A stretch of 61,311 nucleotides of DNA, from assembly GCA_964583975.1 (NCBI GenBank), contig CAZOXU010000011.1, forward strand, positions 1 to 61,311, read 5' to 3'. Numbering within the stretch: position 1 is the stretch's first letter; each line of letters begins with the position of its first letter. The notes under the pieces were generated by a model. It ran no database searches and was not told the DNA's origin. It saw only the letters and a list, made by a program, of their open reading frames with translations. This document shows, one piece after another, positions 1 to 61,311 of this stretch. This stretch comes from an uncultured Planctomycetales bacterium. Its GTDB lineage: Bacteria; Omnitrophota; Gorgyraeia; Zapsychrales; Fredricksoniimonadaceae. A program made the position numbers and the translations under genes.

Positions 1-24
1 CCTTCAACCGCGATTCCACCACAT
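1..24. repeat. Terminal direct repeat, copy 1 (ccttcaaccgcgattccaccacat), identical to 61288..61311
   Basis: The first 24 nt of the window exactly equal the last 24 nt. Confidence 0.95.
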
Positions 25-616
25 ACGCTGTCCCTGCCTCGGCGTTCTCGTAAACCACCGCCTTCTCTGGAACGATCCACACCTTGTTAAAGGTATTCAC
101 TGGTATATTGGTTGTGTTGTACTTACTTTGGGCCTCTTCATAGATTCTCTTCCAAAACTTCTTTCCCACTTCATCTTCTGGATAAATGAGCGAGGCAGTG
201 ATTTGTTTGAGCATGTAGTCTTCTGCCAACAAATCTCGGCCCATCTCCGTTAAACCAAAGCTCTCTGGCACGATACGGTCTTTTTCGTAGGGAGATAGAT
301 TAACCCAGAGATCTCGCTCTGGCACGGTAAGGCTGGCGAGGAAATATTTGATGAGTCGATTGGCTTCATCATGTAGGGGCACAGCATGCTGTGCCCCTAC
401 ATCGCCCTGATCCATAATAAATTCAAATTGAAATGGATTATCCGGATGGACCTTGATGCCTTTCAAGATGGCTGGATTGACAGCGGGGCTGAGACTGACT
501 CGGACACCGGGTGTGGGTAAACGAATTTCCTGGGCCGAGGCAGGCAAAGGCCCAAAGGTATTAATTAAGAAAGCCACAAGGATGGCTATGTGGATTAATG
601 GGGTCGGTTTTCTCAT
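1..616 (-). CDS. 5' part (about 205 codons) of a giant-exoprotein family gene: signal peptide plus conserved N-terminal module; the ORF runs off the window start
   Basis: My own translation from the ATG at 616..614 reads MRKPTPLIHIAILVAFLINTFGPLPASAQEIRLPTPG...LWVNLSPYEKDRIVPE...NTFNKVWIVPEKAVVYENAEAGTAYVVESRLK. There is no stop before position 1. By eye it is clearly homologous to residues ~40-215 of the 33305..38098 protein. It is absent from the supplied ORF track because it has no stop in the window. Confidence 0.8.
   Translation of the reverse strand, partial: MRKPTPLIHIAILVAFLINTFGPLPASAQEIRLPTPGVRVSLSPAVNPAILKGIKVHPDNPFQFEFIMDQGDVGAQHAVPLHDEANRLIKYFLASLTVPERDLWVNLSPYEKDRIVPESFGLTEMGRDLLAEDYMLKQITASLIYPEDEVGKKFWKRIYEEAQSKYNTTNIPVNTFNKVWIVPEKAVVYENAEAGTAYVVESRLK
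373..400. repeat. 28-nt perfect GC-rich palindrome GTAGGGGCACAGCATGCTGTGCCCCTAC inside coding sequence
   Basis: The sequence is its own reverse complement. It shares the GTAGGGGC...GCCCCTAC termini with the 59-nt elements at 60939 and 61188. It encodes VGAQHAVPL in frame in a variable loop of the N-terminal module. Confidence 0.9.
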
Positions 617-691
617 ATCTATATAAAGTAAAGCATATATATTTTAGAAATCAAGACCTGGAAGCCTAATCTAAGATAACGCTTTCTTTAT

Positions 692-2275
692 CTATTTTTC
701 GATGTTAAATGAATCTGGGTTAGCGGTTTGAAAAGCACGAACGAACTCGGTAGGAAGCGGCTCTTTAAGCAGATCTCCATCTTTAATAAAAGGATAAATT
801 TCGCTGTAATCTTTAACTCTATCGGTAGACACGCGCCTTAAAAGATGCCATGGCCTTAACTGTTGCGGTCTTTCTAGTCCCATAGCTCCTAAAATCTCAG
901 CAAAACTTTTAACCGTGGTTCTATGAAAATTAGCTACTCTCTTATTTTTCTGTTCAACCACCAACCCCACCGTCAAATTAGGATCTTGAGTGGCAACCCC
1001 TGTGGGACAAGCATTGGTGTTACACTGCAGTGCTTGAATACATCCTAAAGCAAGCATCATGCCTCGAGAGGAATAACATAAATCTGCCCCCATGACCATA
1101 TGTTTGAGAATACCAAAACCAGAGTTAATTTTTCCTGAGGAAATGATCTTGATCTTATTACGTAAGGAAAGCCCTATTAAGGTATTATGTACAAAAATCA
1201 ATCCTTCATTGAGTGGAAAGCCAACATAATTAGAAAATTCCAAAGGAGCAGCACCCGTACCACCTTCACCTCCGTCCACCGTGATGAAATCAGGAGTGAT
1301 GCCAGTTTTCTGCATGGCTTTCGCAATCGCTACAAATTCGCGTGGTTTTCCAATACACAATTTAAAACCAATGGGCTTACCTCCGGAAAGTTCACGTAAT
1401 TTCTGGACAAATTGTAATAGTTCAACGGGTGTAGAGAATGCCGAATGTCCCGGCGGAGAAAGCACACTCTTGCCCATGGGTACGCCACGGATTTCAGCAA
1501 TTTCTTTAGTAAGTTTGGCAGCAGGTAAAATGCCTCCATGACCCGGCTTGGCTCCTTGGGATATTTTAATTTCAATCATCTTAACCTGAGGCAATTTGGC
1601 TTTGACAGAAAATTTCTCCGGTGAGAATTTACCATCTAGGTCACGACAACCAAAATACCCTGTTCCGATTTGCCAAATAACATCACCACCAGCCTCTAAG
1701 TGATAATGGCTTAAGCCACCTTCGCCAGTATTATGAGCAAAACCCCCCATCTTAGCACCCTGATTTAATGCACGAATAGCGTTCGAACTTAAAGACCCAA
1801 AACTCATAGCTCCAATATTAAAAATACTGGCCTTATAGGCTTGCTCTCCTTGGCCCACTACAACCCGTAAGGTTGCAGGATCCACATGCTTAGGCATAAT
1901 CGAATGTGTAACCCATTCGTAACCGACTTCGTAAACATTTTTCTGGGTCCCAAAAGGTATGGTATCTAATTCTCCTTTAGCTCGTTGATACACCAATGAA
2001 CGGTCTAAACGATTAAAAGGAGTGCCTGAGGTGTTGGACTCAACAAAATATTGATTGATTTCAGGACGTATGTGTTCCATGAAATAACGCAAATTACCGA
2101 TGACTGGAAAATTACGACGGATGGCTTGGTTTTTTTGAAGCATATCAACAAAACCAACATAGACTATAGGAGCAAAAATAACCCAAGACCACCATATGGG
2201 GGGAAATACAAATGCGATGGCCCAATTAATAATAATAAGAAAGAGAACTGAAAGAAGAAAAATTAATCTTACCAT
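692..2275 (-). CDS. FMN-binding glutamate synthase family protein (GltB central-domain-like) with an N-terminal membrane anchor
   Basis: 527-aa ORF. It has hydrophobic N-terminal helices followed by motifs typical of the GltS FMN-binding domain family (GAMSFGSLS, EGG, KISQGAKPGHGG, TVDGGEGGTGAAP). Confidence 0.8.
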   Translation of the reverse strand: MVRLIFLLSVLFLIIINWAIAFVFPPIWWSWVIFAPIVYVGFVDMLQKNQAIRRNFPVIGNLRYFMEHIRPEINQYFVESNTSGTPFNRLDRSLVYQRAKGELDTIPFGTQKNVYEVGYEWVTHSIMPKHVDPATLRVVVGQGEQAYKASIFNIGAMSFGSLSSNAIRALNQGAKMGGFAHNTGEGGLSHYHLEAGGDVIWQIGTGYFGCRDLDGKFSPEKFSVKAKLPQVKMIEIKISQGAKPGHGGILPAAKLTKEIAEIRGVPMGKSVLSPPGHSAFSTPVELLQFVQKLRELSGGKPIGFKLCIGKPREFVAIAKAMQKTGITPDFITVDGGEGGTGAAPLEFSNYVGFPLNEGLIFVHNTLIGLSLRNKIKIISSGKINSGFGILKHMVMGADLCYSSRGMMLALGCIQALQCNTNACPTGVATQDPNLTVGLVVEQKNKRVANFHRTTVKSFAEILGAMGLERPQQLRPWHLLRRVSTDRVKDYSEIYPFIKDGDLLKEPLPTEFVRAFQTANPDSFNIEK

Positions 2276-2306
2276 TGAGTGTATTCTAGAAGCACGACAA
2301 GAAAAA

Positions 2307-3119
2307 TCAAGCGCAGACTATACAAATTGAAGAATCATTGGCTAAATCTACCGTCGTTTGACGATCAATGATCAAAGTCTTGGCTGATTCAATAGCCAAG
2401 CAGGAAGCTTTGACCTTGGCCATGACCTTGATGGTTTTAGGACCAATGACAGGAATATCAAAGCGATGGTCTTGCTTAGGTTTACTTTGTTTAATAATCA
2501 CTGCTCCCTGATGAGCGATGCGTCCACCGCGTTCAATAGTGCGATCAGTGCCTTCCATTGCTTCAATAGCAACAATGGCTTTTTCTTTAATCACCACTGT
2601 TTGTCCGATATCGATACCGCCCATTAATTTGGCAATATTAATACCGAATTCGATGTCTTTTAATTCGCTAACCGTAGGACCACGCGATGTTAGCGTTCCC
2701 TGGGGAGCTAAATATTTCTTTAAAAGAAAGGTTGAATCTAAAAGACTCATACCTTCCTGGGCTAGGCGATCAGCCACTGCTGAAAATATAGTATCTGTTT
2801 TACGGTCCCTTAAAGCATCCGATAAAGCCTGGAATTCTTGATCTAATACAACGGATGGATTAAACAAATTATCTGGATTCACCTGTCCCGCCATGATGAT
2901 TTCTTTAATATTGAATCCTCGAAAATATTCAAACAGTCTTCTTAATTCACCAACTTTGAAATATTTAAATTGATCGACGTAAAACCTTAACAGAGGCGAG
3001 GTGTCTCCAATAACACCGGCTGCAACGATTTTATAACCTTGGTCACGCGCCGCACGGGCAAAAAGAAAGGGGAATTGATTATTACCAGCGATGAGTCCTA
3101 TGACCTTGGGAGAATTCAT
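2307..3119 (-). CDS. lpxI: UDP-2,3-diacylglucosamine pyrophosphatase LpxI (DUF1009 family)
   Basis: The N-terminus KVIGLIAGNNQFPFLFARAARDQGYKIVAAG and the C-terminal FDIPVIGPKTI are typical of LpxI. It lies directly downstream of lpxA. The start is trimmed to Met14 (MNSPKV) to remove the overlap with lpxA. Confidence 0.72.
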   Translation of the reverse strand: MNSPKVIGLIAGNNQFPFLFARAARDQGYKIVAAGVIGDTSPLLRFYVDQFKYFKVGELRRLFEYFRGFNIKEIIMAGQVNPDNLFNPSVVLDQEFQALSDALRDRKTDTIFSAVADRLAQEGMSLLDSTFLLKKYLAPQGTLTSRGPTVSELKDIEFGINIAKLMGGIDIGQTVVIKEKAIVAIEAMEGTDRTIERGGRIAHQGAVIIKQSKPKQDHRFDIPVIGPKTIKVMAKVKASCLAIESAKTLIIDRQTTVDLANDSSICIVCA

Positions 3120-3126
3120 CAAACTT

Positions 3127-3906
3127 TTAAGAGATCCCTCGTTTGGAGCTCTCAACAAACTCCAGAACCTTCATAACTTCAGGATGTTGACCTAATTGTT
3201 CTTGAACTTGAATCACAGCATTACTGCGGGCAAGACCAGAATTAAAAAGAATCTTGAAAGCTCGACGTAAAGCCAACAAAGCTTCGGAATTTAAATTAGC
3301 ACGTTTTAGACCAATAATATTTAAACCACGTAAGGTGGCAGGATTACCATCGACAATCGAATACGGAGGCACATCTTGATTAACCTTAGAACAACCACCA
3401 ATCATAGATAAATAACCGACCTTGGTAAACTGATGGACCCCTGAAAGACCGCCAATTACAGCCTTATCTTCAATCGTCACATGCCCGGAAAGTCCAACAT
3501 AATTAGCTAGCACACAATCATTGGCAATTTGACAATCATGCGCCACATGCGAACAAGCCATAAAAAGATTACCATTACCGATATTGGTTGTTCCTCCACC
3601 ATCCAATGTTCCTGGATTGACTGTCACATATTCACGAAAAATATTATCTCGACCGATTTTTAAATAAACCTTATCGGTTTTAGTATACTTTTTATCTTGA
3701 GGTGGAGAACCAATAACAGCACCTGTAAATAATTGGCAACCAGATCCCAAGGTTGTTCTTCCCTCGACCAAACAATGGTGGCCAATCGTAACATTATCCC
3801 CGATGGTCACGGGGCCTTCGATAACAGAGTAAGCTCCAATAATCACATTATTGCCTATTTGAGCATCACTGCTTATAACTGCTGTTTCATGAACTTGACT
3901 TGGCAT
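3127..3906 (-). CDS. lpxA: Acyl-ACP--UDP-N-acetylglucosamine O-acyltransferase
   Basis: 259 aa with left-handed beta-helix hexapeptide repeats and a C-terminal helical domain (GLNIIGLKRA). It sits within the lpxD-lpxC/fabZ-lpxA cluster. Confidence 0.9.
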   Translation of the reverse strand: MPSQVHETAVISSDAQIGNNVIIGAYSVIEGPVTIGDNVTIGHHCLVEGRTTLGSGCQLFTGAVIGSPPQDKKYTKTDKVYLKIGRDNIFREYVTVNPGTLDGGGTTNIGNGNLFMACSHVAHDCQIANDCVLANYVGLSGHVTIEDKAVIGGLSGVHQFTKVGYLSMIGGCSKVNQDVPPYSIVDGNPATLRGLNIIGLKRANLNSEALLALRRAFKILFNSGLARSNAVIQVQEQLGQHPEVMKVLEFVESSKRGIS

Positions 3907-3909
3907 AAA

Positions 3910-5211
3910 TTAACTCTTTAAATATTTGGCTTCCGTATAAGAAAACAACATATCCGCCTCGACAACTACTTCGCCAGCGACTTTACCAATACCTTTGACT
4001 TGGGCCGTTCTTTCACGGTCACGGATGATCTCTACTTCCATAACAAGTTGTTCTCCAGGAGAAACCACCTTACGAAATTTAACACCATCAATAGCCATGA
4101 ATAAAGCTACTTTATCAGGGTGTTCGCCACTTGTCAAAACAACAACACCTGCTGTTTGGGCCATAGCTTCAACCATTAAAACCCCAGGCATGACAGGCTT
4201 ACTAGGAAAATGCCCCTGAAAGAAATGTTCATTTATGGTGAGATTCTTGATTCCAATCCCCTTTTTACCTCTCTCAATCTCAACAACCTGGTCCACCAAT
4301 AAAAATGGATACCGATGAGGCAAAATTTTCATGATTTCGTTGATGTCAAAAACTCTTTGAGCTTTTGTCATAGCAGGATTCCTTTGCTGTTGTTCAATTT
4401 TCTTAATCAATACACGGTTTAAAGAATGGCCGCTCTTGGTAGCATACACCTTACCTTTGACGGCTCGGCCTAATAAAAAAAGATCTCCTACAATATCTAA
4501 CACTTTATGGCGAGCACATTCATTACTAAATCGAAGGGTGTTGTTTAACGGACCTCCTTCAGAAATAATCAAGGTATTTTGATGATTAGCCCCCTTACCC
4601 AAACCCCGTTCACGTATTTCGTTGGCTTCGCTTTCTAAACAAAATGTTCGCGCCGGTGCAATTTCTTTAAGAAAGTTGTCTCGATTAATACTAAAATCAA
4701 CGGTCTGTCGATTTAAAAACGGGTGTTCATAATCTAATGTATACGATACTGAAAAATTCTTATCTGGAATAATTACGATACTGGATTTCTCATTAGAAAC
4801 AACAATCGGCTGAAGCACTTCCAAATATCGATGAGGAGCATTTAACTCAACAATCCCCGCTGATTCAAGAATTTTAACAAACTCCAAACTACTACCATCT
4901 AACCCCGGAATTTCTGAACCATTAATTTCAATAAACACATTATCAATGCCCAAACCACTTAAGGCGGCCAACAAATGCTCCACAGTAATAATACGTACCC
5001 CCGAAGCCTCAATACAAGTACAACGGCTGACAGTCATGTCCATCACTACACTATCAGACTCGAGCTTGACAATAGGCTTACCTGAGATATCTACACGACA
5101 AAAACGAATACCTTCATCAACTTGTGCTGGCTTTAATGTCAGTGCGACGTTCTCTCCGGTGTGAAGGCCTGCTCCTGAAACAGTTACCGAATTTCTAATT
5201 GTCTTTTGCAT
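3910..5211 (-). CDS. lpxC/fabZ: Bifunctional UDP-3-O-acyl-GlcNAc deacetylase / 3-hydroxyacyl-ACP dehydratase (LpxC-FabZ fusion)
   Basis: The N-terminal ~280 aa are LpxC-like ([26 protein letters not shown]). The C-terminal ~150 aa are a FabZ hot-dog domain ([29 protein letters not shown]). Confidence 0.9.
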
Positions 5212-6241
5212 GCTTTTGTTCTAAATCTTCAATACGTTTCTTTAAATCCTGGATGGTCTGAACGTAATGATCTAATCGTTGAATATGCGCGTTATTCCTA
5301 AAAGCATTCTTTAAAGGCTGCGCAGGTGAACCAAAAACCTGTTCACCTGCTTTAATGGATTTGCTGACCCCTGATTGAGCAGCCACAATAGCACCATCAC
5401 CAATGCTTAAATGTCCTACAATTCCAGCTTGACCAGCTAATATGACATGATTACCTAAATGAGTGCTTCCTGAAATTCCTACTTGGGCAATAATTAAACA
5501 ATGTTTACCAATGGTCACATTATGGGCGATATGGACCAAGTTATCAATCTTTGTCCCTTCACCAATAATAGTTTTTTCAAATCTAGCCCGATCAATAGTA
5601 ACATTGGCCCCAATTTCCACATCATCTTCAATCACAACCGTTCCGATTTGAGGAATTTTAATATGTTTGCCATCAACGGTCACATACCCATAACCATCAG
5701 AACCTACGACTGTTCCTGAATGAATAATAATACGATTTCCGAGAGTTATTTTTTCTCGTAAAATCACATTGGGATAAATCAAACAATTAGCCCCGACTTT
5801 TGTATCATGCCCCATATAACTATGAGCATGGATCTTTGTTCCATCTCCAACTGTTGCTTTTGATTCTATAACTACATAAGGACCAATGGCTACATCTTTA
5901 CCAATAATTGCATCAGAAGCAATAATGGCCGTTGGATGGATACCGCTTAATGAGGAGGCTAGATCTTTAAAGAAATAATTAATCGCTTTAGAAAAAGCCA
6001 GCGATGGATGGTCAACCTTAATAACGGTTTTGCCAGGCAAAGAAATCTGACGAGGAACAATGATAGCACTGGCCTTACTTTCCTTTGCCAGCGCTTCATA
6101 CTTAAGGTTTGCTAAGAATGATAAATCCCCTTCTTTAGCTTCTTTGAGTCCAGCGCATCCTGAGAGCTCAAGTCCTGCGCTGCCGATGAGCTCCCCTTCA
6201 ACCAAACGTGCAATATCGGCAATTGTCGTATGCATAATCAA
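5195..6241 (-). CDS. lpxD: UDP-3-O-acylglucosamine N-acyltransferase
   Basis: 348 aa with an LpxD N-terminal domain ([12 protein letters not shown]), a long hexapeptide-repeat region and a C-terminal coiled coil. Confidence 0.9.
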
Positions 6242-6245
6242 TCAA

Positions 6246-6749
6246 TTATTTCTTGTAACCGTCATTCAGAGCTTTCAAAACTTTTTCTGTAATATTAGAC
6301 TCTGCTCCAGCATAAACAATAACGGTTTCATTAAAAATAAAATCATACCCTTCTTTTTTAGCTATATCGCTCGCGACTTTTTCGATCTCTAAAAGAATTT
6401 CTTTTCTCTTCTCCTCGAAATTTTTTCCTAATTCAGATCTTTTTTGTTTCTGAAATTCCATTAAATCCATTTTTTGTTTATCGATGTTAGCTTGTAATTT
6501 AGATTTTTCATCTTCTTTTAACAATGCCAATTTGCTTTCAGCATCACGATACTTCTTTAACATCTCTTCCATTTGCTTTTGAGCATCTTGGGTTTCTTTT
6601 TGCAACTTAGCATCGTAATCCTTAGTCTTATTATAATTATTAAAAACCCCACCTAATTCTACGTAGGCAATTTTAAACTCTTTGGCGTGAACTGGAGTTG
6701 CTAATAGTGAAATAAAAACAAATAAAAATAATAACTTTGCTGCTTTCAT
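6246..6749 (-). CDS. skp: OmpH/Skp-family periplasmic chaperone
   Basis: Signal peptide MKAAKLLFLFVFISLLATPVHA followed by a lysine/glutamate-rich coiled coil. It sits between bamA and lpxD. A strong RBS (AAGGAGGG) lies in front of the Met at 6749; the longer track ORF is an upstream extension. Confidence 0.78.
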   Translation of the reverse strand: MKAAKLLFLFVFISLLATPVHAKEFKIAYVELGGVFNNYNKTKDYDAKLQKETQDAQKQMEEMLKKYRDAESKLALLKEDEKSKLQANIDKQKMDLMEFQKQKRSELGKNFEEKRKEILLEIEKVASDIAKKEGYDFIFNETVIVYAGAESNITEKVLKALNDGYKK

Positions 6750-6777
6750 ACAACCCTCCTTGAGTTTGGTTAAATAA

Positions 6778-9204
6778 TTAGAAACCTCGACTGACACTGA
6801 AGTAAAATTTACCGCTTTTTCGTTCGCCATTGGATTGCTTGTTTAATGGAAAACCATAATCAAGATTGATGGGACCAATAGGGGTTTTTACTCTCAATCC
6901 AGGACCAACACCAGTTTTAAGGCCACCACTTCCGTAGTCCTTGGCCTTGGCCCAGACATTTCCAGCATCAAAAAAGACCGCTGCTTTCATGATATCAATG
7001 ACAGGAACAGTATATTCCACTGTGCCTAAAATAGTTGACTCACCACCGATCGAATCCTCGCTAATTGGATCCAAAGGACCTATCTTACGTTCTTCATAAC
7101 CACGTACTGTATCTTGTCCACCAGCGAAATAGCGTTCAAAAATAGGCACGCTACCTTTGTTGCCATAGGCTTTAATCACACCTGTTCGTCCACCAATTTT
7201 GACAGTACTGACATAGTCTTCATTAAATTTAAAAGGAATATAATAACTGGCAGTTGTATTAAAACGATAGAAATTCTTGTCTCCCCCTAATGCTCCTCCA
7301 GCCACATCCGCACTATTGACCCACAATAAACCTGTTGTAGGGTTCAAAGGATTGTCTCTGTAATCATGCGTAAAAGAAATCCCAGTTGAACTGACAACAT
7401 TTTCTCCTTCTTCCGCTCTTAAATCACTGGCAACATTGGAATCCAAATTACCAATTTTGATTTGTTCAAGTTTGTAATAGGTATTGGTAGAGAAATTATC
7501 ATTAAAACTTTTTCCTAATCGAACATCCCCACCTAAGCGTCTTTCATCATAAGCATAACCATTGCTGCTATCCTTAGTAATCTTAGTAAGGAATCCGTCA
7601 AACCCGGCAGACACTGGATAGTCAAACACCCATGGTTCAGTAAAACTTAAAAGGGCTTGTTGTTGCGTTGAACCTAGTTGTCCACGCAGTTTTAAATCTT
7701 GTCCACCACCGGTAAATGAAGGCCAGTTGGCAAAATCAAAATTCTTTTGTTCAACTTCCGCAAAACCAACAACCTTATCTACAGTTGAATATCCGCCACC
7801 AAAGGAAAATGTTCCTGTTTTGGCTTCTTTGACTTGCACAACTAAATCTTTGTGGTCAGCGACATCGGTATCTTCAATATCATAACCAACATCTTCAAAA
7901 TAGCCTAAATTGCGCAGGCGCTCTTTGGATTTACGCAACTGTTTGCCATCAAATTGATCTCCAGGATACATACGCAATTCACGTCGGACGACTAAATCTC
8001 TAGTATGGGTATTGCCTTGGATCTTGATTTGATTGACATAGGCTAAATTGCCTTCTGTAACTGAGATTTTAATATCCACTTTTCCTGATTCTGTGTTGAA
8101 TGAGGTCGCTTCTTCTACAGAAGCGGTAATGTAACCTCGATCAAAATAAGAATTACGGATATTGTTTAAATCATCTTCTAATTTTTCATGGCTAAAAATA
8201 TTACCTGTTTTGATGTGTTTGATGCTGCTTGTTACATCGTATTCTGTAAAGATTGAATTTCCTGAAACAGAAACATTACCTACATAATAACGCTTACCTT
8301 CAACAATAGTGATATTCACATTAACTAAACCATGACTAAGCTCCTCTATCTTATAAGTAGCTTTAGCATCAATAAACCCGTTTTGTTCATAAAATGTTTG
8401 GATGCGGGTCATATCTTCTTGCAAGACATCATCCTTTAAATACGCTTTATTAAACAACCAAGCCCAACGCGACTTAATTGTTTTTATAATCTTCTTATTC
8501 GAATAGGCTGTATTGCCATAAACATAAATATGTCGAATCTTTGTTCTATAGCCTTCACGAATAATAAAATGTAAAGTAGCTTTGTTGGTAACCTCATCAA
8601 TCGATGACTCAACATCCACCTTAACCTGGCTTAATCCTTTTTTGCTGTAGAGTTCTTCAATAGTATTAACGTCTTCTTTGAGGGTTTTATTATCTAAAAA
8701 CTTGTCTTTCTTGGTGTTCATCTTACTCTCAAGGAATTTCTTGTTGTAATAACGTATTTTGGAGAATGTAATCTGATCGACAATTGGTTTTTCTTTCAAT
8801 CTCACAACTACGCGATAACCGCCATCCACATCCTCATGGTCAATTTGAACATCGGAGAAATGTCCTGTATTATATAAGCGTTTAAGATCATCCGAAGCCA
8901 CATTTTCTTGGTATTCCTGGCCAACACGAGTCTTAATCTTTGCTAAAACTTGGGCCACGCCAATCGACTTATTTCCTTGGATATCAATAGATTTAACTAT
9001 TTTGCTCGCAGGTGATACAAGCTCAACAGGTGCTTGATTGGTGGTAGGTTCTTGAAGCGTTAAACCTTGATTTTCTTCACTGGTAACAGAGGAAGATTGA
9101 ACTTCTTGAGAATTTGTCGTAACTATTTGCGCCAAAACATCTTTAATTCCTAAACTAAAACTGCAAGAAAGTATCAAAACGAGAAATAAATGGTTTTTAT
9201 TCAT
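6778..9204 (-). CDS. bamA: Outer-membrane protein assembly factor BamA
   Basis: Signal peptide from the Met at 9204 (MNKNHLFLVLILSCSF), POTRA repeats and a C-terminal beta-barrel ending ...KFYFSVSRGF. The track ORF start (9306) overlaps the end of dnaB. Confidence 0.9.
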   Translation of the reverse strand: MNKNHLFLVLILSCSFSLGIKDVLAQIVTTNSQEVQSSSVTSEENQGLTLQEPTTNQAPVELVSPASKIVKSIDIQGNKSIGVAQVLAKIKTRVGQEYQENVASDDLKRLYNTGHFSDVQIDHEDVDGGYRVVVRLKEKPIVDQITFSKIRYYNKKFLESKMNTKKDKFLDNKTLKEDVNTIEELYSKKGLSQVKVDVESSIDEVTNKATLHFIIREGYRTKIRHIYVYGNTAYSNKKIIKTIKSRWAWLFNKAYLKDDVLQEDMTRIQTFYEQNGFIDAKATYKIEELSHGLVNVNITIVEGKRYYVGNVSVSGNSIFTEYDVTSSIKHIKTGNIFSHEKLEDDLNNIRNSYFDRGYITASVEEATSFNTESGKVDIKISVTEGNLAYVNQIKIQGNTHTRDLVVRRELRMYPGDQFDGKQLRKSKERLRNLGYFEDVGYDIEDTDVADHKDLVVQVKEAKTGTFSFGGGYSTVDKVVGFAEVEQKNFDFANWPSFTGGGQDLKLRGQLGSTQQQALLSFTEPWVFDYPVSAGFDGFLTKITKDSSNGYAYDERRLGGDVRLGKSFNDNFSTNTYYKLEQIKIGNLDSNVASDLRAEEGENVVSSTGISFTHDYRDNPLNPTTGLLWVNSADVAGGALGGDKNFYRFNTTASYYIPFKFNEDYVSTVKIGGRTGVIKAYGNKGSVPIFERYFAGGQDTVRGYEERKIGPLDPISEDSIGGESTILGTVEYTVPVIDIMKAAVFFDAGNVWAKAKDYGSGGLKTGVGPGLRVKTPIGPINLDYGFPLNKQSNGERKSGKFYFSVSRGF

Positions 9205-9265
9205 GCGGTGATTATAAAGTTTGTTATCTTCTGTGTCAACGAACATCACGGTTATTTTCCTTAAT

Positions 9266-10603
9266 TTATTGTTGGTAAGCGGTCTCAAGATTGGCAAAAC
9301 TGACAAATTCTTTGAAGAATTTCAATTTCACGGAACCAGTAGGGCCATTACGTTGCTTAGCAATGATGGCTTCGGCAATACCACGGTTTTCTTCGGTAGG
9401 GTTATAGTATTCCTCACGCATCAAAAGAACAACCACGTCCGCATCCTGCTCTATAGCTCCTGATTCACGTAAATCGGACAATTGAGGTCTATGATCCTGG
9501 CGACTCTCCACAGCGCGTGAAAGCTGGCTAATCGCTATTAAAGGAACGCTTAACTCACGTGCCAAAGCTTTTAACGAACGAGAAATTTCAGAAATTTCTT
9601 GCTGGCGGCTATCGGTTTTAACTGAAGCTTGCATCAACTGTAAATAATCGACAATAATAAGCCCAATGCCATGAGCTGCTTTAAGCCTGCGGGCTTTCGC
9701 ACGCAATTCCAATACAGAAATGGCTGGGGTATCATCAATATACATAGGGATATTGGATAATCTCCCGGCAGCCTTGGTTAACATAGGCCACTCGGCTGGT
9801 GACAGAAAACCTGTACGCACCTTATGGGCATCAACACGGGCTTGTGAACAAAGCATACGTTGTACCAATTGTTCTTTAGACATTTCTAAAGAGAAAATAG
9901 CAACGGGAATATTCTTCTCCACACAAGCATACTCGGCTATGCTAACGGCAAACGCACTTTTACCCATCGAAGGACGCCCTGCAATAACGATCAAGTCTGC
10001 CTTTTGCAAACCAGAAGTCATTCGGTCAAAGTCCACAAAGCCAGTAGGTACCCCTGTAATCGATTCTTTGCGCTGATAAAGCTGGTCAATATTTTCTATC
10101 GTTGTACGGATAATATCTTTAAGGGCGACGGCTTGCTGTTTTTGCTTGGCAGTTGCAATTTCAAAAATTAAACGCTCAGCCTCATCAACTAAATCATCGA
10201 TATTTACATCGGTGGAGTAACTTTTGCTGACGATATCCGTAGAATTCTTAATAAGTTGGCGTTGAATCCCTTTTTGTTTAACGATATCAACGTAATATTG
10301 AACGTTAGCTGCAGTTGGAACAAAATCAGCCAACTGAGTCAAATAGGTCAAACCACCAATGGGATCTAAAAGTGATTTATTTTTGAGAGAATCTGAAAGA
10401 GTGATGAGATCAACATTCTTGCGGCTCGCATAAAGGTCTTTGATCGCTTCAAAAATCTTTTGATGCGATGTTTCATAAAAATAAAAGCTATCGATGTGTT
10501 CGATAGCCACACCGATAGCTTCTTCTGATATCATCATCGCACCCAAGACTGCCTTTTCAGCATCTACGTTTTGGGGCGGAATTCTTATTTCTTCGTTACC
10601 CAT
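9266..10603 (-). CDS. dnaB: Replicative DNA helicase DnaB
   Basis: PPQNVDAEKAVLGAMM N-terminal motif, Walker A GRPSMGKSAF and the IIVDYLQLM motif. 445 aa. Confidence 0.93.
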   Translation of the reverse strand: MGNEEIRIPPQNVDAEKAVLGAMMISEEAIGVAIEHIDSFYFYETSHQKIFEAIKDLYASRKNVDLITLSDSLKNKSLLDPIGGLTYLTQLADFVPTAANVQYYVDIVKQKGIQRQLIKNSTDIVSKSYSTDVNIDDLVDEAERLIFEIATAKQKQQAVALKDIIRTTIENIDQLYQRKESITGVPTGFVDFDRMTSGLQKADLIVIAGRPSMGKSAFAVSIAEYACVEKNIPVAIFSLEMSKEQLVQRMLCSQARVDAHKVRTGFLSPAEWPMLTKAAGRLSNIPMYIDDTPAISVLELRAKARRLKAAHGIGLIIVDYLQLMQASVKTDSRQQEISEISRSLKALARELSVPLIAISQLSRAVESRQDHRPQLSDLRESGAIEQDADVVVLLMREEYYNPTEENRGIAEAIIAKQRNGPTGSVKLKFFKEFVSFANLETAYQQ

Positions 10604-11028
10604 AAGCGGATTTTAGCAATAACCTCAGGATGGAGTTGAACACCAACTTCAAAAATCCCCAACTCTTCGATTTGTTTTTCAATCACCAAAGATTTTTTGT
10701 CGATCTTCTGGCCTTCCGCTTCCAAAGCTTTGAGAATTTCTGTTTCAGTTACAGCGCCATAAAGTTTTTCTTGGTCATTGACTTCAACAGCAACTGTGAT
10801 CGAAATCTTAGCTAAATCATCGGCCTTTTTCTGAGCTTGTTTCTTTTGCTCTTCATAAAGGGCCAATTTTTTGGCTTTTTCTTTTTCAATACGATTGATA
10901 TTAGCTTGTGTTGCTGTGATTGCTAATGAACGTGGTATTAAAAAATTACGAGCATAGCCGTCTTTGACTTTTTTAATATCTCCAACCTTACCCAACTTTG
11001 CTACATTTTCAGTTAAAATAATGTCCAT
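10585..11028 (-). CDS. rplI: 50S ribosomal protein L9
   Basis: MDIILTENVAKLGKVGDIKKVKDGYARNFLIP is the canonical L9 N-terminus. Confidence 0.9.
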   Translation of the reverse strand: MDIILTENVAKLGKVGDIKKVKDGYARNFLIPRSLAITATQANINRIEKEKAKKLALYEEQKKQAQKKADDLAKISITVAVEVNDQEKLYGAVTETEILKALEAEGQKIDKKSLVIEKQIEELGIFEVGVQLHPEVIAKIRLWVTKK

Positions 11029-11030
11029 AA

Positions 11031-11354
11031 TTACTTCCTTTTTGATGATCCGACTGGTAATAGACCTAAGAAACGAGCCAGCTTCACAGCTTCAGCCAAT
11101 TGGCGCTGTTGTTTAGCATTAGCACTGGTCATACGGCGAGAGAAAATCTTACCGCGTTCTGTTAAACATTTTTGCAAAAATGCAATGTTCTTGTAGTTAA
11201 TATCTGTTCCCTTAGGAATTGAAAAGCGAGGTTGGCGCAAGCTGTTTGAACGACGATTGCCACCAGGAGCATCCCCATCTCTGTTAAAGGGTTTTCTCTC
11301 ATCTCTCGATGATGATCTTCCACCAAAACTTCTTTTTGTACTTTTACGTTCCAT
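11031..11354 (-). CDS. rpsR: 30S ribosomal protein S18 with a basic N-terminal extension
   Basis: The C-terminal half, INYKNIAFLQKCLTERGKIFSRRMTSANAKQQRQLAEAVKLARFLGLLP, is canonical S18. ATG at 11354 is preceded by GGGAGGAA, 3 nt after the ssb stop. Confidence 0.85.
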   Translation of the reverse strand: MERKSTKRSFGGRSSSRDERKPFNRDGDAPGGNRRSNSLRQPRFSIPKGTDINYKNIAFLQKCLTERGKIFSRRMTSANAKQQRQLAEAVKLARFLGLLPVGSSKRK

Positions 11355-11356
11355 GT

Positions 11357-11785
11357 TTATTCCTCCCAAGCTATATCTTCGGGGCTAATAACGTCCCCTT
11401 CATGTGAATCTTTAGCTGCACTTTCTGAGGCGGCAGCACCTTGTCCTTCTGCTCGTGGTCCACCTAAGAATTGGATTCTCTCAGCACGCACATCAATGGT
11501 TGAGCGTTTCTGACCATCACCCGTTTCCCAGGAACGACTTTGTAAAATTCCTTCAACAAAAACAGCCCGACCCTTTTGTAAATATTGATTACAAATTTCT
11601 GCCTGCTTATCCCATGCGGTGATGGTAATGAAACATGTATCTTCTTTTAATTCACCACTGCGGTCTTTGAATTTACGGTTAACTGCAATGCGCAAATTAG
11701 TAACGGCAGTTCCGTTAGGGGTATAGCGTAGTTCTGGGTCTTTTGTCAAATTTCCAATCAATAAAACTTTATTTAAACTTGCCAT
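11357..11785 (-). CDS. ssb: Single-stranded DNA-binding protein
   Basis: OB-fold N-terminus MASLNKVLLIGNLTKDPELRYTPNGTAV. The acidic C-terminal tail ends EDIAWEE rather than the canonical DDDIPF. Confidence 0.9.
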   Translation of the reverse strand: MASLNKVLLIGNLTKDPELRYTPNGTAVTNLRIAVNRKFKDRSGELKEDTCFITITAWDKQAEICNQYLQKGRAVFVEGILQSRSWETGDGQKRSTIDVRAERIQFLGGPRAEGQGAAASESAAKDSHEGDVISPEDIAWEE

Positions 11786-11795
11786 ACAACGCTCC

Positions 11796-12086
11796 TTAAG
11801 CTTCCTGACGCACAGTTAAAAAACGCAGGATTTGTTCATTAATTCTTAATAGCGACTGCATTTTATTAATTGCTGAAGATTTAGCTTCGACATTCAACAT
11901 ATAATAGGCCCCTTCCCAAACTTTATTAATAGGAAAGCTCATCTTATGTTTATCGAGCCATAACTGGCTGTTGATTATTTTAACTTCTGCTTTAGCAGCC
12001 GTATCCGCAACTTGTTTGGCTACTTCATCTTTAATAGTTTGCGACGCATGCGCATCGACGATATAAACAAATTCGTACTTGTTCAT
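11796..12086 (-). CDS. rpsF: 30S ribosomal protein S6
   Basis: MNKYEFVYIVDA... is S6-like, and it sits in the classic rpsF-ssb-rpsR-rplI order. Confidence 0.85.
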   Translation of the reverse strand: MNKYEFVYIVDAHASQTIKDEVAKQVADTAAKAEVKIINSQLWLDKHKMSFPINKVWEGAYYMLNVEAKSSAINKMQSLLRINEQILRFLTVRQEA

Positions 12087-12661
12087 TCACTCTTCCTTTT
12101 CTTGTTATATTGATTCATGGTTGCTTGCGTTCCCTGTATTACCCAGCTAGCAAGACAGGCAACAGCTTCATTAATAAAATCCGGCAAAATTTTCTTTTCG
12201 CCAGAGGTGAAATCAGACAATACATAGTCGGCCGTATCGATTTTGGGAGACGGATTACCAATTCCTAAGCGTAATCGAGCAAAATCTTTACTCCCCAGAT
12301 GATCGATCACTGACCTAATTCCATTATGACCACCATGGCTACCCGATCGCCTTAAACGTATCTGACCAAATTCTAGGGCCAGATCATCACAGACGATTAA
12401 AAGGTCTTCTAAAGCAAGTTCCTTTTTTTCACACCACGATCGAACCGCGACCCCTGAATTATTCATGTAGGTCAAAGGCATCATCAAAGAACATTGTTGG
12501 CCCTCTAAAACTATCTTTGTTTCTAAGGCCTGGGCCACGGCACTTTTTTTATATTTTGAATCGTATTGCTTGGCTAAGTTTGTAAGAACTAAAAACCCTA
12601 AATTGTGACGGGTATATTCGTACTGGCTCTCTGGATTGCCAAGGCCAACGATCAGTTTCAC
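12083..12661 (-). CDS. pth: Peptidyl-tRNA hydrolase
   Basis: KLIVGLGNPESQYEYTRHNLGF and HGGHNGIRS motifs. It appears to start at a GTG overlapping the rplY stop (TAGTG). Confidence 0.9.
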   Translation of the reverse strand: MKLIVGLGNPESQYEYTRHNLGFLVLTNLAKQYDSKYKKSAVAQALETKIVLEGQQCSLMMPLTYMNNSGVAVRSWCEKKELALEDLLIVCDDLALEFGQIRLRRSGSHGGHNGIRSVIDHLGSKDFARLRLGIGNPSPKIDTADYVLSDFTSGEKKILPDFINEAVACLASWVIQGTQATMNQYNKKRKSE

Positions 12662-13377
12662 TATTTCTTTTCTTCCTTCTTAGCTGCAGGAGCATCAGCC
12701 TTCTTACCAGCAGCATCGCCTTCTTCCTTCTTCTTTTCTTTTAATACTTCAGGTTCTGTTGCAGTTGCGCCAGCTTCGCCTTCAGCTGCAGTGGCAGACT
12801 CTTCACGCATAGAACCAGAAACAGTAGCCACTACAGAATCAGGATCATGTTTGGTACGAACGCCTTTAGGCAAAACTAAATCTTTGACGTGAACTGCATC
12901 GTGAATTCCTAAATTGGTAATGTCAACTTCGATATGATGAGGGATATTATTAGGCAAACAGATAATGTCCAATTCCCACATGGTGTGATCAAGTGTACCG
13001 CCATCACGTTTAACGCCAATGGCTTCACCTTTGATAACAACCTTAACTTTGATTTCAATTTCTTTATCTAAGGAGATGCGGTTAAAATCCAAATGAATGA
13101 CTTGGTCAGTGACTGGGTGGAGTTGAACATCTTTGACGATCGCTGGAAAATCAGCTACTTTTTTACCGTTATCCAAGACGTTTAAATGATAAATTAAACT
13201 TTCACCGGCATGCTGACGAGAGATACGGTCGTAAGTTTTTCGATCAGCTTGAATTGTTGTAGGCTCAGCTTTTCCACCATAGATCACAGCGGGAATAAAA
13301 TTGGCCCGTCTTAACTTTGCAGCTTGAGCAGAACCTAAACCATTTCTTAATTGAACGTCTAAATTAATCTGTTCCAT
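12661..13377 (-). CDS. rplY: 50S ribosomal protein L25 / general stress protein Ctc, with a long Ala/Lys/Glu-rich C-terminal tail
   Basis: RRANFIPAVIYGG motif and a two-domain Ctc-type length (238 aa). Confidence 0.85.
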   Translation of the reverse strand: MEQINLDVQLRNGLGSAQAAKLRRANFIPAVIYGGKAEPTTIQADRKTYDRISRQHAGESLIYHLNVLDNGKKVADFPAIVKDVQLHPVTDQVIHLDFNRISLDKEIEIKVKVVIKGEAIGVKRDGGTLDHTMWELDIICLPNNIPHHIEVDITNLGIHDAVHVKDLVLPKGVRTKHDPDSVVATVSGSMREESATAAEGEAGATATEPEVLKEKKKEEGDAAGKKADAPAAKKEEKK

Positions 13378-13454
13378 GTAATACCTACCTTTTCTTTTAC
13401 TTTCGCCTGCTTTGCCTAAATCTTAGAGAATCAGGCTTGCTGCAGAGGCTATCA

Positions 13455-14408
13455 TTAGTTTCTAATTTCATCAAACAAACTACTTATACTTTCCGCATTA
13501 TGTGTTCGCGCAATAGCTTCAGCTAAAAGAGGAGCTACAGTCAACGCTTTAATCTTAGAACAACCTGAAGGATTCTTAAAACCAATGCTGTTGGTAATAA
13601 TCACTTCCTGTAATTCTGTGCATTTGACGATACGATCAATGGCCGGGCCTGATAAAACACCGTGAGTGGCCACCGCATAAACACCCTTAACACCAAATCT
13701 TTTTAACGCATCTACGGCTTCAATCAAAGAACCTGCGGTCGCAATGATATCATCGACTAAAACTACATTCTTATCTTTGACTTCTCCAAGAATATTCATA
13801 ACTTCAGTTTTCTCAGGAGAAAAACGACGCTTATCAACAATCGCCAGACCAGCGTTTAAACGCTTGGCATATGCGCGGGCCATCTTAATTCCGCCAACAT
13901 CCGGCGAAACAACAACCAAATCTTTAATTTGTTTTTCTTTAAAATAATCACAAAGAACATTAATCGCATAAAGATGATCTACAGGAATATCAAAAAAACC
14001 TTGGATCTGGGCTGCATGCAAATCCATGGTCAAAACGCGATTAGCTCCAGCTGCTACAATTAAATTTGCTACTAACTTAGCCGTGATAGGAACACGTGGC
14101 TGATCCTTTCGATCTTGACGCGCGTAACCATAATACGGCAACACCGCTGTGATACGATCAGCTGAAGCACGACGAACAGCATCAATTAAAACCAAAAGTT
14201 CCATGATGTTTTCATTGACCGGAGTGCAGGTCGGCTGAACAATAAAAACATCCTTACCACGGATATTTTCTTTAATATGAACGCGAATTTCGCCTTCAGA
14301 AAAACGTCCTACTAAAACTTCTGTCTGCTTTATTTTTAAAGCTTCACAAATCTCAGCTGTCAGAGCTGGATTGGCATTCCCACCTAAAATCGCTAAACCT
14401 GTCGACAT
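13455..14408 (-). CDS. prs: Ribose-phosphate pyrophosphokinase
   Basis: FSEGEIRVHI, YYGYARQDRK and DLHAAQIQGFF motifs, and the PRPP-binding loop VLVDDIIATAGS. Confidence 0.93.
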   Translation of the reverse strand: MSTGLAILGGNANPALTAEICEALKIKQTEVLVGRFSEGEIRVHIKENIRGKDVFIVQPTCTPVNENIMELLVLIDAVRRASADRITAVLPYYGYARQDRKDQPRVPITAKLVANLIVAAGANRVLTMDLHAAQIQGFFDIPVDHLYAINVLCDYFKEKQIKDLVVVSPDVGGIKMARAYAKRLNAGLAIVDKRRFSPEKTEVMNILGEVKDKNVVLVDDIIATAGSLIEAVDALKRFGVKGVYAVATHGVLSGPAIDRIVKCTELQEVIITNSIGFKNPSGCSKIKALTVAPLLAEAIARTHNAESISSLFDEIRN

Positions 14409-14417
14409 CTCTGGCCT

Positions 14418-15674
14418 CTATCTTGGTTTTGGAAAAACTTTTGCTGGTACTCCCCTTGCAATCGCATGGGCTGGTACCTTTGTATTTTTTGTTACAACTG
14501 AACCTGCCCCTATTAAAGCTTTTTCACCTATGTCCACAGGAGCCACTAAAATCGAATCGGAACCTATGAATGCGCCTCGACCAATGATTGTTTTATTTTT
14601 GGCCACTCCATCATAATTCGCTGTGACCACCCCAGCACCAATATTGGTATTGGATCCTATAGTTGCATCTCCTAAAAACGAAAAATGTTTGACTACCACA
14701 TGAGAAGCTAGGGTTGTTCTGGAAACTTCAGCATAATTACCAATCTCAACTTCATCTGCTATTCGACTTCCTGGACGAATGTGGGCAAAAGGTCCAATTT
14801 TACAATTTTGACCTATAACCACATTGTTGTTAATGACGGTGCATGGAAAAATGGTTGTATCTCGACCAATTTTAACATCCGCTTCAATATATGTTGTCAG
14901 AGGATCTACAATCGTCACTCCATCTTCCATATGAGCATCTAAAATGCGCTTACGAACAATCGCTTCAGCCTGTGCTAGATCGGCACGATTATTGACTCCA
15001 AAAGCTACATTCGCATCGCTCGTAGTTAACGTATCAACTTTATCACCATTATTTAAAAGCAGCTCAATGACATCGGTTAAATAAAACTCTTTTTTCTTTG
15101 GATTAAGTTTTACTTTCTTTAACGTTTCAAAAAGCTTTCGACTTTCGAAACAATACACACCGACATTAATTTCATTGATCATGACTTCTTGGGGATTAGC
15201 ATCTTTTTCTTCACGGATCGCCAAAAATGATTTAGATCGATCTCTGATGATCCGGCCGTAGCCTTGAGGATTATTAATGAGAGCTGTCAAAACCGTAACT
15301 GATGCTTTACTTCGATGGTGTTGTGCTAACAAAGCTTTAACAATCGCTTTGGATAACAGCGGTGTATCGCCACAAAGCACAAGTACTGTACCCCGATAGC
15401 TTTTAAGATGTGGCCAGACTCGTCGAACAGCATCGCCTGTGCCTAGCAATTTGTCTTGAAGAACAAATTCCACATCATTGCCCACGGATTGCTTAACTTT
15501 ATCAGCTCCATGACCAGTCACAACATAGGTTTTCAAAGAACGTAATGAACGGGTAATGTCCAGAACATATTCGATAATTGGCCTGCCGCATACGGGATGC
15601 AAAACTTTAGGCACGTCGGATTTCATACGTGTCCCACGACCAGCCGCCAAAATAATCGAACGAAAATTTACCAT
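14418..15674 (-). CDS. glmU: Bifunctional GlcNAc-1-phosphate uridyltransferase / glucosamine-1-phosphate acetyltransferase
   Basis: The start is set at Met28 of the track ORF (MVNFRSIILAAGRGTRM, the canonical nucleotidyltransferase G-loop). The C-terminus has hexapeptide repeats. The 27 upstream codons of the track ORF are the tRNA-Gln gene read as protein. Confidence 0.9.
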   Translation of the reverse strand: MVNFRSIILAAGRGTRMKSDVPKVLHPVCGRPIIEYVLDITRSLRSLKTYVVTGHGADKVKQSVGNDVEFVLQDKLLGTGDAVRRVWPHLKSYRGTVLVLCGDTPLLSKAIVKALLAQHHRSKASVTVLTALINNPQGYGRIIRDRSKSFLAIREEKDANPQEVMINEINVGVYCFESRKLFETLKKVKLNPKKKEFYLTDVIELLLNNGDKVDTLTTSDANVAFGVNNRADLAQAEAIVRKRILDAHMEDGVTIVDPLTTYIEADVKIGRDTTIFPCTVINNNVVIGQNCKIGPFAHIRPGSRIADEVEIGNYAEVSRTTLASHVVVKHFSFLGDATIGSNTNIGAGVVTANYDGVAKNKTIIGRGAFIGSDSILVAPVDIGEKALIGAGSVVTKNTKVPAHAIARGVPAKVFPKPR

Positions 15675-15683
15675 AATATCAAA

Positions 15684-15754
15684 TTGCCCAGCCAGGACTC
15701 GAACCTGAACAACGAGATCCAAATTCTCGGGTGCTACCATTACACCACCGGGCA
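15684..15754 (-). tRNA. tRNA-Gln (anticodon UUG), no encoded CCA
   Basis: Hand-folded cloverleaf from the minus-strand sequence TGCCCGG TG GTGT AATGGTA GCAC C CGAGA ATTTGGA TCTCG TTGT TCAGG TTCGAGT CCTGG CTGGGCA A. It has a 7-bp acceptor stem, 4-bp D stem, 5-bp anticodon stem with the loop reading TTG at positions 34-36, and a T-loop TTCGAGT. Confidence 0.85.
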
Positions 15755-15767
15755 ATAAAATCCTAAA

Positions 15768-16664
15768 TCACCTAGTTCTGACCACAAAAACTTGAGAAAA
15801 ACGCCTGTCAAATTGGGCCCGGAGGCTTAAAGCATGTTTACGTGATTTAGCTAAAGCAAAAACCGACGGTCCACTGCCTGAAAAACACACCCCGATAGCA
15901 CCAGCGTCGATAAAAACGTCTTTCAACCGCCCCAAATGGGGCTGTAATTTCAAAATTGCAGGCTCTAAATCATTGAATAAACTAGAGCTTATAGAATATA
16001 AATTATTCTCCCTCAAAAAGGGAAGCAGAATATTAACATCATCCTTTTTTCTTGTCAACTTTAAATTCCGGCCCGCTGAAGCCGCTGAAAGGCAGGCCTG
16101 CCTGCCGGACAGGCAGGCAAAAACATCCTTGGTATAGACTTTAAGTCTTGGGGTGACAAGCACATGCCACAATTTGGTCTTAATGGGCAAGACCTTAATT
16201 TTCTCTCCTCTACCCTCTCCTAAAGCGTAGGAAGCCCCATAAAGGAAAAAAGCCACGTCCGATCCAATGGCTGAGGCGTACTCCACTAACCTTTTTTGCG
16301 GTAAGTTAAGATTCCACAATCGGTTTAATCCCTGCAAAACTGTAGCCGCATTGCTAGAACCTCCAGCCAGGCCAGCAGCCACTGGTATGCGCTTTTGAAT
16401 GATGATTTCTACACCTTCTTTAAGTCCAAAATCATCCCTAAACTTTTGAGCCACCCGATAAACCAGGTTCTTAGACCCTTTAGGCACATCTGGATTTGAA
16501 CAACGAATACGAATTCCCTGAGGTATTTTTCGTAAGACAATGGTATCGTGCAAATCAATGCGTTCAAAAACAGTTTGCAACTCATGAAAACCATCAGGCC
16601 TTTTTCCTAAGACTTTTAAGACAAGATTGAGTTTTGCATATGATTTAAGGGCAATTGACTTCAT
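15768..16664 (-). CDS. ispE: 4-diphosphocytidyl-2-C-methyl-D-erythritol kinase
   Basis: The start is set at Met34 (MKSIALKSYAKLNLVLKV, the canonical IspE N-terminus). GHMP kinase motif IPVAAGLAGGSSNAA. It carries an in-frame GC-rich insert (see the repeat at 16068..16118). Confidence 0.85.
   Translation of the reverse strand: MKSIALKSYAKLNLVLKVLGKRPDGFHELQTVFERIDLHDTIVLRKIPQGIRIRCSNPDVPKGSKNLVYRVAQKFRDDFGLKEGVEIIIQKRIPVAAGLAGGSSNAATVLQGLNRLWNLNLPQKRLVEYASAIGSDVAFFLYGASYALGEGRGEKIKVLPIKTKLWHVLVTPRLKVYTKDVFACLSGRQACLSAASAGRNLKLTRKKDDVNILLPFLRENNLYSISSSLFNDLEPAILKLQPHLGRLKDVFIDAGAIGVCFSGSGPSVFALAKSRKHALSLRAQFDRRFSQVFVVRTR
16068..16118. repeat. GC-rich palindromic cluster (CCTGCCTG/CAGGCAGG and GGCAGG/CCTGCC) plus a 9-nt tandem repeat, in frame inside ispE
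   Basis: The minus strand reads gcc tgc ctg tcc ggc agg cag gcc tgc ctt tca gcg gct tca gcg ggc cgg. It encodes ACLSGRQACLSAASAGR (ORF residues 216-232). The local GC content is far above the surrounding AT-rich coding sequence. Confidence 0.7.
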
Positions 16665-16668
16665 GACA

Positions 16669-17679
16669 TTATTTTGTGGAAAGAGGAATGGATTCTTGAA
16701 TCTTAGCCGTACGCTTATTAAGCAAATCCAGTTTCTGAGACAATTTAGGTTGATCGGGATCAAGTTCTAATGATTTTAACCAAAATTTCCTGGCCAATGA
16801 AGGTTCACCGGTTGTCTGATAAACTTCCCCGATATGCTCGTAAATGACTGGATCAGTCACATAATTTAAAGCTCTTTGTAAAGCCATCAGCGCTTGGGTA
16901 TTCAATCCTTTTTTAAACAATACCCATCCTAATGTATCATGATACGCACCATTAGCAGGATCTAATTCAACAGCCCGTTTGGCCATTTTGAACGCTTCAT
17001 CTAAATTAACTCCTTCTTCAGCATACACATAGGCTAACGAATTAAGCGATTCATCATGATCTGGCTCGAGCGCCAATACCTTACGAAAATTCTCCTTAGC
17101 TTTTTCTTTTTCTCCTGAATCCAAATAAATAGCTCCTAACAAAAATAAGGCTGATACATTTTTAGCTTGAAACTGTAAAATTTGATTAACCTGTTCAATG
17201 GCCTGAACATATTTGTGCTGGGCGTAGAACAATTGGGCTAAATAGGTATGGATTTCAAAATTCTCTGGATCAGTATCTGAGGCCATCTTTAAAATCGTCT
17301 CGTACTCACTAGAAGCCAGGGTATATTTCTTCTGGGAAGAATAAATCAAAGCTAACAAATAATGCGCTTGGGAAGATTCAGGATGTAATTTTAAGACGAG
17401 CTTTAAATGTTTAACAGCTTCATCTAAACGCCCCATACGCACATCATAAGCAGCTATTCTTAAATGTGGTCGGGGTTGTTGGCGGTCTAATTTCGAGGAT
17501 TTTTGATATTCGACTAATGCACTTCGGCTATCACTATTAAGATCGTAGATATTACCCATAATGTAATGGGCAAGGGCTTTAGACTGAGTCACAATGCGTC
17601 CTTCATCAGCAAAACATGATCCTGATGCGAACATCAGGATCATGCCTATCCAAAAAACGCATTGGCGATCTTTAACCAT
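16669..17679 (-). CDS. Secreted tetratricopeptide-repeat protein
   Basis: Signal peptide (WIGMILMFASGSCFA) followed by multiple TPR-like 34-aa repeats (e.g. AHYLLALIYSSQKKYTLA, ALFLLGAIYLDSGEKEKA). Confidence 0.7.
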   Translation of the reverse strand: MVKDRQCVFWIGMILMFASGSCFADEGRIVTQSKALAHYIMGNIYDLNSDSRSALVEYQKSSKLDRQQPRPHLRIAAYDVRMGRLDEAVKHLKLVLKLHPESSQAHYLLALIYSSQKKYTLASSEYETILKMASDTDPENFEIHTYLAQLFYAQHKYVQAIEQVNQILQFQAKNVSALFLLGAIYLDSGEKEKAKENFRKVLALEPDHDESLNSLAYVYAEEGVNLDEAFKMAKRAVELDPANGAYHDTLGWVLFKKGLNTQALMALQRALNYVTDPVIYEHIGEVYQTTGEPSLARKFWLKSLELDPDQPKLSQKLDLLNKRTAKIQESIPLSTK

Positions 17680-17711
17680 GACAGCCTCTCTACCAAAAAA
17701 ATAAAACTTAA

Positions 17712-17813
17712 TTATCTTGTTGTGCGTTTCTTCAAGTGTCGTAAAGCCTTACGTAATTTCTTACGTTTGTGCGTGCGAATCTTGACGCGTTTTCTTTTTT
17801 TACCGCAGGGCAT
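17712..17813 (-). CDS. 33-aa highly basic peptide resembling the small ribosomal protein bS22 (AURKAIP1/COX24-like); not in the ORF track
   Basis: My own translation reads MPCGKKRKRVKIRTHKRKKLRKALRHLKKRTTR*. It is preceded by GGAGAGAAG. It resembles, from memory, the MPSGKKRKRHKMATHKRKKRLRKNRHKK-type peptides of Bacteroidota and the mycobacterial bS22. Confidence 0.55.
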   Translation of the reverse strand: MPCGKKRKRVKIRTHKRKKLRKALRHLKKRTTR

Positions 17814-17874
17814 CTTCTCTCCTTAAGTATATCATGAAACAATTCCCCCTTTCAAAGGCAGGGGTCAAGCCTGA

Positions 17875-18750
17875 TTAATGAATTAACTTATTCAAAGAAT
17901 ATTCAATAATTCCCTCTGCACCAGCATCTTTCAGTGCAGGGATAATTTGACGGACAGTGGACTCTTCAATCACCGTTTCTAAAGCCACCCAAGAATCATT
18001 CGCTAAGGGAGCGACCGTTGGATTTCTCAAAGAAGTCAGCACCTTTAAGACTTTATCTAAATTCTTACGGGCTACATTCATCTTAAGGCCAACCATATTC
18101 TTGGCATCCAAAGCTCCTCGAAGAAGCAATAAAATCTGTTCCATTTTCTTTCGTTTCCAAGGATCTTTGATCGCTTTATGATTCGCGATAAATTGAGTGC
18201 TCGATTCACATAAAGTCTCCACAATACGCAGTTTATTGGCACGAAGCGAAGAACCTGTTTCGGTCAATTCCACAATCGCATCGACTAAACCAGAGGTAAC
18301 CTTGGCTTCGGTGGCTCCCCAAGAAAACTCGACATGAGCTTTGACTTTGTGTTTGGACAAATATTTCTTAGTGATGTTTACAACTTCAGTAGCAATTTTC
18401 TTACCTTCTAACCCTTTGGCAGACTTAATTGGGGAATCTTCCGGAACCGCCAAAACCCAACGCACCTTATTAGAGGTAGCTTTAGAGTATTGCAATTCAG
18501 ATAAACGTTTTACATCCGAAGAGTTTTCTTCAATCCAATCATTACCTGTAATACCACAATCCAATGTTTCATCCTCGACATAACGAGACATTTCCTGGGC
18601 GCGCAACAGCACAGGGGAGATTTCAGAATCATCAATTTGGGGGAAATAAGAACGTGAGGACACGATAACCTTAAACCCTGCTTTTTCAAAAAGGGCTACG
18701 GTCGCATCCTGCAAACTTCCCTTAGGAAGCCCAAGTTTTAATTTTTTCAT
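17875..18750 (-). CDS. hisG: ATP phosphoribosyltransferase (long form)
   Basis: [27 protein letters not shown]-terminus. The length fits HisG-long with a C-terminal regulatory domain. The track ORF appears to begin at a TTG 12 nt upstream; ATG at 18750 is preferred. Confidence 0.87.
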
Positions 18751-18774
18751 AAGATAATCCAATCAAACGAGTTA

Positions 18775-18792
18775 ACCTGCCGGCAGGCAGGT
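18775..18792. repeat. Intergenic GC-rich hairpin ACCTGCC-GGCA-GGCAGGT (same CCTGCC/GGCAGG core as 16068 and 23395)
   Basis: 7-bp perfect inverted repeat with a 4-nt loop in an otherwise AT-rich spacer between the methyltransferase gene and hisG. Confidence 0.7.
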
Positions 18793-18826
18793 AAAAATTT
18801 TAGGCCTCGATTATAGCAAACGAATA

Positions 18827-19528
18827 TTAATTGTAAAGCAGTAAAAACAGAGTCGGCTTCTTAGGAAGGCTGGTCGCTTGTTTTTTCCAGTGACCAACAC
18901 TCTGTGTACGGATCATTTGATCTGGCCCGGTCATATCACAAGCCACACAAAGAAGCGTTCTTGGCTGGCAGCTGGCCAATAAATCCTCAAAAAGACTCTG
19001 GCTTCGATAAGGCGCCTCCATCACAATCTGGGTCTGCCCTTCATTCATCGATCGCTGCTCCAATATTCTAATCTTTTTGACACGCTCATCCTTGTCCTTA
19101 GGAAGATAGCCGTTAAAGGCAAAGTTCTGTCCATTAAGTCCCGAGCCAGCTAAGGCTAATATAATAGAGGAAGCTCCAGCCAAAGGAATGACCTGCCCGC
19201 CTGCCTGATGAATAAGCCGAACCAAACCAGCTCCCGGATCAGCCACACAGGGATAACCTGCCTCGGAAATAATAGCCATGTCCTGTCCGACAAGTTCTTG
19301 AAGCTGCTTTTCAATCTCGAGCGGCTCGGTATGTTCATTTAGATCAATGTACTGGCACGCAGATAAAGGGAAATCAGGCGCAATTTTCTTCAATAAAGCA
19401 CGGGCAGACTTAGGTTCCTCCACAAAAAAAACTCGAATATCCTTAATGATATGAGCAATATAGGCAGGAATGACATCATTCTTAGCTTGGTCGGATAAAA
19501 TATTAGGAATTAAATATAATTTAGGCAT
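18827..19528 (-). CDS. RsmI-like SAM-dependent methyltransferase (tetrapyrrole-methylase fold)
   Basis: ISEAGYPCVADPGAGLVRL...VIPLAGASSIILALAGSGLNGQNFAFNGYLP matches the RsmI/YraL-type motif layout. Confidence 0.7.
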   Translation of the reverse strand: MPKLYLIPNILSDQAKNDVIPAYIAHIIKDIRVFFVEEPKSARALLKKIAPDFPLSACQYIDLNEHTEPLEIEKQLQELVGQDMAIISEAGYPCVADPGAGLVRLIHQAGGQVIPLAGASSIILALAGSGLNGQNFAFNGYLPKDKDERVKKIRILEQRSMNEGQTQIVMEAPYRSQSLFEDLLASCQPRTLLCVACDMTGPDQMIRTQSVGHWKKQATSLPKKPTLFLLLYN

Positions 19529-20217
19529 TACTTTCGACCTTGGACTCCCCCATAAAGATCAGGAGTAGGATCAGATTGCCAGTACTCTTTAGTGTGAATA
19601 TCCATAATTGTCAGCTTGCCGCGCCAGCCTGCCCCTGTATCTAAGGCCCAAACATTACCCAAATGTAACGGCAGGTGGCTTTGGAAATTTTGTACAGGAG
19701 TGTGTCCTAAAAAAATTTCTTCATAAATACTAAATTTAAAATCATTGCCTTCCTTAGAATGTTTCCAAGCATTTGTAATCAATTCCCTGTCCCAGACAAA
19801 TTTATCTCTTGCCTGCTTTTCAATGGGAAAATTAGGGTCAAACCCTCCATGAACAAAAACTTTATTCTCTAGAAGCAGCCACAAGTGTGCTTTTTGTAAG
19901 AAATGAATGTGTTCTTGAGGTGGCGTCTCATTATCATAAGAATTAATCGTAGCTAATCCACCTTGCGAAATCCAAGCCCGCTCTTTTTTGCCTGACTGAG
20001 CCCATTCCAAGGTCCATAAATCATGATTACCTATAATGTAATCACAATACCGGATCATTAAAAGCTCATCAATACAACCGCAAACTTCCGGATAACCATC
20101 ACAAACATCGCCTAAAACAATTAAGCGATCTTGGGAATAACTAAAGCCACTACGCTCTAAACATTGTTTAAGTGCTTTTAAAGCTCCATGAATATCACCG
20201 ATGACAAATGTACGCAT
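19528..20217 (-). CDS. Metallophosphoesterase (PPP-family Ser/Thr phosphatase-like)
   Basis: GDIHG ... LGDVCDG ... GNHD motif series. Confidence 0.8.
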   Translation of the reverse strand: MRTFVIGDIHGALKALKQCLERSGFSYSQDRLIVLGDVCDGYPEVCGCIDELLMIRYCDYIIGNHDLWTLEWAQSGKKERAWISQGGLATINSYDNETPPQEHIHFLQKAHLWLLLENKVFVHGGFDPNFPIEKQARDKFVWDRELITNAWKHSKEGNDFKFSIYEEIFLGHTPVQNFQSHLPLHLGNVWALDTGAGWRGKLTIMDIHTKEYWQSDPTPDLYGGVQGRK

Positions 20218-20256
20218 AAGAGATTAAGTATATCATTCAAGGTTTCAAATATCTAG

Positions 20257-20285
20257 TTGTCAAAGCTAAATGGCTCGTATATAAT
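20257..20285 (+). promoter_or_regulatory. Sigma70-type promoter for the ppiD-like gene
   Basis: TTGTCA (20257..20262), a 17-nt spacer, then a perfect TATAAT (20280..20285). It lies 45 nt upstream of the ATG at 20330, and AAGGA lies before the start. Confidence 0.5.
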
Positions 20286-20329
20286 CACGCCATTCTTTCA
20301 ACAACATTTCTAAAGCTTAAGGAAAATTT

Positions 20330-21799
20330 ATGCTTAATGTACTTCGTCATAAAGGTGTTGCCAAAAAAGTCCTTTGGTTTGTAACCGCTATCATTGTCCT
20401 GTCTTTTGGATTCTTTGGAGTAGCTAATCGTATTGATAATTCCATTAATAGTGCTGGCAAAATGTATGGCAAGAGCGTTTCCATCCGTGATTTTGAAAAA
20501 GCCTATTATGATACCCGCGACCAAGCGATTATGCTTTATGGCGATCAATTCTTTAAATATGGCGCTCGTTTAGACCTTGAAAACCAAACCTGGGACCATC
20601 TGATCCTCTTACGTGAAGCTAAAAAACGTGGGATCAAGACATCTGATCAAGAAGTCATTAATTTCATAGCTGCTGTTCCCTTTTTCCAAACCAACGGAAA
20701 ATTTGATCAGTTCCAGTATCAGATGATCGTCCAAAATTCCCAAATCTTTAATCGCAAAACCCATGATTTTGAACAAGGCATCCGTTCTCAAATTACAATC
20801 AATAAACTCTTAGAACAAATCACTGGTTCTAATGCCATCAGTGATACTGAACTCAAAAAAGAATTCACACTTAAAAATGAAAAAATTAAGCTAATCTATG
20901 CACTGTTTGAGCCCCTCGCAGCAGCCAAGGACATCAAAATCTCAGATGAAGAAATCAGCAAATACTACGATACCAACAAAGAACAATTCCGCAAACCTGT
21001 GATGGTGGATGTGGAATATGCCGCATTGAATTATCCTGCGAAAGCAACTGATCAACAAAAAGAAGCTGTTAAAAAATCCATCCAAGCTTTGGCTAAAGAA
21101 CTCAAAGCTGATAGTGATTTTAAAACCTTAGGCCAAAACCATAAAATTGAAGTTAAAGAAAGCGGCTTATTCACTCAAGGGCAACCTTTATTGACCTTTG
21201 CATGGTCACCTGAACTAGTAGAAAACATATTCACCATGAAACAAGGCGAATATAGTCCTGCTCTGGAAACACCCGATGGTTGGATGATCGTAAAACTTAA
21301 AGAACGCAAAGATTCCATCGTTCCTGAATTTAATACCATTAAAAATGATGTCAAAACTGCTCTTTTAACTGACCGTGGTTATGCTCTGGCACAAACCAAG
21401 GCGAATGATGCTCTAAAAGTTATTAGTGAAGGTCTTAAACAAAATAAAGGTTTCAAAGAATTGGCCGAATCTCAGGGAGCTAAGGTAGAAACCACTCCTT
21501 TATTTAGTCGTGGAGAGTTTATCGCAAATATGGGCCTTATTTCAGAATTTCAAGAAGTCACCTTGAAAATGAATATGGACAATCGCCTTAGCGATGCCCT
21601 TTCTACCTCGCAAGGACCTGCCATCGTTTATCTAGATAGCATCCAAGCTATCGATGAAAAACAATATGAAGCTGATAAAGAAAGCTTCAAGCAGCAGATG
21701 TTAGCTCAAAAGAGAAATCAGGCTATTGTAGGATTTGTTACCAAGCTAAAGATTGAAGCGAACGTGCAGAGTCAAATCAATCGTGGAAAAGCAAAATAA
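20330..21799 (+). CDS. PpiD/SurA-N-like periplasmic chaperone (membrane-anchored, parvulin-type region degenerate)
   Basis: The N-terminus MLNVLRHKGVAKKVLWFVTAIIVLSFGFFG is typical of PpiD, followed by a SurA_N-like region. 489 aa. One of only three plus-strand genes. Confidence 0.68.
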   Translation: MLNVLRHKGVAKKVLWFVTAIIVLSFGFFGVANRIDNSINSAGKMYGKSVSIRDFEKAYYDTRDQAIMLYGDQFFKYGARLDLENQTWDHLILLREAKKRGIKTSDQEVINFIAAVPFFQTNGKFDQFQYQMIVQNSQIFNRKTHDFEQGIRSQITINKLLEQITGSNAISDTELKKEFTLKNEKIKLIYALFEPLAAAKDIKISDEEISKYYDTNKEQFRKPVMVDVEYAALNYPAKATDQQKEAVKKSIQALAKELKADSDFKTLGQNHKIEVKESGLFTQGQPLLTFAWSPELVENIFTMKQGEYSPALETPDGWMIVKLKERKDSIVPEFNTIKNDVKTALLTDRGYALAQTKANDALKVISEGLKQNKGFKELAESQGAKVETTPLFSRGEFIANMGLISEFQEVTLKMNMDNRLSDALSTSQGPAIVYLDSIQAIDEKQYEADKESFKQQMLAQKRNQAIVGFVTKLKIEANVQSQINRGKAK

Positions 21800-21801
21800 A
21801 T

Positions 21802-21822
21802 TAGGGACAGCTCCCTATTTTT
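21802..21822 (+). terminator. Rho-independent terminator of the ppiD-like gene
   Basis: TAGGGA-CAGC-TCCCTA followed by TTTTT, starting 3 nt after the stop. Confidence 0.55.
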
Positions 21823-21832
21823 AAACAAACAA

Positions 21833-21859
21833 CACAAATAGAAATAGGGAGCTTCCCTA
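21833..21859 (-). terminator. Putative terminator of the convergent thiol-disulfide oxidoreductase gene
   Basis: The minus strand reads TAGGGA-AGC-TCCCTA then TTTCTATTTG. The hairpin includes the TAG stop codon and is nearly identical to the 21802 hairpin. Confidence 0.45.
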
Positions 21860-22378
21860 ATTTTTTAATCTTACCTCGTAGTCTTGCGGAAACTCGTGCG
21901 CAGCGTCACGAATCATACCTTTTTCATCAATCAAAAAGATTGCTGGAATTCCAATCACATTATATTGTTCGGCAACCACAGTATCTTCGTCTACAAAGCT
22001 ACTTAAAGGTATCTCTTGATGCTGCAAATACGCCTTGGCTTTTTCTTGGCTCTCACCAATATTGACCAAAACAATTTCAAGACCTTTTTGCTTATATGTA
22101 TCTAAATTTTGTCTAACCATCTCTAACTCTTCATGGCAATGTGGACACCATGTGGCCCAAAAAAACAAAGCTGCACACTTTCCCTGTCGGGCTTGGTTTA
22201 AACTCATATTTTGACCTGCTGTGGTTGGCAAATTAAACTCTGGTGCTAGCATATCGGTCTTCATATTCTCAGCAGGCATATTGCTCATGGCATATGAATG
22301 TATAGGCATCAACATAAGAAAAAACACTGTGATAAAACGTATGCTCATAACTCTCCTAATGTTAAGTAACCTCATCAA
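21857..22378 (-). CDS. TlpA/redoxin-family thiol:disulfide oxidoreductase (secreted)
   Basis: Signal peptide plus the WATWCPHCHEE thioredoxin-fold CxxC motif. The true start may be the internal Met (MSIRFITVFF). Confidence 0.8.
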   Translation of the reverse strand: MMRLLNIRRVMSIRFITVFFLMLMPIHSYAMSNMPAENMKTDMLAPEFNLPTTAGQNMSLNQARQGKCAALFFWATWCPHCHEELEMVRQNLDTYKQKGLEIVLVNIGESQEKAKAYLQHQEIPLSSFVDEDTVVAEQYNVIGIPAIFLIDEKGMIRDAAHEFPQDYEVRLKN

Positions 22379-22679
22379 TCCATTTCAAATAAGGCCAGCT
22401 ACCAGCTGCTAAAGGCAAAGCAATGATTTCAGGATTCTCATAGCTATGCAATTGCTTGACCTTCGTTACAATCTCTTCAAAAAGCTTTTGCCGACTTTTA
22501 ATAATTAATAAGACTTCATTAGCCTTATCAATCTTTCCTTGCCAGCAAAAATGCGATTCAACACCATCTACTATATTAACACAAGCCACCAACTGTTTCT
22601 TAAGAAGCCCTTGGGCAATCTTGCGAGCTTCTGCTTTGTTTTTGACAGTTACCAGTATAACAATGTATTGATTTTTCAT
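22362..22679 (-). CDS. cutA: Divalent-cation tolerance protein CutA
   Basis: 105 aa with a VACVNI ... W.GKI ... YENPEIIALP pattern. Confidence 0.85.
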   Translation of the reverse strand: MKNQYIVILVTVKNKAEARKIAQGLLKKQLVACVNIVDGVESHFCWQGKIDKANEVLLIIKSRQKLFEEIVTKVKQLHSYENPEIIALPLAAGSWPYLKWIDEVT

Positions 22680-23365
22680 AGGAGCATCATCAAGGAGATC
22701 ATTCGTCCTGACTTATCTGCATCTCGGCGAAATGAAGGGTATTTAACATTACAGCAGGTACAGATCCCTGAATTATAGATATTTTCTTTCTTCAAACCAG
22801 CTTTGAGCAGTTGTTTATAATTATTTTTAGTCACATCGACATAAAGCTTACCCGCTCGATCAATGATCTCTTGGGGAAAATACTGATGAAATTCTTCGCC
22901 AACCTCATAACAACATGGCTGAATAGCTGGCCCCAAAACAGCTTGGATATCCTTAACCTGAGAGCCAAAAATTTCAATCATGCGAAGTACCGTTTTATAG
23001 GTGATCTCTTTGACTGTTCCCTTCCATCCAGCATGAACCACACCAACAGCTGGTTTGGTAGGATCAAATAACAGTACAGGCACACAATCCGCTGTACGAA
23101 TAGCGATAGGTAAATTCTTCTGATGAGTGATATAAGCATCCGCATCCGGGCAACCATGACAAGAGCTGACGGAATTCTTGGCTACCAAGATATCATCACC
23201 ATGCACCTGCTTGCGCCAGAATACTTGAGGAATATCTTGGCCGCATTCTTGGCTTAAATAATCTCTTTGGGCCTGAGTCAGCGAAGAATCAAAATCGGTC
23301 GGCTGAAAGTCCATCCGAGCATCACCAATAAAAGCTACAACTTTTTGATCTTCAAAGAATCTCAT
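22676..23365 (-). CDS. pgeF: YfiH/PgeF family (peptidoglycan editing factor / purine nucleoside phosphorylase, laccase-domain) protein
   Basis: QVHGDDI, TADCVPVLL and VHAGWKGT motifs and the C-terminal CTCC...FPSFRRD. Confidence 0.85.
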   Translation of the reverse strand: MRFFEDQKVVAFIGDARMDFQPTDFDSSLTQAQRDYLSQECGQDIPQVFWRKQVHGDDILVAKNSVSSCHGCPDADAYITHQKNLPIAIRTADCVPVLLFDPTKPAVGVVHAGWKGTVKEITYKTVLRMIEIFGSQVKDIQAVLGPAIQPCCYEVGEEFHQYFPQEIIDRAGKLYVDVTKNNYKQLLKAGLKKENIYNSGICTCCNVKYPSFRRDADKSGRMISLMMLL

Positions 23366-24486
23366 ACTTCCTCAACTAATAAAGGTTTATCCTTGGATGC
23401 GGGCAGGCCTGCCCCGGCAGGTAAATCTTGCACATCACGCAGCTTACGTTCAATCGTACGACTTTTGCGTGTAGCATCTTCAATGTTCTTGCTAGCAGAC
23501 TCCAGTTTTTCCTTAGTTTTCTCTAAAAGATCCCCAAACTTGCCAAATTCTCCTTTCACTGTTCCCAACATGGCCCAAACTTCCGAGGCGCGCTTTTCAA
23601 CAGCTAAGGTACGAAATCCCATTTGCAGACTATTAAGCAAGGCTGCAATGGTGGTGGGACCAGCCACGATAATCTTGTATTGGTTTCTTAAGCCATCGGC
23701 AAAACCAGGCCTACGCAACACTTCCGCATAAAGACCTTCGGTGGGAAGATAAAGAATTCCAAAATCGGTAGTCAATGGTGGCTCAATGTATTTCTCATGA
23801 ATATTCTTAGCTTCTAATTTTAACCGAGCATCCAAGGCCTTGGCAGCTGCCTCGATCAAATCCAATTGCCCTAATTCCTGAGCATTTTGTAAACGCTCAT
23901 AATCTTCCGTTGGAAATTTAGCATCAATAGGCAAATACACCGGCCTTGAACCATCTCCTGGTAATTTAATAGCAAACTCGACTGCATCACGACCAGTAGA
24001 TTTTGTCACACAGTTGCGTTCGTATTGCTCTGACGTTAAGATTTGCTCCAAAAGATTCCCTAATTGAACTTCTCCCCATGTCCCTCGTGTTTTGACATTA
24101 ATTAAAACCTTCTTAAGATCTCCTACACCGGTTGCCAAATGCTGCATCTCACCTAAACCCTGATGGACCTTTTCTAAACGATCACTAACCAACTTAAAGG
24201 ACTCACCCAAACGTTTCTCTAAAGTTGCATGCAATTTCTCATCGACCGTCTGACGCATCTGATCTAACTGTCGCGAATTATCTTGCTGGATCTCACCTAA
24301 TTTCTTTTCTACCGACTCACGGATGCGCTCAAGTTTTTGTTCATGCATTTGGGCAAAAGAACTTAAATTCTGCGCCATCATCTGTTGGCTGCGGTCCTGA
24401 TTTTTCTCCAATGCCGTTTGACGAACAAGCACCATAACCAAAAGCACCAGAGCTAATGCGATGAGGATTAAAGAGACTAAAACCAT
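23362..24486 (-). CDS. rmuC: DNA recombination protein RmuC
   Basis: N-terminal TM segment, a long coiled coil and the RmuC nuclease-like core (VEFAIKLPG...YLPIDAKFP...ILYLPTEGLYAE). Confidence 0.88.
   Translation of the reverse strand: MVLVSLILIALALVLLVMVLVRQTALEKNQDRSQQMMAQNLSSFAQMHEQKLERIRESVEKKLGEIQQDNSRQLDQMRQTVDEKLHATLEKRLGESFKLVSDRLEKVHQGLGEMQHLATGVGDLKKVLINVKTRGTWGEVQLGNLLEQILTSEQYERNCVTKSTGRDAVEFAIKLPGDGSRPVYLPIDAKFPTEDYERLQNAQELGQLDLIEAAAKALDARLKLEAKNIHEKYIEPPLTTDFGILYLPTEGLYAEVLRRPGFADGLRNQYKIIVAGPTTIAALLNSLQMGFRTLAVEKRASEVWAMLGTVKGEFGKFGDLLEKTKEKLESASKNIEDATRKSRTIERKLRDVQDLPAGAGLPASKDKPLLVEEV
23395..23427. repeat. GC-rich palindrome cluster (ACCTGCC GG GGCAGG CCTGCCC) in the C-terminal tail codons of rmuC
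   Basis: Encodes DLPAGAGLPAS. GGGCAGG/CCTGCCC and CCTGCC/GGCAGG are inverted repeats. It lies 30 nt upstream of the overlapping pgeF start. Confidence 0.6.
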
Positions 24487-24872
24487 TCGATTCGTTCCTG
24501 TTCGTGTTTGATTAATTTACCTTGATCATCAAAATACAAATATACCTTATCCTTAGCTTCTCTAATTAAAGCATAACGATACATCCATTGCTGCTGCTTT
24601 TTACCATTAACTTCTATATCTTTGATTGTGATTGGATCGCCAAATTTATTACGGATATCAACTTGATTTGCGTAGGAATTCATCTGGTTGGTATTGATCG
24701 CAACCACCAGAGCATCATAATTACTTTTAGCCTGATCAATAATCTTCTTCTCATCGCTCTTTTCTCGAGCAAACTCTCCCATGGTAGAAAGCTGATCTAA
24801 ATGGCCAATAATGCTACAGCCGCTGCAGACTAACAACATCAGGAACAAGAAAACTTTTATCATGGGTATCAA
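24477..24872 (-). CDS. Hypothetical small lipoprotein
   Basis: Signal peptide with a cysteine-containing lipobox-like end (LLVCSGC). I recognise no family. Confidence 0.55.
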   Translation of the reverse strand: MIPMIKVFLFLMLLVCSGCSIIGHLDQLSTMGEFAREKSDEKKIIDQAKSNYDALVVAINTNQMNSYANQVDIRNKFGDPITIKDIEVNGKKQQQWMYRYALIREAKDKVYLYFDDQGKLIKHEQERIEWF

Positions 24873-26816
24873 CTATTTAGAGATATCAATTTTTTCTTGC
24901 TGCAATTTGTCTAATGTTACTACTATTTCCCTTAAACGTCTTTGAATTTCTTTCAGGCGAATACCATAGTCTTTAATAATCTGTGGGTCACGCCCAAAAG
25001 AGTCACTTAAGAAACGTGATTTCACATACGATTCAGTTTCTAAATCAGCTTTTTCTTTTTCTAAAGATTTGGTTTCTTTCTTTATTTCTTCAAGCCGGCG
25101 CAAAGCTTGATTGTGTTTGGCGTGGGCATCAACCACCTGAGACGGTGGTTTAACACTTTGTTTTTCCTGACGATGCTTCTGGTTTTCTTGAGCCATGATC
25201 TTGGCAGCATCAATCTTCTGTTTACCAGATGCTTCAATACCTGCCTTCTTTTCCAGATAATAATCCAAACCACCATGGTAGTGTTTTAAGACACCATTAT
25301 TTACCTCTACCATGTGAGTGGCGATTTCTTTCATGAAAAACAAATCATGACTGATAAATAACAATGTGCCTTGATAATTCTTGAAACAACTTGTTAAGGC
25401 TTCAACCCCATCGATATCCAAGTGAGTGGTGGGTTCATCGAGGCAGATAAAATTAGGAGGATTTAATAATAGCTTGGCTAATATCAAACGGCTCTTTTCA
25501 CCCCCCGAAAGCACATTAACGGGCTTAAAAACATCATCGCCTCTAAAATTAAATACGCCAAGTAGGGTTCGAGCCTGCGCCTGAGGAACTGAACGTTCAG
25601 TGGCTGACATCAATTCTTCGAAAGCAGTCCTGTTAGGATTAAGCACATCTAAACGAGTCTGGGAGAAATAACCAAGATCCACCTGGTGACCGAGCTTTCG
25701 CTCTCCACTATCAAAAGGCACCATTCCAGCTGCCATTTTAAGCAAGGTGGATTTACCAGCCCCGTTGGCACCTACTAAACAAATCTTTTGGCCGCGGGTG
25801 ATTTCAAACTCCATATCGTTATAAATCTTCTTTTCTCCATAAGCCTTACAAATCTTATTCATGGTTAAGACAGTGTAGCCACTCTCGCGGGTAGCTGGAA
25901 AATCAAAATCACGGATAGAATGTTTCTCTTGGGGGATATCAATCTCATCTAAACGTTCAAGCTGGCGACGTTTATTGCGCACAGCACCAGAGAAATTAGG
26001 CTGGGCATGAAAACGCTCGGCAAAACGCTCGAGCTGCTCACGTTTTTTCTCCACAACCTTGGCCTGCTTCTCTAAAGATTTTAAACGAACAGCCTTAGCC
26101 TCTTCGTATTCTTCATAATTACCCTTAATCTTAGTGGCTCGGCCATCTTCTAAAACAATGGTGTAATTAGTGACAGAATTAAGGAAAACCTTATCGTGAG
26201 AAATCATCAAAAATGTACCAGGATAATCCGCTAGATGACTTTTAAGCCACAAGGTTGCTTCCAAATCCAAATAGTTAGTCGGTTCATCGAGCATCAAAAC
26301 ATCATATTGATATACTAAAAGCTTGGCTAACTGGGCCCGCATCTGCCATCCACCTGAAAGATGAGCAATGGGCTTATGAAACTCCTCTTCTTTGAATCCC
26401 AAACCGCTTAAGATCTTCTCAGCTTTATGTTCCAAATCATAGATTCCATTTTTCTCGAGCAGCTCTAAAACATCCCCATATCTAGGAGAATCAGCCTTAT
26501 TTTCATCTTCAAGCTTATGTCTTTCTTCCAATAATTTTCTAACCTCATCATTACCGGAGGTCATTTCATCCATCACAGTTCGCTCGGAAGGATAACTTGC
26601 TTCCTGGGCCATATAACCAATTTTAAGGCCTTTTTGAATTTGTACGGACCCTGAAGAAGCTTCTTGCTGTCCTAATAAGATTTTAAAAAGGGTTGTTTTT
26701 CCAGCCCCGTTAGGACCGGTCAAACCAATGCGTTCATTGGCAAAAATACTTAAGGTTATGTTCTTAAGCAATAAACGCTGGTCAAAATTTTTTGAAATAT
26801 TCAGTAAAGTAATCAT
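24873..26816 (-). CDS. ABC-F family ATPase (Uup/EttA-like translation factor type)
   Basis: Two ABC cassettes (GPNGAGKTT, GANGAGKST, LSGG signatures), no TM domain and a charged C-terminal coiled coil. Confidence 0.9.
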   Translation of the reverse strand: MITLLNISKNFDQRLLLKNITLSIFANERIGLTGPNGAGKTTLFKILLGQQEASSGSVQIQKGLKIGYMAQEASYPSERTVMDEMTSGNDEVRKLLEERHKLEDENKADSPRYGDVLELLEKNGIYDLEHKAEKILSGLGFKEEEFHKPIAHLSGGWQMRAQLAKLLVYQYDVLMLDEPTNYLDLEATLWLKSHLADYPGTFLMISHDKVFLNSVTNYTIVLEDGRATKIKGNYEEYEEAKAVRLKSLEKQAKVVEKKREQLERFAERFHAQPNFSGAVRNKRRQLERLDEIDIPQEKHSIRDFDFPATRESGYTVLTMNKICKAYGEKKIYNDMEFEITRGQKICLVGANGAGKSTLLKMAAGMVPFDSGERKLGHQVDLGYFSQTRLDVLNPNRTAFEELMSATERSVPQAQARTLLGVFNFRGDDVFKPVNVLSGGEKSRLILAKLLLNPPNFICLDEPTTHLDIDGVEALTSCFKNYQGTLLFISHDLFFMKEIATHMVEVNNGVLKHYHGGLDYYLEKKAGIEASGKQKIDAAKIMAQENQKHRQEKQSVKPPSQVVDAHAKHNQALRRLEEIKKETKSLEKEKADLETESYVKSRFLSDSFGRDPQIIKDYGIRLKEIQRRLREIVVTLDKLQQEKIDISK

Positions 26817-26820
26817 AAAA

Positions 26821-27522
26821 TTAAGTTCTTCTTAAAGCCTCCACTTCCTGGTTTGATAACATGCGCCACTGGGAAGGTTTCAAATCTCCTAAAACCAGCG
26901 ATCCTATGCTAATACGTTTTAAAAAAATCACCTGATGGCCAACACTCTGAAGCATACGACGAATTTGCCGTTTTTTTCCTTCGTGAATGACCATTTGAAA
27001 TTCGGTTTGTGCGTCATTATAGCGAAGTTCTTTGATCAGGCAAGGAGCAGTTTTCTCATCATCAATCAATACCCCTTGTTTCAAATGCTTGATACTTTCT
27101 TTCGTTAAGTGACCCTTAACCTGTACTAAATAGGTCTTATCCAAATGAAACTTAGGGTGCGTTAATTTATAAGCAAAATCTCCATCATTGGTCAATAATA
27201 AAAGCCCTTCACTATCCCGATCCAGCCGTCCCACCGGTGATAAATAATGCAGATGTTTGGGTAGCAAATCTAATACTGTTTTCTCTGCATGTGGATCATC
27301 CTTGGTTGTGGTATACCCCGAAGGCTTATGCAGCATGATATAGGTGTTGTTATGAACTGAAACTTTCTTACCATCAACCGTAATATCTTCCTGGCCTGTG
27401 ACATCAGTTGAAGGTTCTCGTTGGATCAAACCATCGACCCTGACTCGCCCTGACTGAATCAAGTCCATAGCTTCTCTACGTGAGCAAACACCATTATGGG
27501 AAAGGAACACTTGTAAACGCAT
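26821..27522 (-). CDS. Pseudouridine synthase, RsuA/RluB family
   Basis: S4 domain (MRLQVFLSHNGVCSRREA) and the catalytic GRLDRDSEGLLLLTNDG motif. Confidence 0.88.
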   Translation of the reverse strand: MRLQVFLSHNGVCSRREAMDLIQSGRVRVDGLIQREPSTDVTGQEDITVDGKKVSVHNNTYIMLHKPSGYTTTKDDPHAEKTVLDLLPKHLHYLSPVGRLDRDSEGLLLLTNDGDFAYKLTHPKFHLDKTYLVQVKGHLTKESIKHLKQGVLIDDEKTAPCLIKELRYNDAQTEFQMVIHEGKKRQIRRMLQSVGHQVIFLKRISIGSLVLGDLKPSQWRMLSNQEVEALRRT

Positions 27523-27528
27523 AAAGAA

Positions 27529-28368
27529 TCAGTATTTTTTTGCAGAACGTCGAAAAACGGATGGAGCCTGTTTGAGGCTTCGTTGACGCATAGCTTCATA
27601 AATGACAATGGCGGCACATACCGACACATTTAGCGAGTCAGCCTTACCTCGCATAGGAATTTTCATGCTGGCCGTTGAATTCTTTCGCCAAAAATCGCTT
27701 AAACCTTTATCCTCACTACCTAGCACAATGGCCAAAGGTCCCGCTAAATCAACTTCAGTATAATCCTTTTCGCTTTCAGGAAATAAACTACAACTGGAGA
27801 TCTTAAATCGATCTAGAAAAGCTAAAATGGCTCTATTATCGGCAATGGCGGTCGGCACACTAAAGACAGTACCTGTACTGGCTCGGATTACATTGGGATT
27901 ATAAAGGTCTGTTTTGCTATCTACCAATATCAGACCATCTACACCAGCTGCATCACAAGTTCTTAAAATAGCACCAATATTACCTGGCTTCTCTAGTCCC
28001 TCGGCAATAACGTACAAGGAATTGGCTATAGGCTTAAAATCAGAAAGAACCTTTTTAGGAATCCGAGTAACAGCCAATAACCCTTCCAACCTTTGACCAT
28101 AGGCTATTTTCTGAAATACGGAGTCGATAACTTCAATGGTCTTAACCCCTCGCTTTTTAAGTAAGCTTAATAATTCATATTCTTCCTTACCTTGAATCAA
28201 ATCCGGACAGAAGAAAACCCGTTCGATTTCAACTTGGGCATTGTAGGCCCGTTGGATCTCACGAATGCCATCAATCAGGGTCAAATGATTTTCTTTTCTA
28301 GCTTTAACATCTCTTAAAGCGACAGCGTCTTTAATGAGAGGATTTTGTAAACTTGTTATTTTTTCCAT
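27529..28368 (-). CDS. TrmH/SpoU-family RNA 2'-O-methyltransferase
   Basis: SpoU methylase motifs (GNIGAILRTCDAAG, LGSEDKGLS, IPMRGKADSLNVS). Confidence 0.85.
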   Translation of the reverse strand: MEKITSLQNPLIKDAVALRDVKARKENHLTLIDGIREIQRAYNAQVEIERVFFCPDLIQGKEEYELLSLLKKRGVKTIEVIDSVFQKIAYGQRLEGLLAVTRIPKKVLSDFKPIANSLYVIAEGLEKPGNIGAILRTCDAAGVDGLILVDSKTDLYNPNVIRASTGTVFSVPTAIADNRAILAFLDRFKISSCSLFPESEKDYTEVDLAGPLAIVLGSEDKGLSDFWRKNSTASMKIPMRGKADSLNVSVCAAIVIYEAMRQRSLKQAPSVFRRSAKKY

Positions 28369-28386
28369 AAATTGCCTTAAGAATTA

Positions 28387-29565
28387 TTAAAATTGGGCTG
28401 CTTTTTGTAATTGCTCAATAACATGCGTATTAATATTAAAAGCCTTGGTATTCCATGAAGAGACCATAGACTTTCGTTCTTTAGGCCAAAATTCTTTCCA
28501 TCGGTGCCATCCTGTCACAGGGCCAGGCCTATGCACCCAAAGACTGTTAGGATAATAACTGAAAATCCCGTCAGGAAACATATAATTCTTAACTGCTTTA
28601 TAAGTCCAGTAATTCCAGTGGAATCCAAAATCGTTAAAACATTTTAGCTCGTCTTTAAGGTACTCGCACTCATTATAGAGACCTTCTCGATAGTGGACAC
28701 CAAACTCGCCCACATGAATAGGCCTCTGCTTGATCTTAGAGAATTGATAATACCCCTCCAGCCTTCGGCGCATCACCTTCTTGTCCCATCCAGAAAGTGG
28801 GTATTTTAAAAATGGCACAAAATTAAAGGTATACTCCAGAGGTTCATAAAAATGAATACTGTAAACTAAATTATCATCTGAAAAATCATCCAAAGCCTCA
28901 ACATCTTGGGCCCAACGATTCGCTTCAACAAACAAAATATGATTCTTATCAACACTACGAATAGCTTTAATGACTTCTCGATAAAATTCATTTAAGAGCT
29001 TCACATTCCCTAGAACAGCTTCATTGAGCAAATCATATCCAGCAATGGTTGGTTCATTCTTATATCGATCGGCCAGCATCGACCATAAATCATAAGTCTT
29101 CTGTCGATTAATCTTCTTAGTCCATAATTCTGCCTTGCCATTACTGTCTGAATGCCAGTCGTGATTTTGGGCTCCGTAAGCAGCATGTAAATCCAGAATA
29201 ATGTATAGGTTATATCGTTTGGCCCAAGCAATGGCTTGATCTAGGTATCGGATGGTTTTAGGGTCAGCAGCAATTTTATAATGAAATGGCAGACGAATGC
29301 AATTCATTCCCCAGCGCGCCACCTGTTTAAAGTCATCTTCGGTTATAAAACTATCCCTAAAACACCTCAGAAGATCCTCAAGCATCGTCTTAGAGTGCTG
29401 TTTGATAAATTCTTTTTCAAACACGTGCTGCGCCAAATTAGGTGCATGCATAAAATAGGCTTCCATCATTAGCCATCCACCAAAGTTTACTCCGCGCAAC
29501 TTAAGCGGTCGATCGCTAGCATCGACAATAGAAGTTTTTTTAACTTTTAAAAATCGATTCTTCAT
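28387..29565 (-). CDS. Glycoside hydrolase family 5 (cellulase/exo-glucanase-like), no signal peptide
   Basis: RGVNFGGWLMME, IRLPF, the acid/base region LLNEA, HFYEP and the nucleophile region HVGEFG. Confidence 0.8.
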   Translation of the reverse strand: MKNRFLKVKKTSIVDASDRPLKLRGVNFGGWLMMEAYFMHAPNLAQHVFEKEFIKQHSKTMLEDLLRCFRDSFITEDDFKQVARWGMNCIRLPFHYKIAADPKTIRYLDQAIAWAKRYNLYIILDLHAAYGAQNHDWHSDSNGKAELWTKKINRQKTYDLWSMLADRYKNEPTIAGYDLLNEAVLGNVKLLNEFYREVIKAIRSVDKNHILFVEANRWAQDVEALDDFSDDNLVYSIHFYEPLEYTFNFVPFLKYPLSGWDKKVMRRRLEGYYQFSKIKQRPIHVGEFGVHYREGLYNECEYLKDELKCFNDFGFHWNYWTYKAVKNYMFPDGIFSYYPNSLWVHRPGPVTGWHRWKEFWPKERKSMVSSWNTKAFNINTHVIEQLQKAAQF

Positions 29566-30383
29566 AACAAAGAATGTTTCTGTAAAAACACGAGTAGTTG
29601 TTCTTTGATTTTTGGATCACTCACCAAGGCGCCTTCATTATGTCCTCCATGAGTGGTAATAAATATTTTAGGTTCCTTGGCTCGATTATACAGAGCCTGT
29701 CCCATACTATAAGGAACTGTTTGATCTTCTTGGCTATGTAAGAAAACCTTTGGAGCAGTAATCTTGTCCATCTTAGAAATCAAATCAAACTTAATACTCA
29801 TCATAAATGTGGGGAGACCAGGATAAATCCGACGGGCCATATCACGAGCGCAAGTAAAAGAAGACTCTATGATTAAACCTGCTACCTTTCTGCGCATAGC
29901 CAGTTCACTCATCACCGCCCCACCTAAGGAAGCTCCATAGGCAATGATACGAGAGTGATCCATATCATCACGCCCTTGAAGGTAATCATAAACAGCCTGA
30001 GCGTCTAGATAAACTCCACCTTCACTAGGAGAACCGCTGCTTCGTCCATATCCTCGATAATCAAAAATCACAATGTTAAATCCTAAGTCATGAAAAAATT
30101 TAACCTTCATGACTCTCTGCCCCATGGTGCCAGCATTGCCATGAGCAAAAATTACAATCGGCGCTGTAGGAGAAGATTTAACCAACCAGGCATTAATAGT
30201 TAGCCCATCAGTAGTTTTTAAGAATAAATCCTCATACTTCATACCTGCGCTAGCAGGAGTAGAGTCTATATTCCTGCTTGGATAGAACACAGAAGTACCT
30301 TCCAAAAATCTAATGAGCAGAAATAAACCTACGAAGACAACTGAAAAAATGATCAATAGACCAGGCATAAACCGAGGTAACAT
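29562..30383 (-). CDS. Membrane-anchored alpha/beta hydrolase
   Basis: N-terminal TM helix, HGNAG, nucleophile elbow GASLGG and the C-terminal HGGHN. Confidence 0.8.
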   Translation of the reverse strand: MLPRFMPGLLIIFSVVFVGLFLLIRFLEGTSVFYPSRNIDSTPASAGMKYEDLFLKTTDGLTINAWLVKSSPTAPIVIFAHGNAGTMGQRVMKVKFFHDLGFNIVIFDYRGYGRSSGSPSEGGVYLDAQAVYDYLQGRDDMDHSRIIAYGASLGGAVMSELAMRRKVAGLIIESSFTCARDMARRIYPGLPTFMMSIKFDLISKMDKITAPKVFLHSQEDQTVPYSMGQALYNRAKEPKIFITTHGGHNEGALVSDPKIKEQLLVFLQKHSLL

Positions 30384-30384
30384 A

Positions 30385-30777
30385 CTAGGTATTTCTTAGC
30401 GGGATTAATGTCATCATGACTTTAATGGCTTTAATAATATCTTCAAGCTTGCAAGGTTTAATCAAATAATGGTCGGCTTGCAAATCCAAGGTCTTTTGCA
30501 CGCTTTGCATCTCCCCCAGAGCTGAAATAATGATCACAGGAATCCATTTCTTAGAAGGAGGTGAAGAACGTAGTTTACTCAAGACCGAATACCCATCCAT
30601 TTCTGGCATGACTAAATCTAAAAGAATAATATCGGGATTTTCTTGCTGAATTTTTTCCCAAGCTTCTTTGCCATTGGAAGCCTTAATAACATCATATCCT
30701 GAATTCGCTATCCTTTTGGCCATGATTTCCAAGACAGCAAACTCATCATCAGCCATCAAAATTTTAATTGCCGCCAT
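30385..30777 (-). CDS. Stand-alone response regulator receiver domain
   Basis: ILMADDE ... ILLDLVMPEMDG ... KP pattern. 130 aa with no output domain. Confidence 0.85.
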   Translation of the reverse strand: MAAIKILMADDEFAVLEIMAKRIANSGYDVIKASNGKEAWEKIQQENPDIILLDLVMPEMDGYSVLSKLRSSPPSKKWIPVIIISALGEMQSVQKTLDLQADHYLIKPCKLEDIIKAIKVMMTLIPLRNT

Positions 30778-30793
30778 ATATTTATCCTAATCT

Positions 30794-30861
30794 GTCATTC
30801 CCGAATGATTCTATCGGGAATCTAGTTCACTGGATCCCCGATTAAAACATTCGGGGATGAC
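30794..30861. repeat. 68-nt nested palindromic intergenic element (two TCCCGA/TCGGGA-type hairpins with GTCAT...ATGAC termini)
   Basis: GTCATTCCCGAATG attcta TCGGGAATC tagttcactg GATCCCCGA ttaaaa CATTCGGGGATGAC. Each half folds on itself (TTCCCGA/TCGGGAA; ATCCCCGA/TCGGGGAT), and the outer and inner arms also pair with each other. Confidence 0.75.
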
Positions 30862-30869
30862 TCTACAAG

Positions 30870-31340
30870 TCATCTCGCGGATGGATATAAGTTAAGATCG
30901 TAACGGATTTCTTTTTGAGGCATGGCGATACGGTCAATCGTAACCGAAGCTTTGGCAAAAAAGGTTTCCGCCATCGTGTCATGATAATCAGAGAAAATAA
31001 CAATTCTCTTAACGCCTGCCGTAATCAAGGCTTTAGCACAGTTGGTGCAAGGCATATTAGTAATGTAAGCGGTGGAATTTTCCATAGCATGACCGCGGCG
31101 GGCAGCTTGAATTAAAGCATTCATCTCAGCATGTACGGTACGTACACAATGATTGTCGACAATGATACAACCCACATCTTCGCAATGGTCATCACCTGGG
31201 ATGGAACCATTGTAGCCTGTAGCAATGACATTCTTATCTTTCACCAAGACACAGCCACAGTGCATACGAGGACATGTGGCTCGCTCAGAAGCAAGCATGG
31301 CTAACTTTAAAAAATATTCATCCCAATTCGGTCGTTTCAT
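30870..31340 (-). CDS. dCMP deaminase (ComEB-like cytidine/deoxycytidylate deaminase)
   Basis: HAEMNAL and PCTNCAK zinc-binding motifs. 156 aa. Confidence 0.88.
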   Translation of the reverse strand: MKRPNWDEYFLKLAMLASERATCPRMHCGCVLVKDKNVIATGYNGSIPGDDHCEDVGCIIVDNHCVRTVHAEMNALIQAARRGHAMENSTAYITNMPCTNCAKALITAGVKRIVIFSDYHDTMAETFFAKASVTIDRIAMPQKEIRYDLNLYPSAR

Positions 31341-31355
31341 ATTTGTATTTTACAT

Positions 31356-32513
31356 TTATTTCTTTAATCTGCGAGTAATTCTTTCAACAGCTTGATTAAA
31401 AACCTGAGAATCAGGCAAAAGGCTTACAACTAAATATCCTTCCTCTTGAAAATCAAAGAAATACCCTGGATGAATCACCACATGATCTTCTTTTAATATT
31501 TTCAATACCATATCTTCTTCTTGAATAGATGGAGCTTTAATGACAGCATACCAACCGCCCTCTACAGAACAAATATCTAGACCCTGCTGTTTTAAAACAT
31601 TCAAATTTTCTCTAATGCGCTTTAAGATTTGCTGTTGAATATCACCACTTTGAAGCAACCAAGTAGCCAAAGCATTTTGGACTGGTGTATTCACAGAAAG
31701 ATATGTATCTGAAATAATCTCTAATTTCTCTAAAGCTGCCTGAATGAATATCGGAGGTCCATTAACAGCAACCCATGAAAGTTTCATCTGCGGCAATCCA
31801 AGAATTTTTGATATTCCACTTAAAACAAAGGTTGGCACTTCTTTATTGTTGGCCAAACTTTCTCCATCGGGAGATTCCAACAATGGATAATCTAAAAACA
31901 CCTCATCAGAAATAATGCTCATCTTATATTTCTGACACATTTGATTTAAGAACAAACGATCATCGGGACTAATATAAGAACCTGTTGGATTATTAGGATT
32001 AACCACAATGACACAGCGCGTTTGTGGAGTAATTAATGCCTCAAAAGCCTTAGTATCGATTTGCCAAACTCTCCCATATTGCAAAGGATAATAATCAAAT
32101 TCCACATCATGAAGCTCGAGAAGAAATTGAAATAACGGATAACTAGGCCGAGGGATCAACACATGATCACCGCTATTGGTAAGAAGTTTTAACAAGAATG
32201 AGTAGCCTTCGGAAGTGCTAGACGTTAATACAAGATTCTCGGGATCAACGTTAAGATTTCTTTTTGAATAGTATTGAGCAATGGCTTCTCTAGCTTCCAA
32301 AATACCTTTAGCTAAAGGAGAATAGGTTAAATTAGACGAACTAGAAAGTGAATCCATTAAGCTGTCAGGATACTTAAAACCACAGCAAGTGGGGTTTGAT
32401 TCAGTCAGATCCAGCAATTTAATACCCTTAGACTGAAGTTCTTCTAGGGCTTGACTCAAAGGATTATTTTGTAAAGACCAGTTGGTACGATGGGCAAAAT
32501 CAAAATCAGACAT
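31356..32513 (-). CDS. Class I/II PLP-dependent aminotransferase
   Basis: NPNNPTG motif and the SGISK PLP-lysine region. 385 aa. Confidence 0.85.
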   Translation of the reverse strand: MSDFDFAHRTNWSLQNNPLSQALEELQSKGIKLLDLTESNPTCCGFKYPDSLMDSLSSSSNLTYSPLAKGILEAREAIAQYYSKRNLNVDPENLVLTSSTSEGYSFLLKLLTNSGDHVLIPRPSYPLFQFLLELHDVEFDYYPLQYGRVWQIDTKAFEALITPQTRCVIVVNPNNPTGSYISPDDRLFLNQMCQKYKMSIISDEVFLDYPLLESPDGESLANNKEVPTFVLSGISKILGLPQMKLSWVAVNGPPIFIQAALEKLEIISDTYLSVNTPVQNALATWLLQSGDIQQQILKRIRENLNVLKQQGLDICSVEGGWYAVIKAPSIQEEDMVLKILKEDHVVIHPGYFFDFQEEGYLVVSLLPDSQVFNQAVERITRRLKK

Positions 32514-32516
32514 ATT

Positions 32517-33251
32517 TTATGAAGGGCCAGGATTAGAATTCTTAAGACGAATTATTTCCTGTTCTTTGGACTGTAATTGTTTTTTTAACTCTTCATGTTC
32601 AGTTTTAGCAACCCACTGAATATCTTCACGCTTTTCTTTAAGCTTTGCATTCTCTTGTTTTAATTCCCTTAATTCTTTATTAAGTTGCTCTAATGAAGTT
32701 TCAAGACTACTAGCTTTTGTTGAAAGTGTCCTTTTTTCTTCTTTAAGCGCTTCAAATTGTATTTTAATCTCAGTAAATTGCCCTTCCACACGAATACGAT
32801 TGGAGTGTTCTTTCTCCAAATCTTTCTCGGTGCGATAAATCTGGTCTTTTAATTCTTTTTCATGCAATTTAGATTTATCCAAATTGACCTGCTCTTTTTC
32901 ACGCCAGCTTTTTTCTTGGGACAATTTATCCAATAAATCTTTTTCGTGTACTTTATTGTCAGCTGTTTTCTTCTCTAATTCTTTATATTGGATCTTTAAT
33001 TTCTCAATATCCCCTAATAAGGCATTATTATTTCTTTCCCAACGTTCAGCAATAGCCTTCCAATCCTTGGAAGCTTGTTCCTTGGCTTGGGCTTCAGCCA
33101 ATAGTTGAGCTTTAGCTTCCTTAGCCTTCTTCTTCACCCCATTACTAGAATCAGTAGGCAAGGTGTAAATGACAATGGCAAAAGCCACCAAAACTATAAA
33201 AACTAAAATAATAATCCAAAACATAATTCTCCTAAAAACAAACCCTCGCAA
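32517..33251 (-). CDS. Membrane-anchored coiled-coil protein (hypothetical)
   Basis: One N-terminal TM helix (IMFWIIILVFIVLVAFAIVIY) followed by about 200 aa of K/E/L-rich heptad-like sequence. It lies 53 nt downstream of the giant ORF. Confidence 0.6.
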   Translation of the reverse strand: MRGFVFRRIMFWIIILVFIVLVAFAIVIYTLPTDSSNGVKKKAKEAKAQLLAEAQAKEQASKDWKAIAERWERNNNALLGDIEKLKIQYKELEKKTADNKVHEKDLLDKLSQEKSWREKEQVNLDKSKLHEKELKDQIYRTEKDLEKEHSNRIRVEGQFTEIKIQFEALKEEKRTLSTKASSLETSLEQLNKELRELKQENAKLKEKREDIQWVAKTEHEELKKQLQSKEQEIIRLKNSNPGPS

Positions 33252-33304
33252 ATTTTTCTAATCATACACGAAAAATGCGAGGGTCTAAAATAAATTAATG
33301 ATCG

Positions 33305-36300
33305 TTATACTTTCGCTAATAACTCTTCCCTACCAGGCACCAAACCTAACAAAGGTCGCATATCAACAATAGGTGTAATATTGAGAATTACTGGACGAAC
33401 GCCAGAAAAATCACCCGCCTGGAACTGCTTAATCATCGCAGGGTCAAAACGGATATCAATCTTCTGACCATCTACATCTATCTTCATATTCTTAGAATTA
33501 AGGTCGATACCACCCTTAGTATCATCATTCTTAGTTGCCATAGCATTATCTGAGAATTTAATTGTTCCACTCGCATTAATCTCTATTTCAACATTGTCTA
33601 AACGGACGGTATCTCCTCTTGTTAATCCATATTTCACTCGAAAAGCTTCAAAGAAATCTTCCAAAGCAATATTTCGACCAGTTTTATTAATAATACTCAC
33701 ATGGTCTCCAATTTGGAAAACTCGAGGATTAATTTGAACACTACTAGGAATAGTATTAGTACCGACCATGGCTGCATCGCTATTAAATTTCCCATCCTTA
33801 ATTAAACCGCTTTGAATTAATTCCTCATCACTTCGCTTCAAAAAAGCTACACCATCATCAATATTTTTTGGCTCCTTCAAATCATGAATATCTTCCCCAG
33901 AGCTTACAAATGCGGCCTTGGTTGATGGCAATTGAGTCACATCCCCTGTTACAGCTTCAAGATAAAAATATCCATCTTTAAACCGCAAATTAAAAGGCAA
34001 TTGATTTTTTAAAATAGTTCTTAATTTATCTACCGCATACACCAGTCTAAAAGCATTGTAGGGCGCACCTTTTTTACCTGCTTCATCTAAAAGTCCAACC
34101 AAGGCAGGACTCGCCTTCACATTGGATGTTTCAATGAGAAAGCTTCTGCCAGTTTTTGTGTTTTTCAAAACATTGCCACCTTTTTGTTTGCTAGGATTAT
34201 TCACCAGCTCTCCGACAACACCATAGCCTCGATCTATTTGGGCCAAAGCAAAGGCAATTTTATCAATACTAACAACACTGTCTTTGGAAAATTTAGTCAG
34301 ATCATTAATGCGGTGACTAGAGATAACCTCAAAATCAGAAAATTCATCAATTAAAGCCCCAGTTATATATTTTCGTTGGCCTTGGCTATCTAAACGAAAT
34401 GCTTGGCCATTTTCTGCTAATTGCATGAAATTATGGCCATGTCCATAAGGCACAGTAGGGCTATTAGGATCAAATTCTAAAACTCCATTGTTGAATTTAA
34501 ATCCATGAAAAGTTGGTTGAACAACAAAGAATATATTGGCAGGAGAAAATCCATAGAAGTTATTTCTGATGAAATCCTCTAAAACGTCTTTTTCGATATC
34601 AGCATTCACATTTACAATTATTTTTTGTTGAGTCAAAACTTCCTGAATATTTCTTTTATTGTCTTTAGCGAGCTGCTCTATGGCCAAACGATAAGCCAAA
34701 ATTTGTCGAGGCCCCATTCCTAGGCGAAGTTTGGCATCTGTAGCGCTAGCCTTACCTAATTCTTGAGCTAATTCCCAAATGTCTAAACCATACATCGGAC
34801 CTCTCTTCAATCGAGTAGCAGCACCAGCAAAAATAAATTGTGGAATATAAGCTCCATTTAACAAAGTATTCTTTGCATGCTGTTGAAATTCTGCTGCTTG
34901 ATCAGAACTCAAAAAGCTAGATAAACTAACAACATCATCAGCAAGTTTTAAATCATCAGCTTTGGATTGAGCATATATATTTGATCCATCGACAATTTTA
35001 TTAATCTCCCCATCTAAACGTTTAACCTCATCTACATTATTGGTAGTCACAGCTTGATAATAGGCATCCAATAGCGGCTGAATACTTGCTTTAACCGATA
35101 TTACTTTATCAGACAAAGCTTTTTCTAAGCTTGCAATAGGTTTTCCAACCATAGCTCTATCTAAATTCCTTACGCGAAGAAAATCCCCAATATTAGTACC
35201 TCCTTCAGATTGCCATTGATAAAAATCTCCTAAAAGGGTATTTGCATTCAAATCATCTCTCTCTGCTATTTCAGTGATTCTTTCCCTAACATTTTGAGAA
35301 ACTTCCTCGATTGATTTTGGCCGGCCACTTGCTTTAGCTTCAACCGTTCTTTCTTGAACAAAGGCTTGAAGATTATTATTTCCTGTAGATTGTATGGCAC
35401 GAAATACTTCTAAAAGCTTTCCTCGTTGAAGACCTGCCCCTTCTGCTTGCTGCCATATTCCTTCCATTTCCAAATCTTTCATTTCACTAGCTGGTTGCAG
35501 TATTTTATTTCTCACAGTAGTAATTTTAGCCAAAACAAAACTCCTTAAATCAGCCGCACCCGCCATAGATTGTCTTCTTTGAAATTCTAAAAGTAAACGG
35601 CCTCGGCTTAACCCCACATTTTCTGCCTGTTGCCAAATATCTTCGGTAACAGAAGTATTCGGCACATCACCACCATCAATATCTCCTTCATTTAATAATC
35701 GACTAGCAACAGCAGCAGCGACTGCTGCACCAACAGCGGAAGCATTCTCAACCTTTACAATCTCTACATCTTCTGGAGTAAAACCTTCTAATTTTAAAGC
35801 TTCCTCAAATCCTTGTTTCACTAATTCATTCTTCCAATAGACGCTGCCATCAATCACAATTTTCTTTTTTCCAGAAACTGTCACATTTTTTAAAACCTGA
35901 GCAATGGCTGAACCTAATAGAAGTCCAGATCTCTTAAGTAAAGTCTGGCTAATATTCTGCATTTCAAATGCTTCAGCTTCTGAAACAGAGATATCCTCTC
36001 CTAAATACTCCTTAATCAAACTAATTAATTCCAACTTGTCATTGGCAATAGCTAGCTTACCTAATAATACGCTCTCTAAATCATCCCATTTTGAACTTTG
36101 TGCAATTTGGAGGTAATTCCCTTCTTTCGCAGACTTGGCAAGATTTCTAATATTCTCACGCAAAAGCTGAACTAGATATTTTCCTGAAATCATCTTCTCA
36201 AACATTTGTTTTCCCTGAGGCTCTGAATCTCTCAAAACGACTTCATCGCTTTCAGTTCGTAAACTTTCGGGAATATTATTGGTCGAACCTGCCTCTAAAT

Positions 36301-38098
36301 TAATGATATTGCCCTGCGCATCTGTGATTGAAAAATTAGAACCTGTCCCTAAAATGATTCCACTGACAGCTCCAGGAGAAGCTAATTGAGTGGCAATCGT
36401 ATCGTTTAAGACGCCAACAACCTCTAATTTTCTATTATTAAGAGCTGTTTCTAACAATGCTCCTGGATTTTTATTTTGAATATCTTGAAGTTCCCAACCT
36501 TTAGCGAGACGTAAAACTGTTGCACCTCCCATAGATTGATGTGACATAGGAAAAGCAAAAGACAAACCAATCTTATAATCTTTCGATGTTTCTAAAGGTA
36601 ATTCCTTAATTTTGGAAGCCACAAAACTAAAAACATCTGCACTAGTTCTCATTTTTAACTCTTCAGGGAATTTTGCGTCTATTTGTTGAATGGTCGTAGG
36701 TTTTTGACCTGGCTGCATCCTTACTAAAACAATCTTTAAATTTGTTCCACTAAAATCAACTCCAATATAATCTCCAGATTCTCTTCCATTCGCAGGTTTA
36801 AAATATGAATTTAAATAACTCACCCCACCCACACCGCTTTTGCCATTTAATGTTGTTATTAAATTTTCCGCAAAAACATTAGACACTCTTCTAATCGATT
36901 CCGTATCCAACTCAAAACTACTTCTCATAGCTAAATCTGTTTTAGATTTCGGAGTCGTGACTCTTATATTAAAAAGACGTCCTTTTGCAGGATTTACGAT
37001 AAATCTAGCTGCATCGTTATCCCTAGGATTACTCGTTTGAGCTAGATCTAATTTTCCAAGCACCCCACCAGAGAAATATTTTCTTGGGATTACCTGTCCA
37101 TTTTGTACGTCTTCCTTAATATAGTTAAATACACCCTTCTTATACGCCTTTAAGTATTCCTTATAAATCTTCTCCTTAATGGTCTTATCTGCAGTGTCCA
37201 CCCCATTAACCTTAGCTTTATTGCTGTAAACTTGATTAAGCAACGCATCTTTAAGATTTTTCTTATACCAAGCTGCTAAAATCATCGAGTGAAAAATTTG
37301 ACGGAGATTAGCAAAATTCTTTCCCGTATTAACTTCTTTTTCCAGCTCAGGAAGAACGATATCGCGAACGATCTGGGATCCTAAATTATTGGTATCTTGG
37401 GCAACCTGATTCACGGTTTGTTTCTGCGAGGCCAAATAATCTTCTTCCAACATCACCTTCAAATGGCTTGCCACAACGAATGCTGTGTTATCATGCACAA
37501 AAACTTTAGCCTTATCAGCCACAATCCATACCTTATTAAATGTATTTACTGGAATCTCAGTTGATCCATAGAGTGCCTGAGCTTTAGCGTAAACCTTGTT
37601 CCAAAACGCCTTGCCTAATTCTTTCTCGGGATAGATCAATGATGCTGTTAATTGCTTGAGGATATAGTCTTGGGCCAGCATGTCACGTCCCATATCGGTC
37701 TGTCCTAATTCATTAGGAATAATGCGGTCTTTTTCATAAGGTGAAAGGTTAACCCATAAATTTTCTTCGGGAATGGTTAACGAAGCTAAAAAATATTTGA
37801 TGAGCTTTTCAGATTCTGTTTTTAATTGCTCTTGACCGTTGGACAAACCTGAATTTCCTGTATCCACAATAAAATCAAATAAGATGGGGTTCTCTGGATG
37901 AACGCGCAAGCCCTTAACCATCATAGGCACATAATTCTCGGTTAAACTGATCATGGTACCTGGTATGGGAAGACCCAATTCTGCGGGAGATTGAGCTAGA
38001 GCTCGAACTGGAGAAAGAAAGCTAACAATAAAACATACATTAATAACAATTGTTAAACAACGAAAAGCAAACGATTCTTTTTGTCGAGGATTCAACAT
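33305..38098 (-). CDS. Giant modular exoprotein 1 (1,597 aa): signal peptide, shared N-module, hexokinase domain, 3x repeat, UDP-sugar pyrophosphorylase-like domain, small module, shared C-module
   Basis: Uninterrupted 4.8-kb ORF. Its N- and C-terminal modules are homologous to the 54890..61311 ORF. Domain motifs are listed in the sub-features and findings. Confidence 0.88.
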   Translation of the reverse strand: MLNPRQKESFAFRCLTIVINVCFIVSFLSPVRALAQSPAELGLPIPGTMISLTENYVPMMVKGLRVHPENPILFDFIVDTGNSGLSNGQEQLKTESEKLIKYFLASLTIPEENLWVNLSPYEKDRIIPNELGQTDMGRDMLAQDYILKQLTASLIYPEKELGKAFWNKVYAKAQALYGSTEIPVNTFNKVWIVADKAKVFVHDNTAFVVASHLKVMLEEDYLASQKQTVNQVAQDTNNLGSQIVRDIVLPELEKEVNTGKNFANLRQIFHSMILAAWYKKNLKDALLNQVYSNKAKVNGVDTADKTIKEKIYKEYLKAYKKGVFNYIKEDVQNGQVIPRKYFSGGVLGKLDLAQTSNPRDNDAARFIVNPAKGRLFNIRVTTPKSKTDLAMRSSFELDTESIRRVSNVFAENLITTLNGKSGVGGVSYLNSYFKPANGRESGDYIGVDFSGTNLKIVLVRMQPGQKPTTIQQIDAKFPEELKMRTSADVFSFVASKIKELPLETSKDYKIGLSFAFPMSHQSMGGATVLRLAKGWELQDIQNKNPGALLETALNNRKLEVVGVLNDTIATQLASPGAVSGIILGTGSNFSITDAQGNIINLEAGSTNNIPESLRTESDEVVLRDSEPQGKQMFEKMISGKYLVQLLRENIRNLAKSAKEGNYLQIAQSSKWDDLESVLLGKLAIANDKLELISLIKEYLGEDISVSEAEAFEMQNISQTLLKRSGLLLGSAIAQVLKNVTVSGKKKIVIDGSVYWKNELVKQGFEEALKLEGFTPEDVEIVKVENASAVGAAVAAAVASRLLNEGDIDGGDVPNTSVTEDIWQQAENVGLSRGRLLLEFQRRQSMAGAADLRSFVLAKITTVRNKILQPASEMKDLEMEGIWQQAEGAGLQRGKLLEVFRAIQSTGNNNLQAFVQERTVEAKASGRPKSIEEVSQNVRERITEIAERDDLNANTLLGDFYQWQSEGGTNIGDFLRVRNLDRAMVGKPIASLEKALSDKVISVKASIQPLLDAYYQAVTTNNVDEVKRLDGEINKIVDGSNIYAQSKADDLKLADDVVSLSSFLSSDQAAEFQQHAKNTLLNGAYIPQFIFAGAATRLKRGPMYGLDIWELAQELGKASATDAKLRLGMGPRQILAYRLAIEQLAKDNKRNIQEVLTQQKIIVNVNADIEKDVLEDFIRNNFYGFSPANIFFVVQPTFHGFKFNNGVLEFDPNSPTVPYGHGHNFMQLAENGQAFRLDSQGQRKYITGALIDEFSDFEVISSHRINDLTKFSKDSVVSIDKIAFALAQIDRGYGVVGELVNNPSKQKGGNVLKNTKTGRSFLIETSNVKASPALVGLLDEAGKKGAPYNAFRLVYAVDKLRTILKNQLPFNLRFKDGYFYLEAVTGDVTQLPSTKAAFVSSGEDIHDLKEPKNIDDGVAFLKRSDEELIQSGLIKDGKFNSDAAMVGTNTIPSSVQINPRVFQIGDHVSIINKTGRNIALEDFFEAFRVKYGLTRGDTVRLDNVEIEINASGTIKFSDNAMATKNDDTKGGIDLNSKNMKIDVDGQKIDIRFDPAMIKQFQAGDFSGVRPVILNITPIVDMRPLLGLVPGREELLAKV
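33899..34921 (-). other. UDPGP/UAP-like nucleotide-sugar pyrophosphorylase domain within giant protein 1
   Basis: FAGAATRLKRGPMYG (compare AGGQGTRLG), VPYGHGHNF (compare P-x-G-x-G) and NPSKQKGGNVL (the K-GG region). Residues ~1060-1400. Confidence 0.55.
35699..36901 (-). other. Hexokinase-family (actin-fold sugar kinase) domain within giant protein 1
   Basis: Ordered motifs IGVDFSGTNLKIVLV, GLSFAFP, LAKGW, VLNDTIAT, ILGTGSN, NLEAGS, QMFEKMISGKYL, IDGSVY and ASAVGAAVAAAVA (residues ~400-800). Confidence 0.85.
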
Positions 38099-38257
38099 TC
38101 ATAATCTCCATAAAATAGATTCATAAATGGGAAAAACTAAGAACTAATTAAATATGCTGAAAGTATAACATACTCTTATCAAAAATCCAACCTATGGACT
38201 ATTCATAATAAGATGTAAAGTATTGAAATATAACATCTTATAGAAATATCAATTAAA

Positions 38258-39826
38258 TTATAAGAGTTTATTTAAATTGTCGCGCGCAGGGATATAGTTA
38301 GGATTAATTCCTAAGGCTGACTTCAAAATAGCTTCTGCTTGGACCTTCTCTCCTTTAAGAATATGACATACCGCCACATTATTAAGCAAAACTACATCTT
38401 TCGGGGTTATGCCTAAGGCTTTATTAAGAGCATCAATTGCTTCATCCAAACGTCCATTTTGCATATAAATGCTAGATAAATCAGAATAAATTTCTTTGAT
38501 ATACCCCAAATAAAAATCTCGGGCCTTCTCATTGCTGGCTTTCTTTACATAGGTCTGCATGATTGCAAGGGCTCTTTGGTAAGAAACGATGGCAGCATCG
38601 TATTGCTTATCACCATAATAAGTCTTAGCTAAAAGAATATGCCCCCGAGCAAATTTATTCTCATAAGCCATGGTCCGTTCAAATAAAATTACCTGACTCC
38701 TCCAAAAAGTGTTTTGGTAAATGGCTAAACCCATTAAATAAACACAAATCATCACACTCAACCCTAAAATCATTTTAGGAGATGTGATACGTTTAAGAAC
38801 TATGGCCAAGACCAACACAATACCTACCATCGGTAGATAAAGAAAATGTTCGGCTGTTAAAATCAAAGAATACTCATTAATGAGAGGCACTATATTTAAT
38901 ACAGGAAAAAGACAAACAATAAACCAAAGTAGACCAAATACGATATCTTTTCGAGTATCAACAAATTTCCTTATAAAAATGTACAAACTAGCTGCCAGTA
39001 TCCCTAAACCTAAGAAGCCACCCCGAGGGTCTGCGAGAATATCGGTGTTACGATAATAATGAAGATCATTTGGCAAAATCAACAAACGTAGATACATGAC
39101 AATGGTATTAGGAATCGAAAGAAGTCTTAAATAAAACTCTTTGGGAGAAGCAAGGATATCATCTATCAAATGTGAACCGCTCACTACCTGACGAAGTATT
39201 AGAAATCCTACGGTTAAAATAGTAAAAATCAACCACATCACAAAACGGTCTTTTTTGTTCCTATACCAATCGATCAGAACAATCAAAGGCAATACAATAA
39301 TAGCCTGCTCCTTGGTTAGAAGAGCAAAAACAAAATAGACACAAGTTAATATAGGACGTTGTTGAAGATATCCTCGTAAAGTGAGTAATATAAAAAATGT
39401 ACAGGCTAAATTAGAAAATCCTGATATGCATGCGACCGCTTCTGTTTGTATAGGATGAATTAAAAATAACAAACTGATCCCAAAGGTCATCATCTGGGAG
39501 AATTTCAAGGTCCTTAATAACGAGCATAATAAAAGACCATTGAAAAGATGAACGATCACATTGACGCTATGAAAATAGAACGCATTAAACCCAAAGAAAT
39601 AATATTGCAGACGGTTAAGAAATTCTAAGAACGGCCTATAGTACGAATTAAGTCCAGATCCTAGCGCTGCACTATTATTGGGTTGGAAAAAGATCTCAGA
39701 TAAGTTTAAACCACTAATTTGAGTATTTTGGAGAATAAAAATAATATCATCGTGAACGAACGGATGATTGAGGGCGTTAAAGAAAACTAAAAATGTAGCC
39801 GTCGCAAGAATCAGAAGCAAAGGCAT
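38258..39826 (-). CDS. TMTC-like polytopic membrane protein with C-terminal TPR repeats (GT-C-fold protein O-glycosyltransferase-like, DUF1736 type)
   Basis: N-terminal FNALNHPFVHDDIIFILQN motif typical of TMTC-type proteins, about 10 TM helices and then TPR repeats (AKTYYGDKQYDAAIVSYQRAL...). Confidence 0.68.
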   Translation of the reverse strand: MPLLLILATATFLVFFNALNHPFVHDDIIFILQNTQISGLNLSEIFFQPNNSAALGSGLNSYYRPFLEFLNRLQYYFFGFNAFYFHSVNVIVHLFNGLLLCSLLRTLKFSQMMTFGISLLFLIHPIQTEAVACISGFSNLACTFFILLTLRGYLQQRPILTCVYFVFALLTKEQAIIVLPLIVLIDWYRNKKDRFVMWLIFTILTVGFLILRQVVSGSHLIDDILASPKEFYLRLLSIPNTIVMYLRLLILPNDLHYYRNTDILADPRGGFLGLGILAASLYIFIRKFVDTRKDIVFGLLWFIVCLFPVLNIVPLINEYSLILTAEHFLYLPMVGIVLVLAIVLKRITSPKMILGLSVMICVYLMGLAIYQNTFWRSQVILFERTMAYENKFARGHILLAKTYYGDKQYDAAIVSYQRALAIMQTYVKKASNEKARDFYLGYIKEIYSDLSSIYMQNGRLDEAIDALNKALGITPKDVVLLNNVAVCHILKGEKVQAEAILKSALGINPNYIPARDNLNKLL

Positions 39827-39828
39827 TA

Positions 39829-40182
39829 TTATGAGGCAAATTCAGTTTTTAGTTTGGCTGTATTAGCTTTAATTTCTTCAAATTGACCATCAATGGTTTT
39901 GGTTAAATCAACCATCCCATCGGTGCTATTGGCCCTGGCTAACTGTTCAAGTTTAAGACACGAATCATACATACGTTTAGCTGAAATATTTCCAGAAGCA
40001 CCTTTCATGGAATGAGCCACCTCTTTGATCTTAGTAAAATCGCTGGCTGAGACTGCCTCTCCCAGATCTTTGCGCTTATTTACAAAATCCTCGATATAAA
40101 TATCTAGTAACTCTAAAAGCAATTCTTTGTCATCCTGGACTCTGTCTAACACATCTTTTAAATCAATGATATCTTCTGCCAT
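39829..40182 (-). CDS. Histidine phosphotransfer (Hpt) protein
   Basis: 117 aa with the HSMKGASGNISA phospho-His motif. Confidence 0.8.
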   Translation of the reverse strand: MAEDIIDLKDVLDRVQDDKELLLELLDIYIEDFVNKRKDLGEAVSASDFTKIKEVAHSMKGASGNISAKRMYDSCLKLEQLARANSTDGMVDLTKTIDGQFEEIKANTAKLKTEFAS

Positions 40183-40186
40183 AACA

Positions 40187-41788
40187 TTACCCTTTCAATC
40201 TTTGAGATACTAAGGTTACTATTTCATTATAAAGCAAACTGCGATCAATTGGTTTTGATACATAACCATCCATTCCACCTGCTATATAACGCTCACGATC
40301 ACCAGCCATGGCATTAGCCGTCATGGCAATAATCGGGATATGTAAACCTGTCTGTTTCTCTTCTCGACGAATAACTTGGGTTGCAGCTACGCCATCTAAA
40401 ACAGGCATGTGATCATCCATCAAAATAACATCAAAAGATTGCTTAGCAAGAAGGTCTAAAACTTCTTGTCCGTTAGTGACTGCTGTCACCTGCCAACCAA
40501 ATTTCTCTAAGGTCTTCATCGCCACCCGTTGGTTAACCATATTGTCTTCGGCTAACAAGATGCGTATATTCTTCACTTCTTCGGGGATAGATTCACCGTC
40601 TACAGCTTTCCTTGTATCTGACTGCGATTTCTTATTAAGCTCTGGATTAAAACCAAAAATAATGGTGAAACGAAATGTACTGCCTTTACCTTCAATGCTT
40701 TCCACCACAATCGATCCACGCATCATCTCGACAAGTTTTTTGCAAATCGCTAACCCTAACCCAGTTCCCCCATAACGACGGGCCGTAGTATTATGGGCTT
40801 CTGTAAAAACGTCAAAAATAGTGTCTAAGTTCTTCTTAGGGATACCAATTCCCTGATCGATCACATCAAACTTAACCACACAATCTTTTTCAGAAATAGA
40901 TTCCATTTTCACAATAACTTCAACCTTACCCTTGTGTGTAAACTTCACTGCGTTGCTGACTAAATTAACCAAAATCTGACGAAGCCTGACCGGATCTCCC
41001 ATTAAAATACGTGGAATTTGCGGATCAATAGTCCAAACCAGATCGATTTGTTTATTGCGAGCTAAAACAGCCAGACCTTTGCAAATATTTTTAATAATGT
41101 CTGGAACTTGAATCTCCATCTCTTCAATAACCACCTTGCCTGCTTCGGCACGAGAAAGGTCCAAAATATCATTAATGAGACTTAAAAGATTCTGAGCTGA
41201 ATCCTTAGCAACCACCAAATTATCTTTTTGTTCCTCGGATAAAGCAGTATCTAGCGTTAAATCCAACATCCCAATGACCGCATTCATAGGTGTACGAACT
41301 TCATGCGACATCTTGGCTAGAAATACACTCTTAGCATGATTCGCTTCTTCAGCGATCAATTTGGCTTGGACTAATTCTTGTTCGGCTAGTTTTTGCTTAG
41401 ATATGTCGTAGAGAATACCGATGGAACCAACAATATCTCCCTTGCTGTTCTTAAGGACGGCAACAGAAGCGTTGATATCTAATAAGGAACCATCCCGACG
41501 AATGACCTGGGTATTGATATCAGAAAGCATGCCCTTCTTGCGGATATCTAACGCTCGGATACGTTTCCATTCTACTTCGGGGTAAAGATCTTGGACGGGT
41601 TTGTTGAAAAGATCACTGCCACTCATTCCAAACATTCGCTCTGCCATCTGATTCCAAGCGACGATGCGTTCTTGAGCATCGGTCACCGTGATAGCTGAGG
41701 GAGAGTTTTCGAAAATAATTCGAAACATCTCCTTCGACTGCAAAACATCATCGTCTATCTGGTTTTGAGCGCTTTTTTTATGGATCAT
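40187..41788 (-). CDS. Hybrid sensor histidine kinase (PAS - HisKA - HATPase_c - REC)
   Basis: PAS region, H-box MSHEVRTPMNAV, N/G boxes (NLVSNAVKFT, DQGIGI, GGTGLGLAI) and a C-terminal receiver (ILLAEDN...ILMDDHMPVLDG...KP). Confidence 0.9.
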   Translation of the reverse strand: MIHKKSAQNQIDDDVLQSKEMFRIIFENSPSAITVTDAQERIVAWNQMAERMFGMSGSDLFNKPVQDLYPEVEWKRIRALDIRKKGMLSDINTQVIRRDGSLLDINASVAVLKNSKGDIVGSIGILYDISKQKLAEQELVQAKLIAEEANHAKSVFLAKMSHEVRTPMNAVIGMLDLTLDTALSEEQKDNLVVAKDSAQNLLSLINDILDLSRAEAGKVVIEEMEIQVPDIIKNICKGLAVLARNKQIDLVWTIDPQIPRILMGDPVRLRQILVNLVSNAVKFTHKGKVEVIVKMESISEKDCVVKFDVIDQGIGIPKKNLDTIFDVFTEAHNTTARRYGGTGLGLAICKKLVEMMRGSIVVESIEGKGSTFRFTIIFGFNPELNKKSQSDTRKAVDGESIPEEVKNIRILLAEDNMVNQRVAMKTLEKFGWQVTAVTNGQEVLDLLAKQSFDVILMDDHMPVLDGVAATQVIRREEKQTGLHIPIIAMTANAMAGDRERYIAGGMDGYVSKPIDRSLLYNEIVTLVSQRLKG

Positions 41789-41867
41789 AATTTGAGCATT
41801 AATCTATTTCCAATTTGACTCATCATATCATTGAAATTACAACCCAACAAACACAGATACAAACTTT

Positions 41868-42476
41868 TTAACGTTCAAACTTAACAACATTTTGCCACCA
41901 GGAATGGCTGTCCCATTTTAAAGCAGCCTTCCAAAGGGCTTTGGCTGTCCGAGTTTTAAGATGACTAGGCGCTCGGTTGAAAAATGTTTTAGCAACCGGA
42001 TAACCATTATCTAAATATTCTTTGGCCTGAATGAGGCATTCTAAAATATCCGCGTCGCGAGCCACGATACTTTCACGGGTCTTTTGTTGATCATACGATT
42101 TGCGCAAATCAGAAAGAGCAGCTTTAAACTTGACGTTGAGATCTTTGATTTGGTCTGCAAAAACCTTTTGTTCGGCGTTACGAAAATCAATATAGTAGTG
42201 ACCCATTTTATGTAAATCATTAATACGAGCTTCATGTATGTCATTAAATAGAGTCATGGCAACCACCTTGGCAGGATCAACACCTTCACAAAAGGCAATG
42301 TAATAGCCAATCACCGCACAGCGAAAACAATGCTCGGCCACGGTTTCAGGATTTTCAATACCAGCCACCCACCAGCCACTTCGTTTGACTCTCTTTAATA
42401 AGCCTGCTTCGGCAAAGAAATTAAGAGCGTTGACGGACGATTTCGTAGCAGAAGATGCTCGATGCGTGCGCGACAT
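41868..42476 (-). CDS. HD-domain phosphohydrolase (YfbR-like)
   Basis: LKRVKRSGWWVAGIENPETVAEHCFR and NDIHEARINDL motifs. The start is uncertain (ATG at 42476 or 42494), and either start overlaps the upstream gene by 56-74 nt. Confidence 0.72.
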   Translation of the reverse strand: MSRTHRASSATKSSVNALNFFAEAGLLKRVKRSGWWVAGIENPETVAEHCFRCAVIGYYIAFCEGVDPAKVVAMTLFNDIHEARINDLHKMGHYYIDFRNAEQKVFADQIKDLNVKFKAALSDLRKSYDQQKTRESIVARDADILECLIQAKEYLDNGYPVAKTFFNRAPSHLKTRTAKALWKAALKWDSHSWWQNVVKFER

Positions 42477-43137
42477 TAAGCGACATCCTTTCATGTTTCA
42501 TAGGGATCACAACTTCCTGATCCAATCTTTTTCTAATAATTTCCCGCACCCCTTTGTCTTCTGATCCTAAAACCAAGCCTAAAGGAAACTGTAACTTAAC
42601 ATCAAATACCGATTTGCCTTCCTTAGTTGAGGTGCCCATGATCCAAAAGCCAAGTTTCTTGGCTTTTTCAATAGCATTACCTAAATTTGATACGCGAGCA
42701 ACTGTGACAAAATTATCGCCTCCACAGGCCACCCTTAGAACTGTTTCTGTCACTCCTACTGATTCTGTAGTTGGCAATACAATGGCAAAACCACCCAAAC
42801 TGCCACAGGTACGCATAATTCCACCAAGATTTTGAGGGTCGGTCAAATTATCCAAGAAAATAACTGACCATCGTTTATCAATAGCCATTGGCAATAAATC
42901 ATCAATATTCATATAAGGAAATTCGTCAACTTCGGCAATGATTCCCTGACTATTCAAATTACGAGCAAGCTTCTGGATTTTGGTATAGGGCACAGCTGAA
43001 ACAGCGAAGCCAAATTGTTTGCCTTTCATATGGATATAAGATGATTCGCTGTGTCCCTGTTCAATGAGGACCATTTTAATACTTTTGGGATTAGTTTTAA
43101 TTCTCTCTAAAACTGGATTCTTTCCGTAGAGTTTCAT
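42421..43137 (-). CDS. RlmB-like 23S rRNA 2'-O-methyltransferase (SpoU family)
   Basis: The start is set at MKLYGKNPVLERIK. SpoU motifs TDPQNLGGIMRTC, LGSEDKGV and IPMKHERMSLNVA. Confidence 0.85.
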   Translation of the reverse strand: MKLYGKNPVLERIKTNPKSIKMVLIEQGHSESSYIHMKGKQFGFAVSAVPYTKIQKLARNLNSQGIIAEVDEFPYMNIDDLLPMAIDKRWSVIFLDNLTDPQNLGGIMRTCGSLGGFAIVLPTTESVGVTETVLRVACGGDNFVTVARVSNLGNAIEKAKKLGFWIMGTSTKEGKSVFDVKLQFPLGLVLGSEDKGVREIIRKRLDQEVVIPMKHERMSLNVAHASSIFCYEIVRQRS

Positions 43138-43145
43138 AAATTCCT

Positions 43146-43883
43146 TTATTTTTTGATGCCTAATTTCAAATAAAACAATGGTTTTAAAATGCTCCACCAG
43201 CTAATTAACGGAGTCATTTTTGTATACCCACCTAATTGTTTGGGCGGATAGATCTTGGTTACAAACGCTTCCTTAAATTTAAATTTAAGTGTAACAACCT
43301 TCCAAAGAATATAGGGTTCGAGCTCATAGGTATTCAACCATTCCTGGCGCAAATTAATACGTGGATCATCAAAGATTGAAAGGCGGATTGCACGAAAACC
43401 ATTGGTCGTATCCGTTACCTTGCGTCCAGTTAAAATTGAAAATACCCATGGATGAAGACGTGTGGCTAATTTTCTATAAAACGGCATCTGTCCTCCCGAG
43501 CCAACCTTACCTAAATAACGCGACCCTTGGATCAAATCATAGCCTTCATTGATAATAGGCCCAATAACTACAGGAATTTCTTGTGGGTTATCCTTATCAT
43601 TGCCAGCCATAATAACAATAATATCATAGTTGGCGCTACGTCCATGCTCAATGGCGGTACGAATAGCTGCCCCAACCCCGCTACGTTTAGCATGCTTGAT
43701 TGTCTGCACACCACGGTCTTTATATTCAGCAATCATTTCGGTTGTGCCATCATCAGAACCATCATCTACAATCAAATAGTCCATCTTGCCCAAGAAACCA
43801 GTCTTGAGAAATCTCTCGATGACACTACGTAATTTGACTTGCTCATTAAAAGCTACAGGACAGACCAAAATTTTAGAAGCCAT
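43146..43883 (-). CDS. Family 2 glycosyltransferase (polyprenyl-phosphate sugar synthase-like, DPM1/ArnC type)
   Basis: ILVCPVAFNE, the IVDDGSDDGT DxD region, and a size and single C-terminal hydrophobic region typical of the type. Confidence 0.82.
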   Translation of the reverse strand: MASKILVCPVAFNEQVKLRSVIERFLKTGFLGKMDYLIVDDGSDDGTTEMIAEYKDRGVQTIKHAKRSGVGAAIRTAIEHGRSANYDIIVIMAGNDKDNPQEIPVVIGPIINEGYDLIQGSRYLGKVGSGGQMPFYRKLATRLHPWVFSILTGRKVTDTTNGFRAIRLSIFDDPRINLRQEWLNTYELEPYILWKVVTLKFKFKEAFVTKIYPPKQLGGYTKMTPLISWWSILKPLFYLKLGIKK

Positions 43884-43886
43884 AAA

Positions 43887-44444
43887 TCAATTCTTAGGAA
43901 TTAAATGATTTTTGTCGATTGAATAGCTTAACCCACAGCTACAAAACAAATCATCATTGAGTTTGCGGCCACAACGACAGGCATATCCAATCAATTGGGC
44001 AGGGTTACCAACAACAATAGTATACGCAGCAACATTCTTGGTCACCACACAACCAGCACCTATCACCGCATACTCTTCGATCGTGACGCCACACAGAATG
44101 GTAGAATTGGCCCCCAAGGTCGACCCTTTTTTAACCATGGTTTTTTCTAAAACCCAGGCATCTTTGCGATTGCTGCGAGGATAGCGATCATTGATGAAGG
44201 TGGTATGGGCTCCAATAAAAACATCATCTTCAATAGTTACACCATTAAACACTTCCACGCCATTTTTTATTGTCACATGATTGCCAATAACGGCGCCTGA
44301 CTCGATGAAACAACCATCGCAAATGTTGCAATGTTCGCCAATCACAGCTCCTTCGAGCACATTGGCAAAAGCCCAGATGCGCGTGTGATCACCAATCTTA
44401 GCTTTAGGATGGACAAGGGCGTTTTCATGTTTGAAGAAACTCAT
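43887..44444 (-). CDS. Hexapeptide-repeat sugar N-acetyltransferase (WbpD/WlbB-like)
   Basis: Left-handed beta-helix repeats throughout. The N-terminus [23 protein letters not shown] resembles WbpD-type enzymes. It lies adjacent to a WbpB-like oxidoreductase. Confidence 0.75.
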
Positions 44445-45460
44445 AGTTTAACCAACTCCCCCTTGCGATTAATCGATTCAGTAATAGCCACCAAGGTACG
44501 AACTACATCGTAAGCCTTTTGAGCATTGGCAATTTCAGGGTCTTTGTGGTTCGCAATGCAATCGACGAAATACAAGGCTTGATTCTTTAAAGGTTCATTG
44601 ATCCCAATCTTTGGGATCATAATACTTCCTTCACGCGACAAAAGTTGAAATTCACCGTAGGTAGCGTAATACACATCGGTTTTCTCGACATGCTTATCAT
44701 AAAGCCTGATAGGCCCTTCAATGTCCAAATCATCCCATGTCACCATTTTCTTATCGCCCACAATAATGATATCGCGCACCTTCTTGGGATCCAACCAGCT
44801 GACGTGAATATTGACCATAATATTATTAGGATAATCTAAGGTTGCAAAAGCTAGGTCTTCTAATTTACCACCTAAACATTTATGCCCACGGGCCGAGACA
44901 CTGATCGGTGGTGAATCAAATAGATAATTAAAAATAGAAATATCATGGGGCGCTAAATCCCACAGAGCATTGACATCATAACGAAAAGGACCAAGATTAG
45001 TACGTTGCGAATTAGCATAATGCACCTTACCTAATTCACCCTTTTGGATATACTCTCGAAGTTTGACAACCCCTTGGTTAAATACAAAAATATGACCAAC
45101 CATCAGCAATTTCTTCTGCTTTTGGGCCAATTCTTTTAATTCAAGACATTCTTGGGAAGAAAGCGAGAGAGGTTTCTCACACAACACATGCTTGCCTGCT
45201 AAAAGCGCTTCTCGAGTAACTTGGACGTGATAATTAGTTGGGACAGCAACAACAACGGCATCAATGGTTGGATTATTAAGAATATCTTCATAATTTTTGA
45301 CTGCTTGAATTTGAGGATAGAGCGCTGACATGGAAGCCAGACGTCGCTCATCAAGGTCAGCACACATCAGTACTTTCGAACCGGGTAACTGTGAAAAAAT
45401 ACGAATATGATTGGGGCCCCAATGTCCACAACCGATAACACCGATAGAAATCATATGCAA
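44441..45460 (-). CDS. Gfo/Idh/MocA-family sugar oxidoreductase (WbpB-like)
   Basis: Rossmann N-terminus [13 protein letters not shown], the EKP motif (VLCEKPL) and a C-terminal alpha/beta domain. Confidence 0.83.
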
Positions 45461-45523
45461 ATTATACTGAAACTGGCCTCGGCCGCAAACTATTTATTCG
45501 GCATATTCTCAATGACCTTTTAC

Positions 45524-45552
45524 TTGCATTGCAAGACTTAAGCCAGTAGAAT
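45524..45552 (+). promoter_or_regulatory. Candidate sigma70 promoter giving a leaderless mRNA for the 45559 gene
   Basis: TTGCAT (45524..45529), a 17-nt spacer, then TAGAAT (45547..45552). The ATG begins 7 nt after the -10 element and there is no Shine-Dalgarno sequence. Confidence 0.4.
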
Positions 45553-45558
45553 CCCCCC

Positions 45559-45972
45559 ATGCATCAAACGGTTGCCATTTTATTAAGCCTCTGTATCGTC
45601 TTTAATGTTTACACGTTGGGCTCGCAAGTCATCCAACATCAACAACAGCCTTCCAATATGCAATTTCACAATTTGGGAGATCAATTTAAAGAAATCGCGC
45701 CGCTTTTTAATAAAATATCCAAAGCAGGTTATTATACGGATAAAGATACTAATATACCGGTCGTAATTGCTCAGTTTGAGCAAGCCCAATATCACCTTGC
45801 CCCTACTATTTTGGACCTTAATAATACTGATTACCCTTTAGTTATTTTTGACTGCACCTTACCAGCGATTGCTTTAACTAAAATGCGAGAACTAGGGCTT
45901 CAACCTATTAAAGCCAATAAATTTGGAACCATTTTGGCCGTAAACCCAAAATTTAGTGAATTAAAACCATGA
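45559..45972 (+). CDS. Hypothetical secreted protein
   Basis: 137 aa with an N-terminal signal-like segment (VAILLSLCIVFNVYTLGS). Its end overlaps the downstream start (ATGA). I recognise no family. Confidence 0.55.
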   Translation: MHQTVAILLSLCIVFNVYTLGSQVIQHQQQPSNMQFHNLGDQFKEIAPLFNKISKAGYYTDKDTNIPVVIAQFEQAQYHLAPTILDLNNTDYPLVIFDCTLPAIALTKMRELGLQPIKANKFGTILAVNPKFSELKP

Positions 45973-47261
45973 TGTATCTTTTAGCACTTACCATTGCAGT
46001 CTCAATTGGCGTTTTAGCGATCCGACTTATCACTCAAAATCGCCTAGCTCGGGAATTAAATTTCTTTCTGGGGGCTGCCTTAGGATTAGGCATCACTAGT
46101 CAGATCATCTTCTACGTGCAGCTGGTTGGCTATAACTTCAATCATTTCCTGCCCGTAGCCATTAGCTTTGCTCTTTTAGGCGTCTTATTATGGCTTAACA
46201 AAACTAGTGCCAGGCACCAGATTCCTAGACATCCACAAAAAAACTGGTGCCTGGCACTAGTTTTATCTGCCGTAGCTATTCCTTTGTGGCTTGAAGCTAA
46301 TCACTATCCCCTAGGTGGCTGGGATGCTTGGTCGTGCTGGAATTTAAAATCCAAATTCATCTACCTAGGGGAACATGCTTGGAAGGATATGTTTGATCCT
46401 GTTTTGTGGCGCAGCAATACGGGTTATCCTTTGGCCCTACCAACACTAAATGTCTGGTTCTGGCAATGGACGGGATGGACCCAGCAAGTAAGCATGTACA
46501 ATGCCATTGTTATAACCCTATTAAATGCTGGAGTTTTGCTTTCGGGTCTTTGCGTACTTGGAGTGTCTACACTTTATGCATCCTTAATCACCTTTTGTAT
46601 ATTCACTCTGAGTTTTGGCAATACTCTGTGCATCAGTCAGTATAGTGACATCCTTTTTAGCCTTTATCTACTTTCTGCATTTGTTTGCTATTTTTATTTT
46701 GAAAAATCTAAAGACAATCGCCTGCTAATACTGACTGCTATTTTCATTGGATTACTCAGTTTTACTAAGAATGAAGGAATTGCAGCCTCTGGCATCTTAA
46801 GCTTACTTATTCTTCTACGTCGCCCCCAGCCATGGTTATTCATCATTGCCTTAGTAATTTCAGCTCTGCCAACTATTATCTTCACCCTTACCATGGCTCC
46901 ACATGGTGGGGTTTTTATTAATGGTTTACTGTCGGCGGATCACCCTTCAAGCGGATCAAGACTTATTTATATTCTGACAAATACCTTATACGAATTTATT
47001 TCTATGAAATGGGCCGGACTTTGGATCATCGCAGCCATAGGACTGACTCTTTCGAAAGGCCGATCTTTAAAACAACCCTTGGTCACGGTTGGTCTATTTA
47101 TGATCTGCTTCTTGACCGTTACCTTAACTTACTATCAAATCAACACCTTCTTTGATGATATCCGATGGTGGATGGACAATACACTCAATCGCATTGTCTT
47201 TGCGCTCATGCCGAGTGTATTTCTTTGGATGGGTTTAAGTCTTTTTAAGAAGGACGCTTGA
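45969..47261 (+). CDS. Polytopic integral membrane protein, possibly a GT-C-type glycosyltransferase
   Basis: 430 aa with about 11-12 hydrophobic helices and aromatic-rich loops. The function is inferred only from topology and from the neighbouring GT2 and sugar-modification genes. Confidence 0.5.
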   Translation: MMYLLALTIAVSIGVLAIRLITQNRLARELNFFLGAALGLGITSQIIFYVQLVGYNFNHFLPVAISFALLGVLLWLNKTSARHQIPRHPQKNWCLALVLSAVAIPLWLEANHYPLGGWDAWSCWNLKSKFIYLGEHAWKDMFDPVLWRSNTGYPLALPTLNVWFWQWTGWTQQVSMYNAIVITLLNAGVLLSGLCVLGVSTLYASLITFCIFTLSFGNTLCISQYSDILFSLYLLSAFVCYFYFEKSKDNRLLILTAIFIGLLSFTKNEGIAASGILSLLILLRRPQPWLFIIALVISALPTIIFTLTMAPHGGVFINGLLSADHPSSGSRLIYILTNTLYEFISMKWAGLWIIAAIGLTLSKGRSLKQPLVTVGLFMICFLTVTLTYYQINTFFDDIRWWMDNTLNRIVFALMPSVFLWMGLSLFKKDA

Positions 47262-47724
47262 TTTTCTTAATCTTATAATTAAGAGTTCCCGCAGGCACCT
47301 TGATGGCCAAGGTGTCTTTTTCTTTATGTCCTAATAATGCTTTTCCAATGGGAGAAAAAATAGAAATTTTATTTTCTTCGTAGCTAGCTTCTTCGGGAGA
47401 GACAAGCATGTAGGTCAACTCTTCGTCGTTATCTAAATCTTCTAACGTAACAATGGCGCCAATAAATACTTTATCAGAAGGGATATTTTCATTTTCAATA
47501 ATACGAACATTGGCTAGTTGCGCTTCTAACGTGGCAATGCGAGCTTCATTGTGTGCCTGCGCATCTTTCGCTGCATCATATTCAGCATTTTCAGAGATAT
47601 CTCCTTGCGCACGTGCCTCGCCAATAGCCTTGGCAATTTTCTGACGTTCAGTTGTCTTTAAAACTTCCAACTGTTCTTGTATTTTTTGAAAACCTTTTCG
47701 AGTTAAATAAACTTCATTTCCCAT
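47245..47724 (-). CDS. greA: Transcription elongation factor GreA
   Basis: The start is set at MGNEVYLTRKGFQKIQEQLEVLK. Acidic finger tip GDISENAEYDAAK. Confidence 0.9.
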   Translation of the reverse strand: MGNEVYLTRKGFQKIQEQLEVLKTTERQKIAKAIGEARAQGDISENAEYDAAKDAQAHNEARIATLEAQLANVRIIENENIPSDKVFIGAIVTLEDLDNDEELTYMLVSPEEASYEENKISIFSPIGKALLGHKEKDTLAIKVPAGTLNYKIKKIKRPS

Positions 47725-47806
47725 AAATTCACCTCTGGTTAATAAAAACATATCCCGCTTCAAAATATAAGCGGGATATTGTCAAACCTCTGCTTCGATC
47801 AAATAA

Positions 47807-48037
47807 TTACATTGTTGCAATAGCTTTGGTCAAAATAGGAGCAACAGCAATTGCTTCATCTTTGGATAAACGGCCAAGTTTCGTATAGCTCCAAGCCCCA
47901 TCAATTAAATTTTCGCGGCTTATTTGCAATTTTTTAGGCGCACCATTGTATGAAAAAACACCGACAGTCAAACGAGTATTCTCAAAATCAAGCACTTCTT
48001 TGAAGGTTGAAGCATCTAAACTGGCATCATAAGGCAT
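47807..48037 (-). CDS. Small conserved hypothetical protein, possibly a PC4/YdbC-like ssDNA-binding fold
   Basis: 76 aa. The pattern VFSYNGAPKKLQISRENLIDGAWSYTKLGRLSKDEA is reminiscent of PC4-like K-x-I-S/D-IRE...G...KKGI-L proteins. The family call is weak. Confidence 0.4.
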   Translation of the reverse strand: MPYDASLDASTFKEVLDFENTRLTVGVFSYNGAPKKLQISRENLIDGAWSYTKLGRLSKDEAIAVAPILTKAIATM

Positions 48038-48062
48038 ATCTTTTATCCTTTCAAACTGGTTA

Positions 48063-48359
48063 TTACGATAAACCTGGAATATTTAAACCAGGCATGCTTT
48101 TCATTTTATTGGCTGCGGCTTGCTGCGATTTCTTGACCGCGCTATTAATACTGCGCAACAAATCCATCTGAATACGGTTCTTTTGGGCTGGATTCAGAAG
48201 ACTCTCATCAACTTCGATAGACTGGAAAATCTGAGCACCATTAATCTTAACCTTAATCGGACGCACATCATTGACTTCAATGGTGATTGCTTCCAACTCT
48301 TTCTTTAACTGATCTGCTTTCTTTTTGAGCTCCATGAGCTCTTTAACTTTATCAAACAT
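48063..48359 (-). CDS. ybaB: YbaB/EbfC-family nucleoid-associated protein
   Basis: 98 aa with the N-terminal helix MFDKVKELMELKKKADQLKKELE and the typical ~100-aa size. Confidence 0.78.
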   Translation of the reverse strand: MFDKVKELMELKKKADQLKKELEAITIEVNDVRPIKVKINGAQIFQSIEVDESLLNPAQKNRIQMDLLRSINSAVKKSQQAAANKMKSMPGLNIPGLS

Positions 48360-48426
48360 AAATTTCCTTTCTAAAGATTCTTAATTATATACATTAAAGT
48401 ATGATTATTTGCAAGCAATTGTCTTT

Positions 48427-48720
48427 CTACTGTAAACGTGTTGCGATATCCGACAATGTCTTGACCAAAAATTGCCTTAAAAAAATAATCCCTAAAAACG
48501 CAACGATCGGTGAAAAATCAATCGGCATTTGAGGCAAAATGCGACGAATGGGTTCTAAAATAGGCTCTGTGGCACGATGCAAGAACTGCACAATAGGGTT
48601 AAATGGATCAGGTGAAACCCAGCTAATTAAAGCCCTGATCAATATTAGCCAATACATCACAGACAAAAGAATATTGACCAATACGGCTAATGCGTTTACA
48701 AAATTACCCATTACAAACAT
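48427..48720 (-). CDS. yggT: YggT-family membrane protein
   Basis: LILIRALISWVSPDPFNPIVQFLHRATEPILEPIRRILP is the YggT signature region. Confidence 0.82.
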   Translation of the reverse strand: MFVMGNFVNALAVLVNILLSVMYWLILIRALISWVSPDPFNPIVQFLHRATEPILEPIRRILPQMPIDFSPIVAFLGIIFLRQFLVKTLSDIATRLQ

Positions 48721-48734
48721 ATGAACCCCTTATA

Positions 48735-49328
48735 TTAAAATATTTTAAATAAACTACCTTCAATTAATTTATTCTCAAAACGATTAATCAAACGCTTACT
48801 TTTCTTGGAAATATACTTCCACTCATCTAACACTTCACTTAAATCGGCTGTTGTCTGCTGAATTGAAATCGCGGTACGGGTAATCACAGCAGCCATATCT
48901 TCCACGTTTAAAGGATCTTCTCCGATGATAGGTTTATTCATATCAAACATCTTATGCGCATGATCCTCACTGATCTCCACAAGTTTCTGACCTAACACAC
49001 CCTCTGTTTTAATAGCCACCCTGGAACATTTACGAAATTGAAATTCATATTTCTTGAAGATATTTAAAGTAACCTTTAAACTTCTATCTTCCAAAGGCTG
49101 CGTTAAAAAATCAATATTGCCTACCACACCAACATTGACCCCCGACATACGTATAGGAGCTCCATCCACCAATCCACCAACCTCATTAAAAAGAACAATG
49201 GCTTGGAACTTTGGTTGGGTTAAACCACGATCAAAACCAATGACAAAAATGGCCCCTACAATTAACCCTATACCAAATATAAAAAACAAACCCGCAAGAA
49301 TCCTTTTTAACTGACTATGATCCTCCAT
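48735..49328 (-). CDS. mlaD: MlaD-like MCE-domain protein
   Basis: N-terminal TM helix and an MCE domain (VLFNEVGGLVDGAPIRMSGVNVGVV). It sits in the operon with mlaE and mlaF. Confidence 0.8.
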   Translation of the reverse strand: MEDHSQLKRILAGLFFIFGIGLIVGAIFVIGFDRGLTQPKFQAIVLFNEVGGLVDGAPIRMSGVNVGVVGNIDFLTQPLEDRSLKVTLNIFKKYEFQFRKCSRVAIKTEGVLGQKLVEISEDHAHKMFDMNKPIIGEDPLNVEDMAAVITRTAISIQQTTADLSEVLDEWKYISKKSKRLINRFENKLIEGSLFKIF

Positions 49329-49345
49329 AATTCTCTCCTAACAGG

Positions 49346-49383
49346 GCCCCAACGTCTTGCTGTCGCAAGACAGCAGTTGGGGC
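49346..49383. promoter_or_regulatory. Strong GC-rich stem-loop in the mlaF-mlaD spacer
   Basis: GCCCCAAC ... GTTGGGGC forms an 8-bp outer stem. An inner stem TGCTGTC/GACAGCA carries a GCAA loop. It begins 2 nt after the mlaF stop and ends just before the mlaD RBS (GGAGAG). No T-run follows. Confidence 0.6.
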
Positions 49384-49385
49384 GA

Positions 49386-50120
49386 TTATACTGATACCAC
49401 CGACGGTTTTAGAAATTCTTTAACAAATGGATGTTGGCATTTTAATAAATCTTCCTTACAACCAATCACTTCAATACGCCCTTCATTAAGGATCGCTAAT
49501 CGATCAGCTATCCTAAAAGAATTAACAACATCATGCGAAGTAATGACAGTCGTAGCCCCTATTTTTTTGACTACTTGACGGATTAAATTAGAAATATCAT
49601 AACTGCGAACCGGATCCAAACCAGATGTCGGCTCATCACATAAAAGTATTTTAGCCCCTAAAACAATAGCTCGAGCCAACCCCACACGTTTTTTCATACC
49701 CCCCGAAAGCTCAGAAGGCATCTTACTTTCCACATCCTCTAAATCCACCATGTTTAAAACTTCACGAACCTTGTCACGAATCTGTTGTGGATTTAAACTC
49801 GTATGTTCTCGCAAAGGGAAGGCCACATTATCAAAAACATCCATAAAATCATACAAAGCCCCTTCTTGAAAAAGGTAACCAAAATTCTTACGTATTTCTA
49901 ATTGATCTTTTTGTGTTAAATGGGTAATGTCCTGGCCATCAATCATAACCGAACCAGCCTCAGGCTTTAAAAGCCCTATTAAGTGTTTCAATAATACCGT
50001 TTTACCCGTACCACTAGGTCCCAAAAAGACCAAAATCTCACCTGCAGCTACTTCAAAGCTAATATCATCTAGAACCTTCTCACTACTAAAAGATTTTGTT
50101 AAGTGCTCAACCTTAATCAT
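49386..50120 (-). CDS. mlaF: MlaF-like ABC transporter ATP-binding protein
   Basis: The start is set at MIKVEHLTKSF. Walker A GPSGTGKT, signature LSGGMKKR and Walker B LLCDEPTSGLD. Confidence 0.88.
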   Translation of the reverse strand: MIKVEHLTKSFSSEKVLDDISFEVAAGEILVFLGPSGTGKTVLLKHLIGLLKPEAGSVMIDGQDITHLTQKDQLEIRKNFGYLFQEGALYDFMDVFDNVAFPLREHTSLNPQQIRDKVREVLNMVDLEDVESKMPSELSGGMKKRVGLARAIVLGAKILLCDEPTSGLDPVRSYDISNLIRQVVKKIGATTVITSHDVVNSFRIADRLAILNEGRIEVIGCKEDLLKCQHPFVKEFLKPSVVSV

Positions 50121-50463
50121 GGTCCCTTTTTTCAAAATATCGGAATTTATTCTTAGCAAATTTTGTATAAAGACGTTTATATGGTTTGGTATCTACCTTA
50201 TCTACAAAGATTTGAACGCCTTTGTATTCACTGACCTGATAAACTTCCATATCCAATAAAACTTCCACATCATTAATGGGATACCATCGTTTCCCTTCAT
50301 ATTCGATCGGTTGACCTTCACGAATCCAACCAGCTTCAACATCAGGAACGCGGTAACTTTGCAACTGTCCTTCATTTTGATTTGGCGTGTGTGAACAGCC
50401 CACCAACCATGCACTAAGAGTTATCGTTCCTAAACTTCCCATCATCAATCTTTTGAAAATCAT
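50113..50463 (-). CDS. Hypothetical lipoprotein encoded between mlaE and mlaF
   Basis: Lipobox LVGC|S after a signal peptide. 116 aa. It overlaps the mlaF start by 8 nt. Confidence 0.55.
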   Translation of the reverse strand: MIFKRLMMGSLGTITLSAWLVGCSHTPNQNEGQLQSYRVPDVEAGWIREGQPIEYEGKRWYPINDVEVLLDMEVYQVSEYKGVQIFVDKVDTKPYKRLYTKFAKNKFRYFEKRDHD

Positions 50464-50464
50464 A

Positions 50465-51241
50465 TTAACCCCAAACTGTTAAAATAAGTATTGTTAATAA
50501 TGCATTTGATAAAATTACAGCCATATACGAATTAGCAACTGCACGGGTCGTAAATCGTCCGACTCCCAATGCCCCTCCCGATGTAAAAAACCCTTGATAG
50601 CAACAAATCCAAGCAATAATAATAGAAAAAAAGAATGCTTTAATCATGCCACTTAAGAAATCTACATAATGAATAGATTGAATCGTATGTTTTAAGTAAA
50701 TTGCTCCCGACAATTGAGCATGAAAAACACCCACTAAGTACCCTCCCCAAATACCAACTAATTCGGAAATAATCACCAAAACCGGCATCACGAGCACGCA
50801 AGCTAAAAAACGCGGCACTACCAAGAATTCAATAGGATCTACACCTAACGCTCGCGTCGCTTGAATCTGTTCATGTGTATTCATGGTCCCTAATTCAGCC
50901 GTGATTCCTGCCCCAGATTTTCCTGAATAAATAAAAGCTGTAAATACAGGGCTCAACTCACGCACTAATGATAACGCAACTAACGGAGCTATAAATTCTC
51001 GTGCGCCAAAACGCTGCAAGGTGATTGACCCCTGCAATCCCAACACCACACCAGAAGCTATTGATGATAAAATAATGATGACAACCGACTGCACACCCTG
51101 GTAATACACCTGCTGTAACACTTGATCGAATCTCACCTTTCCAGAAAATATGACCTTAAGCACATCCCCCAGAAAGAACACCGCATCTCCAGCAGCCATA
51201 ATACGTTGATTTGTCTTTTTTAAAAAAGCAGATTTCATCAT
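50465..51241 (-). CDS. mlaE: MlaE-like ABC transporter permease
   Basis: 258 aa with MlaE-type conserved stretches (REL.P...A....GRSGA-like SGKSGAGITAELGTM, MP.L). Confidence 0.87.
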   Translation of the reverse strand: MMKSAFLKKTNQRIMAAGDAVFFLGDVLKVIFSGKVRFDQVLQQVYYQGVQSVVIIILSSIASGVVLGLQGSITLQRFGAREFIAPLVALSLVRELSPVFTAFIYSGKSGAGITAELGTMNTHEQIQATRALGVDPIEFLVVPRFLACVLVMPVLVIISELVGIWGGYLVGVFHAQLSGAIYLKHTIQSIHYVDFLSGMIKAFFFSIIIAWICCYQGFFTSGGALGVGRFTTRAVANSYMAVILSNALLTILILTVWG

Positions 51242-51726
51242 TTTGATTTAATCCAAATCTTTTCAAATTCTTGTGTGATCTTAGCTTGCTGAGTCAGCGA
51301 AATATATTTCGAGGTTTTTTCCTGTTTACCAGCCGAAACCATCTTCGATTTCTTCGCGATCTTCCCTATAAATTCCTGCACACTCAATACTTGGGCCCCT
51401 AAAGCCCTAACATAAAACTTAATTCCCTTATCATTACTGACAACCACAAATTTCTTTTTGGGGCTCGCTTCAACTATGTTTCTAATCACATCATCGGCTG
51501 ATTCGCCTTTACTAAAAATAACTTTTATGCCATGCACGGATTGAAAGCTAGAAAACTCTTCCTTACCATCAAAAACAACTGTCATTTCATTACGTGAATT
51601 GCTCTGCGATCCATGAATACTGATCCAATTTAAAAGAGCCAGACGCTGGACTTCAAGCGTTCCGTGATTCAAGCTGGACGTCTGTTTGATGATGTTGTAC
51701 CCGTCTAGCAGAAAATGTAGTGACAT
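51238..51726 (-). CDS. NYN/PIN-like YacP (Rae1-type) domain protein
   Basis: N-terminal LLDGYNIIK and VVFDG motifs. 162 aa. Confidence 0.72.
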   Translation of the reverse strand: MSLHFLLDGYNIIKQTSSLNHGTLEVQRLALLNWISIHGSQSNSRNEMTVVFDGKEEFSSFQSVHGIKVIFSKGESADDVIRNIVEASPKKKFVVVSNDKGIKFYVRALGAQVLSVQEFIGKIAKKSKMVSAGKQEKTSKYISLTQQAKITQEFEKIWIKSK

Positions 51727-52645
51727 ACCAAAGCCCTCCCAGGAGTCCTACCAACACCATAAAAGTAAAATTGAGCAGACTCAAAGCTAAAGCCACATTT
51801 TGTGGCACCCCCACCTTGGCCAACAAATAGACCCAACCAATTTCTCTGACTCCCAAACCACCAATCGAAGGCAAGGAAGTGACCACACAGACCAAAGGGG
51901 AGAAAATAATAAAATAAACAAATGGGATATCTTGATGCAATCCCTGGGCTACCAAATAAAAATCATACGCCAGCATCACTTGGGCCAGCATGGAAAGCCC
52001 CAAGGTCATGGCAAATTCCTTCTTTCTATCTCTCATCAAAATAAGGTCATGGTGAAGCTTCATGAGCGCTTCCCTCACCTTAGGCAAAGACTCAAACAAC
52101 TTGCATACAAAAGCAAAAACTCGACGACTAAATAAAATAACGCCTAAAACCACAATGACTCCAGTCAAACTAGCAATAGATGTCAAAAGTGATGCATCCC
52201 CAACAATCTTACGACTAAAAAAGAACGAAACAGAAGCTACTAATACAATCCCTACCATACCTGTCAAACGATCTAAAACAATAGACGCAAATACTTTTGG
52301 TTTATTGCCTGTCTGGCTCGCTATCCCAAAAGCTTTTATGACATCCCCACCTACCGAAGTTGGTAAGAATAAATTAAAAAACTGTCCGATAAAAAACCAT
52401 CGGGCAGCATTTAAACGGTCAAATTTTAAATTTAATGCTTTTAAGAAAATAATCCAACGCCATAAGATCACGGCACAGGTGCTAAAGAAAATCAGGAAGG
52501 CCATTAATAAATATGCAGGGTCTGCTTCTTTGACAGCGGCCCAAGTGTGTTTGTAATCGATGCGGCTAAATAACCATCCTAAAAGGATTCCGCTTAGACC
52601 AAAACGTAAAAACAACGTCCAAATTGTTTTAAACTTTTCTTTCAT
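51653..52645 (-). CDS. UPF0104 / lysylphosphatidylglycerol-synthase-TM-region (flippase-like) membrane protein
   Basis: The N-terminus FLRFGLSGILLGWLFSRIDYKHTWAAVKEADPAYLL and about 8 TM helices are typical of the family. Confidence 0.72.
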   Translation of the reverse strand: MKEKFKTIWTLFLRFGLSGILLGWLFSRIDYKHTWAAVKEADPAYLLMAFLIFFSTCAVILWRWIIFLKALNLKFDRLNAARWFFIGQFFNLFLPTSVGGDVIKAFGIASQTGNKPKVFASIVLDRLTGMVGIVLVASVSFFFSRKIVGDASLLTSIASLTGVIVVLGVILFSRRVFAFVCKLFESLPKVREALMKLHHDLILMRDRKKEFAMTLGLSMLAQVMLAYDFYLVAQGLHQDIPFVYFIIFSPLVCVVTSLPSIGGLGVREIGWVYLLAKVGVPQNVALALSLLNFTFMVLVGLLGGLWYVTTFSARRVQHHQTDVQLESRNA

Positions 52646-53565
52646 CGACCTAAAGCCTCGCTGTAACCTTTTTCAGCAATGTAAGAACTACGCACCAAAG
52701 GACCGCTTTCAACATATTTAAATCCCATTTCCAGACCTAAAACACGAAAATCTTCAAACTCAGCAGGGGTGACGAATCTTTGAACCGGTAAATGTCTTTT
52801 CATGCGGGTGGGAGCCAGATATTGTCCAATAGTTAAAATTTGACAGCCGCTGTCTAAAAGCTGCTGCATTAATTCAAGAACTTCTTGCCTGGTTTCGCCT
52901 AAGCCCACCATAAAAGAAGATTTTACAAACGAGGTAGGATTTAATTGAGCAAAGCGTTGCAAAACTCTTAAAGATCTTTCATGCGACGCTTGGGGGCGAA
53001 TATTATCACTTAATCGGCTGACGGTTTCGATATTATGCCCTATCACCTCTGGCGCAGCCTTGCTTAAAATCTCTAAAGACTCCTCTTTGGCTGAGAAATC
53101 AGGTATTAAAACTTCAATCTTCACCTCAGGAGTCAGTGTGCGTATCGCCTTAATCGTATCGGCAAAATGATTGGCCCCTTCATCTTTAAGATCATCTCGA
53201 GCTACCGAAGTGATCACCACATACCTAAGTTTAAGTTTCTGGACTGCAAGCGCTACTTTTTGAGGTTCATCAATATCTAAAACATCTGGTCTGCCAGCTG
53301 GTACAGAACAAAAACGACAGGCACGTGTGCAGGTCCCACCTAAGATCATAAAAGTAGCCACCCCGGCCTTCCAGCAGGTACCCATATTAGGACAATTGGC
53401 ACTCTCGCAAACCGTATGCAATCCTGAAGAACGAAACAAAGCCTTCATGGAATTGATCTGGTCCATTTCTGGTAGCGGCTGCTTAAACCACTCAGGGAGC
53501 ACATTTAAACCATTATCAAATTTCTTAAGCGCGGTCGTGTTCATTGTCTTGGTCTTTTCCAACAT
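52642..53565 (-). CDS. lipA: Lipoyl synthase
   Basis: CESANCPNMGTCW and TCTRACRFC cluster motifs. Confidence 0.92.
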   Translation of the reverse strand: MLEKTKTMNTTALKKFDNGLNVLPEWFKQPLPEMDQINSMKALFRSSGLHTVCESANCPNMGTCWKAGVATFMILGGTCTRACRFCSVPAGRPDVLDIDEPQKVALAVQKLKLRYVVITSVARDDLKDEGANHFADTIKAIRTLTPEVKIEVLIPDFSAKEESLEILSKAAPEVIGHNIETVSRLSDNIRPQASHERSLRVLQRFAQLNPTSFVKSSFMVGLGETRQEVLELMQQLLDSGCQILTIGQYLAPTRMKRHLPVQRFVTPAEFEDFRVLGLEMGFKYVESGPLVRSSYIAEKGYSEALGR

Positions 53566-54043
53566 AAATCCCGTCTTTAATCTCTTTGAGGACTATTTTG
53601 CGCTCCGAAGGTGTGAGGTAATCCAAAATCAACTTGCCTTGCAAATGGTCGTTTTCATGCTGAAAAACCTTGGCTAAAAGTCCGGAAACTTTGGCCCTCA
53701 CTACTTCATTGTTTTCATCGATAAATTCAACTTCTAAATCCTTAGCTCTTTTGACGTTCACATGAAGATTAGGAATGCTTAAACACCCTTCTTCAGATTC
53801 TTCCGAGCCAGAGGACTTTATGATTTTAGGATTAATAATAGCCAAAGCATCCTTACCCGTATCTACGACAAAAATCTGTTCATTAATGCCCACTTGAGGG
53901 GCTGCCAACCCGATTCCTTTTTGCGCACGCATCGTATCAAACATCGATGCAATCAAAATACGTTCAGCAGGACCAACTTCTTTGACCGGCTTAGATTTGG
54001 CCCTCAGACAAGAATCTCCGTATAAACGAATTTTCAGCTGCAT
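53525..54043 (-). CDS. def: Peptide deformylase
   Basis: GIGLAAPQVG, EGCLS and HENDHL motifs. Confidence 0.92.
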   Translation of the reverse strand: MQLKIRLYGDSCLRAKSKPVKEVGPAERILIASMFDTMRAQKGIGLAAPQVGINEQIFVVDTGKDALAIINPKIIKSSGSEESEEGCLSIPNLHVNVKRAKDLEVEFIDENNEVVRAKVSGLLAKVFQHENDHLQGKLILDYLTPSERKIVLKEIKDGIYVGKDQDNEHDRA

Positions 54044-54048
54044 AGGGC

Positions 54049-54402
54049 TTACACTTTTTTTAATTTGTTATTGGAATCCAGATAAACAACCTTGGGTTTC
54101 AAGGTCTTGGCTTCTTTTTGGGTACAAATAGCGTAACTTAAAATGATAAGCTTGTCTCCCACATACCCTTGACGGGCGGCAGGGCCATTAAGGCATATCT
54201 CTCCCGAACCAGCTCGACCTGCAATGACATAGGTTTCCAAGCGATTGCCATTATTCACATTAAGCACATGGACTTTTTCGCCAGGAATCATACCGACTGC
54301 TTTAATAAGGTTTGAATCAATGGTAATGCTGCCTTCATAATAGAGTTCTGCAGCGGTCAATGTGGCTTGGCCAATTTTAGATTTTAGCACTTCAATTTGC
54401 AT
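54049..54402 (-). CDS. panD: Aspartate 1-decarboxylase
   Basis: LKSKIGQATLTAAELYYEGSITID with the G-S self-processing site. 117 aa. Confidence 0.92.
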   Translation of the reverse strand: MQIEVLKSKIGQATLTAAELYYEGSITIDSNLIKAVGMIPGEKVHVLNVNNGNRLETYVIAGRAGSGEICLNGPAARQGYVGDKLIILSYAICTQKEAKTLKPKVVYLDSNNKLKKV

Positions 54403-54468
54403 TACAAACTCCTAAATGAGTCCTGCAACTTAACAGGACGAATTTATCCCGAGCTATCGGCGAGGGAT

Positions 54469-54789
54469 CTATAAATGCGGATTTAATTTCGCTAATAATT
54501 TATCCTTAGGCATGGCCCCCACAAACTGGTCTACTGGCTCGCCTTTTTTGAACACAATCAGGGTTGGAATCGACATAACGTTAAATTGACCTGCCAAATC
54601 AGGCGATTCATCGACATTAAGCTTGGCAACCTTCAATTTACCCGCCAATTCGGTCGCGACTTGGTCAAGAATGGGGCTAAGCATCTTGCAAGGTCCACAC
54701 CATTCAGCCCAAAAATCCACCAAAACTGGGATCGAGCTGTCTAAAACCTCAGTTTTAAAGTTATTTTGATCTAAGTGTACTGCTGCCAT
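54469..54789 (-). CDS. trxA: Thioredoxin
   Basis: WAEWCGPCK active site. 106 aa. Confidence 0.93.
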
Positions 54790-54838
54790 AGTGTTACTCC
54801 TTTGATAAGAGGATCTGAAAGATCCAAATTGAGCTCGT

Positions 54839-54867
54839 ATTATATAGGCTCATTAATTATATATCAA
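54839..54867 (-). promoter_or_regulatory. Sigma70-type promoter for trxA
   Basis: The minus strand reads TTGATA (54867..54862), a 17-nt spacer, then TATAAT (54844..54839). The ~45-nt leader contains a GGATC-tgaaa-GATCC hairpin and an AAGGAG RBS. Confidence 0.5.
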
Positions 54868-54889
54868 ATAATATTATAAAGGGTTGGAG

Positions 54890-57800
54890 TTATGATGCCG
54901 CTGCCAGCTGGGTGACTGGTGTCTGGGTACTGATCCCTAAAAACTTCCTGAGATCAGTCATGGGCTGGATATTGATAATCACGGGATAAAAACCTGGGGC
55001 GTTTTGCAGTTGGGCAAGCTGTGCTGGGTCTAAATTAAACTTTATACCTCCATTAGCATTTTGGGTTTGTAGAAATTTGTCAGAGGTAAGGTCAATACCA
55101 CCTTTTTTGATCATTGCGCTATCTCTGACTAATGAACCTTTCTTAAATAAACTTGAAGCATTAGTCATAGCCGCATCTTCTGCCTTAGACATATCTAAAA
55201 TCTTCGGAAGGATTTCAACACCCAAAGACAATATTCCTGACAGATGCGCGCTAGGCGATCCTGGAATACCTTTTCCTTGAAAATAACTCGGCGGCTTTCC
55301 TAAAGAGCCGAAAAGTCTCTGACTATCTTCGGCAGGCGTCAACTCATCATCTACGACAGTGGCAAGCAAAACATTCTGACCATCCTTGGATGGCACTGCA
55401 GAAGCCAATTGATCCAAGTTTAAATCTCTCATAACTGAATCGACATCTTCTGGAACGAGCCCTTTTTGACGGAATAATTCTTGAATACCCGCATATCGAT
55501 CTCCCTGACTCCAAAGAAGGTGAGAATAATTAACGATAGGGACTATTGTGAAAAGATTTCGCACTAATGGATCTATCAGGTAGGTGCTTGTTGCCACACT
55601 ACCCGTAATGCTTTGCCCTGTTACAGATATTCTAGAGGGATCTATTTCTGGACGATCAGCAAGCCATCGTACAGAAACCAAGGTATCGGCAATCGATTGC
55701 ATAATAAAAGTTTTAAACTTTTCTGCATCAAAATCCAAAGCCACATATCGTTGTACAGAATTCATTCCTTGTGTTCCAGCAGCTGAACGTTTAGCGTATA
55801 AAGGCATTCCTACTTCCAATACCGCAACGCCTTTGCTAGCTAAATAAATAGAAATAAGACGGGCCAGCGTATCTTGTTCATAAAAACTACACAAAACGAC
55901 TCCGGGTAAAAGTTTTCCATCAGTTGTTTTAGGAAGGAAATATCTCGCATAAACATGTTCTGAATTAGGAAAGGCGGATTTATTAAAGGCAGATCGATAG
56001 GTTAGTTCTTGAATAGAAAACGGCTGAGCTTCAGGTGGAGATGTCTTTAATCTTTCTACCATTTGAAGCAGATCAGCAAGCAAAGGAGAATTTTTCATCA
56101 ATTTCTTTAACTGACCGAGAATATAATTAAGAGCTGCATCATCAGTTAAGGCCAAAATTTCTTCTTGTGTCAATGAGCGCAATTGATAATCAACGGTGTT
56201 AATATTTCCCTGAGGATCTCGATCTATCTTTAAATTCGTATCAGTTGGAAGAAATGCGATGTTCTGAGATAGATTTAAACCTGTTAGTTGAGATAATTCT
56301 TCTACAACATCTCTACCTTGTGCCATCGCAGCATCTTGCTTAGGATCGCTCTCCGCTTCCCAATTACCTTTAAAATCTGGAACGACTTCAAAATCATAAT
56401 CAAAAATGTCAAAAGTAATGGTTGATTCAATTAATACCGGTACTGGAAACTCTCCTTCGCGAGAGGGCGCCAACCATTGTAAATCAAAATTTCCAAGAAC
56501 ATCTTGGTCTAAATGAATACCCACCTTATTCAAACGTGCGACAAGAAGTTGAAAATCATGCCGAATGAGTTCATAAACATACGTTTGAAATTCTTCCCAT
56601 CTATTAGGATCTATTCCATAGGCCGCTAAGACATCACGATACCTTTCATCTTCTTTCAACAAGTCATAAGCTTGTTCACGTCCAGAATTATTGGAAAAGA
56701 ACGAAGAACTACCGATACGGGTACTCTGAATCCAGGATGGAGATCTAGAAAAATCTGGATCAGGTTCAAACTTACCGGTTTTTAAATTTCCTCGAAATAA
56801 AAAACGACTTTCGTAAGATTTTCCGTCTAATTTAAAAGCGTTAAAAACAGATTCCATTCCTCCAGAATCATAAATTCTTTCATTCAAAACAACTAATTTC
56901 CATAAACCATCTAAAATCTCAACGGCATCGGTTGTTGAGGTATCTAATGTAAAATGCATACTGTTTAAATCTGGGTCTCTATAAGGAGTAATTTTGTAGT
57001 TATCAAAATACTTAATGACTTTCTCTTGATAAGGATCTTGAAATGAAGGTGAATTGGTATAAGAAAATGTGATGGTCAGATTAGAATCTTTTCCTTTATG
57101 AATATAAAAAATTCCTCTTCCATAGGAACCCGTGTTGGGTTTGAAAATAACTGGCAAAGAAATCTCACCAGACACAATTTGTTGGGCTACTTCTCTAAAA
57201 TTAGCGACATCTCTTGGGTCTGTTAAAGCTTGTAAATAGGATTCGTCTGAAAAACGCATTTCGTCTAATTCTTGAATCACATCAGAATCTCTTTTAAAAG
57301 CAACAAACCAATCGGGCTGACGAACCTTACCGCCCTTAAGTAATTCCCTCATCCCCCACTTACTAGCCAAAAGTCGCTGTATATCAAGAATACTAACCTT
57401 GGCGCTTTGCATTGCTGCATCAACTTTGTAAACTTCTCGCTTCATAGAATCATAAAAAACCGGCTCAGCATTACTCAACTTCTTCCTTCTCCAATTGATG
57501 ATTCCCACTTGAGGGTCAACCATAGATTGGACACCTAGATTAACCATAAGGGCACTCGCTTGAATGCTATGGACAAAAGCTACAACGATGATCTTCCTTC
57601 CTCCATTAAATTTCTTTCTTAATTTCATCCTAGCTTTAAAATCATCCAATCCTTTCTTAGTTCGAATCAGAAGATTTAAATAACTTTCCGAAGGAGAATG
57701 ACCTGAAATACTAGGTAATGTTGCAGTCGCATCCATGCCTCTATTAAAACGATATAAGAACTCTCGCACACCTCTTCCTTCTTTTTGAATATCTGCTACC

Positions 57801-60800
57801 CCTTTTTCATCGAGCAATCCCAAGGATATCTCATCTAAAAAGCTTTCCACATTTGGTTCAATCTTATGCCCTGTTTTATCTTTAACTAGATCCAGAAAAT
57901 CTTGGGCAGTTTGTTGAGTACGATCTTTGGAACTAGTTATAACAACCACATCTGCATTAGATTCAATGTCAGGCCTTAGTTTAGAAAACAAAATCTTTGC
58001 CCCCGCTAGTGACTGTTCCTTACCTTTTAGAGTTAATAAATTTCTTCTTCCTGGAATTAAAATACCTGCATTAGAGTATGTTTGCCCATGTCTTTCCCAA
58101 TAAAAACTAAAATCATCTTGCGAAATTGAAACAAGAGGATCTATTCCATTGAATTTAATTTGACCAGATCCATTAACTAAAACCTTCTCATCTAACTCTT
58201 TTAAGGGTTTCCATTCCGATGGTCTGAGTAAATAAAATCGTGAGATTCCTTTAAAATTTCTCAATACCACCTCTCCTAATTTAATTTCATTAGGATTAAT
58301 TTTCGCAAATCGAATACGCAGCACCGCACCGTCTTCATCTCGCAAAACATCCCTTCTGTCTAAAAGACTCACCTCCGCTTCAGGATGAATTTTCTGAGCA
58401 TAAGAACGCATACTTAATAGACCTTCACCTTTTCCTCCAATTCTGTGATTACCAGCTAACTTTTGAGCTAATTTCTCTTCAGTAGTTTCAGCCTCTTTGA
58501 TAGATAATCCATTGTTTACTACATCAATATTTACAAAACCATCTTTTTCATAAACATAAAAATCAATTTTTAAACTTTTGTTGTCTGGTATTTTACCAAT
58601 GTCTATTCCATGTATAAAAGCATCCGCAGAATTTTCTATGGCATGAATAAATATAGATTCTAACAAAGAAACCACAAGTCTTTGATGACCGTCTTTATGG
58701 ACGACCAGCATTTTCTGGGATCCAAAATCTGAACTCTGATTTCCTAAAATAGAGGCAATTTTGTGATCCATAGGAAGGACGATTTCTTCTAATCTTCCCC
58801 ATACTCTTTGTAGTCCTTCTTTTTTAGAAAGGCTGGTTAATATTGGGAAATCTTCTTTAGAAAATTCGATCGTTCCTAAAGAAAATAACTTTTCCGCCTC
58901 CATCGCTGCATCTTTTGTGGTCGATCTTAATAAGGATTCCAAATCTTGTCTTACGCTCTTATCTTTAGGATCAAGCTCTATTGCTTTTCGAAAGGCCGCT
59001 TCTGCCCTCTTAAAATCATGTAACTTGGTTAGCACGCGTCCAAGACTTTTATAGGCATTTGTATACCGGGGGCTCTCTTCTATTGCTTTTAAATAAGCCT
59101 CCTCCGCTCCTTCTAAGTCACCTTTATTTTCCAATAAAAATCCTAAATTGTAACGTAGCCAAGAATTTCTTGAATCAAGCTTTATGCCTGTTCGAAAAGA
59201 CGCTTCAGCTCGTGCTAAATCACCCTTCTTCATCAATAGAAGTCCAAGATTGTTATAAGCGATTTGGTATTTAGGATTTATCTTTAATGCTGTTAAATAT
59301 GCTGTTTCAGCTCCTGTTAAATCACCTTTACTGTCTAACAAATCCCCTAAAGAAACGTATGCACTCATATCTTTAGGATCAAGCTCTATTTCTTTATGAT
59401 GCGCAGCCTCTGCTCCTGCCAAGTCTCCTTTATGCATCAGAAAAATTCCTAAATTCTGATAAAAACTTCCAATTATTCCTAATTGCCACGGTAAAATCCT
59501 AACAACCTGCAAATCATTCTTTCCTTTAAAATCAAATGTTAAACCTTCATTAGAGATATCTTTTTCGATTGGCAATTTCACAATAAAACTAAAATCTAAT
59601 TCTCCCGAAGGCCTCAACTCCTCAGAAGGTTCTGCGATATAGTATCGTCCATCAGATAACCTAACTAATATAAAGACATGATCTATTTCTGAAACCAGGT
59701 AAACCTTCTTAATTCCAATTGCATCCAAGTACAATGCCATTAAAGCACTTCTGCCGACACAATTAATTTCCTTAGTAAGTCGTATCCGAATTGGAGAGGC
59801 TTCATTTAAAGCAGAATAATCTTTATCTGTCCACCCGTGCATTTTGATAATTAACCGCATAATTTTATTGATGGCTTGGATTTCAAGCTCTGCACCAGCT
59901 AAAGGCGATCTCTCTCTTGCCTTTTGTATTTCTGCCTTTAATTGCTCTGTATCAATCTGATCAAAACGCTTAGCTTTCCTTTGAAACCCAAACGACTCTA
60001 ATGAAGAGAGCTTTGGTGACTCATTCTTAGATCTTGCTAAATCTTCTTTTAATAAATGCATCCCTCTTAAATAAGTTTGATTTTCTATATCAATCTGGAC
60101 ATGGCGTACGGTCAATTGAATGGCTTTGGTCATAAGAGTCTGCAGCTCATCAAGTTTCTGTGAATCTTTTAACCCAAGCCATTCTTTAATCTCTCTTTCT
60201 TGCTCCAAATCTAGGGGCTTTTGATTTGAAGAAACATGATCCACATGAAATCCATCCGGGATTTTCAAGTCACTATTGTCTTGAGCCAAAATGTATCCTA
60301 AAGCATCAAATAGACCAATAACCTGTTCATGTTCTTGAGTTTTTTGATTCTCATATCTCTGAGCCAAATACCTTGCAGCGTCTCTAAACTTTCCAGAAAT
60401 TCTAGGCAAGGTTCGTTCCTTATCGCTCAAAGGAAGATCCCTAATCTTTTGTGTTAATTCTATAGTTTCTTTAACGTTTATGTCTTCTGGCAACTTGAAA
60501 TGATAAAAAATTTCCCCATTGGTATTCGCAAGCTTTTCAGGTACTAGAAAATCAACCGCTTCTTGACCTCGCGGAACAAATTGCACAACAATATGATCTG
60601 TTAATGGCAGCCAGGCGTATTGATCCTTCTGTCCTTTCTGCGAGCCCGCAAAACGCTTGCGTTCTTGCTCAGTTTCCCATACTGGTTTACTTAAAACTTG
60701 ATCAAGTTTAACTTCTATTCTCATTTTCCCTGCAAGACTAGTCATGGCCGAATCACCAATCACAGATGGGTCTTGACTAATTCTCATAGCTTGAGAAGGT

Positions 60801-61311
60801 TGCAACAACATTCCTCCAGAGAAATATTTGCGAGGCACAGGCTGCTGGGTTATAGGATCAGGCTCTTCTTTGATGTAGTTGTACACGCCTTTTTTGAATG
60901 CTTGGAGGTACCGTTGATAAATTGATTCAACATCCTCGGTAGGGGCAGGCCCCTGTGCCTGCCCGGCTTGAGGGCGACCACGGGGGGTCGCCCCTACGAT
61001 TTTATTCTTATCCGTATACACCCGAGCCAGGATGCTGTCCTTTATTTTCTTCTTGTACCACGTAGCTAGGATTAAAGAATTGTAAACTTGTCTAAGTTGG
61101 GCGAAGTTTTGTCCTTCATTGACTTCGCGGGTGAGTTCGGGGATGACGATTTCACGGATGATGTTATTTCCCAATATATTGGTATCCGTAGGGGCAGGCC
61201 CCTGTGCCTGCCCTTCTTGAGGGCGACCACGGGGGGTCGCCCCTACACCGTTTTTGGATTCCGATAAATAATCTGCCTCTAGCATCACCTTCAACCGCGA
61301 TTCCACCACAT
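54890..61311 (-). CDS. Giant modular exoprotein 2 (>2,139 aa, 5' end off the window edge and apparently continued at 616..1): shared N-module, unknown region, transglutaminase-like Cys protease, TPR, GHKL ATPase-like, histidine phosphatase, ATP-grasp-like, alpha/beta hydrolase-like, shared C-module
   Basis: Uninterrupted 6.4-kb ORF open at the window end. The first codon in the track is an edge GTG, not a real start. Its N- and C-terminal modules are homologous to the 33305..38098 protein. Confidence 0.88.
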   Translation of the reverse strand, partial: VVESRLKVMLEADYLSESKNGVGATPRGRPQEGQAQGPAPTDTNILGNNIIREIVIPELTREVNEGQNFAQLRQVYNSLILATWYKKKIKDSILARVYTDKNKIVGATPRGRPQAGQAQGPAPTEDVESIYQRYLQAFKKGVYNYIKEEPDPITQQPVPRKYFSGGMLLQPSQAMRISQDPSVIGDSAMTSLAGKMRIEVKLDQVLSKPVWETEQERKRFAGSQKGQKDQYAWLPLTDHIVVQFVPRGQEAVDFLVPEKLANTNGEIFYHFKLPEDINVKETIELTQKIRDLPLSDKERTLPRISGKFRDAARYLAQRYENQKTQEHEQVIGLFDALGYILAQDNSDLKIPDGFHVDHVSSNQKPLDLEQEREIKEWLGLKDSQKLDELQTLMTKAIQLTVRHVQIDIENQTYLRGMHLLKEDLARSKNESPKLSSLESFGFQRKAKRFDQIDTEQLKAEIQKARERSPLAGAELEIQAINKIMRLIIKMHGWTDKDYSALNEASPIRIRLTKEINCVGRSALMALYLDAIGIKKVYLVSEIDHVFILVRLSDGRYYIAEPSEELRPSGELDFSFIVKLPIEKDISNEGLTFDFKGKNDLQVVRILPWQLGIIGSFYQNLGIFLMHKGDLAGAEAAHHKEIELDPKDMSAYVSLGDLLDSKGDLTGAETAYLTALKINPKYQIAYNNLGLLLMKKGDLARAEASFRTGIKLDSRNSWLRYNLGFLLENKGDLEGAEEAYLKAIEESPRYTNAYKSLGRVLTKLHDFKRAEAAFRKAIELDPKDKSVRQDLESLLRSTTKDAAMEAEKLFSLGTIEFSKEDFPILTSLSKKEGLQRVWGRLEEIVLPMDHKIASILGNQSSDFGSQKMLVVHKDGHQRLVVSLLESIFIHAIENSADAFIHGIDIGKIPDNKSLKIDFYVYEKDGFVNIDVVNNGLSIKEAETTEEKLAQKLAGNHRIGGKGEGLLSMRSYAQKIHPEAEVSLLDRRDVLRDEDGAVLRIRFAKINPNEIKLGEVVLRNFKGISRFYLLRPSEWKPLKELDEKVLVNGSGQIKFNGIDPLVSISQDDFSFYWERHGQTYSNAGILIPGRRNLLTLKGKEQSLAGAKILFSKLRPDIESNADVVVITSSKDRTQQTAQDFLDLVKDKTGHKIEPNVESFLDEISLGLLDEKGVADIQKEGRGVREFLYRFNRGMDATATLPSISGHSPSESYLNLLIRTKKGLDDFKARMKLRKKFNGGRKIIVVAFVHSIQASALMVNLGVQSMVDPQVGIINWRRKKLSNAEPVFYDSMKREVYKVDAAMQSAKVSILDIQRLLASKWGMRELLKGGKVRQPDWFVAFKRDSDVIQELDEMRFSDESYLQALTDPRDVANFREVAQQIVSGEISLPVIFKPNTGSYGRGIFYIHKGKDSNLTITFSYTNSPSFQDPYQEKVIKYFDNYKITPYRDPDLNSMHFTLDTSTTDAVEILDGLWKLVVLNERIYDSGGMESVFNAFKLDGKSYESRFLFRGNLKTGKFEPDPDFSRSPSWIQSTRIGSSSFFSNNSGREQAYDLLKEDERYRDVLAAYGIDPNRWEEFQTYVYELIRHDFQLLVARLNKVGIHLDQDVLGNFDLQWLAPSREGEFPVPVLIESTITFDIFDYDFEVVPDFKGNWEAESDPKQDAAMAQGRDVVEELSQLTGLNLSQNIAFLPTDTNLKIDRDPQGNINTVDYQLRSLTQEEILALTDDAALNYILGQLKKLMKNSPLLADLLQMVERLKTSPPEAQPFSIQELTYRSAFNKSAFPNSEHVYARYFLPKTTDGKLLPGVVLCSFYEQDTLARLISIYLASKGVAVLEVGMPLYAKRSAAGTQGMNSVQRYVALDFDAEKFKTFIMQSIADTLVSVRWLADRPEIDPSRISVTGQSITGSVATSTYLIDPLVRNLFTIVPIVNYSHLLWSQGDRYAGIQELFRQKGLVPEDVDSVMRDLNLDQLASAVPSKDGQNVLLATVVDDELTPAEDSQRLFGSLGKPPSYFQGKGIPGSPSAHLSGILSLGVEILPKILDMSKAEDAAMTNASSLFKKGSLVRDSAMIKKGGIDLTSDKFLQTQNANGGIKFNLDPAQLAQLQNAPGFYPVIINIQPMTDLRKFLGISTQTPVTQLAAAS
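55310..55942 (-). other. Alpha/beta-hydrolase-like domain in giant protein 2
   Basis: LLPGVVLCSFYEQ..., the IDPSRISVTGQSITGSVA nucleophile-elbow-like segment, and the later VVDDELTP. Confidence 0.42.
56390..57172 (-). other. ATP-grasp-like domain in giant protein 2
   Basis: LPVIFKPNTGSYGRGIFYI (K-P-x-x-G-S-x-G-x-GI) followed by a ~250-aa alpha/beta region. Weak, motif-level only. Confidence 0.4.
57515..58117 (-). other. Histidine phosphatase (phosphoglycerate-mutase-like) domain in giant protein 2
   Basis: The FYWERHGQTYSN RHG motif, with a downstream IVVAFVHSIQASAL second-His region. Confidence 0.5.
58385..58657 (-). other. GHKL (HATPase_c-like) ATP-binding domain in giant protein 2
   Basis: N-box-like IHAIENSADA, G1-like VVNNGLSI and G2-like GGKGEGLLSM, in the canonical order. 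Confidence 0.45.
58940..59482 (-). other. Five to six tandem TPR repeats in giant protein 2
   Basis: Recurrent 34-aa units: GDLAGAEAAHHKEIELDPKD, GDLTGAETAYLTALKINPKY, GDLARAEASFRTGIKLDSRN, GDLEGAEEAYLKAIEESPRY, HDFKRAEAAFRKAIELDPKD. Confidence 0.85.
59636..59830 (-). other. Transglutaminase-like / papain-fold cysteine protease core in giant protein 2
   Basis: INCVGRSALMALYLDAIGI (Cys517) ... IDHVFILVRLSDGRYYIAEP (His544, then an acidic residue). This is the typical C-H-D/E spacing of transglutaminase-like domains. Confidence 0.5.
60939..60997. repeat. 59-nt GC-rich double-hairpin element, copy A, in frame in giant gene 2
   Basis: GTAGGGGCAGGCCCCTGTGCCTGCCCGGCTTGAGGGCGACCACGGGGGGTCGCCCCTAC. 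Stems GGGCAGGC/GCCTGCCC and GGGCGACC/GGTCGCCC, with terminal inverted repeats GTAGGGG/CCCCTAC. It encodes VGATPRGRPQAGQAQGPAPT. Confidence 0.92.
61188..61246. repeat. 59-nt GC-rich double-hairpin element, copy B, in frame in giant gene 2
   Basis: Identical to copy A except for 2 nt in the linker (CCCTTCTTGAGG versus CCCGGCTTGAGG). It encodes VGATPRGRPQEGQAQGPAPT. Confidence 0.92.
61288..61311. repeat. Terminal direct repeat, copy 2, identical to 1..24
   Basis: The last 24 nt of the window exactly equal the first 24 nt. Confidence 0.95.

Follow-up and report, generated by a model that had tools for sequence, protein, structure and literature searches.

The locus

The window analysed here is a stretch of 61,311 nucleotides from an uncultured Omnitrophota bacterium. 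One of its ends is occupied by giant 2, a host gene that codes for a shared N-terminal domain, TPR repeats, a His-phosphatase, an esterase-like domain and a shared C-terminal module. The part of giant 2 that encodes the N-terminal domain contains two copies of a 59-nt element (Table 1). Both copies lie within the open frame of the gene and are read on the minus strand, which bears out the in-frame translation proposed in a first inspection of this DNA without database searches (the sequence-only reading). At the other end of the window, a third paralogue with a signal-peptide-like start and the same conserved domain hosts a shorter palindrome. When we scanned the 61 kb for GTAG hairpins, these were the only three sites, all of them intragenic and all within the approximately 2.3 kb that encode this one domain.

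Table 1. Positions and strands of the genes and repeat elements in the window
Feature	Position	Strand	Remarks
Host gene giant 2	54890..61309	(-)	Open for 2139 codons; N-terminus off the window
REP heterodimer copy 1 (59 nt)	60939..60997	(-)	Read as VGATPRGRPQAGQAQGPAPT; loop 2, N-terminal domain of giant 2
REP unit A, copy 1	60939..60964	(+)	GTAG head, 8-bp stem GGGCAGGC, loop CCCTGT
REP unit B, copy 1, inverted	60972..60997	(-)	GTAG head, 8-bp stem GGGCGACC, loop CCCCGT
REP heterodimer copy 2 (59 nt)	61188..61246	(-)	Read as VGATPRGRPQEGQAQGPAPT; loop 1, N-terminal domain of giant 2
REP unit A, copy 2	61188..61213	(+)	
REP unit B, copy 2	61221..61246	(-)	
Third paralogue, N-terminal 205 codons	2..616	(-)	Hosts the 28-nt palindrome; runs off the window start
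Perfect 28-nt double-foot REP GTAGGGGCACAGCATGCTGTGCCCCTAC	373..400	(-)	Read in frame as VGAQHAVPLH; loop 0, paralogous N-terminal domain

Structure and predicted fold of the element

Direct comparison of the two copies reproduced the boundaries assigned by the sequence-only reading as well as its count of two nucleotide differences, which are GG (60965-60966) in copy 1 versus TT (61214-61215) in copy 2. Each copy is built from two different 26-nt units, placed tail-to-tail with their heads outward and separated by a 7-nt spacer. Every unit consists of GTAG, a perfect 8-bp stem that opens with GGG/CCC, and a 6-nt loop; the GTAG head directly abuts the stem in four of four units, as it does in the palindrome at 373-400. 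The two 8-bp stems described earlier for each copy are therefore present (GGGCAGGC/GCCTGCCC and GGGCGACC/GGTCGCCC). Terminal inverted repeats are present too, but they span 8 nt (GTAGGGGC/GCCCCTAC), one more than the 7 nt first noted. The G+C richness of the element (73–76%) likewise stands out against that of the window (34–44%) and of the gene (approximately 36–40%), in line with what had been reported. With up to three mismatches allowed, each half of the element has exactly two matches in the window, as compared to an expectation of zero from 100 dinucleotide-preserving shuffles. A search of Rfam returned only matches at chance level, all far under the gathering scores.

The spacers of both copies share the core CTTGA, which occurs in none of the 17 other dimers described below. 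Because of this private core we consider the two copies to be each other's closest relatives, and the same feature supports the earlier suggestion of recent spread or gene conversion. The copies are bordered by CCTCG and GATTT and by TATCC and ACCGT, and neither at these sites nor at 13 other junctions did we find a direct repeat or target-site duplication.

At minimum energy, the element is predicted to fold into one long hairpin with imperfect pairing (-37 to -43 kcal/mol, z = -3.2 to -5.1). The double-hairpin form that was put forward in the sequence-only reading comes near to it in energy (-34.6 to -35.2 kcal/mol), but it is slightly less stable and thus not the preferred fold. A hairpin with a predicted stability of 35–43 kcal/mol may incidentally affect mRNA or replication. 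The stretch appeared in none of the RNA runs searched.

Support from independent assemblies

A dispersed repeat near a contig end might have been threaded into the gene from elsewhere in the metagenome during assembly. This concern is nourished by the end of the contig only 65 nt past copy 2, by the identity of the first and the last 24 nt of the window, and by short-word assemblies that break at the element. Nevertheless, runs from independent studies back the element in its context. The samples in which this sequence occurs are from wastewater or activated sludge. Copy 2 is spanned, together with both of its flanks, by a single contig from X3. At copy 1, contigs from X1 and X2 enter the element on the left and break in the spacer, and a second X1 contig starts inside the element at 60971 and runs to 61076. 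Since these contigs cover the left and the right side, both junctions of copy 1 have been observed, with no single contig spanning this copy. In addition, the reading frame is kept through both copies and stays open for 2139 codons. On this evidence we rejected an assembly artefact as hardly credible.

As to the terminal overlap of 24 nt, the run contigs in this region are too short for a test of circularity. The gene content of the window (LpxC/FabZ, BamA, DnaB, a GlmU-like gene and a SurA-like gene) speaks for a piece of a chromosome.

The element in other genomes

A degenerate search with the 26-mer unit found at least 120 loci. The matches listed carry the genome labels of Binatia, Chloroflexota, Planctomycetota, Myxococcota, Gammaproteobacteria, Cyanobacteria, Omnitrophota and others, and among them the unit occurs both as singlets and as convergent heterodimers. 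The exact dimer is present on 17 metagenome contigs that range from 43 to 63% G+C, with unrelated flanks and spacers of 6–9 nt. On these contigs, it is found in intergenic DNA, nested within a larger palindromic unit (six loci), or in frame in unrelated genes. Three related contigs (L122, L131 and L132) carry it in frame in a DUF1156 methylase-like gene, and L134 carries it in an HsdS-like gene (Pfam Methylase_S), in which the element is translated in a different frame. In source-like metagenomes, word depth over the element amounts to 17–25 times that of unique flank, a ratio confounded by other organisms and by paralogues. At the level of sequence matches, these data demonstrate a dispersed repeat that resides in intergenic DNA and also in frame in unrelated genes.

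Alternatively, the two segments could represent an ancestral Gly/Pro-rich linker that was duplicated within the gene with no involvement of a mobile element. Their position in variable loops and the intact reading frame would fit such an origin. On the other hand, the cassette peptide is missing from all of the 120 host-domain homologues, identical DNA recurs between genes, within unrelated genes and in the RAYT genes of other phyla, and the base composition of the element is set apart from that of the gene. The presence of the segment in all orthologues at normal divergence, together with a lack of further copies in the genome, had been named as the observation that would speak against insertion. 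What we found is a divergent homologue (L137) with the same dimer in the same loop, the arms of which are 100% identical and the flanks much less conserved (mean identity of 76% across the entire alignment, with the identical arms counted in). We rejected the ancestral linker as scarcely believable.

Relation to REP elements and RAYT transposases

By its sequence, the element is a GTAG-type REP heterodimer, REPIN-like, and of the kind linked to RAYT subclass 2.4. Its 26-nt units fall within the 20–40 nt expected of such small G+C-rich palindromes. GTAG REPs are defined by GT[AG]G directly at the foot of a stem-loop (PMC3733652, PMC6006769). Like the GTAG REPs described by Di Nocera, De Gregorio & Rocco (2013, PMC3733652), the units in the window carry this head at the foot of a G+C stem of the reported 6–9 bp and form heterodimers, which are frequent there as well; the likeness is to the published description of these repeats and not to the consensus of a numbered family. 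As in the REPIN-RAYT systems (Bertels & Rainey 2011, PMC3116915), a pair of inverted REPs set a few nucleotides apart gives rise to one long predicted hairpin, and the pair recurs as the repeated unit. The classical REPINs of Pseudomonas and enterobacteria differ in that they belong to other RAYT groups and are described as lying outside genes and being passed on vertically, along with a RAYT present in one copy.

The closest description is that of TnpAREP subclass 2.4, or RAYT group 4 (Quentin et al. 2018, PMC6006769; Bertels et al. 2017). This subclass is associated with long canonical REPs with three G-C foot pairs, with double-foot forms bounded by GTAG on one side and CTAC on the other, with REPs in frame in tnpAREP, and with a patchy spread over many phyla (PMC6006769). 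The elements described here exhibit the GGG/CCC stem foot, a double-foot form (373-400) and in-frame cassettes in RAYT ORFs. The latter were found at 4 of the 120 loci listed (L031, L051, L082 and L119), where the HuH strand of a RAYT-like ORF is immediately followed by an in-frame REP unit. The ORF at L082 (6369-7061) matches NCBIfam REP_Tyr_transpos with E = 6.9e-14 and also Pfam Y1_Tnp, and its motifs NHFH, WQ and YIVENP are near the subclass 2.4 signature (PMC6006769). A phmmer search with this ORF against PDB sequences gave no match. We based this analysis on the full-length L082 ORF instead of the truncated, repeat-filled RAYT at L051, where a Pfam match to Cornifin was dismissed as a spurious hit to low complexity. 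A VGA motif together with an APT-like motif follows HuH in 96 of 118 RAYT homologues, several of which contain the peptide type of the window itself. The 61-kb window, in contrast to the subclass 2.4 setting, contains no RAYT gene, and it is solely through the type of its element that this genome may be tied to such a transposase.

The sequence-only reading had called the elements REP/MITE-like. A classical MITE is a deletion derivative of an IS with a DDE transposase, flanked by terminal inverted repeats and a target-site duplication. The small size and dispersal of the element, its 8-nt terminal inverted repeats and its occurrence within a larger palindromic unit at six loci are reminiscent of this class. 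However, direct repeats are absent at both window copies and at the other junctions, what look like terminal repeats are the GTAG heads of two REP units, each of which folds on itself and is also found singly, and the associated protein is a Y1/HuH RAYT and not a DDE transposase. Consequently, the MITE part of the designation had to be dropped, and we rejected a DDE-type MITE as very improbable. The REP-like part, a palindromic repeat tolerated in frame in loops, gains support from dispersal, from absence in the 120 homologues and from placement in predicted coil (see below).

The same reading had compared the elements to Rickettsia palindromic elements (RPEs), which are also palindromic repeats translated in frame inside otherwise conserved proteins. 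Two of these families, RPE-4 and RPE-6, have been classed as REP-type repeats with a CGTC head (PMC3733652). Judged from the descriptions, RPEs are set apart by this CGTC head in place of GTAG, by the greater length of RPE-1 and by their restriction to Rickettsia. The comparison thus holds for the in-frame, translated repeat in loops; by analogy, the resemblance is one of behaviour and not of family membership.

Opitutus terrae is a member of the PVC group, in which Omnitrophota are usually placed as well. In-frame REP dimers have been published (PMC3733652, PMC6006769), and in the account of in-gene dimers given in PMC3733652 they are most frequent in O. terrae, encode 20–30 residues, and sometimes occur twice per ORF. 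The authors of that account propose that such inserts occupy linkers or loops. The behaviour observed here is therefore already described for this repeat class. The present case differs from the REPs of PMC3733652 in its host, an uncultured Omnitrophota, and in the location of the window copies, which are all intragenic and in one domain family. This placement in a single domain is unlike that of classical REPs, which are mostly extragenic. That all three sites lie inside ORFs does not exclude membership, since intragenic REPs are a documented minority.

Placement in loops of the host domain

Both sites had been described as 12–14 residues longer than the corresponding positions in giant 1. 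BLASTP against the paralogue at 33305-38098(-) confirmed this estimate, as the alignment opens gaps of 14 and 12 residues that coincide exactly with the element sites. Both segments sit in naturally variable loops of the domain. An AlphaFold model of the domain fragment, of poor overall confidence (mean pLDDT of 54), places the inserts in the two lowest-confidence coil segments between predicted helices.

That these features fit insertion, as was suggested before, is only partly correct. Absence of the peptide from all 120 homologues agrees with it, but a length of 59 nt is not divisible by three, and the loops exceed their counterparts by no more than 12–14 residues as compared to a cassette of 20. 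A simple cut-and-insert does not explain these numbers unless extra steps are added, and the event therefore looks like a replacement of part of the loop rather than a clean insertion. The 28-nt palindrome in the third paralogue also replaces loop residues and leaves the length nearly unchanged (18 residues versus typically 17). A search of eight public runs for empty-site alleles yielded only joints that skip 108–198 nt. These joints derive from diverged paralogues and do not represent clean excisions.

The three variable loops of this N-terminal domain, which is specific to Omnitrophota, could be more than tolerant. They might be preferred landing or exchange sites, at which subclass 2.4 dimers and at least five other palindrome families swap at the same codon junctions. 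If this were true, mobile palindromes would act as interchangeable and perhaps selected cassettes that diversify surface loops of secreted multi-domain proteins. The confinement of all three GTAG hairpin sites to the 2.3 kb encoding this domain points in this direction, as do the swap of loop residues in the third paralogue and the recurrence of the same dimer in the same loop of L137 despite its much more divergent flanks. Furthermore, 30 of 62 homologues have a long loop 1 and 19 of 76 a long loop 2, and many of these long loops hold peptides typical of different palindromes. At the DNA level, L139 contains a different GTAG REP heterodimer, L121 and L140 contain GTCATTCCCGC hairpins, and L121 also has an element of about 100 nt bounded by terminal inverted repeats of 13 nt. 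Across element families, the codon at the left junction is the same (K-[HN]-x | V...).

Several points weaken the case for targeting. This is a large, fast-evolving paralogous family with flexible loops that offer many chances of neutral retention, so selection as a filter could give the same picture. The right flank NQLGSQ accompanies none of the 30 long loops as compared to 16 of the 32 others (Fisher p = 3e-6, uncorrected for phylogeny), which suggests one old occupied subfamily and not many independent events. No target consensus emerged at 13 independent junctions, the dimer is also carried by unrelated genes and intergenic DNA, and the loop evidence is mostly at the peptide level, with DNA inspected in three cases. 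On balance, we think it unlikely that the loops are targeted.

Proposed origin and implications

With a probability of roughly 0.8, each copy is a non-autonomous, REPIN-like REP pair of the type that accompanies, and is often found inside, RAYT/TnpAREP genes of subclass 2.4 (Bertels group 4). The element would have been moved as single-stranded DNA by a RAYT encoded in another part of the genome, and this mode of transfer would account for the missing target-site duplication; in the literature, too, the movement of REP dimers by RAYTs is for the most part an inference. Coding copies would persist only if they landed in a tolerant surface loop and were read in one of the three frames that are free of stops. 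In such a place, a Gly/Pro/Ala/Arg-rich segment of 20 residues would be read through and the protein would not be destroyed. One copy in giant 2 would have been derived from the other, in either direction, by local transposition or gene conversion, as suggested by their shared private spacer. The cassette peptide is expected to have no function of its own.

This locus extends the published cases of in-frame REP dimers to an uncultured lineage of Omnitrophota and to its family of very large secreted multi-domain proteins. For metagenomics, it is of practical relevance that such repeats break assemblies at the N-termini of large paralogous genes, and that foreign segments of 20 residues can lead to errors in alignment and annotation. 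That several palindrome families cluster in the same loops would matter more widely only if the cause were targeting and not tolerance. The window cassette, VGA…APT, has the type and the frame found in most RAYT genes of the class, which suggests that these REPs are pre-adapted to translation. Such pre-adaptation, if true, would help to explain why this class is more commonly present inside genes than other classes are.

Identity and Anatomy of the Element

The sequence-only reading had described a 59-nt double-hairpin element carried twice, in frame, in one large gene, and had likened it to Rickettsia palindromic elements. We confirmed the observed element in every detail, and only its fold required refinement. 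The two copies (see the table below) have a G+C content of 73–76% and differ solely in two neighboring nucleotides of the spacer (GG versus TT). Each half of the element has two exact matches in the window versus none in 100 shuffles. The minus-strand frame 54890–61309 stays open for 2139 codons across both copies; within the element itself, stop codons are absent from three of six frames. In the predicted optimal fold the element forms a single hairpin, long and imperfect (−37 to −43 kcal/mol); folding as two hairpins costs a few kcal/mol in stability.

Palindromic elements in the window
Feature	Position	Strand	Description
59-nt element, copy 1	60939–60997	(−) frame	read as VGATPRGRPQAGQAQGPAPT / VGATPRGRPQEGQAQGPAPT across the two copies
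59-nt element, copy 2	61188–61246	(−) frame	in the same ORF as copy 1
Double-foot palindrome	373–400	(−)	perfect 28 nt, GTAG...CTAC, GTAGGGGCACAGCATGCTGTGCCCCTAC

Two 26-nt units make up the element, in inverted orientation with the heads pointing outward and a 7-nt spacer between them: unit A reads GTAG-GGGCAGGC-CCCTGT-GCCTGCCC, and unit B, taken from the opposite strand, reads GTAG-GGGCGACC-CCCCGT-GGTCGCCC. We found no direct repeat at the element junctions and therefore no target-site duplication. By definition, the small palindromic repeats known as GTAG-type REPs have the tetranucleotide GTAG at the base of a G+C stem (PMC3733652, PMC6006769), and two inverted REPs forming one hairpin constitute a REPIN or REP dimer (PMC3116915, PMC3733652). 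The window element matches point by point the published description of the REPs of TnpAREP subclass 2.4, which was defined by Quentin et al. 2018 and equals Bertels group 4 (PMC6006769). Its precise name is a REPIN-like REP heterodimer, carried in frame and of the type that belongs to RAYT subclass 2.4. The earlier interpretation is supported, with this sharper name; the Rickettsia elements RPE-4 and RPE-6 have been equated with CGTC-type REPs (PMC3733652).

Dispersal in Other Genomes

A degenerate pattern covering both units, searched in bacterial genomes (one per species), matched at least 120 loci. Labelled hosts among the matches listed include Binatia, Chloroflexota, Planctomycetota, Desulfobacterota, Myxococcota, Acidobacteriota, Gammaproteobacteria, Cyanobacteria, and Omnitrophota, and the listed units occur both singly and in convergent dimers, in most cases of two different stems. 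When the spacer is left free, the exact dimer turns up on 17 JGI metagenome contigs (43–63% G+C). Some of these dimers are intergenic (L136 and L129, the latter upstream of an RpiB-like gene), and others lie in frame in long ORFs, namely a DUF1156 methylase-like gene shared by three related contigs, an HsdS-like gene in which a different reading frame is used, a 317-codon frame that matches nothing in Pfam, and an ORF on L137. Contig L137 encodes a divergent homologue of the window's Omnitrophota domain, with the dimer again in loop 1. This element is 58 nt long and the insert still comprises 20 codons; its arms are 100% identical to those in the window, and divergence is far greater in the coding DNA on either side (mean identity for the whole alignment, arms included, is 76%). 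The repeat itself, its anatomy, its dispersal, its in-frame copies both in unrelated genes and inside RAYT genes, and its absence from 120 domain homologues (see below) are established here.

On six of the 17 contigs (L123, L124, L125, L127, L130, L133; e.g., L124 2610–2745), the dimer lies in the middle of a longer palindrome, GGTAATGGTTCAATTTGATTCAACAACATTTCTAT[dimer]AAAATTTTATCAAACTGAACCACTACC. Since the outer flanks are unrelated, this unit appears to be a composite, MITE-like repeat with a REP dimer as its core.

In-frame carriage of REP dimers has been published, and the window adds one more example. GTAG REPs inside ORFs encode 20–30 residues as dimers, sometimes twice per ORF, are most frequent in Opitutus terrae, are commonly heterodimers, and have been suggested to sit in linkers or loops (PMC3733652). 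Two papers devoted to the large genes of Omnitrophota contain no reference to palindromic repeats.

REPs inside Their Own Transposase

By tblastn across all fetched loci we detected RAYT-like ORFs (RAYTs are REP-associated Y1/HuH transposases) on L031, L051, L082, and L119. All four contain a REP unit in frame directly past the HuH strand (...MPNHVHGIIVI-VGATPRGCP...GQARGPAPT...LGDVVHRFK). The full-length ORF on L082 matches NCBIfam "REP-associated tyrosine transposase" (E = 6.9e-14) and Pfam Y1_Tnp, contains the motifs NHFH, WQ, and YIVENP, and belongs to a family of 2840 members at E ≤ 1e-10. Among the best hits in this family, 118 have a HuH motif, and in 96 of these it is followed by both a VGA and an APT-like motif, the mark of a REP-dimer cassette in the same frame right behind the HuH strand. 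The REPs of this subclass therefore appear to be routinely translated inside their own transposase; some of these homologues contain the window's own peptide type. Such translation may pre-adapt REPs to survival inside other genes. A RAYT would have mobilized the dimer in this genome, and the inserted peptide would be neutral. No RAYT lies within the 61-kb window.

In the RAYT ORF on L051, positions 7700–7880 hold seven tandem 21-nt half-REP copies translated as GQARGPEN x7, an array that looks like an in-frame expansion of REP-derived sequence in a transposase loop.

Insertion or Replacement

Compared with the paralogue at 33305–38098 (46% identity over the region), the host protein is longer by 14 and 12 residues precisely at the two sites, as first noted. 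Both are variable loops in the homologue alignment and fall in the coil segments modelled with least confidence, in a predicted structure that is itself poor. The dimer peptide is absent from all 120 homologues of the host domain, as expected for an acquired element and not for an ancestral segment. Simple insertion, as initially proposed, does not account for the loop lengths: 59 nt is not divisible by 3, and the loops gained 12–14 residues for a 20-residue cassette, so part of the native loop is missing. An empty-site allele was not found in eight runs. The loops as they stand are best viewed as carrying the element in place of a native segment. Since the spacer core CTTGA is common to both window copies and occurs in none of the 17 other dimers, we infer that the copies derive from one another, in line with the recent spread or gene conversion suggested earlier.

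An explicit scan of the window for GT[AG]G-headed perfect hairpins returned three sites only. Translated in frame, the double-foot palindrome gives VGAQHAVPLH and lies in another loop of the domain in a third paralogue, the first 205 codons of which span 616–2 (−). Because this loop is of near-usual length (18 residues versus typically 17), the palindrome stands in place of native residues instead of adding to them.

Loop Inserts in Other Homologues

Loop 2 measures 19 residues between anchors in 56 of 76 readable homologues and at least 22 in 19, with peptides such as VIPAKAGIQ, VGVGSKPTQERAGLEPAPT, VILSATKDL..., and VSLRAT...IASSLRS. Of 62 homologues, 30 have a long loop 1. We checked three homologues at the DNA level (inserts at L121 6270–6640, L139 2730–2801, and L140 10019–10282). 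In L139, the codon junction that holds copy 2 in the window is occupied by a different GTAG REP heterodimer. L121 and L140 contain GTCATTCCCGCG(A/C)AAGCGGGAAT hairpins, and L121 also has a ~100-nt element with 13-nt terminal inverted repeats. Among the homologues, two or three loops of the domain hold peptides of at least six palindromic repeat families, different families often at the same codon junction (after K-[HN]-x and before V...). This clustering of several families at shared junctions within a single domain is the one feature that could possibly be more than ordinary.

Loop occupancy correlates with the flank signature of one subfamily. The right flank NQLGSQ occurs in none of the 30 homologues with a long loop 1 versus 16 of the 32 others, counts that ignore kinship. 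Because NQLGSQ never accompanies a long loop 1, this pattern points to an old occupied subfamily with turnover of its occupants.

Host Gene and Contig

Named homologues of the N-terminal region come nearly all from Candidatus Omnitrophota/Omnitrophica, and the stretch is present in wastewater, activated-sludge, and freshwater metagenomes. Window positions 1–24 and 61288–61311 are identical (CCTTCAACCGCGATTCCACCACAT). These 24 nt encode the conserved VVESRLK of two paralogous large-gene N-terminal domains. Because the gene content is chromosomal (LpxC/FabZ, BamA, DnaB, GlmU-like, SurA-like), the contig is probably bounded by a paralogue-common repeat; a circular molecule, or one gene wrapped across the contig ends, is less likely. 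Fragment 2–616 may be the missing N-terminus of gene 54890–61309 or a separate paralogue.

The host protein and the hexokinase-containing protein encoded at 33305–38098 (−) have in common an N-terminal domain (~350 residues, signal-peptide-like start) and a C-terminal module (~70 residues, GGIDL...). Between these ends the host protein contains TPR, histidine-phosphatase, and esterase-like domains, and D[AS]AM motifs recur between the unrelated enzyme domains of both proteins. The common ends look like a delivery or anchoring scaffold for varied cargo.
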